A stretch of DNA of 64,000 nt, from NCBI RefSeq assembly GCF_021869535.1, contig NW_026262690.1:65410001-65474000 (forward strand), read 5' to 3'. Within the stretch, counting starts at the first letter, position 1; each line of letters opens with the position of its first letter. The notes under the pieces are model-generated. The model did no database searches, was not told the DNA's origin, and was given only the letters and a program-made list of their open reading frames with translations. Both the position numbers and the translations under genes were made by a program. Positions 1-64,000 of this stretch are shown piece after piece. This stretch comes from Mytilus californianus. Its lineage: Eukaryota.

Positions 1-330
1 AGTTTAACTAAGTTGTGGCCTTGATTTTTGAAAGAATAAAATTCTATAACCCTCCAAAGTGTGAAAAATGGACAATTTTCACAATTTTTGATGTCTGAAA
101 ACTGGAAAATTCCCCCTTTTTTATGAATAAAATCCTATAACTCAGAAACGTAAAATCCAAAATTTATAAAAATCCAAAGGGAGCTTATAACAATAGATGT
201 GAACAATTCGACAACATTTCATGAAAATTGGTGAAAGCATTTTTGATTAATTGTCAGTATTGATGACAGATCGACGGACAGACAGATGGACAATGGTATA
301 CCATAATATGTCCCGCAAACGAATGTATGA
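1..330 (+). mobile_element. 3' part of a degenerate Helentron/HINE-like non-autonomous element
   Basis: GACG/GACA microsatellite (gacagatcgacggacagacagatggac) followed by ataccataatatgtcccg, the same architecture as the other HINE-like 3' ends in this window. Confidence 0.5.
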
Positions 331-758
331 AAATTTAAAATAACCCCTGGAAGTGGAAATAAGTCATGGAAAACTTTTGTCAGATGGACATATTTTCCTC
401 ACAAACAATATACCTACCAAATAATGTACACCAATCATATGAAGTTACTGCAGAACAGATCTAATCTTGAAACTTCACCTGACCACTTGAGCATGAATAT
501 TTTGAGATCAGGCTAAGGTCAGGGCAAAGATTGGGTGACAAGATCTGATCATGAAAATCTCCATACATATCTTTATTAATTCAGTTGAAAGTGGGAATGA
601 GTTAGTTAGAAATTTTAAAACACTATATGCTGTCATGAAAGTTATACCTAACTTTTGCCTACTACAACTTTCATTGAAGATAAGACAAATACCAATATCC
701 TAAAACAGGAGCAAATTTTGTTGTCTGAATGTTATAACTTATAACATATAAAACTTAC

Positions 759-874
759 TGATCAGCATCAAGGACAGAAAATGAATCAATAAATGGAAAA
801 TTCCCTGCAATAGCCTCAAATTCTGCATGTGATATAAACCCATCTCTGTCATGATCATAATTTTTAAACACAGC
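759..874 (-). CDS. RASGRP: RASGRP EF-hand exon (AVFKNYDHDRDGFISHAEFEAIAGNFPFIDSFSVLDAD)
   Basis: 116 nt, phase 0/2, tttcag/gtaagt. Canonical EF loop DHDRDGFISHAE. Next exon not found in 1-758. Confidence 0.97.
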
Positions 875-2142
875 CTGAAAAACAAATAACGCATGAATAA
901 CTATACATTCTGTAAATATTTAACTCTTTAATGTAAATATATTAAAGTCACTAGATGTCATTAGGTTTTTTGAATTGTTGGGTTGCTGTCTCAATGAAGT
1001 TTACCCCATTTCAATTTTAGTAACACTAAGTTCATTATTTATTTCCACAAGAGAAACCTAGAATAACTCAAAACTGGGCTTTAGTTTTGAAACAGGATAA
1101 ATAACATGCTAAAATCCCTACCTATTCATATATTTCATTGGAAAATCACAACCTATTTATATATTTTTTACTGATGATAACATTGAATCATTCATAATAT
1201 TAGATAAAAAGATCAGAACACAGTTTTAAGGAAGAGAGGGCGGATTGGTGCAACACTGCAACAGATGCGTTCGCTCTTCTATGTGATGAGACTATAACTT
1301 AATGCATATTTTTTGGTGTGCATTGATGTTTAAACATTTCTAAAGGTCCTTAAATTATTTTCATTACTTTAAAATTCAAGTTCTATTAAGATTTTCTGAC
1401 CATTCTTAGTTAAATTTTGATCAATATATAGTCATAGAAGTTATTTGTAACCAATGCTTTATCCACAGTTTCGGTGTTTATATACAGGTCCAATATAACT
1501 GCTGAAATAAATGGTTGTAGATAAATAAACTGTCTAATTAGAGAGTTCCAGTTTTAACATATCCTTTTCTTTGGGGAAAAATATCCATTTAACTCAGATA
1601 TTAGGTTTGTTTTTAGTGTGTGGTAACTAGAAGTACACCAGATAGGTACAAACATGTACTTCTTTTCTTCTTTTAATAAGGAAGGGGTCACATTCATAGG
1701 ACATTTTTTTCTTGATTATTATCATTAAAAATGTAAGTTTATATTGTTATTTTGAACATGTACAATATTCATATACACATCTCTTATTGCATTTTATTTT
1801 TTTTTTTTTTCTTTGCTTTTTTCAAAAGTTGAACTAAATATTATTTTTTTTTTTCACCAGAGAATTCGAAATTGGTCGAACTAATTGGGCAGCTTCAAAA
1901 TATCGTTTTTAATTTCTTTCCTAATCAATAGATAACCAGCAAGGTCATTACTGGGGTTAGAACATGAGTAGTCCATGTTCATCATGGTTATTATCTTTTT
2001 TTACCCATAGGTTACCTATGGGCAGATATCCAAACATGCCCATAAGTAATTAGCACAGCACATTTTTATAAAAGAATGAAAGCAGACATGAAATCAAGTG
2101 GTAATGATAGTTAGCTCTACAGTAATATCTTGATAATCTTTA

Positions 2143-2350
2143 TGCTACATGTGGAGCAGGATCTGTTTACCCTTTCGGAGCACCTGACATCTCCCCCAGG
2201 TTTTGGTCAGGTTTGTGATGCTAAATCTTTAGATTTCTATGTTGTGCTTTGTATACTGTAGTTTGTCTTTTGGGCGTTTCTTTGCCATGACTGTTGTAAG
2301 CTTGTAACGGACTTTTGAGTTTGAATATCTCTTTGGTAGCTTCTCCTTTC
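2143..2350. repeat. Dispersed bivalve repeat (catgtggagcaggatctg...ggagcacctga... type), class uncertain
   Basis: Recognised from memory as an abundant mussel repeat. Not verified by search. Confidence 0.5.
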
Positions 2351-2409
2351 TTTGAGTCAATATAGAGCCATCAGCTCCTTCTACTTTGTCATGTATAAAA
2401 TAAACATAC

Positions 2410-2511
2410 CTCTACCATATCGTACACATGTTTGTTGATTGTATTTGGATCAGGGGGACTAACTCCTGCCAACCAGTCAGCAAATACTACTGGCTTGGTA
2501 GGTGTGGAAGG
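2410..2511 (-). CDS. RASGRP: RASGRP linker/PT exon ([34 protein letters not shown])
   Basis: 102 nt, phase 0/0, t-run+acag/gtatgt. Matches family [27 protein letters not shown]. Confidence 0.96.
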
Positions 2512-3278
2512 CTGTAAAAAAAAAAATAGGTACTTGGAAATCAGAAAATACATAATTTCATTATGAAATATCGTCTTATATTTTGAAATGAAATAAGGTT
2601 TTCTGACCAAACATTCAAATTTTATAAAATCATGTAAAACAATAGAATGCCCCTGTAATTGTTAAATATCAAGACAAATTTAAAGGAGGGTGGAAGTGAT
2701 CACCATTCTGATTAAAATACAGATTACAAGGAACTGACAACACTCTGTTCTACTTTCTGTTCTCGTAATCATTACATCAGCCAATGACATTTTTGTCTTC
2801 AAATGTTTTTAAGGTATGTATCATTACTACAATATCAGAGAATCCTGAAAGATTTTTTTTAAAACAGATACAAGAGTGCCAGTGGAGTGTTGACAGATCC
2901 TTGTAAGAGAAGCATGGACACAGTATCTGTATTTCAATCAGATAGATCAATCACATAGTTACTTATTAACAACAAGATTTGAAGCAGGGCCTGAGGGAAT
3001 GGGCCAATTAAAAAATTTTTTTAGCTAAAATGCAATTATTTCTTTCAAAAGATATTTCTAGATTGCTGCATGGTGTGACAGAATATTTTTGCCATTTTTG
3101 TCTTCATTTAACTGAGAGAAAAAAATCATCATATTCTGTCCCTATGTCAGACACAAAAAAATTCAAATTTTGGACAATATAACTCATTTTTAGGCCATAT
3201 CTAATAAATATGTATTAATGCCTATGAGTTAAGCCTAATGAGGGCCCCCTGTATTTTTATAAAGAGTTGAATACTTAC

Positions 3279-3359
3279 TGAAGATAATGAGTTTCGTGGT
3301 TCTCTAGCTAATGACAATTCATAAATTTCATCCTCTGTGTAGTGTAAATCTAATGATAG
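3279..3359 (-). CDS. RASGRP: RASGRP CDC25 C-terminal exon ([27 protein letters not shown])
   Basis: 81 nt, phase 0/0, ttatag/gtaagt. Nearly identical to family [22 protein letters not shown]. Confidence 0.97.
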
Positions 3360-4778
3360 CTATAAACAGAAACAAAAATGGATAACAATGATATGTAAAA
3401 CAATTAATATAGGTGTTCCCACTGTCTGTATCACTCTACTCAGCTCTTCATCAAATTACATATCATGGCTTTTTGACGTCAAATACGATAACCCCGCCTA
3501 AATAACTTAGACCTGTCATAATGAATGAACTGACAATGAAAAAATTTGACCCAAACTTGTCAAGTCATCTTCTGGTTTGCTGGTGAAACAAAGAAAACAC
3601 TTGTTTCTTTCATGCAAAATACACAAATATAATCGGATAAATCAATTATCAGATTTTCATCATATTTATTTTGTCAATGTCAGCTACTTGACACAATATG
3701 AAGCCTCTTCGCTGTGCTCACTCAACATAAACTTCATATTTTGACTCGCAGCTGATATTTTACAATATCAATATGCAGACAACCTGATAATCGGTACCAA
3801 TCTTCAAGAGGCTGCTTATCTCCTTATCTTGTATAAACAACTTATCCTGTTGATTGTGTTTTTGGGTTGATGACATATGCCCCATATATATTTTTTTATC
3901 TTTATGTTAATTTAATAAAAAAAAAAAAAGCTACATCAAAATAATTAAGGAAGGGGATTTTAACTGACATAAATTCAAATTACACTTTGTAATTTACAGA
4001 AATAACTGCTTCATTTTTTTTATAACAAACCTAAGTTTTCTGACAGCTTTTATATGAAGCATACTTAGTCATGTTTTGCAATTTCTGTTCTGTTAAACAT
4101 GATTCTTTTTTTCTGTAAATACGTCAATGATAAAGGAATCAAATATCAAATAACATCAAATATACACAAGATTCCAATTTCCATTTTATGAATGAACTGC
4201 TCCGGTTGACCTGGGGTCATTTGACGGAAAACGTGTCATAGGACAGGGTGATGTAAAAATATTTGCTTTGTGACATCAAATTTTTCTGGGAAAGCACCAA
4301 TTGGAAGATCATGTATTAAAAAGAAAAGGAATATGATAAATAAATAACATCATTCATGACTTCAAAGCATGACAACTATGTAATCTTATCACATATTTGT
4401 TACGATTACATTGGGTTTTGCATATGTAATAACCTCAAAATTGCCCGGGGCAATAAAGAGGTTATTGGTTGTTTTGCCCTGATTCCAAATGACGTGACGC
4501 CATTGCGTCCTTAACGACAATGGCAACTAGTAACAATGCACAACCAACAGTTATAGATTTAGCCCCAATTATGCCAAATTCTGGCATTTGTGTATTGCCA
4601 TACTCCAAAATAAGTGGAAATGTGACAATAAATTTCTATGGAGTTATGATAAAAACTAAATTTGAAAATGGGATAAAACTTTTGTGATAAAATTTTTAAG
4701 ATTTTACCTGTTATATTTCATTAAATTGTTATAATTGAACTTTTTTTCTCTTTTCTGCAGAACTTAATTATGTGATAA

Positions 4779-4920
4779 ATAGATTATAACATGTCTTTTC
4801 CATATTGGCCCTGGTATCATCCCTCGACCCATATCGGCCCTCGGCTAAAGCCTCAAGGCCGATATGGGAGTCTCAGGATGATACCAGGGCCAATATGGAA
4901 AAGGGCATGTTATAATCTAT
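4779..4920. mobile_element. Fold-back (palindromic) MITE-like element
   Basis: Outer arms of 44/45 nt (1 mismatch, 1 indel) plus a perfect inner 12-bp arm cccatatcggcc/ggccgatatggg. Confidence 0.8.
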
Positions 4921-7115
4921 ACATATCATATAGGTCCTCTTCAAATGGGCCATATATTTGAATTAAACATATACCATGTACCAATATTGAATATGTTATG
5001 TACTGGAGTTAACGAGACTCAAGTACAGTAAGTGCAAGACATTCTTTTTTCAAGAATCGACAAATTTCATCAACTGTTAATTCCTGCTCAATAAAACCTG
5101 GTAAATCTAACAATGCAATTTTAATATGATCGTGATATATGACAACTTGATTAATCTTGGATCATTTAATCTAATCATGTGTGAAGATTTTTATATTGAT
5201 TCTGAGTTAAGTGCATATAGTTCAGTTAGTCATTTCTTTGTTCAAAAGAACCATTCCAAGATTTCTTTGTAGAGTTTTTAGGGGACCTACTTCACTACTA
5301 AAGGAGAATTTTTGGTAAGAGCCATATTAGGCCCTGAAGAATATTAAGTCCTTATGAATGACTTTTCTGATAAAGTGTTGACATCTACACCCCATATAGT
5401 TGACAAAATCATCATGATTTCAACTAAAGGAGAAGGGGAAATCACTGGGGGGGGGGGGGGTCTCTTCCTATATGAAGGTATATACATATGTGCCGCTGGA
5501 ATGGGTCCCTTTTTTGATATGTCAAATATATCAATGGGGTGCAATTTTATAGAGGAAATATATCAATAGGTAGTAATTGACCAATTGTGATATATCAATG
5601 GGTCATAATTTTTCAGTTTGTTGTGAAAGATCTTCAATGAATTTCACAAACTCTTTGTCATTAAAATTTCCACATCTGCAGAAACTTATTGACACAAGTT
5701 TTGTTATTGATCAAATTGTATTACACTGTCACAATTAATAATCTTTACCCACTAGAGTATAGTAAAAAAAAGGTCACATATCGAACCTTTTGCACTTATT
5801 GGGTAACACATCGATCTATTTGCACTAATCTTGTTGCGTTTATTCTCATTGTGTTTTTACTTGTTATTGTTTATAAAGTTCAATATTTCATATAAATTAA
5901 AGTATATTATATAATTGAAAAGTGTTTTTTATATAATAAGATTGTATATGCATATAGGTACTATTTCAGCTAATTAATATATGAATGGGTTATGATTTCG
6001 CTGTGAAATATATGTATAGATAGGGATTTCATAATTATTCAATATATGAATGGGGGGTGTTTTTTAAATCCCAGCTGCACAACTGTACCCAAAATCCCAT
6101 GTTGCTGTACTGAGGTACAAAATGTGTTCAGAAAAATAAAAACAAATTTCATATTTATCTAGTTACCATGATAACAAACCGTGACGAAATTTAAATTTTG
6201 TAGGGCCAAAAATTAACCTTAATGTCCCTATTCCTTTAGACCTAGAAAACATAGAGTGCAGGCTTCAACAAACTAGATATTCAAGTCAGATATATACGTA
6301 ATTTGTTATAATAAATATAATATTAAAAGATCTTTTATGTTGACGCATCCATGATATGTTTCCAGTCCTGAAATTTTCTTGCAAAAAAAACTAAATTTGA
6401 CGATTATACATAAATTTTCATGGTATAGACTATAGAGTAGTAAATTAATACTCTTTATTTTAAATTTCAAGAACAAAATATCATTTATAAACCATGTGAA
6501 TTTTTTGTATTCTTCTTATCAAATATTGATAATCAATCATTATTTTTTCTTGAATGGAATGTGATATTGTGAATTGATAAAGAGCTGAAAGGGTTTTCCC
6601 TGTTTATATGTAGATGTTCTATGACTTTCTATGGTAGCTGCCATTTCTCGACATTTTGAAATTCAGTTTGATATCCATTTGAAAAATGGCATATAATCAA
6701 CAAGCAAATAAAAATCCATCAATCAATCATTTAGCGCAACAAATCCACTGCGCATTCTATACAATTCCTCAGATAGGCTTGGTGAAATAAACATTGTTTT
6801 TATACGATTGTTGTGTTTTTAAGTGTTTTGAATAGGAAACAACATATATTTTGATATTGTATTTCTGACCATTCCCAGCACCTGATTCACTTTAGGTATC
6901 TGAACCATAATATTGTTTTAATGGTATATTCTAAATGTTAGATACTAACATAGTATGTTTTATTCTATTCGTAAATCGACATTATTTACACAGTCAACAC
7001 ACTAAATAAAGTTTTCAAGGAGTTTACCGAAGTCTTTATGTTATATATTTGTATTTGCATCCTGGTCTTTTTAACAATCATGTGATGCTTTAATGAAGTA
7101 TTCTTATATACTTAC

Positions 7116-7296
7116 TCGTAATGTGTTTACAAGATCCATGTTGGCACATACAGGTATACTATCTTGGTTTTGTAATTTGGTCAATTCTCGTAGCGTTTGA
7201 GACAACTGTGCCATTTTTCTGAAGTTAATTAACTTTCCTTCGATTTTATCTGGTACAGCTGTATGAAGCAGGATCAGATCTTTTAAATGAACCCCT
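7116..7296 (-). CDS. RASGRP: RASGRP CDC25 exon (GVHLKDLILLHTAVPDKIEGKLINFRKMAQLSQTLRELTKLQNQDSIPVCANMDLVNTLR)
   Basis: 181 nt, phase 2/0, ttacag/gtaagt. Completes IPIL-GVHLKDLI helical-hairpin motif. Confidence 0.97.
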
Positions 7297-7526
7297 CTGT
7301 AAATTGATTATTGAGAAAACATTTTTAAACATTTAATTTTTACCTCATATATTATTACTTCGATACATATTCATTCTTGCCAATAGTCTGTTTTCATCAT
7401 CTTAAACAGAAGAAAATCAGTCTGTTTTATGAGAATATAATATAAATTAAAAAGAGTTTTAAAGTAGTAAAAGGATAAGGGGTTGAGAAACATGCTGTTA
7501 TACTTCAAGGACGTATCACAAAGAAA

Positions 7527-10500
7527 TCAAGAAAGAATAAAATGCTTCGCTGGGGCGCAGCTTGATACGACCGCAGAGGTCGAACCCTGAACAGTTGGGG
7601 CAAGTATGGACACAACATTCAAGCTTGATACAGCTCTGAATTTGGATTGTTATTAAATATTTGACACAGCATAGGTTTCTGACACAGAAAGAATGTGGTC
7701 TAAGAACTTGAATTTTTTTAATTTACCTATTATGGTCCAATGTCCAAAATCAAAATACATGGTTAGATTCAGCATATCAAAGAACCCCATATTTTCAATT
7801 TTTGTTGAAATCAAACAAAGTTTAATTTAAAATCAAAATACATGGTAAGATTCAGCATATCAAAGAACCCCATATTTTCAATTTTTGTTGAAATCAAACA
7901 AAGTTTAATTTTGGACCCCAACTTGGACAAACTTGAAAACTGGGCCCATAATCAAAAATCTAAACACATGTTTAGATTCAGCATATCAAAGAACCCCAAT
8001 AATTCAATTTTTGCTAAAATCAAACTAAGTTTAATTTTGGACCCTTTGGACCTTAATGTAGACCAATTTAAAAAACGGGACTTAAAATTAAAAATCTAAA
8101 TACACGGTTAGATTTGGAATATCAAAGAACCCCAATAATTCAATTTTTGATGAAATCAAACAAAGTTTAATTTTGGACCCTTTTGACCTCAATATGAACC
8201 AATTTGATAGCGGGGCCCACAAATAAAAAATCTAAATTCATGGTTAGATTCAGCATATCAAAGAACCTCATATATTCAATTTTTGTTGAAATCAAACAAA
8301 GTTTAATTTTGGACCCCAATTTGGACCAACTTGAAAACTGGGCCCATAATCAAAAATCTAAATACATGTTTAGATTCAGCATATCAAAGAACCCCATATA
8401 TTCAATTTTTGTTGAAATCAAACAAAGTTTAAATACTGGACCCTATCTTGGACCAACTTGAAAACAGGGCCCATAATCAAAAATCTAAACACATGTTTAG
8501 ATTTAGCATATCAAAGAACCCCAAGAATTCAATTTTTGTTAAAATCAAACTAAGTTTAATTTTGGACCATTTGGACCTCAATGAAGACCAATTTTAAAAA
8601 ATGGGACCCAAATTAAAAATCTAAAAACACGGTTAGATTTGGCATATCAAAGAACCCCAATAATTCAATTTTTGATGAAATCAAACAAAGTTTAATTTTA
8701 GACCCTTTTGACCTCAATATGAACCAATTTGATAGCGGGGCCCACAAATAAAAAATCTAAATACATGGTTAGATTCAGCATATCAAAGAACCTCATATAT
8801 TCAATTTTTGTTGAAATCAAACAAAGTTTAATTTTGGACCCCGATTTTGGACCAACTTGAAAACTGGGCCCATAATCAAAAATCTAAATACATGTTTAGA
8901 TTCAGCATATCAAAGAACCCCATATATTCAATTTTTGTTGAAATCAAACAAAGTTTACATACTGGACCCTATCTTGGACCAACTTGAAAACTGGGCCCAT
9001 AATCAAAAATCTAAACACATGTTTAGATTCAGCATATAAAAGAACCCCAAGAATTCAATTTTTGTTAAAATCAAACTAAGTTTAATTTTGGACCCTTTGG
9101 ACCTTAATGTAGACCAATTTAAAAAAAAGGACCCAAAATTAAAAATCTAAATACACGGTTAGATTTGGAATATCAAAGAACCCCAATAATTCAATTTTAG
9201 ATGAAATCAAACAAAGTTTAATTTTGGACCCTTTTGACCTCAATATGAACCAATTTGATAACGGGGGTCCACAAATAAAAAATTTAAATACATGGTTAGA
9301 TTCAGCATATCAAAGAACCCCATATATTCAATTTTTGTTGAAATCAAACAAAGTTTAATTTTGGACCCCAATTTGGACCAACTTGAAAACTGGGCCAAAA
9401 ATCAAAAATCTAAATACATGTTTAGATTCAGCATATCAAAGAACCTCATATATTCAATTTTTGCTAAAATCAAACAAAGTTTAATTTGGACCCTTTGGAC
9501 CTTAATGTAGACCAATTTGAAAACTGGACCCAAAATTAAAAATCTAAATACACTGTTAGATTCGGCATAACAAATAAATAAATGTGATCAAAGATTTTAC
9601 AAATCTAATGCGCCATACTGTGCAATTAAAGATTACTTCTTGAAATTTTTCAATATTTGAAATTTGAAAAAGAAATAATATTTGAAGAATAATTCTTTTT
9701 AATTTCTGAAATCTGAAATGAGAAAAAATTGACCCCCCACAATTTCTTTTTATCCCCCCCCCCCCTTTTTTCCCCAAAAAATTCTTTCCCTCAAGATATG
9801 GTCATAATCTCAATTCAAATTTCCAATGGAGTTGGCAACCATAATTACCCATTTAAATTTACCATAGTGCTAACTTAATCTATTTTATAATAGAATTAAA
9901 AATATAGTGTCAAATCTTTCATATGGATTTTTTTGTAAAAAAAAAAGATGCAACATTTGCAGATATTTTTACTGGTCTTCCTTTATAAATATGTATTTCT
10001 TTAAACATAATTTAAAAGCAGTGTAAGGGAAGTAACCAAAACGTTGTATTTGGATTACCTCCCTTACACTGTTTTAAATTATCTTTATTGTTCATTAACC
10101 ATTACTTTATACATAATTTAAAAGCAGTGTAAGGGAGATAATTTCAATGATGTATTTGATTTATCTCCCTTACACTGCTTTAAATTATGTTTTGTACTAA
10201 AGTATTTGTCCATTAACCAGGACAACCTTGTTTTTCCCCCTTTTTTGCCCCTAATTCCTAAACGGTTTGAGCCATAACCCCCCAAAGCAAATCCTAACCA
10301 TCCCTTTGTGGTATGGAAACTTGTAGTATAATTTCAGAGAGATCCATACACCGTTGCACAGTTATTGTCTGGAAACTAGAAAATGCTTATTTTTGGCCCC
10401 TTTTTGGCCCCTAATTCCTTAACTGTTGGTACCATAACCCCCAAAATCAATCCCAACCTTCCTTTTGTGGTATTTAACCTTATGGTCAAATTTCAAAAAG

Positions 10501-10614
10501 ATCCATTCACTTAAACTAAAGTTAGAGTGCGAAAACCAAGGTGTCTTCGGACGACGACGACGCCAACATCATACCAATATACGACCACAAACATTTTTTG
10601 CGGTCGTATAAAAA
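7527..10614 (+). mobile_element. 3.1-kb Helentron/HINE-like composite element with internal satellite array
   Basis: Perfect 11-bp subterminal inverted repeat atacgaccgca (7565-7575) / tgcggtcgtat (10599-10609), 3' hairpin partner tatacgaccacaa (10578-10590), (GAC)n microsatellite, A-rich end, internal tandem arrays. Confidence 0.75.
7746..9560 (+). repeat. Satellite-like array of 125-138-bp monomers forming a ~525-bp 4-mer higher-order repeat
   Basis: Shared core aaaatctaaatacatggttagattcagcatatcaaagaaccc...aaagtttaattttggaccc. Linker variant ttttgacctcaatatgaacc recurs at 8181, 8706 and 9232. Confidence 0.92.
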
Positions 10615-10722
10615 CCATATAAAGTCCAAAAATCTTTATATTTTCCTAACTGGATGTGACTAATTTTTCATTTTCTTAATTAGAAGCATAAAAATACCCT
10701 TAATAAGAGGGTTCATACTTAC

Positions 10723-10820
10723 AATATAGGAATCTTAAAATGAATACACTGATTGAACACTTTTCTGTAGTTACTGAAGTTATTACTGGATGACAATAAC
10801 TCTGTAAACTCCATCAAAGT
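10723..10820 (-). CDS. RASGRP: RASGRP CDC25 exon (TLMEFTELLSSSNNFSNYRKVFNQCIHFKIPI)
   Basis: 98 nt, phase 0/2, tttcag/gtaagt. TELLSS..N..NYR...C..FKIPI family motif. Confidence 0.96.
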
Positions 10821-10846
10821 CTGAAACACAATGTCATGATCAATTA

Positions 10847-11053
10847 CTGTAAATTCAGAAATTATTGCGTGCATTTATTATTGCGATTTTTGAAGAATTG
10901 ACAAAAATGTGAGATTAATTAATGCGATTTCAGGAAAATCTGCAGTAAGATATATATATTGGATATCAGAATGCAAGTTCTTATTATTGCAATGGTCACT
11001 TAGTCACATTATTCGCATTAATAAAAACCTTGCAATTATTTCTGAATTTACAG
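10847..11053. mobile_element. TA-flanked MITE (ctgtaaattcagaaa family)
   Basis: 22-bp TIR with 1 mismatch, TA on both sides. A related copy starts at 17872. Confidence 0.88.
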
Positions 11054-13193
11054 TAGATTGTCCTGGTTTTGTGACCAGAGTTATATAAAAATAAGATGTG
11101 GCATGAGAAAATTATCCATCAGAGACCAAATGACCTAGAAGTAAGCGACTATAGGTCACTAGCTTTCTTTTATATGAATAATAGGTTATGTGGGGTATCC
11201 ATTTATAAGACAGCAACCTAACAACACAAAAACTTAACGACAGTGAAAGGTCAACATAGGGTCTACAATAGTCCATTTGGAACTGATTTTTCCTTCATTT
11301 TTTTTATATTAGTCTGGGCCATGGTACTTTTTTCTATGAAACCCTGATACAACCCTTGTCAGTTGCTTAACATAATGGTTGGAAGGTTTCCTAAAAAAAA
11401 AAATCACAATGTTTTTGAAAGTAATACCCATGCTGCATGGTCTCCATTTGACTGTGAAGGATGGGTTTCTTTTGGATTTTTTGAAAAATTAAAAATTGAC
11501 TAATTAGGATTAGAATTTTCATATATCTGCTCTAAATTTCAACAAGGGATTTTCATAAAAGACTTTCATTTCATCATTCAAGACAAGAGTGTTTCAAATA
11601 GTTTGGAGAGAAAGATGAGAATGTAATTTCCTACAGAGTTAAACCAATGTGGCTTCACTCTTCTTGTATGCCACCTGATCAAAACAAAATAAGAAACCTT
11701 TAAATAGGTTCTCAGAAAACACTTTTTATTGAGTTTGGAAAGATTTAATGTAGATGTACAAAAAATCTGAAAACTGACCAATCAAAATCAAGACACGCCT
11801 TTGGCTTCCATATGTTTCAACAATTGTTATTTTATTACTACAACTTCCATACTTTATTCCAGTTGAATTAAATAAATTTATAAATCCGTTTAAGGATAGC
11901 AATATCATATTCCTAATAGGATTAACACTTCTTTTTTCTTTCAATAAGTTATAATATATATATAGCTTTTTATGACCTAAATACATTTCTCTAATTCTTA
12001 CCCGATTTATCCTTTTCCCAACCTCTTGATTATTTTTATTTCAGTTCTTCATTGGTCAAAATTCGATTATGACATCAAATTTTTTTGCTTTCTTCTGAAT
12101 TTCCTATTGTGACGTCATGTAAAAAGGCGACCATGCCTCAGATGACGTCACATAGAAAGAACACATCTTTTTGCAGATGATTTGAAAAGAAGAATTAAGA
12201 TTGTCTGTATATCGTCTAAAAATCATTAGAGAAACAGATTCCACCACAAAATCTTGTGCAATACGCAATTTATCCACTCTCGACAGTTAAATTTTAATAT
12301 CTAAAATTTAACTGTCTCGAGTTGATAACTATCATATCACACTTGATGCAGTGGTATAATCTATATTTATCAAATTTCTAAAGGTAAAACCAAGTTAAGA
12401 TGTTTTGAAAGTCACAGTTCATAAATGTTCTTCATTATAGAAAATAATAGAAACAATATAGGCTTTCAATCCCAAGTTCATTGTTAATGTCTGTGACCTA
12501 CATAAAATGGATATACTTTCTAATAAAAGAAAATTTCCTAAAAAAGTATTGAAATGAATATGCTTGGAGACAGACACATTAGCCTATATATTATATAGCA
12601 GTTTTTATTGGGTAAATTTAGAGAAGATCTTGCTGGATGTTCTTTTCCATTCATAAACCATGCACATATGGTATGATCATTAAATGATTACTCTCATGAG
12701 GTCATTTAACAGATTTAATATTCAAATATTATTAATAATATAGGTCCACATCTTAAATGAGAACTGGATTAGTACAAAAATGTCATACATTGTGTATCAA
12801 ATTAAAATTAATCACCAATTAACCCACATGGAGGTCAGTACAAGTAGTACTTGCACTTTTTGTTCCTAAATCTAATTATATGAATTACTAAATGTAATTA
12901 TTGACAAATATCTGTGAATCTGCATACCAGGATTAGTCACCCTTTCAATGTGATATTTTCTTGTAATGTTATCATTGAAAATAAATGAATTTAGTACATA
13001 AGCTAGACAGTAGGTGTTTTGTGACAATTAAATGTCCATTGAAGGACATGTCCATTTTAGGTACAAGAAAGCAGTGACAAAACTTCTTCAGACTGCAGGT
13101 CATTTTTTTTCAAACAGAATATATTGCAAGTTCAAAAGTAATGAGAACCACATAATAAGCTTAAAATCAATGTGAATAAGTATAAGTTAGATA

Positions 13194-13391
13194 CTGTTCA
13201 TTGCAGTGGATTTTGTTGTACAAATTTTCATGGTTTTAACAAAAATTGTATTCTCATCGATAACTGATTTCCTAACTTTGAGTATTTGTACAAAAAACAA
13301 TAGGAAATTTGTACTTTGTTGAAGACTTAGATTAGTGGTTTACCAGTAAGCCATGAAAATTTGTATCCAACCAATAATACTGAATTCACAG
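13194..13391. mobile_element. Degenerate TA-flanked MITE (related to the ctgtggattcatt family)
   Basis: TA|ctgt...acag|TA ends, internal similarity to the copies at 51008 and 60314. Confidence 0.6.
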
Positions 13392-13816
13392 TATATCTAT
13401 GTATGCATCAGATTAAAGTTTTAATTGATGATATCCAACATTCTATGTAGTCTAAGTATCTGTTTTTTTTTGGTTGAGAAATATTTGCTGTATATCAAAG
13501 AAATTTCATTTGGTATTTTTGACATTACTTACAAGCTAACCAACTTATACTCTTATTTTAAAATGGTAAGATACCATATACACTTATGGCCTAGAATGCT
13601 AAATCATTTCATCACCTTATACATGCATTGTACCATGAATATAGGTAATGAACTAATATCTAGATTCTTAAAATTAAAATTAATTCATCTGATTATCATA
13701 TGATTATTGTGTGTTGCTGTCTTGTTTAAAACTATACCAAATTCCTGAATTTGATACCAATATATGAAAAGAGTATCATTATGAGCATCATATTTTGCTA
13801 AATATTAATAATTTAC

Positions 13817-13933
13817 CTTCTGTGTTTCACTAGGTATGCAAGCATTTGTCTTGGATAACCTTGCCAGAGCACTGTGCGTGAGACCACCGACCACTGACAT
13901 TAGTGTGTTAAAATTTTGTAGAATTCGAAGTTT
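13817..13933 (-). CDS. RASGRP: RASGRP CDC25 exon ([39 protein letters not shown])
   Basis: 117 nt, phase 0/0, tttcag/gtaaat. [14 protein letters not shown].HS...RL..T is the RasGEF catalytic motif. Confidence 0.97.
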
Positions 13934-16736
13934 CTGAAAAATAATGTAGCATTAAGTAGGTTCCTTTTTAAATTCTAATATATCTTCTTCACTAATTCTG
14001 CAAAAGAAGGTTCAAGGACAACAGTGCTAAAAATTAGTCAGAAAGTCAATAAATTTTCAATAGCAGCAAGAAATTAAATCAATTGTTACTTTTATTGTAA
14101 AATCTATTGAACATTCATGAAGATTCAGTCATCAACCAAAAAGCAAGCATTAGAGATTGACCTGACATTGTTTGGAGATAATCCTCAAATGAACATTTTT
14201 TTCAAACAGATTCATTGCATCTGAATACCAACAGATGTTACAAATTTAACAAAAACGTTTCAAGATATATCATATAAAAGCTGCCAATCATAGTTTAAAA
14301 TCATTCTTAATCCGATTATCTGTACGCTGAAGCCATTATTTGGTAGATTGTATAGATATGTTAAAAACTTCCAATTTGAATTAGTTCAATATCAAGCAGA
14401 CAGTAACATCATTTAATACCTTTGCTGTGAATTCTTGATGAATTTTCAGCTCTTAAATATTTTATTGAAATATGTATGATAAAATCTCTATTCTAAATTC
14501 TCACATTAATTTTCAATCATAACAAATGGATCTCTCAGTAAGCCAGTGATGTTATTAAACTGGCTTTTATTGCCATGATAAATGTTAGAAGGAGCTTAAA
14601 GTTTTATTTTTGTCATAAATGATAACACTATATCTTAATGTTTTTTTTTTGCAAAATTCAAGATTTTCTATAAAAATATTATAGGTAGTACTTATATCAT
14701 TTCTATCTATCTATTGAACATAAGCTGGTTCATTTGTGGTATATGGACCAAGGAAATGGTTCAGTGATTATATCTTAAAATGTCCTCATGAATATAACAG
14801 AGAAGATTTTGAAAAAGCATTAAATTTTGTTTCAGTAAATTAGCTTAAAAATCTTTTTTTTTCAAAAATATTTCGAGATATTAAAAATAACATTCTACTA
14901 TCTGTGTAACCCAGAGAAGTGCAATTATATTTTAAATGTTATGGAGTGTTTTGTGCAAACCATAAATAGGATTCAAAGACTGTAATTTGTATTCTAAGGT
15001 AATGCAGTTTGAGCACAAATGACACATTATATCCTTCTATTTTACTGAAAATTCAGTTTTTGAAGTACTACAGTTGAAACATCCAGGTTTTGAAAAGTCA
15101 GTTTGAACAAAAAGGAAGGCCTTGGTGGTCTTAAAAACTAACTTTTTGTTTGAACATTAAACAGTTACTTAAAACAAAAGATCTCTCTCCTTTGGTTCAT
15201 TACTTTTTGAGAGATTATTGACTGTCCCTATGACTTCCTTATGACCCAAGAGCCATGGATTATTTGTTAAATAGCTTTTAAATATGACAGAACTTCATCT
15301 TTTTTCAAACTTTCCTTGTTGGATAATAATGAAGACAAAAGAACAATTAATTTCAACTGGCTGATTACCGGTATCTTGATTAGATCTAACAATAAGAAAA
15401 AAACCAATTGTATATGTATAATCAACTAAAAATCTATATCACATAAAATACCAAAGGTCATTTCGTATGCCAGTTTGATGCGAACTTTATTAAAGTCCAA
15501 TATTTAGCATTGTGATTTTCACAGTAGCCCATTAACTATGGTCATTGAATCATCAACTTTTGTAAAGGTCAAAGTGATTATATTTGCTTCTGTAAGCAGT
15601 AAAGTTGTCAGTTTAATAGTTGTAACAGACATGCATCTAACATTTGACATTCAGAAGAATCAATATCATTGGTCTTATATAACTTGTGTTTTCAGCATTA
15701 GGTGAAAATAAGAATTATCGCCTCCTCCCAGAGGAAAACATTAAAATTATCACCCTCTTTCATGTATAATACAAAAATAATGACCCTCCCACACTTTTAA
15801 ATATACTAATTAACACCTAGGTTCAATTCTCTTTTTTATTGTCATTATGAAGTACAGGTAATGTAAGAACAATATATATTATTATTTTTCTAAAAATGGT
15901 TGTCCAAGTGCAACTAAATTTGTGAAGAGAAAACTGGGACAAAAGGAGTTCCCAGATAAAATTATTTTATTTTTCCGTTTTCTTCTATTATTTTTTTTTT
16001 ATCTTAATACTGATTTCCTGTACTTACTGAATGAAAAAATACAGGAAAAGAGATATTATTTGAATAAATATATGAAAAAAATACTTTATGCACCAAATCC
16101 TGCCATATGATACAAACTGAGATGAGATATAGAAAGCAATTAAATTATAAGAAGAAAGCTGTGTATCAGAATTGATTTTTGATCGACAAGAGATGTCCCT
16201 GTTTTTATTGATTGACCCAGTGACACACAACATTTCATACTGTCAAATCTTATGTAGGATTAATCTTAATTCAAAAGCTGATTTTGAATTAATACTAATA
16301 CATTTTGTATTTTAATTTTAGTTTCTTTTAATTAAAAGCATCTGGAAAAACAAGGATGCTGAGAAAAAAATCCCCATACAATGATATATAATAAAGGAGA
16401 CAAAGATCTACGTGATGTATGATTGATAGAAAATTCATCATGTCAAATTATAGGATTCTGAAGTGACTGCTGACTGGTTGGTGACACTGACCTACATATT
16501 AGACACAGTTAACTACCAGCATTTTCATCTTCACAGACAATGGCCAACTGATAGGTGACATAATAAACATTCATACTGGATTATGATAAAAATCTTTCAT
16601 GCAACTGATTGAGAGACTGAAGGTGCATCCTATAGATTATATTTAGAAATAATTCTTTCTTTTAAGTATGAGGAAGTTAAAATGTAGAGGGGCATTCAGT
16701 TCACAATTTTTCAAATTGAGAAATAAATGTAGTTAA

Positions 16737-17849
16737 AGGGATAGTAGCTACGATTTTGACAAAATTACCAAGTTTTAAAGCTGCTAAAATCAAAGATATG
16801 TACTTTAAATTAACAATAAGATCGGTGGAATGTTTATATAAAGTACAGAAATGTTAATAATTGATAATTAATATCGTGTAGCGTGCCTTTTCATCTAATT
16901 AATTATGCATCGGGTTTACTTCCCGAACTTTGCCGACACAGCGAGTGAGATGACCAAGATATAAATAAATATGAACATGTGCTTTTGTTTTCTTACGTAT
17001 TTGACAATTTCTTTAGATTAAACGTACATATTTGAAACCATTTATCAAATTATGTAAACAACAAAATATATCAAATGCCTGCATATTATTCGAACCCAAG
17101 GTTCTCCAACAATGGCGATATTATACACTTGTTTTATATTAGTATGACAAAACAATGCTAATAACGTATACACGTGTTTGTGCATTGAATTGGGGCCTTC
17201 ATGCAGGGTACACCAGAAGAAGAATATTAAACTGTAAGAAGTTGATTTTTAATGTCTTCTAAGTTGTCAGATCACTGCTCTTAAATTTATAAAGATATTT
17301 TGGACAATAATGATTTGAACACGTCACGATTTATTTTCATGTGATCTGGATTCGAAAAGTTCAGAAATGTTTTTTACATTTCGCAAACCGTTGTAATGTC
17401 GACTGCTTATATAATGACTTTATCTGCGTGACTGGTGTTTGTAAATGATTCTAATGACTGATCTCATCGCCGTTATTTATTTTTAATTTACAATAACTTG
17501 ACTGCACCTCTTTACTGTGTCTTTTTCTCGCAGAAACTGTAAACACACGTTGCATTTCCGCGATAATATTCCTCTGTTCGACATTTTCCCTTTGAGGGAC
17601 AACTTGCGATTGCGCATTGGGAACTGCGGAGTTAAGGTCAACATAAGTCATATGAATAAGGGTTGGCTTAACATCGAATTTTTGTCTATAGATAAAAATT
17701 AAATTCATGTGTAAAACGTTAAAAAGCTTCTAAATGCTAAATGGAAAGTAAACAGTGATGGTTTTATTCATTCTAAATAAACCTTTTGTACAAAATCCGG
17801 CATATAGATTAGAAAAATAATTTTAATGAAAATCGTAGCTTCTATCCGT
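16737..17849. mobile_element. 1.1-kb non-autonomous TTAA-flanked DNA transposon, Kolobok-like
   Basis: TIR agggatagtagctacgatttt / aaaatcgtagcttctatccgt (2 mismatches), TTAA at 16733-16736 and 17850-17853, 5'-RR terminus. Confidence 0.75.
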
Positions 17850-17871
17850 TTAAATCATTATCTTCTACATA

Positions 17872-18042
17872 CTGTAAATTCTGAAACTTTTGCAAGGTTT
17901 TTATTATTGGGAATAATGCGACTGGGTGAGTATTGCAATAATAAGAACTCACATTCTGGTATCTGAAATAATTAATCTCACATTTTTGTCCACACTTCAA
18001 AATTCGCAATAATAAAAGCTCACAATAATTTCTGAATTTACG
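17872..18042. mobile_element. Degenerate MITE, same family as 10847-11053
   Basis: TA|ctgtaaattctgaaac ... ataatttctgaatttacg. Confidence 0.6.
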
Positions 18043-18225
18043 TTTTTTATTACATTTAATTATAAACAATATACCTTCTCACATCAAACATCTAATATTA
18101 CATTATCATTATTATCATTATTATTATTGTTATTACAATGTATCATTATTAAGGGGTGGTCTGATTTGTCATCTTTTTTCATAACAATGTACCCCTAATA
18201 TAACTTATTTGTCTAAATTACAAAC

Positions 18226-18399
18226 CTTTGCTACATTAACAAACTTGACAATGACATCAGCTCGTTGCTGTGGTGTGGTTTTACTCAGGACCATACACTG
18301 TATCCACTGTGATAAACCATTAAACAAAGCTATGGACCTCTCTAATTTGGCATTGTCTTTCAATGAAGCTGTGATTGCATAGTTTTTGAAATCTGTAAA
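18226..18399 (-). CDS. RASGRP: RASGRP CDC25 exon (FTDFKNYAITASLKDNAKLERSIALFNGLSQWIQCMVLSKTTPQQRADVIVKFVNVAK)
   Basis: Acceptor tttcag, donor AAG|gtttgt, 174 nt, phase 0/0. LERSIALFNG.SQW and TPQQRA.VI.KF..VAK match RASGRP3-type sequence. Confidence 0.97.
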
Positions 18400-19964
18400 C
18401 TGAAATTTAAGAAATATTGTTGATATATTTATTCTTGTGGATAGAGTTAACATTGTATTTCTGTTGATATCTATTTTCCTGAATTTTAACAAAGTGCACA
18501 TGTGCCTTTTTGTATTTAGTTGAACAGTTGAATTATCAGTTAACCTACATGAACAAAATCTAGGAAAATGAAAACTGTCCACTAAGCTGGACTATATCCC
18601 TGCATTGTGGATTGATGTTTAAACATGCTAGTGACTAAAATACAGTGCATCAATGAAGCTGACTTAATATATTTGAACTTTTTTCTAATGTTTTATTTGA
18701 TGCTGTTTAAAGAGACCTTTGAAGTCTAAATGGCGGTGTTACTGGGCACTGAATATTGTTTTTTTAAAGAACTCCATTTTATAATAGCAACTGATATCAG
18801 CAACTTTTATGGAAAATGCAAGAACTGATATGCAATCTGAAAGTCATAGACCAATAACAAAAGTAAAACTACATCATGTCATATCTTAAACTTATTCAGA
18901 GTTTCTAGTACATGAAATACAGGTCAGTCCGACCAAACTTCTGCAATTTAAAATTAAATCTAACTTCTTCATCTTGAAATGTATTGTAGGTCGAGGTGGC
19001 ATAATTTTCATTAGGACCTCACTTCCTCTAAAATATTTCCATTGACAAAATATTTAAAGATTTCATAACAAGTGACAATTGGATATCGCTTGATATTAAC
19101 TTGAGTTTTTTAATTTCAATATAATAATAAACAAACCTGTGGCAAGTTTATTATTACTATTTGAATTAAATAACGAGAGCTGATATCAAGCGATATCCAA
19201 TTCTAACGAGTTGTTAAACCTATTTCTCTTATGGTCAACACTCTCGTTGTGTTAAATAAAAAATTCAGCGAATCGTTGATCTAGTCTTTTGCACATATCA
19301 GTATGAGGTCATGTGTTCTGTTCCGGCGTCAACATTTAACATCAGACATTTTAAAACGTTGTGTATGCTTCAGAATGTAATAAAATAGACAAAAAGAAGA
19401 TTTTCAGGTGAAAAGTGTGAGTGTTTTGTATATTATTGGAGAAATCACATATGTTATGCCGTTGCCATAGAGGAAATGTACATGGTCTTAACCTTTAAAA
19501 GTCATCAATGACCTAATGAATAGCCAATGGAAATGTAGTAATATCGTCTCATAATGCTAGATAAGCCAATCAAATTAATGCAGTTTTCGTATCACACTCC
19601 ATGCAGTGTGATACAAGAAATACTTCTACATGCAAGAAATAGATAACAGGCTACAACGGTAAGAGAAAGTTAGAATAAACCCCTTTTATCCTGTCATTTG
19701 TTTTGTTGAACCCAATGACGATATTACATGTATTCCACAAATAGTATTGACCTGAAGTGAAAAAGTGTCATATACCATAGCTAACCTATATCTTCACATC
19801 AAACAGGAAGTAAAGATCTTTTCTAGTTGTTGTGATAACAGAAACTGACGTAGTTTATTAAAGATTGTATGACATTCAAAGAAACATATTAAAAATATCA
19901 TTAAAGCATTTTCACTACAAAATACTGTTTTCAACTGATTTTTATAGTTTGTTGTAATGTTGTA

Positions 19965-20285
19965 CCGGTTACACCTTCCAAGGTTAGGGGGAGGATTTTG
20001 GGCCAGCAATCATGTTTAACCCCGCCAAATTCTGTATGTGCCTGTCCCAAAGAGAAGCCTGTAATTCAGTGGTTGTTGTTTGTTGCTGTATATCATATTT
20101 GTTTTTCCTTTAATGCGTTGTACATAAATCAGACCATTAGTTTTCTTGTTTGAATTGTTTTACAATTGTCATTTCGAGGCCTTTTATAGCTTTCTTTGCG
20201 CTATAGTTTTTGCTCATAGCTATGTCATTTGGTCTCTGGTGGAGAGATGTCTCATTGGCAATCATACAAGAAATTTCCTATTTTC
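19965..20285 (-). repeat. Dispersed repeat (gatgtggtatgattgccaatgagacaac family), reverse copy
   Basis: Reverse complement matches 42723-42945. Also carries the gtgcctgtcccaa module. Confidence 0.75.
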
Positions 20286-20724
20286 ATATCTAAAGACTTG
20301 TATGTATCATCCTGCATCTATGCCCATTGTCAACGATTGGCACTTTCCAAGCCTATTACAGCTCCATATTCAATCTCCCTTAGATAAGGCAGCAATTAAT
20401 TGCCCCTATCTATCCATTACAAAAAAAAATTCTTGCATTTTGAAACTGATCATGCTATGCTGGAAGAACCATTTTTTCAGGTGTCTAATATAAAATGAGA
20501 AATGTTCATGAAAGCAAGTAACAAAATTCTATGCAGTGCATTATTCTTGATTTTAGGTTCAGAATGGCAAGGTTAAGTTTCTATGATTTACCATAGGGTT
20601 CATGGGACGTTTCTTATGAGACCAAATTACCACAGATCAAATAAAATATAAGGCATGTTAGAGGGTTTAAAAATCATTATTCCTATTACGTTTAGAAAGA
20701 TTTAGTTTTTAAATTTCAGATGAG

Positions 20725-21015
20725 AACCAGATTATATGTCTATAGGACACTATGCCTCACTCACACTATCACATTTTCATGTACAGTGAAAGAAAAAATT
20801 TGGGTCAAAAACCTAATTTGGCATATTTTTAAAAGAAATAATGAACATATGTACAAAGTTTCAAGTTGATGAGACCACAGCATCATGGTACACAACCTTC
20901 AACCAAAACTTTAAATGGGATGGATGAATTGTCAAACAGACAGAAGAAGCAATGCATGTAAACACAGACCCTAAAACATAATGCCACATACTTTTGTAGG
21001 CAGGGCATCAAACAT
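20725..21015 (+). mobile_element. Old degenerate copy of the HINE-like element at 50231-50526
   Basis: Colinear motifs cactatc, gggtcaaaa..ctaatttggcat, aagtttcaagttgat, aaacataatgcc. Confidence 0.6.
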
Positions 21016-21253
21016 TAAAAAAATCAATATTTAAATCTGTCAGCAAAAATGATTATGCCCAATAAGAATGACATGAAAGATTTTATGAAGATCTTGCATG
21101 CATCCTCTCTGATATTTTTTACAAGGATTAGGTAGCCGTTATAGTTCAGAAAAAGAAGGAAAATGTGATTTTGTGTATGATTAAAGGGAATGTGAATGGC
21201 ATCAATGACACAAAATATGCCAATTGTACACAGTATAACAGTGTTTCTATATA

Positions 21254-21461
21254 TTGTGGATTCATTTATTTTCGAGGGTACCGATTTTCGTGGATTGAGT
21301 AAAATTTGCCTTTTACTGGATATTTGATATCACGGTTTTGCCAAATTCTGCATAAAAGCATATAAAAAATTTGTATTAAGTTAAACATTTAAACTCATGG
21401 TTCTACTGTACCCACAAAATGCATAATAGTTGGTATCCCACGAATAATAATGAATCCACAG
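21254..21461. mobile_element. MITE, ctgtggattcatt family
   Basis: TIR (t/c)tgtggattcatt / aatgaatccacag, ~208 bp, same body as 51008-51215. Confidence 0.85.
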
Positions 21462-22949
21462 TGATTGGTCACATTATTATCAATCTTATAAAGTTTATGA
21501 ACCTTCGAGTTCATCAAAGAAGTTTGAAAATTGACCAACCAAAATGAAAAATGCTTTTAAAGTAAAAATTTTATCCTATTAAAACAAATAAGACAGTTTT
21601 AAGGAATTACCAAATTTACATTATAACTGGTCGATTTGGTTCAGAATTTAGCCTTGTGGTTTTAGCAAAAATTTCCTATTAGGTTCAATGAAATATTCAT
21701 ATAAAAGACCTTCCATTTGAAAATTAACCGATCAGAATCAATAATTGCCTCTGTCAGCCATGTTTTAGTTCAATTGGAACAAAATGAAGATTTTAATAAA
21801 AAGCCTTGCAATTTCAAAGGAGTCAACAAAAATGAGAAAAAAAGTAAACAGATGATAGACACCAAGTGATGATAATAGCTCACACAGACATTGGACTAGA
21901 CAAACTGAATACCAGTAAAGAAGAATTTGTTGTTCTTAAAGCATTCAATAGAAATGAACAAACACTTAGCATTTATACTCCTACTCCAGGTAGTGGGGAA
22001 ATATTCATATCAAAGATATTGTTTTTCACCTAAATGGAAATTGGACGATTTAACTATTAAATATGACTGTGACAGCCTACCATCTGTGTTATAGGTCAAT
22101 AATTTTACACTTCAGAACAAAAGACAATATCAAAAGAATGACAATTTCTATGCACACCTTCCTTATTGAGGTAAAGGATTCATTTTGTAAACATATATGC
22201 TTGATTGCCCAATTGTTTGATTATCTGACGAATAATAGGTGACTTACGTCAATTTCAGCAAATTTTGAAGCCATATACACATTAAACTTGAGACAGTGAC
22301 CTTAATACACTTTCATAATCTATAATTTAATCAATGACTCTTTTTATTAGGACAAACAATCACTTTATGCTGTTGACCCAACAAATATTTATTTACACCA
22401 GTGAAGTGTGCCATCGAAAATGATCAAACAGTCAGTATAATCTTCATCACAAAGATATAACAATAGACATTTTTACATAAAATTTAAATGTCAAATGTAA
22501 GATAAATGACGTCAAGTCACATGTGTATTGTTATTTGACATTATAAAAGCAATGGTAATTCCTTTAGTTGAGATCATCAGAGTTTTCCAATACCAGAAAC
22601 TGTTGTACAACATGCATCACTAGAATGATACCAAATCCCTAAATATTATATACATCAAAGAGGTAGTAATAAAGCATTGATCATTATTCATAATTTTCAT
22701 CATTTACTATATTTCTTGTATGAATATAGTATAAATAATTGATGTAATACAGATAAACTAACTGAAACAAGAGTAAATAATGACAGTAAGAGTTCAATGA
22801 AACCATCTTAAATTAGTATACTTGGTTTTGCTTTGTCACCTTTTTTTATTTAAACATATAAATCTAACTTTACTTTTATTGTATGGTAATAGTGTTATAT
22901 TTGTTAATAAATGATAGATGGACTTGTACTGTTAACAAGGGTCTTGTAG

Positions 22950-23224
22950 CAGGGTTTTCACTAAGGTGAGTCCATGAGTGCTGGACTCATCATTTTCAAA
23001 ACTGGTGAGTATGAAGATGCATCAAGACTAAAATACTGTTTCAACTAAGCATATGATTTATCATCATTTCATCACAAAAGTTTAAAAATAATCTAAATTA
23101 TATGTCATTTCCTTGCTTTATTTCATCATAGAGATTGAAATAATAAAAGTTCATCTTAATGTTGGACTCGCCATGACCAAAAAGTCCCTGGACTCCACTT
23201 CAAAAATCCTAAGTGAGAACCCTA
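22950..23224. mobile_element. hAT-like MITE remnant
   Basis: Imperfect TIR cagggttttcact / agtgagaacccta. No clear 8-bp target-site duplication. Confidence 0.45.
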
Positions 23225-23257
23225 CTGTGGTACATTACAATGAATAAGCAGACTTAC

Positions 23258-23408
23258 ATTTATCCTCCTGAAAGCCTTGTATTCCAGATATGTCAAATGT
23301 TCTGCTAATTCCAACGGTTCTAAATGATTAAACACCAAGGAAACTTTACGGTTATGTCGCATTGCAGAACTTCTTACTGACATATTTCTCATCCAATCAT
23401 AGGAGGGA
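23258..23408 (-). CDS. RASGRP: RASGRP exon: REM-CDC25 junction ([50 protein letters not shown])
   Basis: Acceptor t-run+gcag, donor gtaagt, 151 nt, phase 2/0. PSYDWMR and HLEPxELAEHLT are RASGRP signature motifs. Confidence 0.97.
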
Positions 23409-24338
23409 CTGCAAAAAAAAAAAAAACCAGCATGGATATGAAAACATCAAACTGCATGAAAGACAAAATGAACTTGACATTCTGTTTGACATAATTATTT
23501 TTACCAATCGCTGAAAATTTGTGATTGTCTTACATTTATATCTGGTCTGATTATTTTGTATACTGTTAGGTGTTTAATATGATCTTGTCTAAAGGGTTGT
23601 AGTGGCTCACTTGTCTAGGTAGTTAGTCAACATCTAATTTCCAGATCATTTTAGCCTATCACAAAACTAAGGAATAGGTTAAATCTTGTTTTGGCGACAC
23701 ATATGTGATATAGTAACATAAGCAATGTCTTAGTGCTTTTTATAAACATGATGTTGAATTCTGTAAATTAACCAAATATTTGGGTTCTTTTCTTCCATGT
23801 GTCTTTCATTGGGCTAATTGTCAAAAGTTGTTAATAGTCATTTTAATATATTTCAATACATTAAATGTCTTGAGTGTGTAACTGATGTATTGAAAGTCTT
23901 TGAGATCAAGGTCCCACTGTCAGTATCACAAAAACTTTACATTTGATTATTGAACCATGAAAATGAAGTCAAGATCAAGTGTACCAAGTCAGATGAAAAA
24001 GTCACCATTCTCACTGCCAGATAAGCATCCATGTTTTGCATTCTGAACCATTTGTCTCAGGGACAAAAAAAATCAAAAAGACTGAAAGACTTTATTTTAA
24101 TAAGTTTCCGAAACAAGAAGAAAGGAAGGATACAAGTAATCAGTAATTTCTTAAACCTTTGTGTAAATTTGGCACAGAAAAGTCATTAGCTGGGTACTAA
24201 TTTACAAGTTTTTAGAAGCACAATTTAAGTTTTGGGACTACAGAGCTCTTGTTCTGTCCCCATCCCCTCTCAAATTATGTTTCAAATTCATTAGCATCTA
24301 TCATATATCCAATCCTTTTCAACATTTGTAATACTTAC

Positions 24339-24470
24339 ACTTTTGAAAGATCAATGAGTTCTTTAAAGCTGGTGTTTCCTTCAGACAGTAAAAGAGATCC
24401 TAATCTCTTCACAACAGTTTTTAACCTATTATCAAGGTCAAAATGTACAGGAAAATGACTTATCCAGTAT
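24339..24470 (-). CDS. RASGRP: RASGRP REM exon (YWISHFPVHFDLDNRLKTVVKRLGSLLLSEGNTSFKELIDLSK)
   Basis: Acceptor t-run+atatag, donor gtaagt, 132 nt, phase 2/2. YWISHFPVHFDLD matches family YWILKFPAEFNLD. Confidence 0.95.
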
Positions 24471-26404
24471 CTATATAAAAAAAAAAAACAGGAATTGATT
24501 ATATCAATATTTGGAAAAATTTCGATGATTGTAAAATCGATCCATTTCACTTGATCATGACTAAATTATGTGTACGCTATAACAAAATTCAATGACATTG
24601 TTTTGTTTTTTTTATATTCATTTTTTTTGCACAGTTTCTGGCTAAAACTGAAGAATTCACTGCTAAATAGGGGAAAGCAGAATTCATTTTGGTAAATGTC
24701 AGGAAACTTTTTATCATTGATTTGGATTAAGGTTTCAGTACAAGCAGACTCTGAAGCAGTACTTAATTCACATTTTCTTATTTTTTTCATGTAACATATG
24801 TATAACATGTACTGCAAAATTATAACTGCTATGAATAATTCTGAGTACAATAGTCCTCTCTATGCATGCAGCATCAAGATTTGACCTTCAAAATTGTTCA
24901 TTTAAATCTTAGATGTAATTCTGATTAAATTCAGGTTGCTTTCATGTGAAAACTTGCAGAAAATGTTAAATAAGCATGAGTGGAAATAATGACTAATTTA
25001 TAAAAAAAAATCCTTATAATATATTTTTTATTCACAGTCTGCTTCCCACTTTTGAATTATTTATGATTGCTTTTTTCCACTGAGCATATATCATATTTTA
25101 TTCAACCATGGTTTAATATCCCATAGGTGGAATCTTCCTTGCAAGTGAACACCATTGAAATATATAATTTATTGAAATCGCAACAATGAGCTTGGAAAAA
25201 ACAACAAGTGACAAGTACATTTTACTTAAAAGTCAATATTTCATGTTTTCTTTTGTTCGGTTGTATTAAGTCCCTTTATTAAATGTCTGTCACATTAATT
25301 TGCACTATTGTTTTTACAACATAAAAATATATATTAATGTCGTTTTTCACACGGGCAATATTGATATTTTGTCAATGCATATTTAAAATTTATTGATATT
25401 ATTTTCCTTGTAAAAGAATACTTGAGCAAATCTAACAAAACGCAATAGCATTTTGACGTCAATCAAGTCTAATCTGTCGCTGATACACAGCCATCTAGAA
25501 TTGTCAATATAACAACAAGACTCAGCCTTTTTACTTCACACAAAAAATCAATTATTGAGCTCAAATTCTAAACAAGATTATGAAATTTTCTAGCTTGCTA
25601 CTAACTGGTAGATTGAACTGCTGAGTAAGATGTAAGAGGGAATAAAAAAAAATTTCTTCTTGAATTGACCTTACGGTTTCACCAATGTAAGGAGTATTTC
25701 AGATTTCTGTTTTGTTGTCTCATTATGTGTTGTTCGAAGTATAGAATTAATTCTTAACTTAGAAGGGTAAAGTAAAATCTGTCGTAAGAGATAGAAAGAC
25801 AAATTTGGAAGACTATTTGATATCGTCACAACTCTTTATTGATAAAAAAAAAGAACCACAACTGTCTCAAAGACTACGAGTGTAATGTGCCAGAAGTGAT
25901 GGCTTCCTTGTTTGGAAACTTACATGTTTTAGGGAAACATTTGTGTAATATTTGTTATTTCAAGACAATAACAACAATGTGCAAAACAAACACACACAAA
26001 TAGCTGTTCATCCATTCAATTTTTGGCTTTTTGTCTCCATAAGATGATCCTTGAAATTTGAGACTTCACATACAATAATGAAACCACAGTATATATCCTT
26101 AGGCACCCTATATATATAACTTTGATCAATACAATACACCTTGTCTCAACCTATTCTGAATCCTATCTTAAAATCTTAGATAATGCTCCAGTATTATTTA
26201 TATTCATTTGTTTCAATAGACCTATATGCCAAATACTATATCTAAAATCAAAGAGGTGAATCAATTGTTTTGGCATTTTTTTTTAAACATCAGACAAATC
26301 TAATCAATATAAACAGGTCTGTAACTCCTTAAAAAAGCTTCTGTACTTATTCTTGGATAAGTATCTGCATGTGTTTCTAAATATAGTTCTTATTTCTTCC
26401 ATAC

Positions 26405-26518
26405 CTTACAGCATAACAGATTTTTGCCTTGTAAATCTGTATTTCACATTCCGCATCCGAAGGCAGGTGGTCACACACATCTTTAGTACATTCTATGGTT
26501 TCGTGACAATTTTGGTAG
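26405..26518 (-). CDS. RASGRP: RASGRP REM exon (YQNCHETIECTKDVCDHLPSDAECEIQIYKAKICYAV)
   Basis: 114 nt, phase 2/2, open frame joining ...FIDL to ...AVRYW. KICYAVR matches family KICYFMR. Donor AG|gtatgg. Confidence 0.88.
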
Positions 26519-29500
26519 CTGGTTATAGTTAAGGGCAATACAATTCATGTATTAGAAATAAAAGCATATTGCACTAGAACATACATGCCCTTTAGTAAAC
26601 CTCTAGTAATGAACCAAAATATGCACACCCTTCAGCAACCAATCGAATTCCTTACATATGGTATTTTGATATAAATGTCATTTATGATTAATTTTTTCAA
26701 TATTAATAAAATTCAAACATGAAAATTTTAACTTCAGGCATACATTGTAGGCTCCAAATAGGCTGCGGTCTCAAAAAACATTTTTCAATAAGTTCACAAT
26801 AAAAAAAAAAAAAATTATCTACCTTGGCTCTAAATTGGTTTGATGAACCAACTATTATAATTCATTCAGTTTTTTTAGTAAAACTTAATTTCAGAGTGAC
26901 AAGAACTGAACTATCACTTAGCATCTTTACCTTTATAAGTATGTAATCTAAGTAAATGAATTATATACTAAAGGCTACAGTGACCAAATCTTATTGAACA
27001 CAGTTATACTAACTACATGCATCCTTGCACCATGTTGCAATATTGTAGGTCACTTAGTATTGGAGAAATAATTCCAAACATAAAACTGAACTTAAGTAAA
27101 AAGAGCATAAAATGTAAATCAGAATGTGAAGGTTATTGTATACCCCCAGTTGCATCTTAACACAAAGTTAAATAATTGTGAGACACATGGTATCTGAGAA
27201 ATGAACTCAAACCTCAAACTTTATATATACAATGAAGCATAAAATGTAAGTCTGAATGTCCTCCTTCACTAAAAATTTATGCATGGACAAATTATATGTT
27301 AAGGGTCACTTAACACAAAACTAGGACTAAAACAATATAATTCCGTCAAGCTTAATTAATAACCTAAACTCTATGTGCCAAAATCATTCATTAAGTTTCG
27401 CAGAATTTTATTTTATTTCAAATTTATACATTTTTTTCAAGCTCTAACATATTATTTCTTTTTGTAATGCAATAGAATCAGAACAACAGTACTGTAGTTG
27501 AAGAGTTGCCAAGGTAAATTTTGATTTGACGGTAGCAAATATTTGTTTTATTGTCTCCACTACTGCATTTGCAACAGTCAAATTGCCTATTGATGGTGGA
27601 AACTCTTCAACTACAGCACTGTAATTCCTTAAATACAAGTTATGCATCATTTATCTAAGGTAAATGGTCAGTCATTTCATGACATATTCATATATCCAAA
27701 ATTATATAGCTTTAGGTCAATTAGTTCTGAAAACTGGCTGAAAACATGCACATGAATGCAGATACTGATGTAGATATTGAGGTAATTCCAATATTTCAAA
27801 GATTTGGCAAAATGGATTCCAATAAAATAAAGGAGTTGTATAACTTTTTCCAGAAGTGTAATTTCTGACCATATGAGGCATATCTGCCAACTTTTCAAAA
27901 TCTCCATGGGGGATTTTAAGCACTAGAGGACCTTATGATTACCTATACATGTCATTAGTGTACTTAATTATGACATATATGTTATTTTTTACTATTCTGA
28001 ATGCCTTTTTTAAAGTATTAAGTCTAAATAACTGAGTTTTATAAGGGTCAGGTCAACACCTCCCATGGGGGATATCCCCCATAAAGTGGGAAAGTAATGG
28101 CGGGTCTGATGAGGCACCAGCACGAATACACTTTGAAAACAATGGAAATCTATACCATATGTAAACACATTATTTTCATTTCAAATTAAGAGAAGTGAAA
28201 TGACATGTTGTTCTCTACATTTTATAACAGTAAACTGCAGAAAAGCAGATAGCTTTAAAAAAAACTTTAAAGAATTACATACAAATAGAAAACAGACATA
28301 TCAAAACCACAAGTATTTTTTTTTTACATTTTATTTACAATGGCAGAATTCTTGCAATTACTCAATTAACTGTTAATTTCAAAATGTTCTTTAATGTCAG
28401 TTTTGAAAACATTGTAATGCCAATAAATCTGTCATCATGTTTCATCAATAAATTTTCTCATTTCTTCATGACATACATTAACTATTAATGTGAAAAATTC
28501 ATCAGTCTGTTAATTCTGTTTATAAGTATATAGACTGGCTTCATTGCAGGAATTGTTATTCAAAATCAGATGTAAATAACATCAATAAAAACATGATACT
28601 AGTGGATAAAAGATTATTTGGTAAATTGAACTTCAAAATAGTAACCCTCCAGTCCTGATAAACCCTAACCAAAATGTTACGTTGTAGATAGAACATGGAT
28701 TAGGAGAACTTCACAATAGTTACCCTCCAGTCCTGAGCCACCCTAATCAAACTGTTACGTTGTATTTAGAAGGTGGATTAGGAGAACTTCAGAATAGTTA
28801 CCATCAAGTCCTGAGCCACCCTAATCAAACTGTTACCGGTAGGTTGTAATTAGAAGGTGGATTAGGAGAACTTCAGAATAGTAACCATCCAGTCCTGAGC
28901 AACCCTAATCAAACTGTTAGGTTGTATTTGACAGGTGGATTAGGAGAACTTCACAATAGTAATCACCCAGTCCTGAGCCACCCTAATTAAACTGTTACGT
29001 GATAGTTAGAAAGTGGATTAGGAGAACTTCAGAATAGTAACCATCCAGTCCTGAGCCACCCTAATCAAACTGTTACGTTGTAGTAAGAAGGTGGATTAGG
29101 AGAACTTCACAATAGTTACCATCCAGTCCTGAACAACCCTTATCAAACTGTTACATTGTAGTTAGAAGGTGGATTAGGAGAACTTCACAATAGCAACCAT
29201 CATAATCAAACTATTAGGCTGTAACAGTGACATGTATAGTTGTTTTCATGTCTCTTGTTGTAAATGGAAGGTGGAATAGGAGAACTTAACAAAGTGCAGA
29301 TTTATTATGATGAAAAACAGGTTAATTCCTCTGAATGTTGCCTCTAGATGTGATTTGATTATTTGTTTATCTGGTTGCAGTCTATTAAATGTATACCCCA
29401 CATCTCCTTGTATTACAAAAGGCCTCTAATGATGAAGAGTTCTAATTGAAATATCTCATATTATTTACTAACTAAAGTCAATATCATAACTAATTCATAA

Positions 29501-30015
29501 TTGAGTTTCAAGATAATAATAAAACCTTTTTTCACGATTTTTCAGAAGTCAAAGGGAACCCTCCTTTTTTATAGCACAAATTCATATAGCATGTAAAACC
29601 AATTGAAAAATAACCCAATCGGATCCCCTTTTTCCAGGCCAGTGATCCTTATTCCTTTTCCCCAATGTCTGAAGTCCTAATATTAGTCTATGTTTAGCTT
29701 ATTCATAAAGCATTATTTCAAGCTATTCCCCAATGATGCTTTTCCAATTAATGATTTGCTGTAGTTGAACCTAGCTTATCCTTGACCATGATTTTAATCA
29801 TATGACTTTAAAAATTCACATGTTTTTCAACAAACTCTTAATTTAATATGCAGATTAAATTTTCTGAAAAAACATGCATTTGTAGTTTCTTTCTGAAAAA
29901 AAAATTACAAATGAAATTGAAAAGGAAAAATTTCAAAAAATTAGCAGAGAGTATGAATAGGATGTGGAAACTAAAAGTGTGCTGTCAGGTTAACAATATG
30001 TCTAACGAAGGATAC
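26519..30015 (-). other. U12-type (minor spliceosome) GT-AG intron
   Basis: 5' site GTATCCTTC (30015-30007). Branch site CCCTTAAC (26535-26528) 9 nt before the 3' end ...TATAACCAG. No polypyrimidine tract. Flanking exons join in frame (CT|C = Leu). Confidence 0.88.
28629..29290. repeat. 78-bp tandem array (~8 units) inside the U12 intron
   Basis: ggagaac recurs at 28703, 28781, 28865, 28943, 29021, 29099, 29177 (periods 78, 84, 78, 78, 78, 78). Confidence 0.95.
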
Positions 30016-30121
30016 AGATCAATAAATGTTTCTGCTAAATCTTCTGAGGAGATGAACCACTTATGCATCAGATACATCACATTAGGGTATTCTGTGTCCT
30101 CTATCAAGTCTCCTTCTTTGG
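30016..30121 (-). CDS. RASGRP: RASGRP REM exon (KEGDLIEDTEYPNVMYLMHKWFISSEDLAETFID)
   Basis: Acceptor ttttcag, 106 nt, phase 1/2. LMHKWFISSEDLA matches family LMHRWYLSSTELA. Donor is GTATCCTTC (U12 type). Confidence 0.93.
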
Positions 30122-31301
30122 CTGAAAATATACACAATGTAATAATTAATGTACAATGTTAAATCTTGTGTGCCTTAATCAACTCTTTTTCTAAAAAATT
30201 ATAAAGAAAAAAGACTTCACTACATACTTTCAGTGAAACATATCACACTAATCAATGTCATTTTATATCAGATCTGATTTCAAAAATTAATTCAAATGGA
30301 AGAGGGTAAAATGGAATTTAACTCCCATCACATCCTACCCTACCCCTCCCTCTCGCATCTAAAAAGAGATGAAATGGTACAAAAAGAAGAGACAAGATTA
30401 GTACAGATGTAAACTGCATACCAACAAAAATTAAAATGTAAAAAAAAAAATTGGGACTGAAGTTAAGCAATCCATAAAAACTTGGAATGATATTAGGTGC
30501 AATGGAAGGGTAGGCATATGCTTTTGATGTTGAAATGCCCTGAAGTAAGACAATCATATGTTATATAAAATAATGACAGAAATCCAGTGAGAGATAAAAA
30601 CATATTTAGGAGATGAGCATGCAATCATTTTTCCATGTTTTTTTCCTGCTACATTACAATATATGATGTTAAAATATTAGCAAAGTCATCCTTTTCTTTA
30701 TCTCTATCCCTAAAACAGATTTCTTTCTTCTAACATATACAATGTAATCAGAATCTAAGTATACAGATATATAAATAAAGAAGAAAATATTTGCTACTAA
30801 AACACTGACTGTTGTCAAAGAAAGGTTTCCATAATGTTTTTTACTAGCTTCTTTATATTTAGAATCCATGCTGTAATAATGATTTAAGGAAACACTACAT
30901 GTTTTATTATATAAATAAAAAAGGGGTAAAAATGAAAATATAAAAAAAATTTATTTTAATGAAGATTGCAGTCTTCATGATAAACTTTTAGTTCTGCAGG
31001 CCTGGAGCTTAATTTTTGGAAAATTTTAGTTGGATTCTGTTGGCCTGTAGGGATGCTTTTTACAGGCCCGAAAGGGATTTTACAAGCCTGGGCTGCTGGG
31101 CCTGTGGTTCAGCGGGAAGATTGAGAACTGCCTTCATCAACTGATTTACAATATCAAATATTTTGCAACAATGGAACAAAACGTGTGAACTGTTTTACTA
31201 GATATTTAGTACAAAAGATGTGTATATTGATTTTACAAACATAGATTTTTTGCATTGAACTGCAATGACATTTCAAAAATACTGAGAAATGATTGTATTG
31301 T

Positions 31302-31475
31302 GGTAAATTACCTGGTATGATAAATATACTATTATCTCAGAAGTTACCAAAGTACAAAAGGTAAATTACCTGGTATGATAAATATACTATTATCTCAGAA
31401 GTTACCAAAGTACAAAAGGTAAATTACCTGGTATGATAAATATACTATTATCTCAGAAGTTACCAAAGTACAAAA
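31302..31475. repeat. Exact 3 x 58-bp tandem repeat
   Basis: Unit ggtaaattacctggtatgataaatatactattatctcagaagttaccaaagtacaaaa at 31302, 31360 and 31418. Confidence 0.97.
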
Positions 31476-34400
31476 ATAGAGAACTATAATGTTACATACA
31501 GCATGACTGGTTGAAGTTAAATACAGTGTTTTCAGCATTATGCAGTTATCATATCATTTTAACCCAACTTGGTTTGGCTTAAGGATAATTAACTTGAAGA
31601 TGTAAACAACACACCAAAACTTTAAAATTGCTTTTTGATGCTTTCACGCCAAGCAAATGGCATTTAGGAGTGAGTGGAGTGGTCAGTAAAGGCTGTCCAG
31701 GTGGCGTGACACATTTCTTTCTAGTCTTCATTGAGATTTTCACCTTATGAGATAGCCGCTTCAAAATCGACTCAGCGTGTCAGTCTGGTACAAAGAAAGG
31801 TTCATATTTATATCAGAAATTGAATTTTGAATATGATTGGACCATTGCTTGCTGCACATCAGAAATTCTTCCATCATAAGATAAACGTCCATTTCTTTTC
31901 GATGGGAACCAGACAAAGACAAGAATATGTAAAATGGGCAAGATGGCAAATTAATAGTATAAAGAATCTTTTGAAAATTTCATTCAAATTCATTCCATGG
32001 AGATTTTTTTTTTACATAAAGTGCTGGAGTTATCTGGTCATTTGTTTAGCCTTTTTACCAGAATAGACTTTTTAACACACAATGCTGGAAAATTACCAGG
32101 TCATTTGTTTTCACCAGCAACCTAGCCATCTTTGGCTTGGAACAAATATTTCAAGCCAGGTCTTTCTTCCGAAATCATGCACGATTGTAATATTCTTTAT
32201 AAAATAATGATATAAACAGACAAAAGTAATAACTTTCTGTTCACATATAAAAACTGTAGGAGACATTATATTATCCACCATTTTACAATAAATAAAGATG
32301 TCATAATGCTAAAATAACTTCTTAATGTCTGCATCAGTCTTCAAGTAATTTAAACATATATTAAAAGTACATGAATCTTTCAGGACTTTATTAAGATTTT
32401 TTAAAGAAAAATATTCATCTTAGTAACCTAAAATAATGTAGATACCGGTACATCCTGGTTGCTATATAAATTTCAAATTAACATAGTAAAATTAAAAAAT
32501 CTAATCTAGAATTTGTTGAAATATTAAATATATTATTAAACAATTTACTATTACTGTCTAAATCTGGGTCAAAGTATTTATAGCATTTTTTTATTGCATT
32601 ATATATTATTATATATATATATATCTCAAGACTTTATAAGTTGATTCAACTGATAAAAATGAACATAATGAGGTTTCAGCTTGAACATGTTCCATCAGAG
32701 TTCAAGGGAATGTAGAAAAAATGTTATAATAACAAAACACTAGTTTGTGAACACATCAAAGAAATAGTATATATTTACCAAATTATATAAAAAAATAAGG
32801 AAAGGGTGTGTGGTAAAACCACTATGGATAGAAAGTAAATAATAAGGAAAAAGTCTGTGGTTAAACCACCACTAATAAGTTAAACTAAAAACTTTAAACA
32901 TGACATAACAATAAAATCAAAACAACAGGAAATGGTGGCCCGATATTTTTACCAGAAAGTTCTATGTTAAGTTAAAGAGTGAACAAAAAATTAAAAAAAA
33001 AACACCCATCCATAGTGCATTAGGACAGAACAGTAATTAGCTATAAAGTGTACACTTGTAAAGTCCTGGGATATACATGTACTTTCATTATACATTGTAT
33101 GTCATAAACACTTAAACACTGATGCAGACATAAACAAATTATTTAAGCATTATGACATCTTTATTTATTGTAAAAAGGGTGGATAATATAATGTCTCCTA
33201 CAGTTTTAATATAAGTGAATTTGACTTGGGAATGTAATGTCCACGTTGTCTAAACATTTATATTTGTTGTACACTACATCCCTTGATAAAGACCTCTAAA
33301 ATCAAAATATTTGGCAACCATTTTCTGATCATCAAATAAGACAGCATCCTGAAAACAAAACCCAAATCATAGACATCAACATACAGTCTTCAACAATAGA
33401 TATGTCTATACCAATTTCAAAAATAAGGAGATGTGGTATGATTGCCAATGAGACAACTAACCATTAACAAAAGCTTAAGTTCAAAATTGTCCCAAGAGTT
33501 AAAAAAAGTTGTGATACTTTCGACAAAGATACCAAAATCTGATATCAAAACAAATTTTCCAAAAAGACATAAAACCATTATAAACAAAAACAACCACTAT
33601 CAAGGTTCCTGACTTTGTACATGTACTCCAACATGTGGACTCAAAATATAATTTTCATGAAATCCTGTTCCCATAATACAGTTTTTATACAGTTGTAAAA
33701 AATGTTAGCAAAATCTTTAAAAGACATTTTATACATGTAAATCATGAAATGCCATATTAATAAACCTTCTTTCTCTACAGCAATTTTAATTTGAAGGGAT
33801 CAAGTAGCCTACACCAGTCTCCCACAATCAAGTTTCTTATTATAGCATAAATTGTAAAGCTGTCAAGTTAGTACTAAAACCATAAGTGTTACTATAAGAC
33901 CTATTATCTGTTTATCTAAACATGAAAATCAATGAAGAGGAAACAGATTGTGTAAAATTTACAATTTGCATGTAAAAGAAGATAAGCATCATTTTATCCT
34001 TGTTTGTCCTATGTTGCCTGATTTTTTGCTTTCAAAATGTTATATAACAATCCTAAAATAGAATTATTAGTTTGTTTAAAGCAGATGATTAAGATCTTTT
34101 GAAAAAAAATGGTGTGTATACAAAGAAAGCTAAATTTGAAAGGATTGAGTATATTTGTTTTGACTTTTGACATTAGATATAACTCTGAAAGAGCAATTCT
34201 AACCTAAAGCCATTTCAGAAAAAAATTGTAATAGCAAGCTTATGATATACTGACACTACTGTTTGATTCCAACCCCCTTTTTTTCAATTTAGCAATCATG
34301 CATTTCATGTTTAATTTTTGGTAGTTAAAGCTATCAATCATAATTCTAAAGGGGGATTGTAACATTTCACTATAATTTGGCGGTACATAATCCTTTGAAT

Positions 34401-34886
34401 GTTTTCATACTTTTTTTTTTTACTTTTGTCAAATTTTCTAGTGGCAGTCATGTTAGATGATAGTCAGGGTCATCAATCATGGTTTGGAGGAGATCTGTTA
34501 CCAATTTGTTCTCATTTTTCATATATTTTAGCATTTTTTTAAAAGTCATTAGACAGATTTTCTACTTCAGAAACAGTAAATGTCTGTGTAAGATGGCAGG
34601 CGAGGTTATCAACCATGATTTGTAAAGGAGATACCCCTAACTTTGGTTACAATATGTCATTTGGGTGATGTTAGAATTTTTCAGTTTAAGTTTGAACATT
34701 TGAGTAATGGTGCTGCCATAATTGAATTTAGTTCCGTTGATGAACCATAATTCTTTAAAGGGATCATAAGAGTAGAATTTATTCAAGTCTAGTAGCTATT
34801 TGCACTCCCAATAATTTCAGACTTCTTATGAATGAATTGTTTGTCTGCCATCACAATACAAACAATGTATCACATACAAAACTTAC

Positions 34887-35063
34887 AAAAGCTCTCAATA
34901 CAAATATGGACCAATTTATCTGCAGTTGCAGCTCTAACAGTGACTCCTGGAATAAGTGGCTTATCCTCCTCCATATAATCTATGTTAGACTGAATAACCG
35001 GCATGACCTCCTCAGCAGGCATTGATTTGGGCAAATTACTCGTACACTCTGGTTGACAACATC
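34887..35063 (-). CDS. RASGRP: RASGRP exon: N-terminal linker and start of REM domain (CCQPECTSNLPKSMPAEEVMPVIQSNIDYMEEDKPLIPGVTVRAATADKLVHICIESF)
   Basis: Acceptor ttcctgtag, donor T|gtaagt, 177 nt, phase 1/1. VRAATADKLVHICIESF matches the RASGRP REM start (KAATLDELLCTCIEMF type). Confidence 0.9.
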
Positions 35064-36532
35064 CTACAGGAACAAAGAAATCTGTTAATATTCATATACG
35101 GTAAAATAATTTTAAAAGTAATGATAACTGCAAATATAGAAATGAGGAGAAATAGTACAAATGTAAGATTGTCCATCCCCATGAATATCTACATAACTAC
35201 TTCACATAATTTTACTCTCATAAAATACTCTGTCACATCACTTTTAATTCGGAACTGCTGCAGGATAACAAATGGTGATCAAAATATACAGAGAAAATAT
35301 CTTTTCTAACTTTCAACATACAATTCAAAATATATCAAGTTACTAGAAAAAGCTTACTACCTTGTATATCTTGCCAAAAAAATGACAGTCAAGATCAGAA
35401 AGATTAAATCATATTCTAAAATTTGCCATTTTGAACAAAAAAGCAAAGACGAGACAGGCTGCTCTTCTTCATAAAAATTTTCCAAAGGCTGAAAATGTTA
35501 ATGAACTGATTGGCCATTGCTGAATGTCCAATGGCAAATATTTCATACCTATTCAGAATAACAGAAGAAAGTTATAATTCAAAACTGTTTGTGACCATTA
35601 TTAGATGGAAATGATCCCTTGTGTACATCCACTTGTAGCCCAAGTAAAAAATATACACATTTAATTGAGGCATAAAATACACATTCATGACATTCATGAC
35701 ATTCCTACCAATTAGTTTTCATTAGCCTGACACTTGTTTCATTGGTCTTCTATTGTTGGGCAGTGATTTTCAAACACAATGAAAAAATACATTCCATGAT
35801 TTCAGTATATATCTATAAATAGATAAGACTATCAAGGCATTAATCTCAATATTGTCTATTATAAATGAGGAGAAGAAATTTTACTGCAAGAGAATTCAAT
35901 TTTTAAATCTATGACCATTCTGAAAGTTTCATAGATTAAACAAAGTTCTGAGCTTAAGCATTGCTTATATATTTTTCTCAATTTGGCAAAAAATATAAAA
36001 ATAAGACAAACCTCAGATTTGGTTCCTTATTATCCTTAACAGGTAAGACATGTTTGACATGTAATGATTGATTATTACCTGGCTGACGAAAATTACATAT
36101 TCATAACATCCAATCAATTTCAATTAACAGGTGTCAATTTCAAACATACTTGTTTACCAATGTTTTTATTTCTAATCAATGCTATCTGAGAGCATTGTTT
36201 ACATCTTACTTTTTACCCTTCAGACTGTTGGAAGGACTAGAAACAGCATCAGGTATTTCACAACAAGCAATTATCAAACCACATAAAACTGGATCCCAAA
36301 CATTACACGGAAAAAATATTTTATTATCGCATATTCTTTTTTTTATTTTGACAAAATAAATATAAAAACTATGAAGAGAAGATAATAAAGTCCTCGGAAC
36401 AGCATAATACTTCTCTTAAAGGTCAACCTTTAGGTCCCTTATCTTCACAAACTTTTTAGCGTATTTATCTTAAAACTTTTTTTACTCTATTATTAGTACC
36501 AGAAGAAATAAGTGGAAAAAACACTCACTTAC

Positions 36533-36667
36533 AAATAAATGATGCTTCCTGGAGATTTTGAACACAATTAAACATCACTGTTAAAAGTCTCACCAAAATC
36601 CCAAGAGTGAACCGGTTCCAATATGTACAGTGTTTCTTCCACAGTTAAATTCTGACAGACAAGATAA
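36533..36667 (-). other. Candidate non-coding/alternative exon in the large 5' intron
   Basis: Acceptor ttttctcag (tandem alternative ttctgtcag 19 nt upstream), donor TTT|gtaagt. No continuous open frame. Confidence 0.3.
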
Positions 36668-39168
36668 CTGAGAAAATAAACAATAACTGACAGAAACAAA
36701 AAATGACAACAAATTCTGTTTTTAACTGATCTTAAGTGCATCTAGGTATTACAACTATTCAATATTCTAGTGTTTTCTATTAAAAAACTGTCGTTTATTC
36801 ACGACAACAGACAATGGGAAGGAAGTCTTAAGTAAATTAGAAGGACTTATATAATAGCTACAACTCAAAGTTATCAATGCTGGGTATATAAATCCAACCT
36901 AATTTTATGACACACCCTCTAGTGGTTGGCAACAATAGTATCAATATCATAAATATCCTTCGTGGGAATCAAAAGTTTTGAACTTGATACAACTTGCACA
37001 AACAGAAAGAAGGAGGATGAACAGAGGAATGAACCAACAGTCATACAGACAGACAGACAAAGTGATTCATACACGGTATACCCCTAGAGCCGGAGCATAA
37101 TAACTAGCTTATTGAATGTTCAGTACCCTACAAAGTAAGCATAGTTGCTATGATATGATGGAGGACACAGTTTATAAAAAAGTAAATGAAGCATTAATTG
37201 CAAGTAATTTAATGTCTTTTTTGTATGAACACCTGACAAACTCCCTTTGATGAATTCCATTACCGTGTTACTTGAATAGTTTTGATCAATAGATCTTGGA
37301 TGTTAAGTAAAGAAAGCATGATTTCTAGGTAAAGGTGATCAACTTTTAGTAATTTTGTAAATAAACTCTCTTATATGCATCCCTATCGCATGTTTTGGTC
37401 TATTGGTATCTGAGAACTTAACTTTGACATAAAATGAATTTATGTAAAGTTAGATGGAAATGTTAATAAAAGTTAGTAGGAGTGATACACTGAAATGTGG
37501 TATATGTGACCTTGATAGAAGACTTTGCTAGAACTTCTTCTATTTTTGGCACTGGTATACCTAGCTAGGTTTCAAATGACCTAGTCATGAAAGATTTATA
37601 ATCATATAAAAGAGAGGCGAAAGATATCAAAGGGAAATTCAAACTCACAAGTCGAATATGTCAAGGGATGGCAGTAGCTCAATGGTCCTTAAAAACTGAT
37701 AGAAAGCCTACAAACTTGACATTAATAGGCACATTAACAACTAAAAGTCTAACATTTCCTGCAACTACATTGCAGCCACTATACCATTGTTACAGAGCTG
37801 ATGTATCATGTTACTTAACAACAAAAAAACAAACAATATAACATTAATACCTGCTTGACATTGACAATGGCTTAAGAATCTTTGATACATTAGTTTATAT
37901 CATGTGGAAAAACAAGTTTCAACCCATTCATAAATCAGTAACTCCCACATGATAAATATTTACACCTGTCAAACATCAATTTAAAGTATGTAATTTAAGT
38001 AGTCAATAAACAATAGCACTGAACATCAAATTGTTTTACAAATTTGTACTTTTTAATGCATGAATGTTTCTTGTTTAAATGATAACTTGGTAAATCATAA
38101 AAATATCAATGGTTAGCAGATATACTTCCTCCAAAAAAAAACACAAGGCTCAAAAAGAATAACTCTCATGCATTCATTAATTCTTACCCTGAAGAAATAG
38201 TAAAGGCATTGTTTTTAGGTTCAACAGAATTTTCAGTTTGCAGACCTGTTTAATAATAGGCAAATCAGAAATCTTTGTGCAAGGTCTTTCAAATTATTAA
38301 TACAATATTTTAAAACAACTGATCCTTTATGAAAATCAGATAATTAGAATCAAATATTTTCATCTTCATAAAATAAAGAATCAGTGTTGAGACAATTCAG
38401 CATGGTCAGGTAGTTTCAAAATTAAAATATTTTTTATTCACTTGCAGTTCATTGTAGACACTTGCAACTAAATTTTGCTGATGTACGAATCTAATATTCC
38501 CATCACCTTATCTAACCTCATGAAATAAAGAATCTTTGTAAATCTTTCCTTATAGTATTCCTACATTATTATCTAAGCTTGATCAGGTTGTTCAAAAGAA
38601 GAATTCTCTGAGTAAACAATAGTTCAACCATAAATCTTAGTTTTTAAACAAAATACACAGGAGTAGTTTCACAACCCAATATATTAGTTTTTTTTTTAAT
38701 CTCAATGAAATACTACAATTTTAAATATAAATAGTTGTGATATAACTATTGATTTTTGGCACATAACATTATAAATTACAAAGTTTAGACCATTTAAAAA
38801 TGCATTACTTGAGTTGTTATGTCATTTGATCCAATTTTCCCATAATTTATAACAATTCTCAACATAGTTACTTTGGCAGAAACCTCTGATCCTGAAAATT
38901 GTTGTTTTTAGGGATTAAATATCAACCATGGCACCTTTTGGTCTAAAAACATTTTGGATCATAGGTTGCAGCCATGGCTTTTCTGAAGCTTTTGGGCCTG
39001 AATAATGCACAAACTCACTGACAATATCTCTTAAATGTAATGACTTTGAAAAAACTTACCTAGCATTTATGCTTTTATGACCCATATTTCAATATTTTTA
39101 TGATAAGGTTGAATTTCAAAGCCATATTTTGGATAAAGAAAACCTTGTCCTTTCTTTGGAATTTTATG

Positions 39169-39380
39169 CGACTGTCATACAAGTGAGAGGTTTAGCTAGC
39201 TATAAAACCAGGTTAAATCCACCATTTCCTACATAAGGAAATGCCTGTACCAAGTCAGGAATATGACAGTTGTTTTCCATTCGTTTGATGTGTTTGAGCT
39301 TTTGATTTTGCCATTTGATAAGGGACTTTTCGTTTTGAATTTTCCTTTGAGTTCGTTATTTTTGTTATTTCACTTTTTTC
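39169..39380. repeat. Dispersed bivalve repeat (gcgactgtcatacaagtgagagg... type)
   Basis: Shares the cctgtaccaagtcagga module with other repeats here. A degenerate reverse copy lies near 33480-33640. Confidence 0.6.
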
Positions 39381-40748
39381 TTAAAGGCTTTAAATTGTAT
39401 GCTGAATTAGTCAAAACTACGAAATCAAGTATCCATATAGATTTGCATCCACAAAAATAAATAAACTCACAGTTCTTTGGCACCAATGAGCTATACAATA
39501 TTACTGCAAACTTTGCATCTGACATTAAGGCCTAAGCAAATTATGAAGAACTGGAGTACGGTACTACGAGCAGCACTCACAAAATAATACCAACACCTCT
39601 TGCATATTCATCTCAGCATACAAAATAATGACCAACACCTTGTGGACAGACAATCTAACCTTATTCAAATTACAAGTTCCAAAAGCCAAAACAGAGCTGT
39701 ATAAGAAATCTTTTATATATTCAGGATCTATTTTATGGAATAAATTAATATCCCTGAAATAATCAACCTCAAGTACAAGCTCATTCAAAACAGATTTGAA
39801 AAATTACTTGTTGGAATATAAAGAAGCTGTGTAATTTTATATGCATAATAATTTTCTCACTTACTTAAACTTTAAATATTGTTAAGGTATAATATGAATG
39901 ATGCCAATACTATATGAATTCATAATTTTTACCTATTTTGAAAATTGTGTATTTCATAACAGTTTCTTATTTGATTTTTCTTATATGTGTGTGTTAGTTT
40001 GATTATTTTGTAAATTGTTTGTTTGTTATATTTCATTGCATTTCATGAGGGCTTCCCTCTGTTGTTGGTAGGCAATGATCCTTAAAGGCTTTTGAAAGTT
40101 CTGGTGAGTTAGACACAGTGAACATGACATTACAGATATAACTCCAAACTTTATTAGCAATACACCCTGATGGTAGGCAACAATGACATCAGATATCATT
40201 GATAACCTTCAAAGCACTAAATATTTTTAAGTGGGATACAATTTTTTACACTTGAAACTGTTTGTGACCTTAACTTTGCTAACAGACAATCCATCCTTAT
40301 TTGTGATACCCCTCTGATGGTTGGCAACAATACTACCAAGTATCATAAATATCCATCAAAGCATTCAAACGTTCTGAACTGGGCATAACTTGCACGGATA
40401 GCCAGATGGATATCTTCAAAGCAATGAGCTGACATGAGTCAAAAGCTAAGACAAGTTTTTGCCTTGTAGGATAAACACGAACATAATATTCGTCCCTTTG
40501 AACAAACACCAAAACTAAAATTAACAGACGTACAGATGCTTACTTATGCTAAACAATCACATGGTTCTTTGTAAAAATGAGGCAAACAAGTGAAGATTAT
40601 CGTGTACGGGACAAGCATTACACAAATAAAAATAACATTGGGAAGACCTGCTGTATTGAAATTTTGAAGCTATAGTACAAAAATACCATCATATTAAACA
40701 AATATAATAGTTAAATTGCATTGTTCTTACTATCAAAGACACATCAGA

Positions 40749-40922
40749 ATACACCTTATCGCTATTCCCGCTTGACCCGAGAATCTGTCCCGCTTGAACT
40801 TTTGCCGTCATACAACAATCACTTTTCCATTGTGGCGTCAGATATTTTCTATTATGACGTCAAAATTTTACGGGAACTTTTGTGATGTACAGTAATGGCG
40901 GACAAATAGCGATAAGGTGTAT
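40749..40922. mobile_element. 174-bp MITE with perfect 18-bp TIR
   Basis: atacaccttatcgctatt / aatagcgataaggtgtat. Confidence 0.85.
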
Positions 40923-42442
40923 GAAGTGGGAATCCTAGAATAACTTTGGCAATATACTTTGTAGAACTATTAGTCTTTTTTGTAATGACGAGTAACATTT
41001 AAAAATCAGCATGAATCATTTTAAATAAAAAGAGATGATGGGTACATTGTTACATCATTGAGACAGCAACAGAATGACATAAAACACAGAAGACATCTAG
41101 AGGTCAATATATGGGCTTCAATAATAGACAGGTTTCTATAAAATAAGCCAACCTCTAAATTGTCCAGAGTCTAGAAAAACTGAATAAATTCAACAGATTA
41201 TTAAAGATACGCCATCAACACCATCACCCTAAAAGACAAACAACATGCTATGACTATGTAACTAAAGACGATGACTAAAGAGGTAACTGACTTGGAACAA
41301 GCACCTGCACATAATAATGCTTGAAACTCTTCAAGGAATTACTTTTTTGATGGTTTCAATGTGAGAACATGGCTTACCTGACAACCTTCACAATTTTGTT
41401 TTACCCTTTACATATTTTGAAATCTAACATATTACATGTACAAATATGAAGCAGATTCTGATTGCAAATTATATTATCATAATTCAAAACAAAGCCATTA
41501 TGTACAGTGATTATTAAAAACAAATTATCTGTTTGACATTTCTGTGGTTATAGGCCATAAAAATTTACTGTCTCCTGGCAGAAAAAAATATGTTAGGTGA
41601 ATGATTACTGCATATTTTATATTGACCACAGAGGGAAATGTTCTGGACTTTACTGTGCTCAACCAAATGTCTAGACATCAATGGTGCTTTACCAAAAATG
41701 CCCACTAAATGTGTTAGAGTAGGCAAGAATATTCAGGGTAGGTAGGGAGGCAAGAAACAGAACTATATATCTTTTGGCCTCATTCTAAACTCTACCTTAT
41801 CTTCACATTCACTCTAAGGATCCCAAATATTTCTGTCAGTTTCCGCAACATTATGTAAACAAATAAATTATCCTTGTACTTATACATGTATCAGACAAAA
41901 CAATCAGCCAAATCATCTAATAAAATCTGTTTTTGTGAAGAGTGCTAAAGATAAGAAAATAAACAAAGGAAATGAAAAACATAACCTTTCAGGTCAATAA
42001 ACATGTAAAAACATTGCATTTGACATGCATTAAGTTTACCTATCTGCAGTGATAATGATGTTGAGATAAGAAAACGGATTTTTTGTTGAAAGAAATGATT
42101 TGCTTCAAATTAAAGACATTTGGTTTTTATTATCTATAATAAAAACAACAGATTGTGTGAAGTCAAAATATGTGTTCAGTTAATATACATGGAAACATCA
42201 AGTTGATGCAAACAATTATCTTTTATAAAATACATACATTACTCAGAAAATTCAATGTTAACACAAAATCTATTGAAGCAAATGGTATTCCTAACCAGCA
42301 AATCAACAAAAACTAATCATATGAAGTTTTATTAAATAATTAATTAAGATTTTTGTTTTCTTTTTCCTTTGTGAGTAGTGTTGTGCAACATAATCAAAAT
42401 GATTCATTCATTTTTTTATAGAATAATAATGAGGCTATTTTT

Positions 42443-42566
42443 TTTGGAGTCACTTTCTTTACAGTCAGACGTATTTATGGAATAATATAGTCAATACTCT
42501 TTGGAGTCACTTTCTTTACAGTCAGATGTATTTATGGAATAATATAGTCAATACTCTTTGGAGTCA
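42443..42566. repeat. 57-bp tandem duplication (2.2 copies)
   Basis: tttggagtca at 42443, 42500 and 42557. Confidence 0.92.
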
Positions 42567-42599
42567 TTGGAGTCCATCCAATATTTGTAAATCTCATAA

Positions 42600-42660
42600 C
42601 ATTGATTGATTGATTGATAGATAGATTGATTTGGTGTTTAACACCACTTTAAGCAATATT
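42600..42660 (-). repeat. (GATT/GATA)n microsatellite, probably the 3' tail of a SINE
   Basis: Reverse reads aagtggtgttaaacaccaaatcaatc..., a tail typical of mollusc SINEs (recalled, not searched). Confidence 0.5.
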
Positions 42661-42722
42661 GAGTCTCATAACACATAATATAATATTTGTGTAAGTTTCA
42701 TAAGCAAGAAGTAGAAATATAG

Positions 42723-42945
42723 AAATAAGAAGATGTGGTATGATTGCCAATGAGACAACTCTCTGCAGAGACCAAATGACATAGAAGTTAACAACTATAG
42801 GTCACCATATGGCCTTCAACAATGAGTAAAACCCATACCACCTAGTCAGCTATAAAAGGCCTCAAAATGACAAATGTAAAATAATTCAAACAAGAAAACT
42901 AACAGCCTGATTTATGTACAAAATAATGAAAGAAAAACAAATATG
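42723..42945 (+). repeat. Best-preserved copy of the aataagaagatgtggtatgattgccaatgagacaac dispersed repeat
   Basis: Homologous pieces at ~11090, ~33422, ~62735 (+) and ~20100-20285, ~53820-53925, ~63700-63870 (-). Confidence 0.85.
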
Positions 42946-43189
42946 ATAAATAGACCATTTGTTTGGAGGTCACAAGACATTAATATATGTAAGACATAAT
43001 ACATATACCTAAATTAAACATATATTTGATAGGGAATAAAAACCTATTTAAATTAAAATTGTGAAGTCATATGTAGTTGTTAAAATAAAACTTAACCAAA
43101 GTCATTCATGTTTAAAATGAAGGTTAATATGAACTAATTTTTCATTGACTTTCAAAAACATGTACACCAACAAAACCGCCTAAGTTGTC

Positions 43190-43400
43190 ATGTGGTAGCG
43201 TGCCTGCCTCCCTTTGGGGGAGGTTGTGGTTTAAATCCATCAACATGTTAAATCAAAGACTTTAAAAATGGTATTTACTGCTTCTCTACCAAGCATTCAT
43301 AATTTAGGAGTAGGGCATCCAGAATTACGTGTAAGGGAGGGAATATGTCTACAGACTATTTTATTGTGTGACCAAGCACATATCTGGCTCTGGGGGTCAG
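43190..43400 (+). mobile_element. Degenerate tRNA-derived SINE
   Basis: A-box-like tgtggtagcgtg, B-box-like ggtttaaatcc, then caaagactttaaaaatggtatttactgcttctc...aagcat, resembling a widespread mollusc SINE body (recalled). Confidence 0.55.
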
Positions 43401-44930
43401 TATAGTACAAAACATATTTCATTAATATGTTACCATACCCTAAATATACATATATATGCTGCACCTTAAGCATTACACCCATCATCAAAATCCACAGAGA
43501 AAATATCATACTTCTATGATTTGTAGTTCCTTTTATCCAAACCTTTGATGCAAAATTTAATGAATGAACAAAGTTATATCATCCCCCCTATCACTGATGG
43601 TCCAGGAGATGAGTTCTTAGATAGAGGTACATAGTTGCTTTACATTCAAACTGTGTTCTCAACATATGATACAGCCATTAAGATGAAGTTTTCTTCAGCA
43701 GTAGTTTAAATGAAACAATCAATTACAAGTTCATACCTCCAGACTTTTTCAGTGATCCACAAAATAATTTGACATAGCATTATTACTGTTAGTGTTGAAA
43801 AATTTTATGACCACAATACATAATAATTCTGAAATCAGGATATGGTCTGTTTACATGATGTTTACTCACATTTCTATATTTATGATTGTGAAATTTAAGA
43901 CAAATATTATTCTGAGAATTGAGGTGGATAATTTAAAGAGGTTAGGATGTGCTTTTAACAAAAGCAAACAAACAAAGTTCAAATCTCCTTTAACTTTACA
44001 TTAATATCTCCTGTATCGTGATGAAAGTCAATTGAGTATTTAGTTGTGAAATCTAATCTGTCAACTTTACAGATATTTTGGGAAATTTGTTAAAATGTGT
44101 AGAAAAAATTGTTATGACATTTTTTTTTATTTTATGTATAAAATATTCCAATAAAAAGTTACAGTTAAGACAACATGATTAGTCGTCCTTTATTCTTCTG
44201 TAGTGAAGTGAAAGTAGTTGATTTGATGAATTGTATCTTAAAAGTATTTTTAGCAAACCATATATAATTTATTTTTAATTACAAGGGTAATATTTTAAAT
44301 TTAAAATCTACTGATGAAAGTGACATTTTTTTTTCTGTCAACATTGATAATCACATGTACATTCCAAAAGGATATAAATGATCTTTTACAACAATAAATA
44401 TGGATTTGACTAACCTAAGGGGATAGAAAGCTGGCTCAATACAACATTTTCTGAGTAATCTTTATTTCATAAAACAAGTTCAGAGGCATTCAAAGATATT
44501 AACATTTTTTTGTTACATAACAAAAGGTCATTGACATGACATGTACATGTATCTTAAGTTTTTGATCTTTGCAAGTCCAAAGTTTTGTCGTAACTGCATG
44601 ATTTTGGAACTTTAAACAAATAATCCAAATGATAAAAACTATCAATATACGAACCTTTATTTTTATACAATTACTATGAATTTCCGAAAAATTATACATA
44701 AAATTTGACAGCCTTTAAAAATTAGGAGAGAAAAAAAAAAAAGAAATAAGAGAAAAATGTTGAATGGTTGAAGGGACATTCCTTTATCACCAATTACCTG
44801 GGAGAACATTTATTTACTATTAATTACTACTTGATGTACATTATTAATAGATTTTACCTGTTTGTTTACTATCAAATGCACAAATCAAATCTCTTATCAA
44901 ATATTTATCAATACATTATATCTCCAATAC

Positions 44931-44964
44931 CTTCTTCAAATTCCTGATTTTGTTCCAAAGCCAT
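44931..44964 (-). CDS. RASGRP: Candidate alternative first coding segment of RASGRP (MALEQNQEFEE-G)
   Basis: ACCATGG start context, in-frame TGA upstream, donor AAG|gtattg in phase 1 (G+GA=Gly) into exon 35063. Possible acceptor tttcctttag at 45183 would make the exon 44931-45182. Confidence 0.6.
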
Positions 44965-47299
44965 GGTGATAATTTTATATATCCTATACAGAATCCACTC
45001 ATATTCACTTGACCACTGTCCCCTGTTTTTTGTGACAATCGTAAAATGTCATTGTAGATCAATCAAAGCACCGAGCATCAGAAACATTTGTAATATATCA
45101 TATACGATAAATCCAACATAACTGTAATAATTTGCATAGTGCCCAGAGGTAAACAACAGTTGTGTGTGTAGTGATTCACTTCCTAAAGGAAATTAGAATA
45201 TTGTGTGATCCACTCAACAGCTTCTGCAGATAGGACGAGATAAAAATGATGTACTACTATAATATGAAAATTCGTCCATTTCATTGTTGCACTTTGATCA
45301 AGGAAAAAAGTATTTAAATCAGCTGTATAAAATCTGCTTCCTTGTTGACACTTGGTCCTCTCAGTAAATACTAGCATCTTATTGGTTAAGTGTTTAAAGG
45401 TAAAGGTTAATTTATCACTGAAACACTTAGCCTATAATTCATTAGTAAGTCATATCTAAATCTGCTTGTTATTATTATATGAAGGACTTAACATTGTTTT
45501 ATTCATTTGTAATAATATTGTGGTAAGGAAATTTACTGACGGCAAACAATACAAAATAACTATAATCACTGTTTTAAATACGATGAAATACTACAACAAA
45601 TTGTCATTGAATTTAAGGCCACAAAAATTATAAATTTTTTATACTATCAATATTGCTTGCATTTTTGGTAACTTCTCAATTTTTTCATGCACAAAAACTA
45701 TTTAAATATTCATTTCCTAATGGGAACAAAAATTTGATAAATAAATACATTTTTCATTTGAGTTCATTTTAACATTTTTCATTTGAGTTCATTTTAACAT
45801 TTTTCCTTGGCTTCATATATATATAAATATAGAACAGTCTATAGAAAAAAACCAACCAGCAGATTTGATACATATGGGACAGTCTGATGATATATATATA
45901 TATATACAGAAAAATAAAGTCGAAGATGCACTTCAAAAGTTTTAAAAATGTATAAAAATGCATTATCCAATAACAGATCAAATTTAAATAAAAACATGTG
46001 TTGAGAACTTATTGTAGTTTTTGCTCAATTGTCTATTTATAGTAAATGTCAAGCTAATAGTTTTTAATTTTTTCATGCACAGCTGTTGATATTTTTTTCC
46101 AAATGGTAACACAATTCTGAAAATAAACCTTCCATTATAAAATTAGGTATAGTAGTGCAATTGTCTATACAGTATGTCAAGCTCTAAATTGCCCCAAGTC
46201 CAGAATAGTCAATTTTCAATTTTCACTGTCGTAAAATGTAGCACTGTTAAGACACTTTGTATGTGGTCAGTTCAGATCTGTTCATATAAATGAAAAATAC
46301 ATTTGGTATATGTGTCAAAGAATTTGACATTAATCAATAACAAACATGTGTCCACTGACACAATATCACCAAAAATCTTTACTAGAGTTACTCATGCATA
46401 TAATGTAGCTCACTTTAACTTAATTTTAATACAGATCTTATTTACTTCAAAACATTTTTGTACTGACAACACATCATTTCTATTTGACTTTTATTGTAAT
46501 ATCAATGCAACAATTAAGCATGTACAAAATATAGGTCGCAGTGACACTCTTTAATCGGATCATTTAGACCACAAAATTCTTTTTAATGCTGAAGATATGG
46601 CCTTTAATAAATACAAGTCTTTTTTTTATGCCAAAAAACATTGAAATGAAATTTCATAATCGAACAACTAGAACAGTTTTTGAAACCATTAAAAGATAAA
46701 ACAACGAAAGCACATATCATTATATGTTTACAAAAAATTGAGGTCATATTAAAATCTAAACAATGTAGGTTTCATAAGAATGTTAATGCACATGCAGTCT
46801 TTTCACCTGACATTCACAAGACTTAATTGGATCAATTAACTTTACTTTGAAGTATTCCATTTAAAATTGACCCTAATTGTTTAATGATTTTACATTTCCA
46901 TTATACAGATGACTATATATTGACTATGGTGAAAATAAAGTTCTTTAATTATCCTACAGTCTAAGAATAGATTTTGGAACACTCAATCAGGCTTAAATAT
47001 ATAAAGATATAGCTTTATTAAATCATAGAAAGCCAATATATAGATCCTGACCCTAAAATGTAGGCTAACATACATTTATAGAATATAGCACAAGAGCCTG
47101 TATCCTTAAATTAGAAGCTAATTTGAATCAATTACCAAAATTTGTGTCAAATTATGCATATAATCATTGTTAGTTAATACAAACTTTCAATGGCTATAAT
47201 GTGCCCAGAATAATATTAACTAGAAAATTCATGATCAGCTCTGATGTCAGTTTTCTGCAGAAATAGTTCTTGCACTATATAAATATAAATCGTTCTTAA

Positions 47300-47767
47300 G
47301 GGCATACTATACAGTTAGAAGGGAGGTAATGACATTGCTATTATTATTTTTTCGCGACGTCAAACTGCAACATGCAAGGAAAAGATGCACTTTTCGAGAG
47401 ATTTTAATCATTAGCTTGAAAACGAGTACATGGACCCCTTTTTTTTAAAAATGAATTACTTCCAAGGAACTGTTACACAAATTAAGAAGATACTTATGTA
47501 AAGAAGATATTTCAAATCTTTCTACAAAAATCTGCATGCGTTTATCTTTTGAAACAAAAAAGTTAAGTATGTCTTTCCAAAGGATAGAAATGTTCAAGAA
47601 ACTGAAATTTTAAGTAAATGTCTATAAAATTTCTACCCCATTTATCTCTAAATTTAGCACATGAAGGTATATTTCTTATTACATATTTGAATTAACTAGG
47701 TAAAAAAAAGCTTGTATGCAAATTTTCGTAAAAAATCACTGTGGGATCAAAACTGTATCGAATGCCC
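47300..47767. mobile_element. TTAA-flanked Kolobok-like non-autonomous element 1
   Basis: TIR gggcatactatacagtt / aactgtatcgaatgccc (2 mismatches), TTAA at 47296-47299 and 47768-47771. Confidence 0.8.
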
Positions 47768-47771
47768 TTAA

Positions 47772-48518
47772 GGTAACAGGTACGTAAATGGGTGATCTCA
47801 CGGGATTTTATGAAATTTTGCATACAACTAGAGCATGAGGGACTGCACATGAACATCAAAACAATTATACATATAACTTTTATACTTTCTGAGACATAGC
47901 AAATAAAATATTTGGATAATAGTAGTACAAATGTTTTATAGAATACAGGTAAATATCGTAAAAAAGTTCAGCAATTTTGTCTTAAAATTAACCTTTCTCA
48001 AAATACTGTCCTATGAATTTTCTTTAAAAATAATATATTATTGCTACTGAGATTTCCACTGTATAGATATAAAACTTATAAAGGGTCACCAAGGATTTAT
48101 AGTAAGACAAAATCCTTGTGTACAGCATGGAAAAGCGGCGAAAAGGCAAAAATAATTGTGACGTCATTAGAAATTTTTACTTGAATGATTTATACAGCAA
48201 AAACGAATTCAGATACCCCCTGTGCACTTTCATATCAATAAAACAGAAATTTTAGTGGCAATAATATATCAGTTTTAAAGAAAATTTGTAGGACAAGTTT
48301 TTGACAAAAGGCAATTCAAAGTCAATTGTTTCAATATTTTTTTCTATATTTACATGCATCCTATACATTGAACTTCTATCTACAGAATATTCAATTTGCT
48401 ATATATCCCAAAGTATAAAAGTTAATTTTTCAATATTCATATGCAGTTACATAATGCTCAAATTGCCTGCAAAATTTCATAAAAATCTGTGAGATTGCCT
48501 GTTTACATACCTGTTACC
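47772..48518. mobile_element. TTAA-flanked Kolobok-like non-autonomous element 2
   Basis: TIR ggtaacaggtacgtaaa / tttacatacctgttacc (1 mismatch), TTAA at 47768-47771 and 48519-48522. Confidence 0.8.
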
Positions 48519-49009
48519 TTAAACTGTTTATAAAATATTGAATACTTTTATGTACCAGGTAATTAACAATAAAAAAATGGTATGTTTTATTCTAGTTGTT
48601 TAGTATAATACATGTATGTAATAATATACTTTTTTCTTAGCTGTTTGTTACAGTGCACATGCGAACCCCATCCCCAAAAAAATTATTAAGGGCAGAACTC
48701 TAGAATGCCAAAACTGTCAAAATGGAACATGACCTATATTTATTACTACATTAATTTTGTATATTTTCAAAAGATTTGGTCAGCAGTACTTTATCATCAG
48801 GAAACATAAGTGTGAAATTGGACAACACACAAATAGATGGACATGTGCATAACTATATGCCCCCAATTCAATGGTAAAAAATAGAACACAAATAGCAACT
48901 TATGTTGACACAGAGCTTCAAAGAATATAATCTACAGAAATAGTCATAGGAATGATATGTTTTTTTTTACTGCAAAAGAAATACAGTTTGTTGTAACTAT
49001 GACAGATTC

Positions 49010-50175
49010 TACTTGAACGGGAATGCAGAATGACACATTTGTTAGGATGATAGGAACAAGAGAGCAAATGAATGATTCTAAATGGAACAAATGGTAGAAG
49101 TTGCAGTACAAGAGAACAAATGACACATTGCCCTGGAATATGAATACAAATGACACAATCTACAAAAATGGAAGTAACATGACACATTCCTCTGGAACAG
49201 ACTTTTCAGTCTTAAAACTTTACTCAGTACTCAAGAGTACAAAATTCATGCTATAAACATCAAATCCAGTATTTTGAGTGGTTCTGTGTATGATAATCAA
49301 TAATTTTTATGACCACAAGGCCTGGAATACAAATGACACAATCTACCAAAACATATGTAACATGACACATTCCCCTGGAACAGGAATTGAAATGACACAA
49401 TCTACTTAAACTAGTAACATGACACATTTCCCTAGAAAAGGATTATGAATGACACAATCTACCAAAACAGATGTAACATGATACTTTCCCACTGGAACAG
49501 GAATTCAAATGACACATTCTACTTAAATAAACAACATGCCACATTCCTCTGGAACAGGAATTCAAATGACACAATCTACTTAAACAAACAACATGACGCA
49601 TTCCTCTTGAATAGGAATACAAATGTCACAATCTACTAAAATGGATGTTACATGATATGTTCTCACTGGAATAGGAATAAAAATGACACAATCCACTAAA
49701 ACAGATGTTACATGATACGTTCCCACTGGAACAGGAATTCAAATGACACAATCTACTTAAACAAATAACACAAAATAATCCTCCTAAACAGGAATACAAA
49801 TGACACAATCTACTTAAACAAGTAACATGACATTTTCCTCTAGAACAAGAATACAAATGACACGATCTACTAAAACAATTGTAACATGACACATTCCCAC
49901 TGGAATAGAAATAAAATGACACAATCTACTTTAACAAGTAATATGACACATTCATCTGGAAGAGGAATACAAATGACACAATCTACTAAAACAGATGTAA
50001 CATGACACATTCCCACTGGAGTAGGAATAAAATGACACAATCTACTTTAACAAGTAAAATGAGAGATACATTCATCTGGAAGAGGAATACAAATGACACA
50101 ATCTACTAAAACAGATGTAACATGATACAATGCAACTTACCATGAAACAGGAATGCAAATGTCACAATCTACTTA
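49010..50175. repeat. 57-60-bp minisatellite (~15 well-preserved units from 49321 plus a few decayed units)
   Basis: aaatgacacaatctac recurs every 57-61 nt from 49331 to 50091. Confidence 0.93.
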
Positions 50176-50230
50176 TATAAGGATAGAAATAATACATTCT
50201 AATGAAATAGTAATGTACATTACATTTGAC

Positions 50231-50526
50231 AACAAGAATGTGTCCATAGTACATGGATGCCCCACTCGCACTATCATTTTCTATATTCAGTGGACTGTGA
50301 AATTGGGGTCAAAACTCTAATTTGGCATTAAAATTAGAAAGATCATATCATAGGGAACATGTGTACTAAGTTTCAAGTTGATTGGACTTCAACTTCATCA
50401 AAAACTACCTTGACCAAAACCTTTTACCTGAAGCGGGACAGACGGACAGACAGACGAACGGACGAACAAACGAACGAACAGATGCACAGACCGAAAAACA
50501 TAATGCCCCTAGGTGGGGCAGAAAAA
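50231..50526 (+). mobile_element. Helentron/HINE-like non-autonomous element, well preserved
   Basis: AACAAG start, subterminal atgcccc, (GACG/GACA/AACG)n microsatellite, 3' hairpin tgcccct-aggt-ggggca and A-run. Confidence 0.8.
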
Positions 50527-51007
50527 TTATAGGGAAAAGACGAACAGAATCACAAATATACATTTAAATCTTCTCACAATGTACATTTATTAATCTCACT
50601 TGTTAAAATTGATGTTGCATGGACCTGAACCATGAAGAGGACACCAAGTGACATGTGGCGTAAAAGTAATTTGAATGTCACATCAGCAAGAAACTGCTAC
50701 ATATTGTTAAGAGTTCCTTGCAAATATTTAAGCATATTTTTAAAATCAGACAAGAGATCTGTCCTTTAAAACTGTTTGATTGAATTAAAAGTTCACTGAG
50801 GTTGGAATATCAATAAAAACAAGAAATACAAATGGCAGGTTTTACCGTTTTTATATATGTGGCATAATATGGCAGGTTTTACTGTTATTATATGTGGCAT
50901 CATATTTTGTCTAAAAATGTGTGGCACCTTCATTCAAAATAATACATGACAAGTCAACAGAAGTAGAAACATAAATAACTTTTTCTCCTTAATGAAAAAG
51001 CAATCTA

Positions 51008-51215
51008 CTGTGGATTCATTTATTTTCGTGGGTACCAATTTTCGTGGATGAAGGAAAAATCACATGTTCGTGGATATTTAATTTCGTGGTTTTTCCAAAC
51101 TTTGCATACAAAACTATAGAAAATTTGACATTCGTTGAACATTTAATTTCGTGTTTCAGCTGTACCCACGAAATCCACGAAAATTGGTATCCAACGAATA
51201 ATAATGAATCCACAG
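51008..51215. mobile_element. TA-flanked MITE, ctgtggattcatt family (intact)
   Basis: Perfect TIR ctgtggattcatt / aatgaatccacag, TA on both sides. Confidence 0.92.
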
Positions 51216-52019
51216 TATACTGAAATAGAAATGCTAATGCCATCATCTACAGACAAGAATACTCTCTACAGACCATGGTAAACAAATCACATTTTTCAGT
51301 AAAAGAGGAATACCTGAGTATGTGTTAAGTCAAAAACGTCATACTACATTAAGTAACCCCTTTTTGGTCAATTATGTTATTTGATTTTATCTCATTTATG
51401 TTTGTTCCACCACCATTTTAATTTTTATTCATACTGTCTAAACGTTGATCCAACTATAGTACAGAGATCATGTATCAATTTATTAATAGCTTTATATTTT
51501 CATATCATGATTACCGAAATACCATATATAAACACAAACTTTAACATAAAATTTAGTTTCTAAAAGAAGCCTATGGCATATTTTGCAGCAAATATTGGTC
51601 AGTGAACTTTAACCTATTCTTCATCCTTTTATAAATGAATGGTTAACCACTGGGTGACAATTAAAATCCCATCATGTGACTCTCTATAATTGGTTATAAA
51701 TGGTCGAGGTTAACATAAGAATCTTTCAATGATGAAATAAAAATCACACTTGGTTTTCTGCATAATTGCTACAAAATCAATCAAGGTATACTTCTTGAGA
51801 AGGAATAAGAAGATTTGGTTTCAGAAATTGACAATTTCTCTCTACTTCCTTGAAAAGACTGCATAACAAAATGAACTCCAAAAAACGTAGCTGTTATTGA
51901 TTGTTTTGAATTAACAGATCAAATTGTGTTCGGGAGAAATATTTTACATATAAAGACCTCTCTTTAATAAATATTTCTAACAAAATCTTATGGATTGATG
52001 CATGTTAATATTTCATTTA

Positions 52020-52222
52020 CTGTGGATTCATTTAATTTCGTTGGTACTAATTTTTCGAGGATTAAGGAATAATTGTATATTTGTGGATACTTTATTTCAT
52101 GGTTTGGCCGAAGTCTGCATACAAGCTTATAGATAATTTGTATTTTGTTGAACATTCAAAATAGTGGTTAATCTCTGCCCACAAAATCCACAAAAATTGA
52201 TATCCAGCGAATATTAAGGAAT
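52020..52222. mobile_element. MITE, ctgtggattcatt family, right end decayed
   Basis: Left TIR intact, body colinear with 51008-51215. Confidence 0.75.
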
Positions 52223-53639
52223 ATTATGATAGATAAACTTTACAATATTCTATATCCCATACAGATTTGCCTTATAATTCAATGTTACTTAAATTCTGTT
52301 GAAAAAAAAAGTTTAACAATGATCAATGAACCATGAAATGAAGTCAAAGTCAGATGAACCCTGTCAGATGGACATGCACACACTGAATACACAAAATATA
52401 CCGGTAGATAACCAATACTGCATAAAATTATTCAAGGATAACTTCCATTTGAAATAATAATATAACAAAACTTCCATCACTCCACAATTGAAGTACTTTT
52501 GATAAAATCAACTTAATTTTTACATATCCATCTTATAATCATTACAAATGTAGCTGACCCTACTACTTATAGTATATGAGAAAATAACCTAATCACAATC
52601 ACAAAAACTTAAACTTGACCATGAAAATGAGGTCAAAGTCAGATGAACCCTGTCAGAAGCACTTGAGAATCATTCTATAAACCAAATCATGTTGTGAATC
52701 TTATAATGATGTATTTCCCATTTGGTAATAGTGGTAAGAATTTACTCAAACTTTAAAAGCTCAATATTATAAATATTTGACTAAGACATAAAAAGTTATA
52801 TAGGAATCGAATTTGCGTACATATAGAGTAACTCTTTGTTCGATTGTTTTTTAATAGACAAGCAACTTAAATAAATAAAGCATCCCCCTTTTTTTTATCC
52901 TTATATTTCCATTGAAGATAGACCATGGATTTTTTAACTTTATAATATCCCCAATTTTGTACTGCTGGATTTGCTAAGAATTGCTCATAGATTGAGTTCC
53001 AACCATCCGAACAATTTAATCATAGTACTACTAAGATAATTTTAATAACAATTATTTAACAGCAAAAATACATGAGAAATAGTGGAGATACAACACTATA
53101 AAAATATTTTTCTCGGAACTTACTAGATTAATAAGCCATTATAATTCAATGGAAGTATGGAGACAGAACAGTGTAGTTCTGACAAAAACTTGTAGAGTGT
53201 AGAAATGTTGTATTATAGTTGTATAGGGAGATAGAACATGCACTTGGATCTCAAATATATAGCTATCTCCATTTTTATTAAAAAGTGTACATATAACACT
53301 ATAAGATTCACATGACGAAATATTGTTGACTATTACTTAGTACTTATGGTATCCTATAACAGCATAATAATGAAAACTATTAATTGACCACTGAATATCA
53401 AGTCAAGGTCAGATGAACTATGTCAAACAGACATGTACACTTTACAATCATTCTATAAACCAGATATATTGACCTATTAATTATTGTATATGAGAAACTG
53501 AACTTTGTTAGTCTGGGAAACATGATTTATTTATTAGTTGTAATTGGCTTTGAACTTGCTTTCAGAAACTGTCAGTTCTCTTAGATCATTATTTTCTGTC
53601 TTAAGTCTTTTTTTTTTTAGTTATTTTGTGCTTTGTGTC

Positions 53640-53925
53640 AATATGATGTGTAAAGCTTTTATCAACTGATTTTTACAGTTCGGTTTTATGTTGTGTTGTT
53701 CCACCATTGTTCCAGGTATGGGGAGGGTTGAGTACTTGCAACCACGTTTAACCCTGTCACATTCTGTATGTGCCTGTCCCAAGTCAGGAGCCTGTAATTC
53801 AGTGGTTGTCGTTGGTTGCTGCCTTTCATTTCTTTTACTGTTATGTATATTAGTGTAAATGTTGGTTTTCTCATTGGAATTGTTTAAATTTGTCAATGTC
53901 AGGGCCTTTTATAGCTTACTATCAG
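53640..53925 (-). repeat. Dispersed repeat, reverse copy (same family as 19965-20285)
   Basis: attctgtatgtgcctgtcccaagtcaggagcctgtaattcagtggttgt shared with 20030-20080. Confidence 0.78.
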
Positions 53926-54551
53926 TATGGCTAATTTTTTTCATATTAAAAAACACCTTCAATACTATGGGGTAACATACTGCATGACGATTTCTCTATA
54001 CAGGAAGCAAAATACTCATGATATATCTGCTTGAAAACAAAACGGTCATGCCAATCACTGACTTTGAATTGAAAGAATAGTTTCATTACGCTGAACCCGC
54101 TTTCTACGAACAACTTTCCATAGCAATACGCTTAAATTTTTCATCTCTTGATCAGTTTGAAGAAATTAATTTAAAATGCAACTTAAAAGTGCTTTGACCC
54201 ATAAGTATTCTGAAAGAACAGAGGTTCTTGGATAAGCACAGTAAAGAAGCACAATACAAATTATACATGAAATGCACGTTATTTAAAAGCAATATGGCTA
54301 CTGCAGGAGATAAACATCACAGATACATAAAGGAAATACTATTCAATACAATATTACAGAATGATTGGGGTAACTGAAATCAAGGCCAAAGTACCTATCA
54401 TACATATGTCTAAGTGTTCCCAAAGTTTGACATAAAATTTTATTTACAAGTGATCAATCTCTTAGTATTTTCAATATAAAATTGAACATAAAAGTATTTG
54501 CAAATGGTACATGATCTATACTCAATGTTTCCAAGATAATAAACTGTTATC

Positions 54552-55539
54552 ACAGAGATATGTCTCGCCTTTTTGTAACTTTGATAATGCAAATGTTGAA
54601 ATTAAAAAAGCAATACTTTTTAACATGTAAGTTATGCAAATATTCAAAGTTGATGAACCATGACTGAAGGTACATGGCTAAACAATCTCCATGGAAATGA
54701 GATGTGCCAGTGCTAATACAACTGCATACCAAATAGCATTGACTTATTATAGGTCGTTCCCTTTAAACAAACCTAAACACAAACATTAACTTGTAAACTA
54801 TGTAAAAGTTTCAAAGTCAATGAACAATGATGAGGTGGTGGGGCTATATAATCTCCAGGGAAACGATACTTGCAAATGCCAAGAAATTTGCATACCAAAT
54901 ACCACTGACTTAACATTAGCAGTTCATCTTAAAAGTGATCTAATCACAAACTAATAGGTGTGAACTAAGCAAAAGTTTCAAATTCAATAGACCATGAATG
55001 AGGGGATGGGGCCAAATGTTCTCCATGGAAATGAGATGTGCTAATGCTTATACAACTGAAAACCATTTAACATTGGCCTACCACTAAATGTTCCCCTTGA
55101 ACTGACCTAATCACAAACTAGTACATGTAAGCTAAGCAAAATTTTCAAAGTCAATAGACCATGACTAAGGGGGCAGAGCCAAATAATCTCCATGGAAATG
55201 AAATATGCCAATGCTTATACAACTGCATACCAAATATCATTGACCTACCACTAGTGGTTCCCCATAAACTGACCTAATCACAAACTAATACATGTAAACA
55301 ATGCAAAAGTTTCAAAGTCAATAAACCATGACTGAGGGGGCAGGACCAAATAATCTCCATGGAAATGAGATCTGCCAATGCTAATACAACTGCATACCAA
55401 ATATCATTAACCTACCACTTGTGGTTCAGCATAAACTAGACCTAATCACAAACTAATACATTGTTGACATCGCCGCCACTGACACCGGAAACAGCATACC
55501 TATGTCTAGCTTTTTGACTACGTCAAGGTGAGACAAAAA
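54552..55539 (+). mobile_element. Helentron/HINE-like element with five ~167-bp internal tandem units
   Basis: Subterminal atgtctcgcc, 3' hairpin atgtctagc-tttttgac-tac-gtcaag-gtgagac plus A-run. ctcca(t/g)ggaaa at 54687, 54853, 55021, 55188, 55355. Confidence 0.78.
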
Positions 55540-56316
55540 TGGACATTTAATAGTGAACTTAGTATAGTATTAATTCCTGCTTGTTGGATAAAAAAAATGT
55601 TTTCCATTGTAAAGAAAAGTATTTTGGCACTTCTTTTTATGAAAATAACATGAACATAACTAAAAATTGACAAACCAAATGGCCATTCAAGTGAAATTCT
55701 CAAAGCTGCAGATTTATTTTTCTTTCTATTTTCAAAATTTATCATAATAATTGTCTATTTTCAACCCAACAAACTCCAATCCAATAAAAAAAAAAAGAAT
55801 TTCATTAAATTTATTTTGGTTCCCTGGTTAACCATGTTAAGAGCAGCAGAATCCTGTTTACATTAAGTTTTTTTTTTTATTAAGAAACACCTTTAATACT
55901 ATGGGGTAACATATTGCATGAAGATTTCTCTTTACATGAAGCAAATACTCATGAAATATTAAACATATTCTAAATCAATGGATTTCAACTGTTAAAAGAT
56001 ATGTGTAAAAACCTTGGATGGATATCTTACAACAGTTTTATTAATAGTTTTATATAGAATCAACATGGAAGAAATTGGCTTGAAAAAAGGATAAAGAAAA
56101 ACAAGATAGACAAAGATCAGCTGATTTACCTGTAAAACCAAGCAACTGTTGCTTCTATAGAGCATACAGATAAACAATGTGCAATCCATGAATGGAAACA
56201 ATTAATACCATGACAATAAGCAACAGGCAAATCCAGTCAAAAAGTCTGGATTTTGAAAGTAACTTTGAGGTATCATTGGATCTAACAGTCAAAGTAGCTA
56301 TTCCAAAGCTGAAATA

Positions 56317-56510
56317 CTGTAGAAACATTAATTTTCGTGGGGTTAAAATTTTGTGGTTTTGTCTCTAAATAAGATTTCAACGGGATTTAATTTCAAGGTT
56401 TCCAGGAAATGGAAGCAATATGATATTCGTGGGGGTTTTAATTTAGTGGATATTATCTATCCACGAAATAAATGAAATTAAATCCCCCACGAATATTTCT
56501 GCTTTTACAG
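56317..56510. mobile_element. TA-flanked MITE (related family)
   Basis: TA|ctgtagaaacat...tgcttttacag|TA, internal ttcgtgggg/ccccacgaa inverted motif. Confidence 0.65.
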
Positions 56511-56829
56511 TATGTAATTTGCACTAAACATTGTTTTATTAGAACAAATTTTACCTTAACCTATGTTTACCTTAATTTTTTTTGTTTTTCAATAAATGTG
56601 ATTGTCATGATCATCACCTCCAATTCTAAAAAGGGATCACAAAGTATTCTTTTCCAAAAAGGCAGGGAGCGATTGACCCTTAACAAATTTCTGTAACGGT
56701 TGCATACAAATATTATCTCTATCAATCAGTTACAGATTGTGAAAAATTAAAATTCTCTTTACTGTTATTTAAATGTTTCTCTTGTAACACCTGTATCATA
56801 CATTGTAAGTGTTAAGCGGCTGCTGATAT

Positions 56830-57995
56830 ATGTGGACAATAGAACATAGGGAAACAGCAAATGTGGACCATAGAACATAGGGGAACAGCAAATGTGGACC
56901 ATAGAACATAGGGAAACAGCAAATGAAGACCATAGAACATAGGGCACAACAAGTGGACCATAAAACATAAGGAAACAGCAAATGTGGACCATAGAACATA
57001 GGGGAACAGCAAATGTAGACCATAGAACATAGGAAAACAGCAAATGAAGACCATAGAACATAGGGCACAACAAGTGGACCATAGAACATAGGGAAACAGC
57101 AAATGTGGACCATAGAACATAGGGCACACCAAGTGGACCATAGAACATAGGTCACAACAAATGTGGAACATAGAACATAGGGCACAACAAATGTGGACCA
57201 TAGAACATACGGGAACAGCAAATGTGGACCATAGAACAGAGGAAAACAGCAAATGAATATCATAGAACATAGGGCACAACAAGTGGACCATAAAACATAG
57301 GGAAACAGCAAATGTGGACCATAGAACAAAGGGGAACAGCACATGTGGACCATAGAACATAGGAAAACAGCAAATGAAGACCATAGAACATAGGGCACAA
57401 CAAGTGGACCATAGAACATAGGAAAACAGCAAATGTGGACCATAGAACATAGGGCACACCAAGTGGACCATAGAACATAGGTCACAACAAATGTGGAACA
57501 TAGAACATAGGTCACAACAAATGTGGACCATAGAACATAGGGCACAACAAATGTGGACCATAGAACATAGGGGAACAGCAAATGTGGACCATAGAACAGA
57601 GGAAAACAGCAAATGAATATCATAGAACATAGGGCACAACAAGTGGACCATAAAACATAGGGAAACAGCAAATGTGGACCATAGAACATAGGGGAACAGT
57701 ACATGTGGACCATAGAACATAGGAAAACAGCAAATGAAGACCATAGAACATAGGGCACAACAAGTGGACCATAGAACATAGGGAAACAGCAAATGTGGAC
57801 CATAGAACATAGGGCACAACAAATGTGGACCATAGAACATAGGGCACAACAAGTGGACAATAGAACATAGGAAAACAGCAAATGTGGACCATAGAACATA
57901 GCGCACAACAAGAGGACCATAGAACATAGGGGAACAGCAAATGTGGACCATAGAACAAAGGGCACGACAAATATGGACCATAGAAAACAGCAAAA
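56830..57995. repeat. 28/30/31-bp minisatellite (~39 units) with ~330-360-bp higher-order periodicity
   Basis: Units accatagaacatagggcacaacaa(at)gtgg and accatagaacatagggaaacagcaaatgtgg. Rare variant aaatgaatatcat at 57251 and 57611. Confidence 0.97.
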
Positions 57996-58405
57996 ACATT
58001 ATGGTGTTTCATTTGAATCTAAGATATGCATAGAATAATAAAGTAGCCTATATTTTTTAATTGATTTTTCTTATTATATACTGACAAAGTATTCTGACTC
58101 TATAACATGAAGTTGCTTTGATATGGACCTTAATCCGAAACTTCACTAAAGTCAGTCTGCATGAAATGTAAGTCATATGCAGTGCCTGTTTTACCTTTAT
58201 TTTTACTAAAAGGATTTATTTTGTTCAATATGTGAGTTGGATGACCAAATCATTACATGGATCAGGATTAATATAAAATTTGTGAACTGAAAAAAATGTT
58301 ATCCTTCTATGACTTATAGCAGCTTTAACCTGGACTTTTTCCCCAAAACTAACCTTTACAAAATATTGTTCCTCTGAAAGTTCTGGTTGCTTCGAAAAAT
58401 AAAAT

Positions 58406-59163
58406 AAACTAGAGGCTCTAAAGAGCCTGTGTCGCTCACCTTGGTCTATGTGCATATTAAACAAAGGACACAGATGGATTCATGACAAAATCTTGTTTTG
58501 GTGATGGTGATGTGTTTGTAGATCTTACTTTACTGAACATTCTTGCTCCTTACTATTATCTCTATCTATAATGATCTTGGCCCGGTAGTTACAGTGGAAC
58601 ATATTTTGTAAAAATTTACAAAATTTATGAAAATTGTAAAAAATTGACTATAAAGGGCAATAACTCCTTATGGGGTCAACTGACCATTTTGTAGATCTTA
58701 CTTTGCTGAACATTATTGCTGTTTACAGTTTATCTCTATCTATTATAATATTCAAGATAATAACCAAAAACGGCACAATTTCCTTAAAATTACCAATTCA
58801 GGGGCAGCAACACAACAATGGGTTGTCCGATTCATCTGAAAATTTCAGGGCAGATAGATCTTGACCTGATAAACAATTTTACCCCGTGTCAGAATTTCTC
58901 TAAATGCTTTGGTTTCAGAGATATAAGCCAAAATCTACATTTTATCCCTATGTTCTATTTTTAGCCATGGCGGCCATCTTGGTTGGTTGGCTGGGTCACC
59001 TGACAAATTTTTTAAACTAGATACCCCAATGATGATTGTGGCCAAGTTTGGTCAAATTTGGCCCACAAGTTTCAGAGGAGAAGATTTTTGTAAAAGTTAC
59101 CGACGACGGACGCCAAGTGATGAGAAAAGCTCACTTGGCCCTATGGGCCAGGTGAGCTAAAAA
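58406..59163 (+). mobile_element. Helentron/HINE-like non-autonomous element
   Basis: 5' actagaggctctaaagagcc...gctcacct, short GAC microsatellite, 3' hairpin gctcacttggccc-tat-gggccaggtgagc plus A-run. Tiny related relic at ~63548-63612. Confidence 0.82.
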
Positions 59164-59844
59164 TGTGTGGCAGACAAAAGAATAAGACAACCAAAAATGC
59201 CCATGCTCAAGCTTGCTTTTAAAAACGAAAATGGGACGGACTGAAAGATGGGACGGTCAAGGGTAACACTTAATGCCCCCTTTGCCATGCGGCGGGGGCA
59301 TATAAATATAATGCTTAACATGTTAATTAATGATTCTGGAAATGGGTTTGGGGAAGAGCTATAATTTGTGCCTGTATCAAATCAGGCTAACTAGACCATG
59401 TGTTATTTGTTATTTGTTGTTGTTTATAAGTCTATTTTTTTCAAATGAGTCAACTTTTGGTGTGGTCTATTGTACTGTTCAATATTTTTTGTGATTCCTT
59501 ATATTCTTGTATAAATTTTATATACATGTATAATAACCTCACATTGTGTAAATTCATAATTTAATTTGACACATGTACATTTTCAATTGCCATACTCTGT
59601 TGCCTTACTCTAAATAATGCTTTCAAATTAAAAATACGTTCATATCTTTTTTCATGTTTTTTATCATATTTTCTATCAAGATATAAATGATATTTGCTAT
59701 TTATGTTATATTCACATAAAAGGGTTAGAAAAAACAGAAAAATCAACCAATATTCTAAATTTTACAATTTAAATAAAACAAAACACACATGAATTAGTTT
59801 GCAGCAGAAAATGTAACTGTTTCTTAAGATAATACCTGTAGTTA

Positions 59845-60215
59845 TTGTAAAATTGAGAATGGAAATGGGGAATATGTCAAAGAGACAACAACCCCACCAA
59901 AGAGCAGACAACAGCCAAAGGCCACCAATGGGTCTTCAACGCAGCGAGAAAATACTGCACTCGGAGGTGGTCTGAAGCTGGCCCCTAAATAAAATTGTGT
60001 TCTAGTTCAGTGAAAATGGACGTCACACTAAACTCCAAAACATATAAATGAACTAAAATTAAAAAACATACAAGACTAACAAAGGACAGAGGCTCCTGAC
60101 ATGGGCCAGGTGCAAAAATGCGGCGAGGTTAAACATGTTTTGTGAGATCTCAACCCTCCCCCTATACCACTAGCCAATGTAGAATAAAGAAACACATAGC
60201 AATACGCACAGTAAG
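59845..60215 (+). repeat. Dispersed bivalve repeat (aaattgagaatggaaatgggg... type)
   Basis: Shares the ggctcctgac-tgggacaggc module with the repeats at 53640 and 19965. Confidence 0.7.
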
Positions 60216-60313
60216 AATTGTTTAATATCAACTTAATTGTAATCATTTGACATTGTATTCTCTGCACTGTAAAAATAATTATAAAGTTATATGCCTTTGT
60301 ATATTATGCAGTA

Positions 60314-60514
60314 CTGTGGATTCATTATTATTCGTTGGATACCAATTTTTGTGGATTTCGTGAGTACAGACGAAATCAAATCTTCAACTAATAACACATT
60401 TTCAATAGGTTTGTATGCAGATTTCGGAAAATCCACGAAATTAAATATCCACGAACATGAAAGTTTTCTTTAATCCACGAAAATTGGTACCCACGAAAAT
60501 AAATGAATCCACAG
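60314..60514. mobile_element. TA-flanked MITE, ctgtggattcatt family (opposite orientation to 51008)
   Basis: Perfect TIR, TA on both sides, body is the reverse of 51008-51215. Confidence 0.92.
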
Positions 60515-61765
60515 TATGTGTTTTGAAAAAATCAAATAAATGTTCAAAAAAATTCAACACATAAAAATATTATATGAATACAGTTCCAGTAATATTCAGA
60601 GTAAACAGCTTCAAGATATTACACTTTACAAGTAATTTTAAATTTTATCTATCATATGCCCCCTGCAGCAGGTGGGACATGTTAATATTTGATAAAACAA
60701 TTTGATAGGTATATTGATCCATGTACATAAACAACATAAAATATGTACATACAGCTGCTAAACAAATGTTAAGAGAAACAAAAGCTATCCATGTGGTTTG
60801 TCACACTCTCAGTCAGATAATACACCAATATCCCATCGTAAATTTTCTTTATAGAACTTAAAGTGTGACCTGTTTTGTTTTTTTTTTAATATGATTATTA
60901 TCCTACTTTTTGTTAACTACAGTATTCATAAATAATCAATATCATCATGATCATAAATAAATAACAAAATGCATTGTTTACAAATTACTTCATAGACCTT
61001 TTTTTTTTTTTCTTTTTTTTTTTATCACTATTATTATTATCCTAATTCTTGTTAACACATTATTCATAAATAATCAATATCATAAATAAATAATAAAATG
61101 CATTGTTTACAGCTATCAGGCTTTCAGCTTAATAAAAGGAACTATGGATCGAGGTCATTCTTCAAGTCTGATGAAAGTACACAAAAATACAGGTTGGAAC
61201 AAATGCATAGTATATTTCATAATTCCTTTATTCATTTGTCACTGAATCATTTATAAATGACAAATAAAAATAAAGTCTGGTACTGCAAGGTCTAATTCAT
61301 AACTCGGCTTCCAGTAACAATCAAAATACTTTTAATCATTTTTATACAGATTCAGTTAAAACTGTGGATTTTTGCGTTTGAAAAATTAAGACATTAATAA
61401 TTTCTGCATATTTAACACTGTAAATTGCTTTCTTTTTTTGTTGAATTAATGCAAATGAAATTATATCTAAACAAGAAAGTAAATTTTCCATTTGTTCAGA
61501 TGGATAGAGTTTAAATTTGTATTCACTGTTCAAAATCTAACCTGTCTTTTTAGTACTTTTCCATTTTATATGCATAAATTTGTCTTCATATATATTAAAA
61601 CATAGAATGTTAAGTCTAGCTATATCAATTACAGATTCAGCCACACGAAGAACAACGTCTTACAGTGGCCTTAACCAATAACTGAACTACATCCATGTTC
61701 ATGAAGACAGTCCTCCATGATTTTTCGATACTTGGAACTCACAATTTGACAAAAAAAATCCTTAC

Positions 61766-61935
61766 CTGAGCCATCACTGCACATCGCTGGATAATTAGAT
61801 AATATGTCTGCTGTGATCATCAACACCTGATCACGTTTGTTTATACAACAGCTGTCCTGGTCCTCGACACCATCTACACCATGTCTAATTACACTGGAAA
61901 GATTTTCCTTCAATTTATGATTATGTGGGGATCTC
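61766..61935 (-). CDS. RASGRP: Candidate upstream RASGRP exon (RSPHNHKLKENLSSVIRHGVDGVEDQDSCCINKRDQVLMITADILSNYPAMCSDGS-G)
   Basis: Open frame ending at strong phase-1 donor CAG|gtaagg compatible with exon 35063. 61936 is the first AG after a pyrimidine-rich tract. The 5' boundary is less certain than the donor. Confidence 0.55.
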
Positions 61936-63212
61936 CTAATCACGTTCACAGATGCAGCATTTACATAAACATGCAACAGAACAAAGTCAAAATAAAGGTC
62001 TCACATATAAAACCATATTTGATATCAAAAATATATCCTTTCATTTCAGAATCTTTGATTATGACGACATCAAAGTATATTTAGAGCATCTCCCCAGAAA
62101 GATCACAATTCTTTGCGTCAGACTTGGTATTGATTTTTTTCCCTAGCTTGTCTACCTTCAGTTTGTCTCAGCCAGCTCTCTCAGTCCAGGTACACAGAAT
62201 ACTGTTTGATTGATTTGCCCAAATCTATACCCAGATATCTAAATGATATTGATCATATTCAGCCTTATATAAAACACCTATAAATAGATTTCTCTTAGAA
62301 GTAAATGCTTAACTGACATTTAATCATTATATTAATTTATGAGGAAATTTTAAATCCAATATTTCTATTTATGCATTCACTGTTTTCTTATAGCTACATT
62401 CAGATAAGGGAATGTGTAGTTGGCTGAGGCTCTAATGTAGGTCTTGTGACTGAGTATCAGAATATATTAAATTAATCTTTCGTTTCATTAATCCTTCACT
62501 GATAACTTGTGATGTATCAATAGAAATAGGTGAATACAATTTTTATGTTCAAAAGCCAATTATACAGGAATATTATTAACCATGGTTATTGCTATAGTAA
62601 ACAATCATCAATCAAAAAGTGTAAAGATTTCCTTATGATTTTAGAACTGAAAATTAATATTGAATGTCTTATTGATGTTTATACCCTTCATATATATTTC
62701 CTTTAATAATCAATTTCTTAAATTTCTCTGATAATGAAAATATTGAGATGTGGCATGATTGAAAATTAGACAACAATCCACCAAAGGATAAGAAACTAAA
62801 CAACTGTAGGGCACTGTAAGGCCTTCAATAATGAGCAAAAACCCATACCCTATAGTAAGCTTTAAAAGGTCCTAGCATGACAATATGTGAAACAATCAAA
62901 TGAGTAAATCAACAGCCTGATTTATGATAAAAACAACAAAGGAAAAACAAATAAACATTCTAAAAATTGTAAGACATAAGTACTTAAACATTCATCAATG
63001 GCTACAAATACATCAAATCAAACCTGCATAAAAACGATTTGACAAATGTGCCATAAAAATGGGAGTTTTTAAATACCTAAGGATCATTAAACATTAAAAT
63101 CATATTAAAAGTTAACAATTTAAATCTATCAATCTTCTGTCACTACAATTCATGTTGTACCAACAAATTACAATTCATGTCACAAAATTCTTTGTAACTA
63201 ATCTGTACTTAC

Positions 63213-63266
63213 ATTCTCAAGTGTCTTTCAGGAGTGTCACAAAATCTTCATCAAAGGGAAGTAAAT
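63213..63266 (-). other. Candidate 54-nt 5'UTR exon ending in AT (would supply the first two bases of ATG)
   Basis: Strong acceptor tactttctctttttgacag and donor AAT|gtaagt. Stops in all three frames inside the exon. Confidence 0.5.
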
Positions 63267-64000
63267 CTGTCAAAAAGAGAAAGTATTACATTGCATTAAA
63301 AGTTGAATCTCAATCAGGTATTTCAAACCTATTTTGATGTTTTTACTACAAATAATAATTCAAATTGCTGAGATAAATAGAAAATTTTGTATTTGTAGTC
63401 AACATATTATCGTATGCATGACATCTTTAAAATATAAAATCAAATGTGCAACTTTTAAAGCTTTTTGTGATTTTCTACTACACAAATGTTTACATTTGGA
63501 ATTATTCCAAATATAAGAATATTTGGTAAAGGGATAATGAAAAATGAACCAGAGGCTCAATGGAGCTCACCTGACATTTTTGCATAAAATTTATATAATG
63601 CACCAAATGCTTTGGGTCAAGTGAGCTAGAAATATGATACAGATACAACAAAACAATACAGTGTTCATATACCAACTAACAAGCAATGAAATAAACTCAT
63701 ATTTGTTCTTCGTTAATTATTTTGAACATAAATCAGGCTCTTAGTTTTCTTGTTTGAATTGTTTTACAAGGGTTTTGCTCATTGTTGAAGGCCATACGGC
63801 TCCTATAGTTGCTAATTTCTATGTCTCTTGTGGAGAGTTGTCTCATTGGCAATCATACAATATCTTCTTATTCTTATATCAGATGACTCCTCAGTCAGGT
63901 ATAGCAATACATACAGTGAATGGTGTAATATGAGTAATAGATTTACTGAGAATGCAAACAGGATAAATTTATTTTATAAATCTAAACTTTTGATATACAT

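Follow-up and report, generated by a model that had tools for sequence, protein, structure and literature searches.

Does intron 2 of the RASGRP gene in this window (64,000 nt of Mytilus californianus DNA, containing no N and with a G+C content of 30.8%) belong to the minor, U12-type class of introns, and if so, how old is it? The intron occupies 26519..30015 on the minus strand, is 3497 nt long, begins with GT and ends with AG, and interrupts the gene in phase 2, the second of the introns that separate 12 core exons; its limits follow from the sequence, from RNA joints and from the gene model. An earlier note on this DNA, made from the letters alone, had proposed an ancient minor intron in the REM domain of a RASGRP. 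Our analysis supports that proposal: with a probability of about 0.93, this is a U12-dependent GT-AG intron in the REM domain of a RASGRP gene, orthologous to an ancient minor intron and carrying passenger repeats.

The 12 exons, all on the minus strand, were obtained by alignment of the window with the two closest full-length relatives, and their ends were set by reading frame and splice signals. Exon 1 (34974-34887), exon 4 (24470-24339), exon 5 (23408-23258), exon 6 (18399-18226), exon 7 (13933-13817), exon 8 (10820-10723), exon 10 (3359-3279), and exon 11 (2511-2410) are placed by this alignment together with frame and splice signals. Exon 2 (30121-30016; 106 nt, ending ...SKEGDLIEDTEYPNVMYLMHKWFISSEDLAETFIDL) and exon 3 (26518-26405; 114 nt, YQNCHETIECTKDVCDHLPSDAECEIQIYKAKICYAVR) are the upstream and downstream REM-domain exons, and each is defined by contig pieces in three runs (X1, X7, and X8) and by its translation. 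Exon 9 lies at 7296-7116, and exon 12 (874-759) encodes AVFKNYDHDRDGFISHAEFEAIAGNF.

Identification of the gene draws on exon 9, a 65-aa query whose matches among solved structures are RASGRP1, RASGRP4, and RASGRP2; the two REM exons, of 35 and 37 aa, are too short as queries and gave nothing useful when compared singly with solved structures. A search with exon 9 against 1.84 billion representative proteins returned 121 relatives, full-length proteins included, and the named relatives or cluster members among these hits are RAS guanyl-releasing protein 1, 2-B-like or 3-like. Among named relatives the gastropod Elysia marginata is nearest, with 77% identity on exon 9, which lends indirect support to the earlier description of the gene as molluscan. 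Exons 1-9 align with RASGRP homologues carrying the Pfam domains RasGEF_N and RasGEF, the combination of a REM domain with a CDC25-type module, and exon 12 aligns with the region of the homologues that holds the EF-hand pair after the GEF domain. Judged by this homology, the gene is a RASGRP. It leaves the window at the window's start after exon 12, and the exons for the C1 domain lie outside.

RNA data covering 24300-30250 came from X12, a true RNA-seq run of raw reads, and from three contig runs (X7, X8, and X1). The joint 26518/30016 (here and below, a slash marks a splice boundary), recorded as a skip of 3497 nt with CT..AC on the plus strand and thus GT..AG on the gene strand, is present in two X12 raw reads with different starts and in one spliced contig from each of X7 (2442 nt), X8 (918 nt), and X1 (713 nt). 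The contig runs with this joint carry two organism labels, that of X1 differing from the others. Support from raw reads is thin (two reads), and that from assembled contigs is stronger. The same three contigs join 24470/26405 across intron 3, and at 30121 they run into sequence matching the end of exon 1. Rival joints at the exon ends 26518 or 30016 were not seen in any of the four runs, and the reads and contigs use exactly the junction that the earlier note had suggested looking for, 30016 to 26518. These data show that intron 2 is removed in vivo at exactly 30016/26518.

Intron retention was not seen, the unique intronic bins adjoining the exons having zero depth in all four low-coverage runs. 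The sole unspliced piece listed nearby is an X1 contig at 26136-26413, with a depth of 4.9 compared with 48.3 for the spliced contig; it spans a boundary of the U2-type intron 3 and no boundary of the U12-type intron. With zero depth in these unique bins and the only unspliced piece at intron 3, there is therefore no sign that intron 2 is preferentially retained, at a coverage far below what the rate-limiting role suggested in the earlier note would call for.

Both ends of the intron carry minor-type signals. On the minus strand, the sequence across the donor boundary, 30016/30015, is ...TTTATTGATCT/GTATCCTTCGTTAG; the exon closes with ...TTT ATT GAT CT, and GTATCCTTCGTTAG opens the intron. 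Across the acceptor boundary, 26519/26518, the sequence is ...TTGCCCTTAACTATAACCAG/CTACCAAAATTG. The intron thus splits a leucine codon as CT/C, giving FIDL/YQ. The minor-type 5' splice site, GTATCCTTC, occupies 30007..30015 on the minus strand as a U11/U6atac recognition element, and GTATCCTT at 30015-30008 matches the 8-nt U12 consensus RTATCCTT exactly. A minor-type branch-point sequence, CCCTTAAC, is found at 26528..26535 (minus strand), with candidate branch adenosines at 26530 and 26529. Its core, CCTTAAC at 26534-26528, matches in 7 of 7 positions; the base before the core is C, not the T of the consensus TCCTTRAC, and the extended motif GCCCTTAAC has two mismatches to the 9-mer TTCCTTRAC with the 7-nt core perfect.

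Minor introns are expected to place the branch point about 10-20 nt from the 3' splice site. The last base of CCCTTAAC stands 9 nt before the last base of intron 2, the spacing given in the earlier note, which puts the candidate branch adenosines 10-11 nt away from the 3' end and within that range. The 3' splice-site AG (26519..26520, minus strand), fixed by sequence and by the RNA joints, has no pyrimidine tract before it (TATAACCAG), and the final 20 nt of the intron contain no pyrimidine run besides the branch motif itself. The absence of a tract, also claimed previously, is real, but it is a weak discriminator in this AT-rich gene, because introns 7 and 8 are likewise pyrimidine-poor and the pyrimidine fraction of intron 2 at -20 to -4 (0.65) falls inside the range of the gene's other introns (0.59-0.82).

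The donors of the other ten introns are GTAAGT (six of them), GTATGG, GTTTGT, GTAAAT or GTATGT, each with at least three mismatches to RTATCCTTT, and their 3' ends are mostly T-rich, in agreement with their earlier description as ordinary U2-type introns. U12 typing of intron 2 was done by consensus mismatches and chance counts. On the minus strand of the window there are only three exact occurrences of RTATCCTT, the intron 2 donor among them; over both strands (128 kb), RTATCCTT occurs exactly 9 times compared with 6.65 expected by chance, and CCTTAAC 11 times compared with 6.4. With a frequency of about 5e-5 per position, either motif is therefore rare, and finding the pair at the opposite ends of a single RNA-confirmed intron is far beyond chance, an estimated 1e-7 or so per intron.

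The age of the intron was addressed by comparing genomic loci of relatives that include the REM region; P0051 and P0050 are transcript contigs and so were left out. An intron was found in four species. That of the sea slug Elysia marginata (locus L006, its assembly gaps left as Ns) is a GT-AG intron of 331 nt, reading ...ATCGACCT/GTATCCTTTT...GACCTTGACTTTCGACCCCGCCCAG/ATACCAAGG, with donor GTATCCTTT and branch CCTTGAC followed by 16 nt ending in AG. The sea anemone Actinostola sp. (L009), which represents the cnidarian side of the comparison as a single species, has a GT-AG intron of 488 nt (...CTCAATGC/GTATCCTTTTC...ATCCTTGACAAGTACGATATTAG/TTATGTGAA) with the same donor, GTATCCTTT, and branch TCCTTGAC followed by 14 nt ending in AG. 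The other two introns are AT-AC and share the donor ATATCCTTT: in the scorpion Centruroides vittatus (L008; 1778 nt, ...TTAATTT/ATATCCTTTAC...TTTCCTTAATTATTTAC/ATTTTGGAA) the branch TTTCCTTAAT is followed by 7 nt ending in AC, and in chicken (Gallus gallus) RASGRP1 (L011; 548 nt, ...AGTGATCT/ATATCCTTTAA...TTTTTCCTTAACGTTTTCTAC/TTATCTTAG) the branch TTCCTTAAC is followed by 9 nt ending in AC.

All four introns fall after the second base of the codon aligned with the leucine split in the window, so that position and phase (2) are identical. In the proteins of chicken, scorpion, and anemone, Pfam RasGEF_N (the REM domain) spans the junction. At the level of sequence, the comparison demonstrates that RASGRP genes of a cnidarian, a chelicerate, a gastropod, and a vertebrate carry a minor intron orthologous to intron 2. 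U12 signals at one position and phase in all four species argue that the intron predates the bilaterians, and on the simplest reading the common ancestor of cnidarians and bilaterians already had it, in keeping with the ancient, conserved intron proposed in the earlier note. The checks by which that note said it could be overturned, run as proposed or in approximate form, all failed to contradict it.

Conservation is not universal, because the intron is absent, with continuous coding sequence, at three other loci: L001, whose assembly accession we take to be that of the priapulid Priapulus caudatus; L004, presumably a rotifer; and L007, taken as a cockroach, an assembly cited in cockroach and termite genome papers. 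On the simplest reading of these sequences, the intron's termini have changed between the AT-AC and GT-AG forms, and some lineages have lost the intron cleanly.

Removal of a U12-dependent intron with these signals would begin with pairing of U11 to the donor GTATCCTT, where U6atac would pair later. U12 would pair with CCTTAAC, about 10 nt from the AG, bulging the branch adenosine, and U4atac/U6atac-U5 would then perform the two catalytic steps. The 3' site would be set by the short distance from branch point to AG and not by a pyrimidine tract, so that U2AF-type recognition should not be needed. An Rfam scan of the window matched no RNA family, minor snRNA genes included.

Several repeats lie within the intron. 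A 78-bp tandem satellite at 28628..29201 comprises 7.3 copies with 87% matches (Tandem Repeats Finder score 833); no further copies of it were found in the window. An inverted repeat at 27481..27627 has arms of 31 nt (27481-27511 and 27597-27627) that are 87% complementary, forming a hairpin of about 150 nt; its predicted RNA fold is a long stem of -56.6 kcal/mol (z = -6.75 compared with shuffled sequences), and it is probably a foldback or MITE-like insertion. A third element, at 27880..28095, is a dispersed-repeat fragment covered to a depth of 180-400 in the contig runs, with loose ends and with flanks that differ between records. Because its depth is in the hundreds and its flanks vary, this coverage reflects transcription from other loci. 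A tRNA scan of the intron found none, so the fragment is not an obvious tRNA-derived SINE.

The satellite array and the hairpin described in the earlier note are thus both real, and they look like ordinary repeat cargo. The gene's other introns measure 0.8-4.9 kb, and intron 2, at 3.5 kb, falls within their range; the "tolerated expansion" of that description is therefore ordinary intron growth in this genome. Satellite, hairpin, and dispersed-repeat fragment would be passenger insertions that enlarged the intron to a size typical for the gene. A more elaborate proposal starts from the fact that intron 2 is six to ten times longer than its gastropod, anemone, and chicken orthologues: intron size, the stable 150-nt hairpin and the satellite might slow or gate minor splicing, so that minor-spliceosome activity tunes RASGRP output, and the AT-AC/GT-AG switches might mark a lineage-specific reading of the gene by the minor spliceosome. 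We consider this unlikely.

A different possibility concerns the machinery itself, namely that intron 2 is a "minor-like" or hybrid intron removable by either spliceosome, as reported for introns with weakened minor signals (PMC11347168). Donor position +9 is C where the consensus has T, and GC stands in place of TT just upstream of the branch core, both in keeping with such weakening; the same source documents a class of introns that partly uses U2AF1 and other branch points. However, the core at +4 to +9 that pairs with U11/U6atac (TCCTTC) is intact, as is the U12-pairing CCTTAAC, including the CC that is reported as decisive for use of the minor branch point (PMC11347168). The distance from branch to 3' end is also short, as in true minor introns, and there is no pyrimidine tract for U2AF, which together make a hybrid intron very improbable. 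The possibility that intron 2 is a plain U2-type GT-AG intron with ends that merely happen to look like U12 signals is close to negligible. Its termini are indeed GT-AG, and some U2-type introns of the gene match or fall below its 3'-end pyrimidine fraction of 0.65. However, the preceding exon ends in TCT and makes the donor TCT/GTATCC a poor match to U1, and the joint chance of both motifs at the ends of a confirmed intron is about 1e-7. Moreover, four distant species retain the two intronic motifs, whereas the remaining intron sequence cannot be aligned and intron length ranges from 331 to 3497 nt, and two of the orthologues have AT-AC termini with ATATCCTTT, which is a hallmark of minor introns.

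Assignment of intron 2 to the U12-dependent class agrees with what has been published on this gene family. All human RASGRP genes (100%) contain minor introns (PMC6865273); intron 4 of mouse Rasgrp3 depends on U12, and a spinal muscular atrophy model shows its retention (PMC5224493); and RASGRP4 of human and mouse has an AT-AA minor intron (PMC1557818). The statement in the earlier note that vertebrate RASGRP genes are among the known minor-intron genes accordingly holds, for the human genes through the literature and for chicken through the U12-type intron of RASGRP1. Minor introns are relatively plentiful in molluscs and arachnids (PMC10639083), and orthologous intron classes have been catalogued across Mollusca and Cnidaria (PMC11347168).

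The intron in the window shares with vertebrate RASGRP minor introns, such as those of chicken RASGRP1 (L011) and mouse Rasgrp3 ("intron 4"), the same codon position (...DL/Y...), the phase and the REM domain, as well as the donor consensus [A/G]TATCCTT and the branch consensus TCCTTAAC near the 3' end. It differs in its termini and size: the chicken RASGRP1 intron is AT-AC and 548 nt long and the mammalian RASGRP4 intron is AT-AA (PMC1557818), whereas that in the window is GT-AG, 3497 nt long and repeat-bearing. The Elysia marginata (L006) and Actinostola sp. (L009) introns belong, like that in the window, to the GT-AG subtype, at the same position and phase. Their donor is GTATCCTTT and their branch CCTTGAC has G for A at the R position of CCTTAAC; they are much shorter (331 and 488 nt), and their branch lies 14-16 nt from the intron end compared with 9 nt. 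Compared with canonical U12-type GT-AG introns (SpliceRack, U12DB, IAOD, and MIDB), the intron shares a rigid donor, a rigid branch site near the 3' end and the lack of a pyrimidine tract, and its phase 2 is one of the non-0 phases typical of minor introns. There is no essential difference from this class, although the intron is somewhat long and repeat-rich.

The identification is sound but represents an ordinary case, the RASGRP family being already known to be full of minor introns, and it opens no new question. Its value lies in a clean, RNA-supported example, from a family of the Ras pathway, of a minor intron that has stayed at a single codon position in lineages from cnidarians to vertebrates and molluscs; the intron could also be used as a marker of minor-spliceosome activity in the host animal. 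The comparison is useful for annotation as well: the Elysia marginata gene model omits the exon that precedes the orthologous intron, probably because the predictor failed on the U12 donor.

The U12-type intron in the REM domain of the Mytilus californianus RASGRP gene has no counterpart at the homologous position of three other loci, where the flanking exons are fused exactly: L001:6595-6645 (from an assembly that we take to be Priapulus caudatus), L004:1870-1914 (presumably a rotifer), and L007:3078-3314 (from an assembly that genome papers on cockroaches and termites cite). In each case the minor intron was lost cleanly, and the losses look independent of one another.

The sea slug Elysia marginata has the orthologous U12 intron (locus L006), and in its deposited gene model (L006:1787-3160, protein P0008) the residues ...ERLIQ are fused straight to YQGCEE. 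The model leaves out an exon at approximately 2638-2716 of the locus (KFVTVFFLMHQWFMTSEELAQAFIDL), located 5' of the U12 intron; this omission is likely due to a gene predictor that is blind to the GTATCC donor.

Another exact copy of GTATCCTT is found on the minus strand (that of the gene) at window positions 24126-24133, within RASGRP intron 4 (24338-23409); no use of this copy as a donor was seen in the RNA contigs. RNA-type contig runs cover a short piece of the U12 intron itself (27880-28095) to hundreds-fold depth, and its flanks vary from one record to another. This segment is a transcribed dispersed repeat; no tRNA was identified within it.

Tandem arrays also occupy other RASGRP introns. 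Intron 1 contains a 58-bp repeat (31302-31475) in three copies; because the copies are perfect (100% matches), the duplication appears to be very recent. A big array in intron 8 (7746-9574) has units of 83, 136, and 399 bp, the 136-bp unit being present in about 12 copies, and generates a ladder of similar short open reading frames (ORFs) on the minus strand.

Satellites are abundant upstream of the RASGRP core exons, including a 57-bp unit in 13.8 copies (49324-50129) and a 167-bp unit in 5.0 copies (54623-55461). A third satellite (56830-57985) comprises 38.5 copies of a 31-bp unit and also shows higher-order periods of 59 and 121 bp; it lacks stop codons in all three minus-strand frames and therefore yields spurious ORFs of 389-400 amino acids that are not genes.
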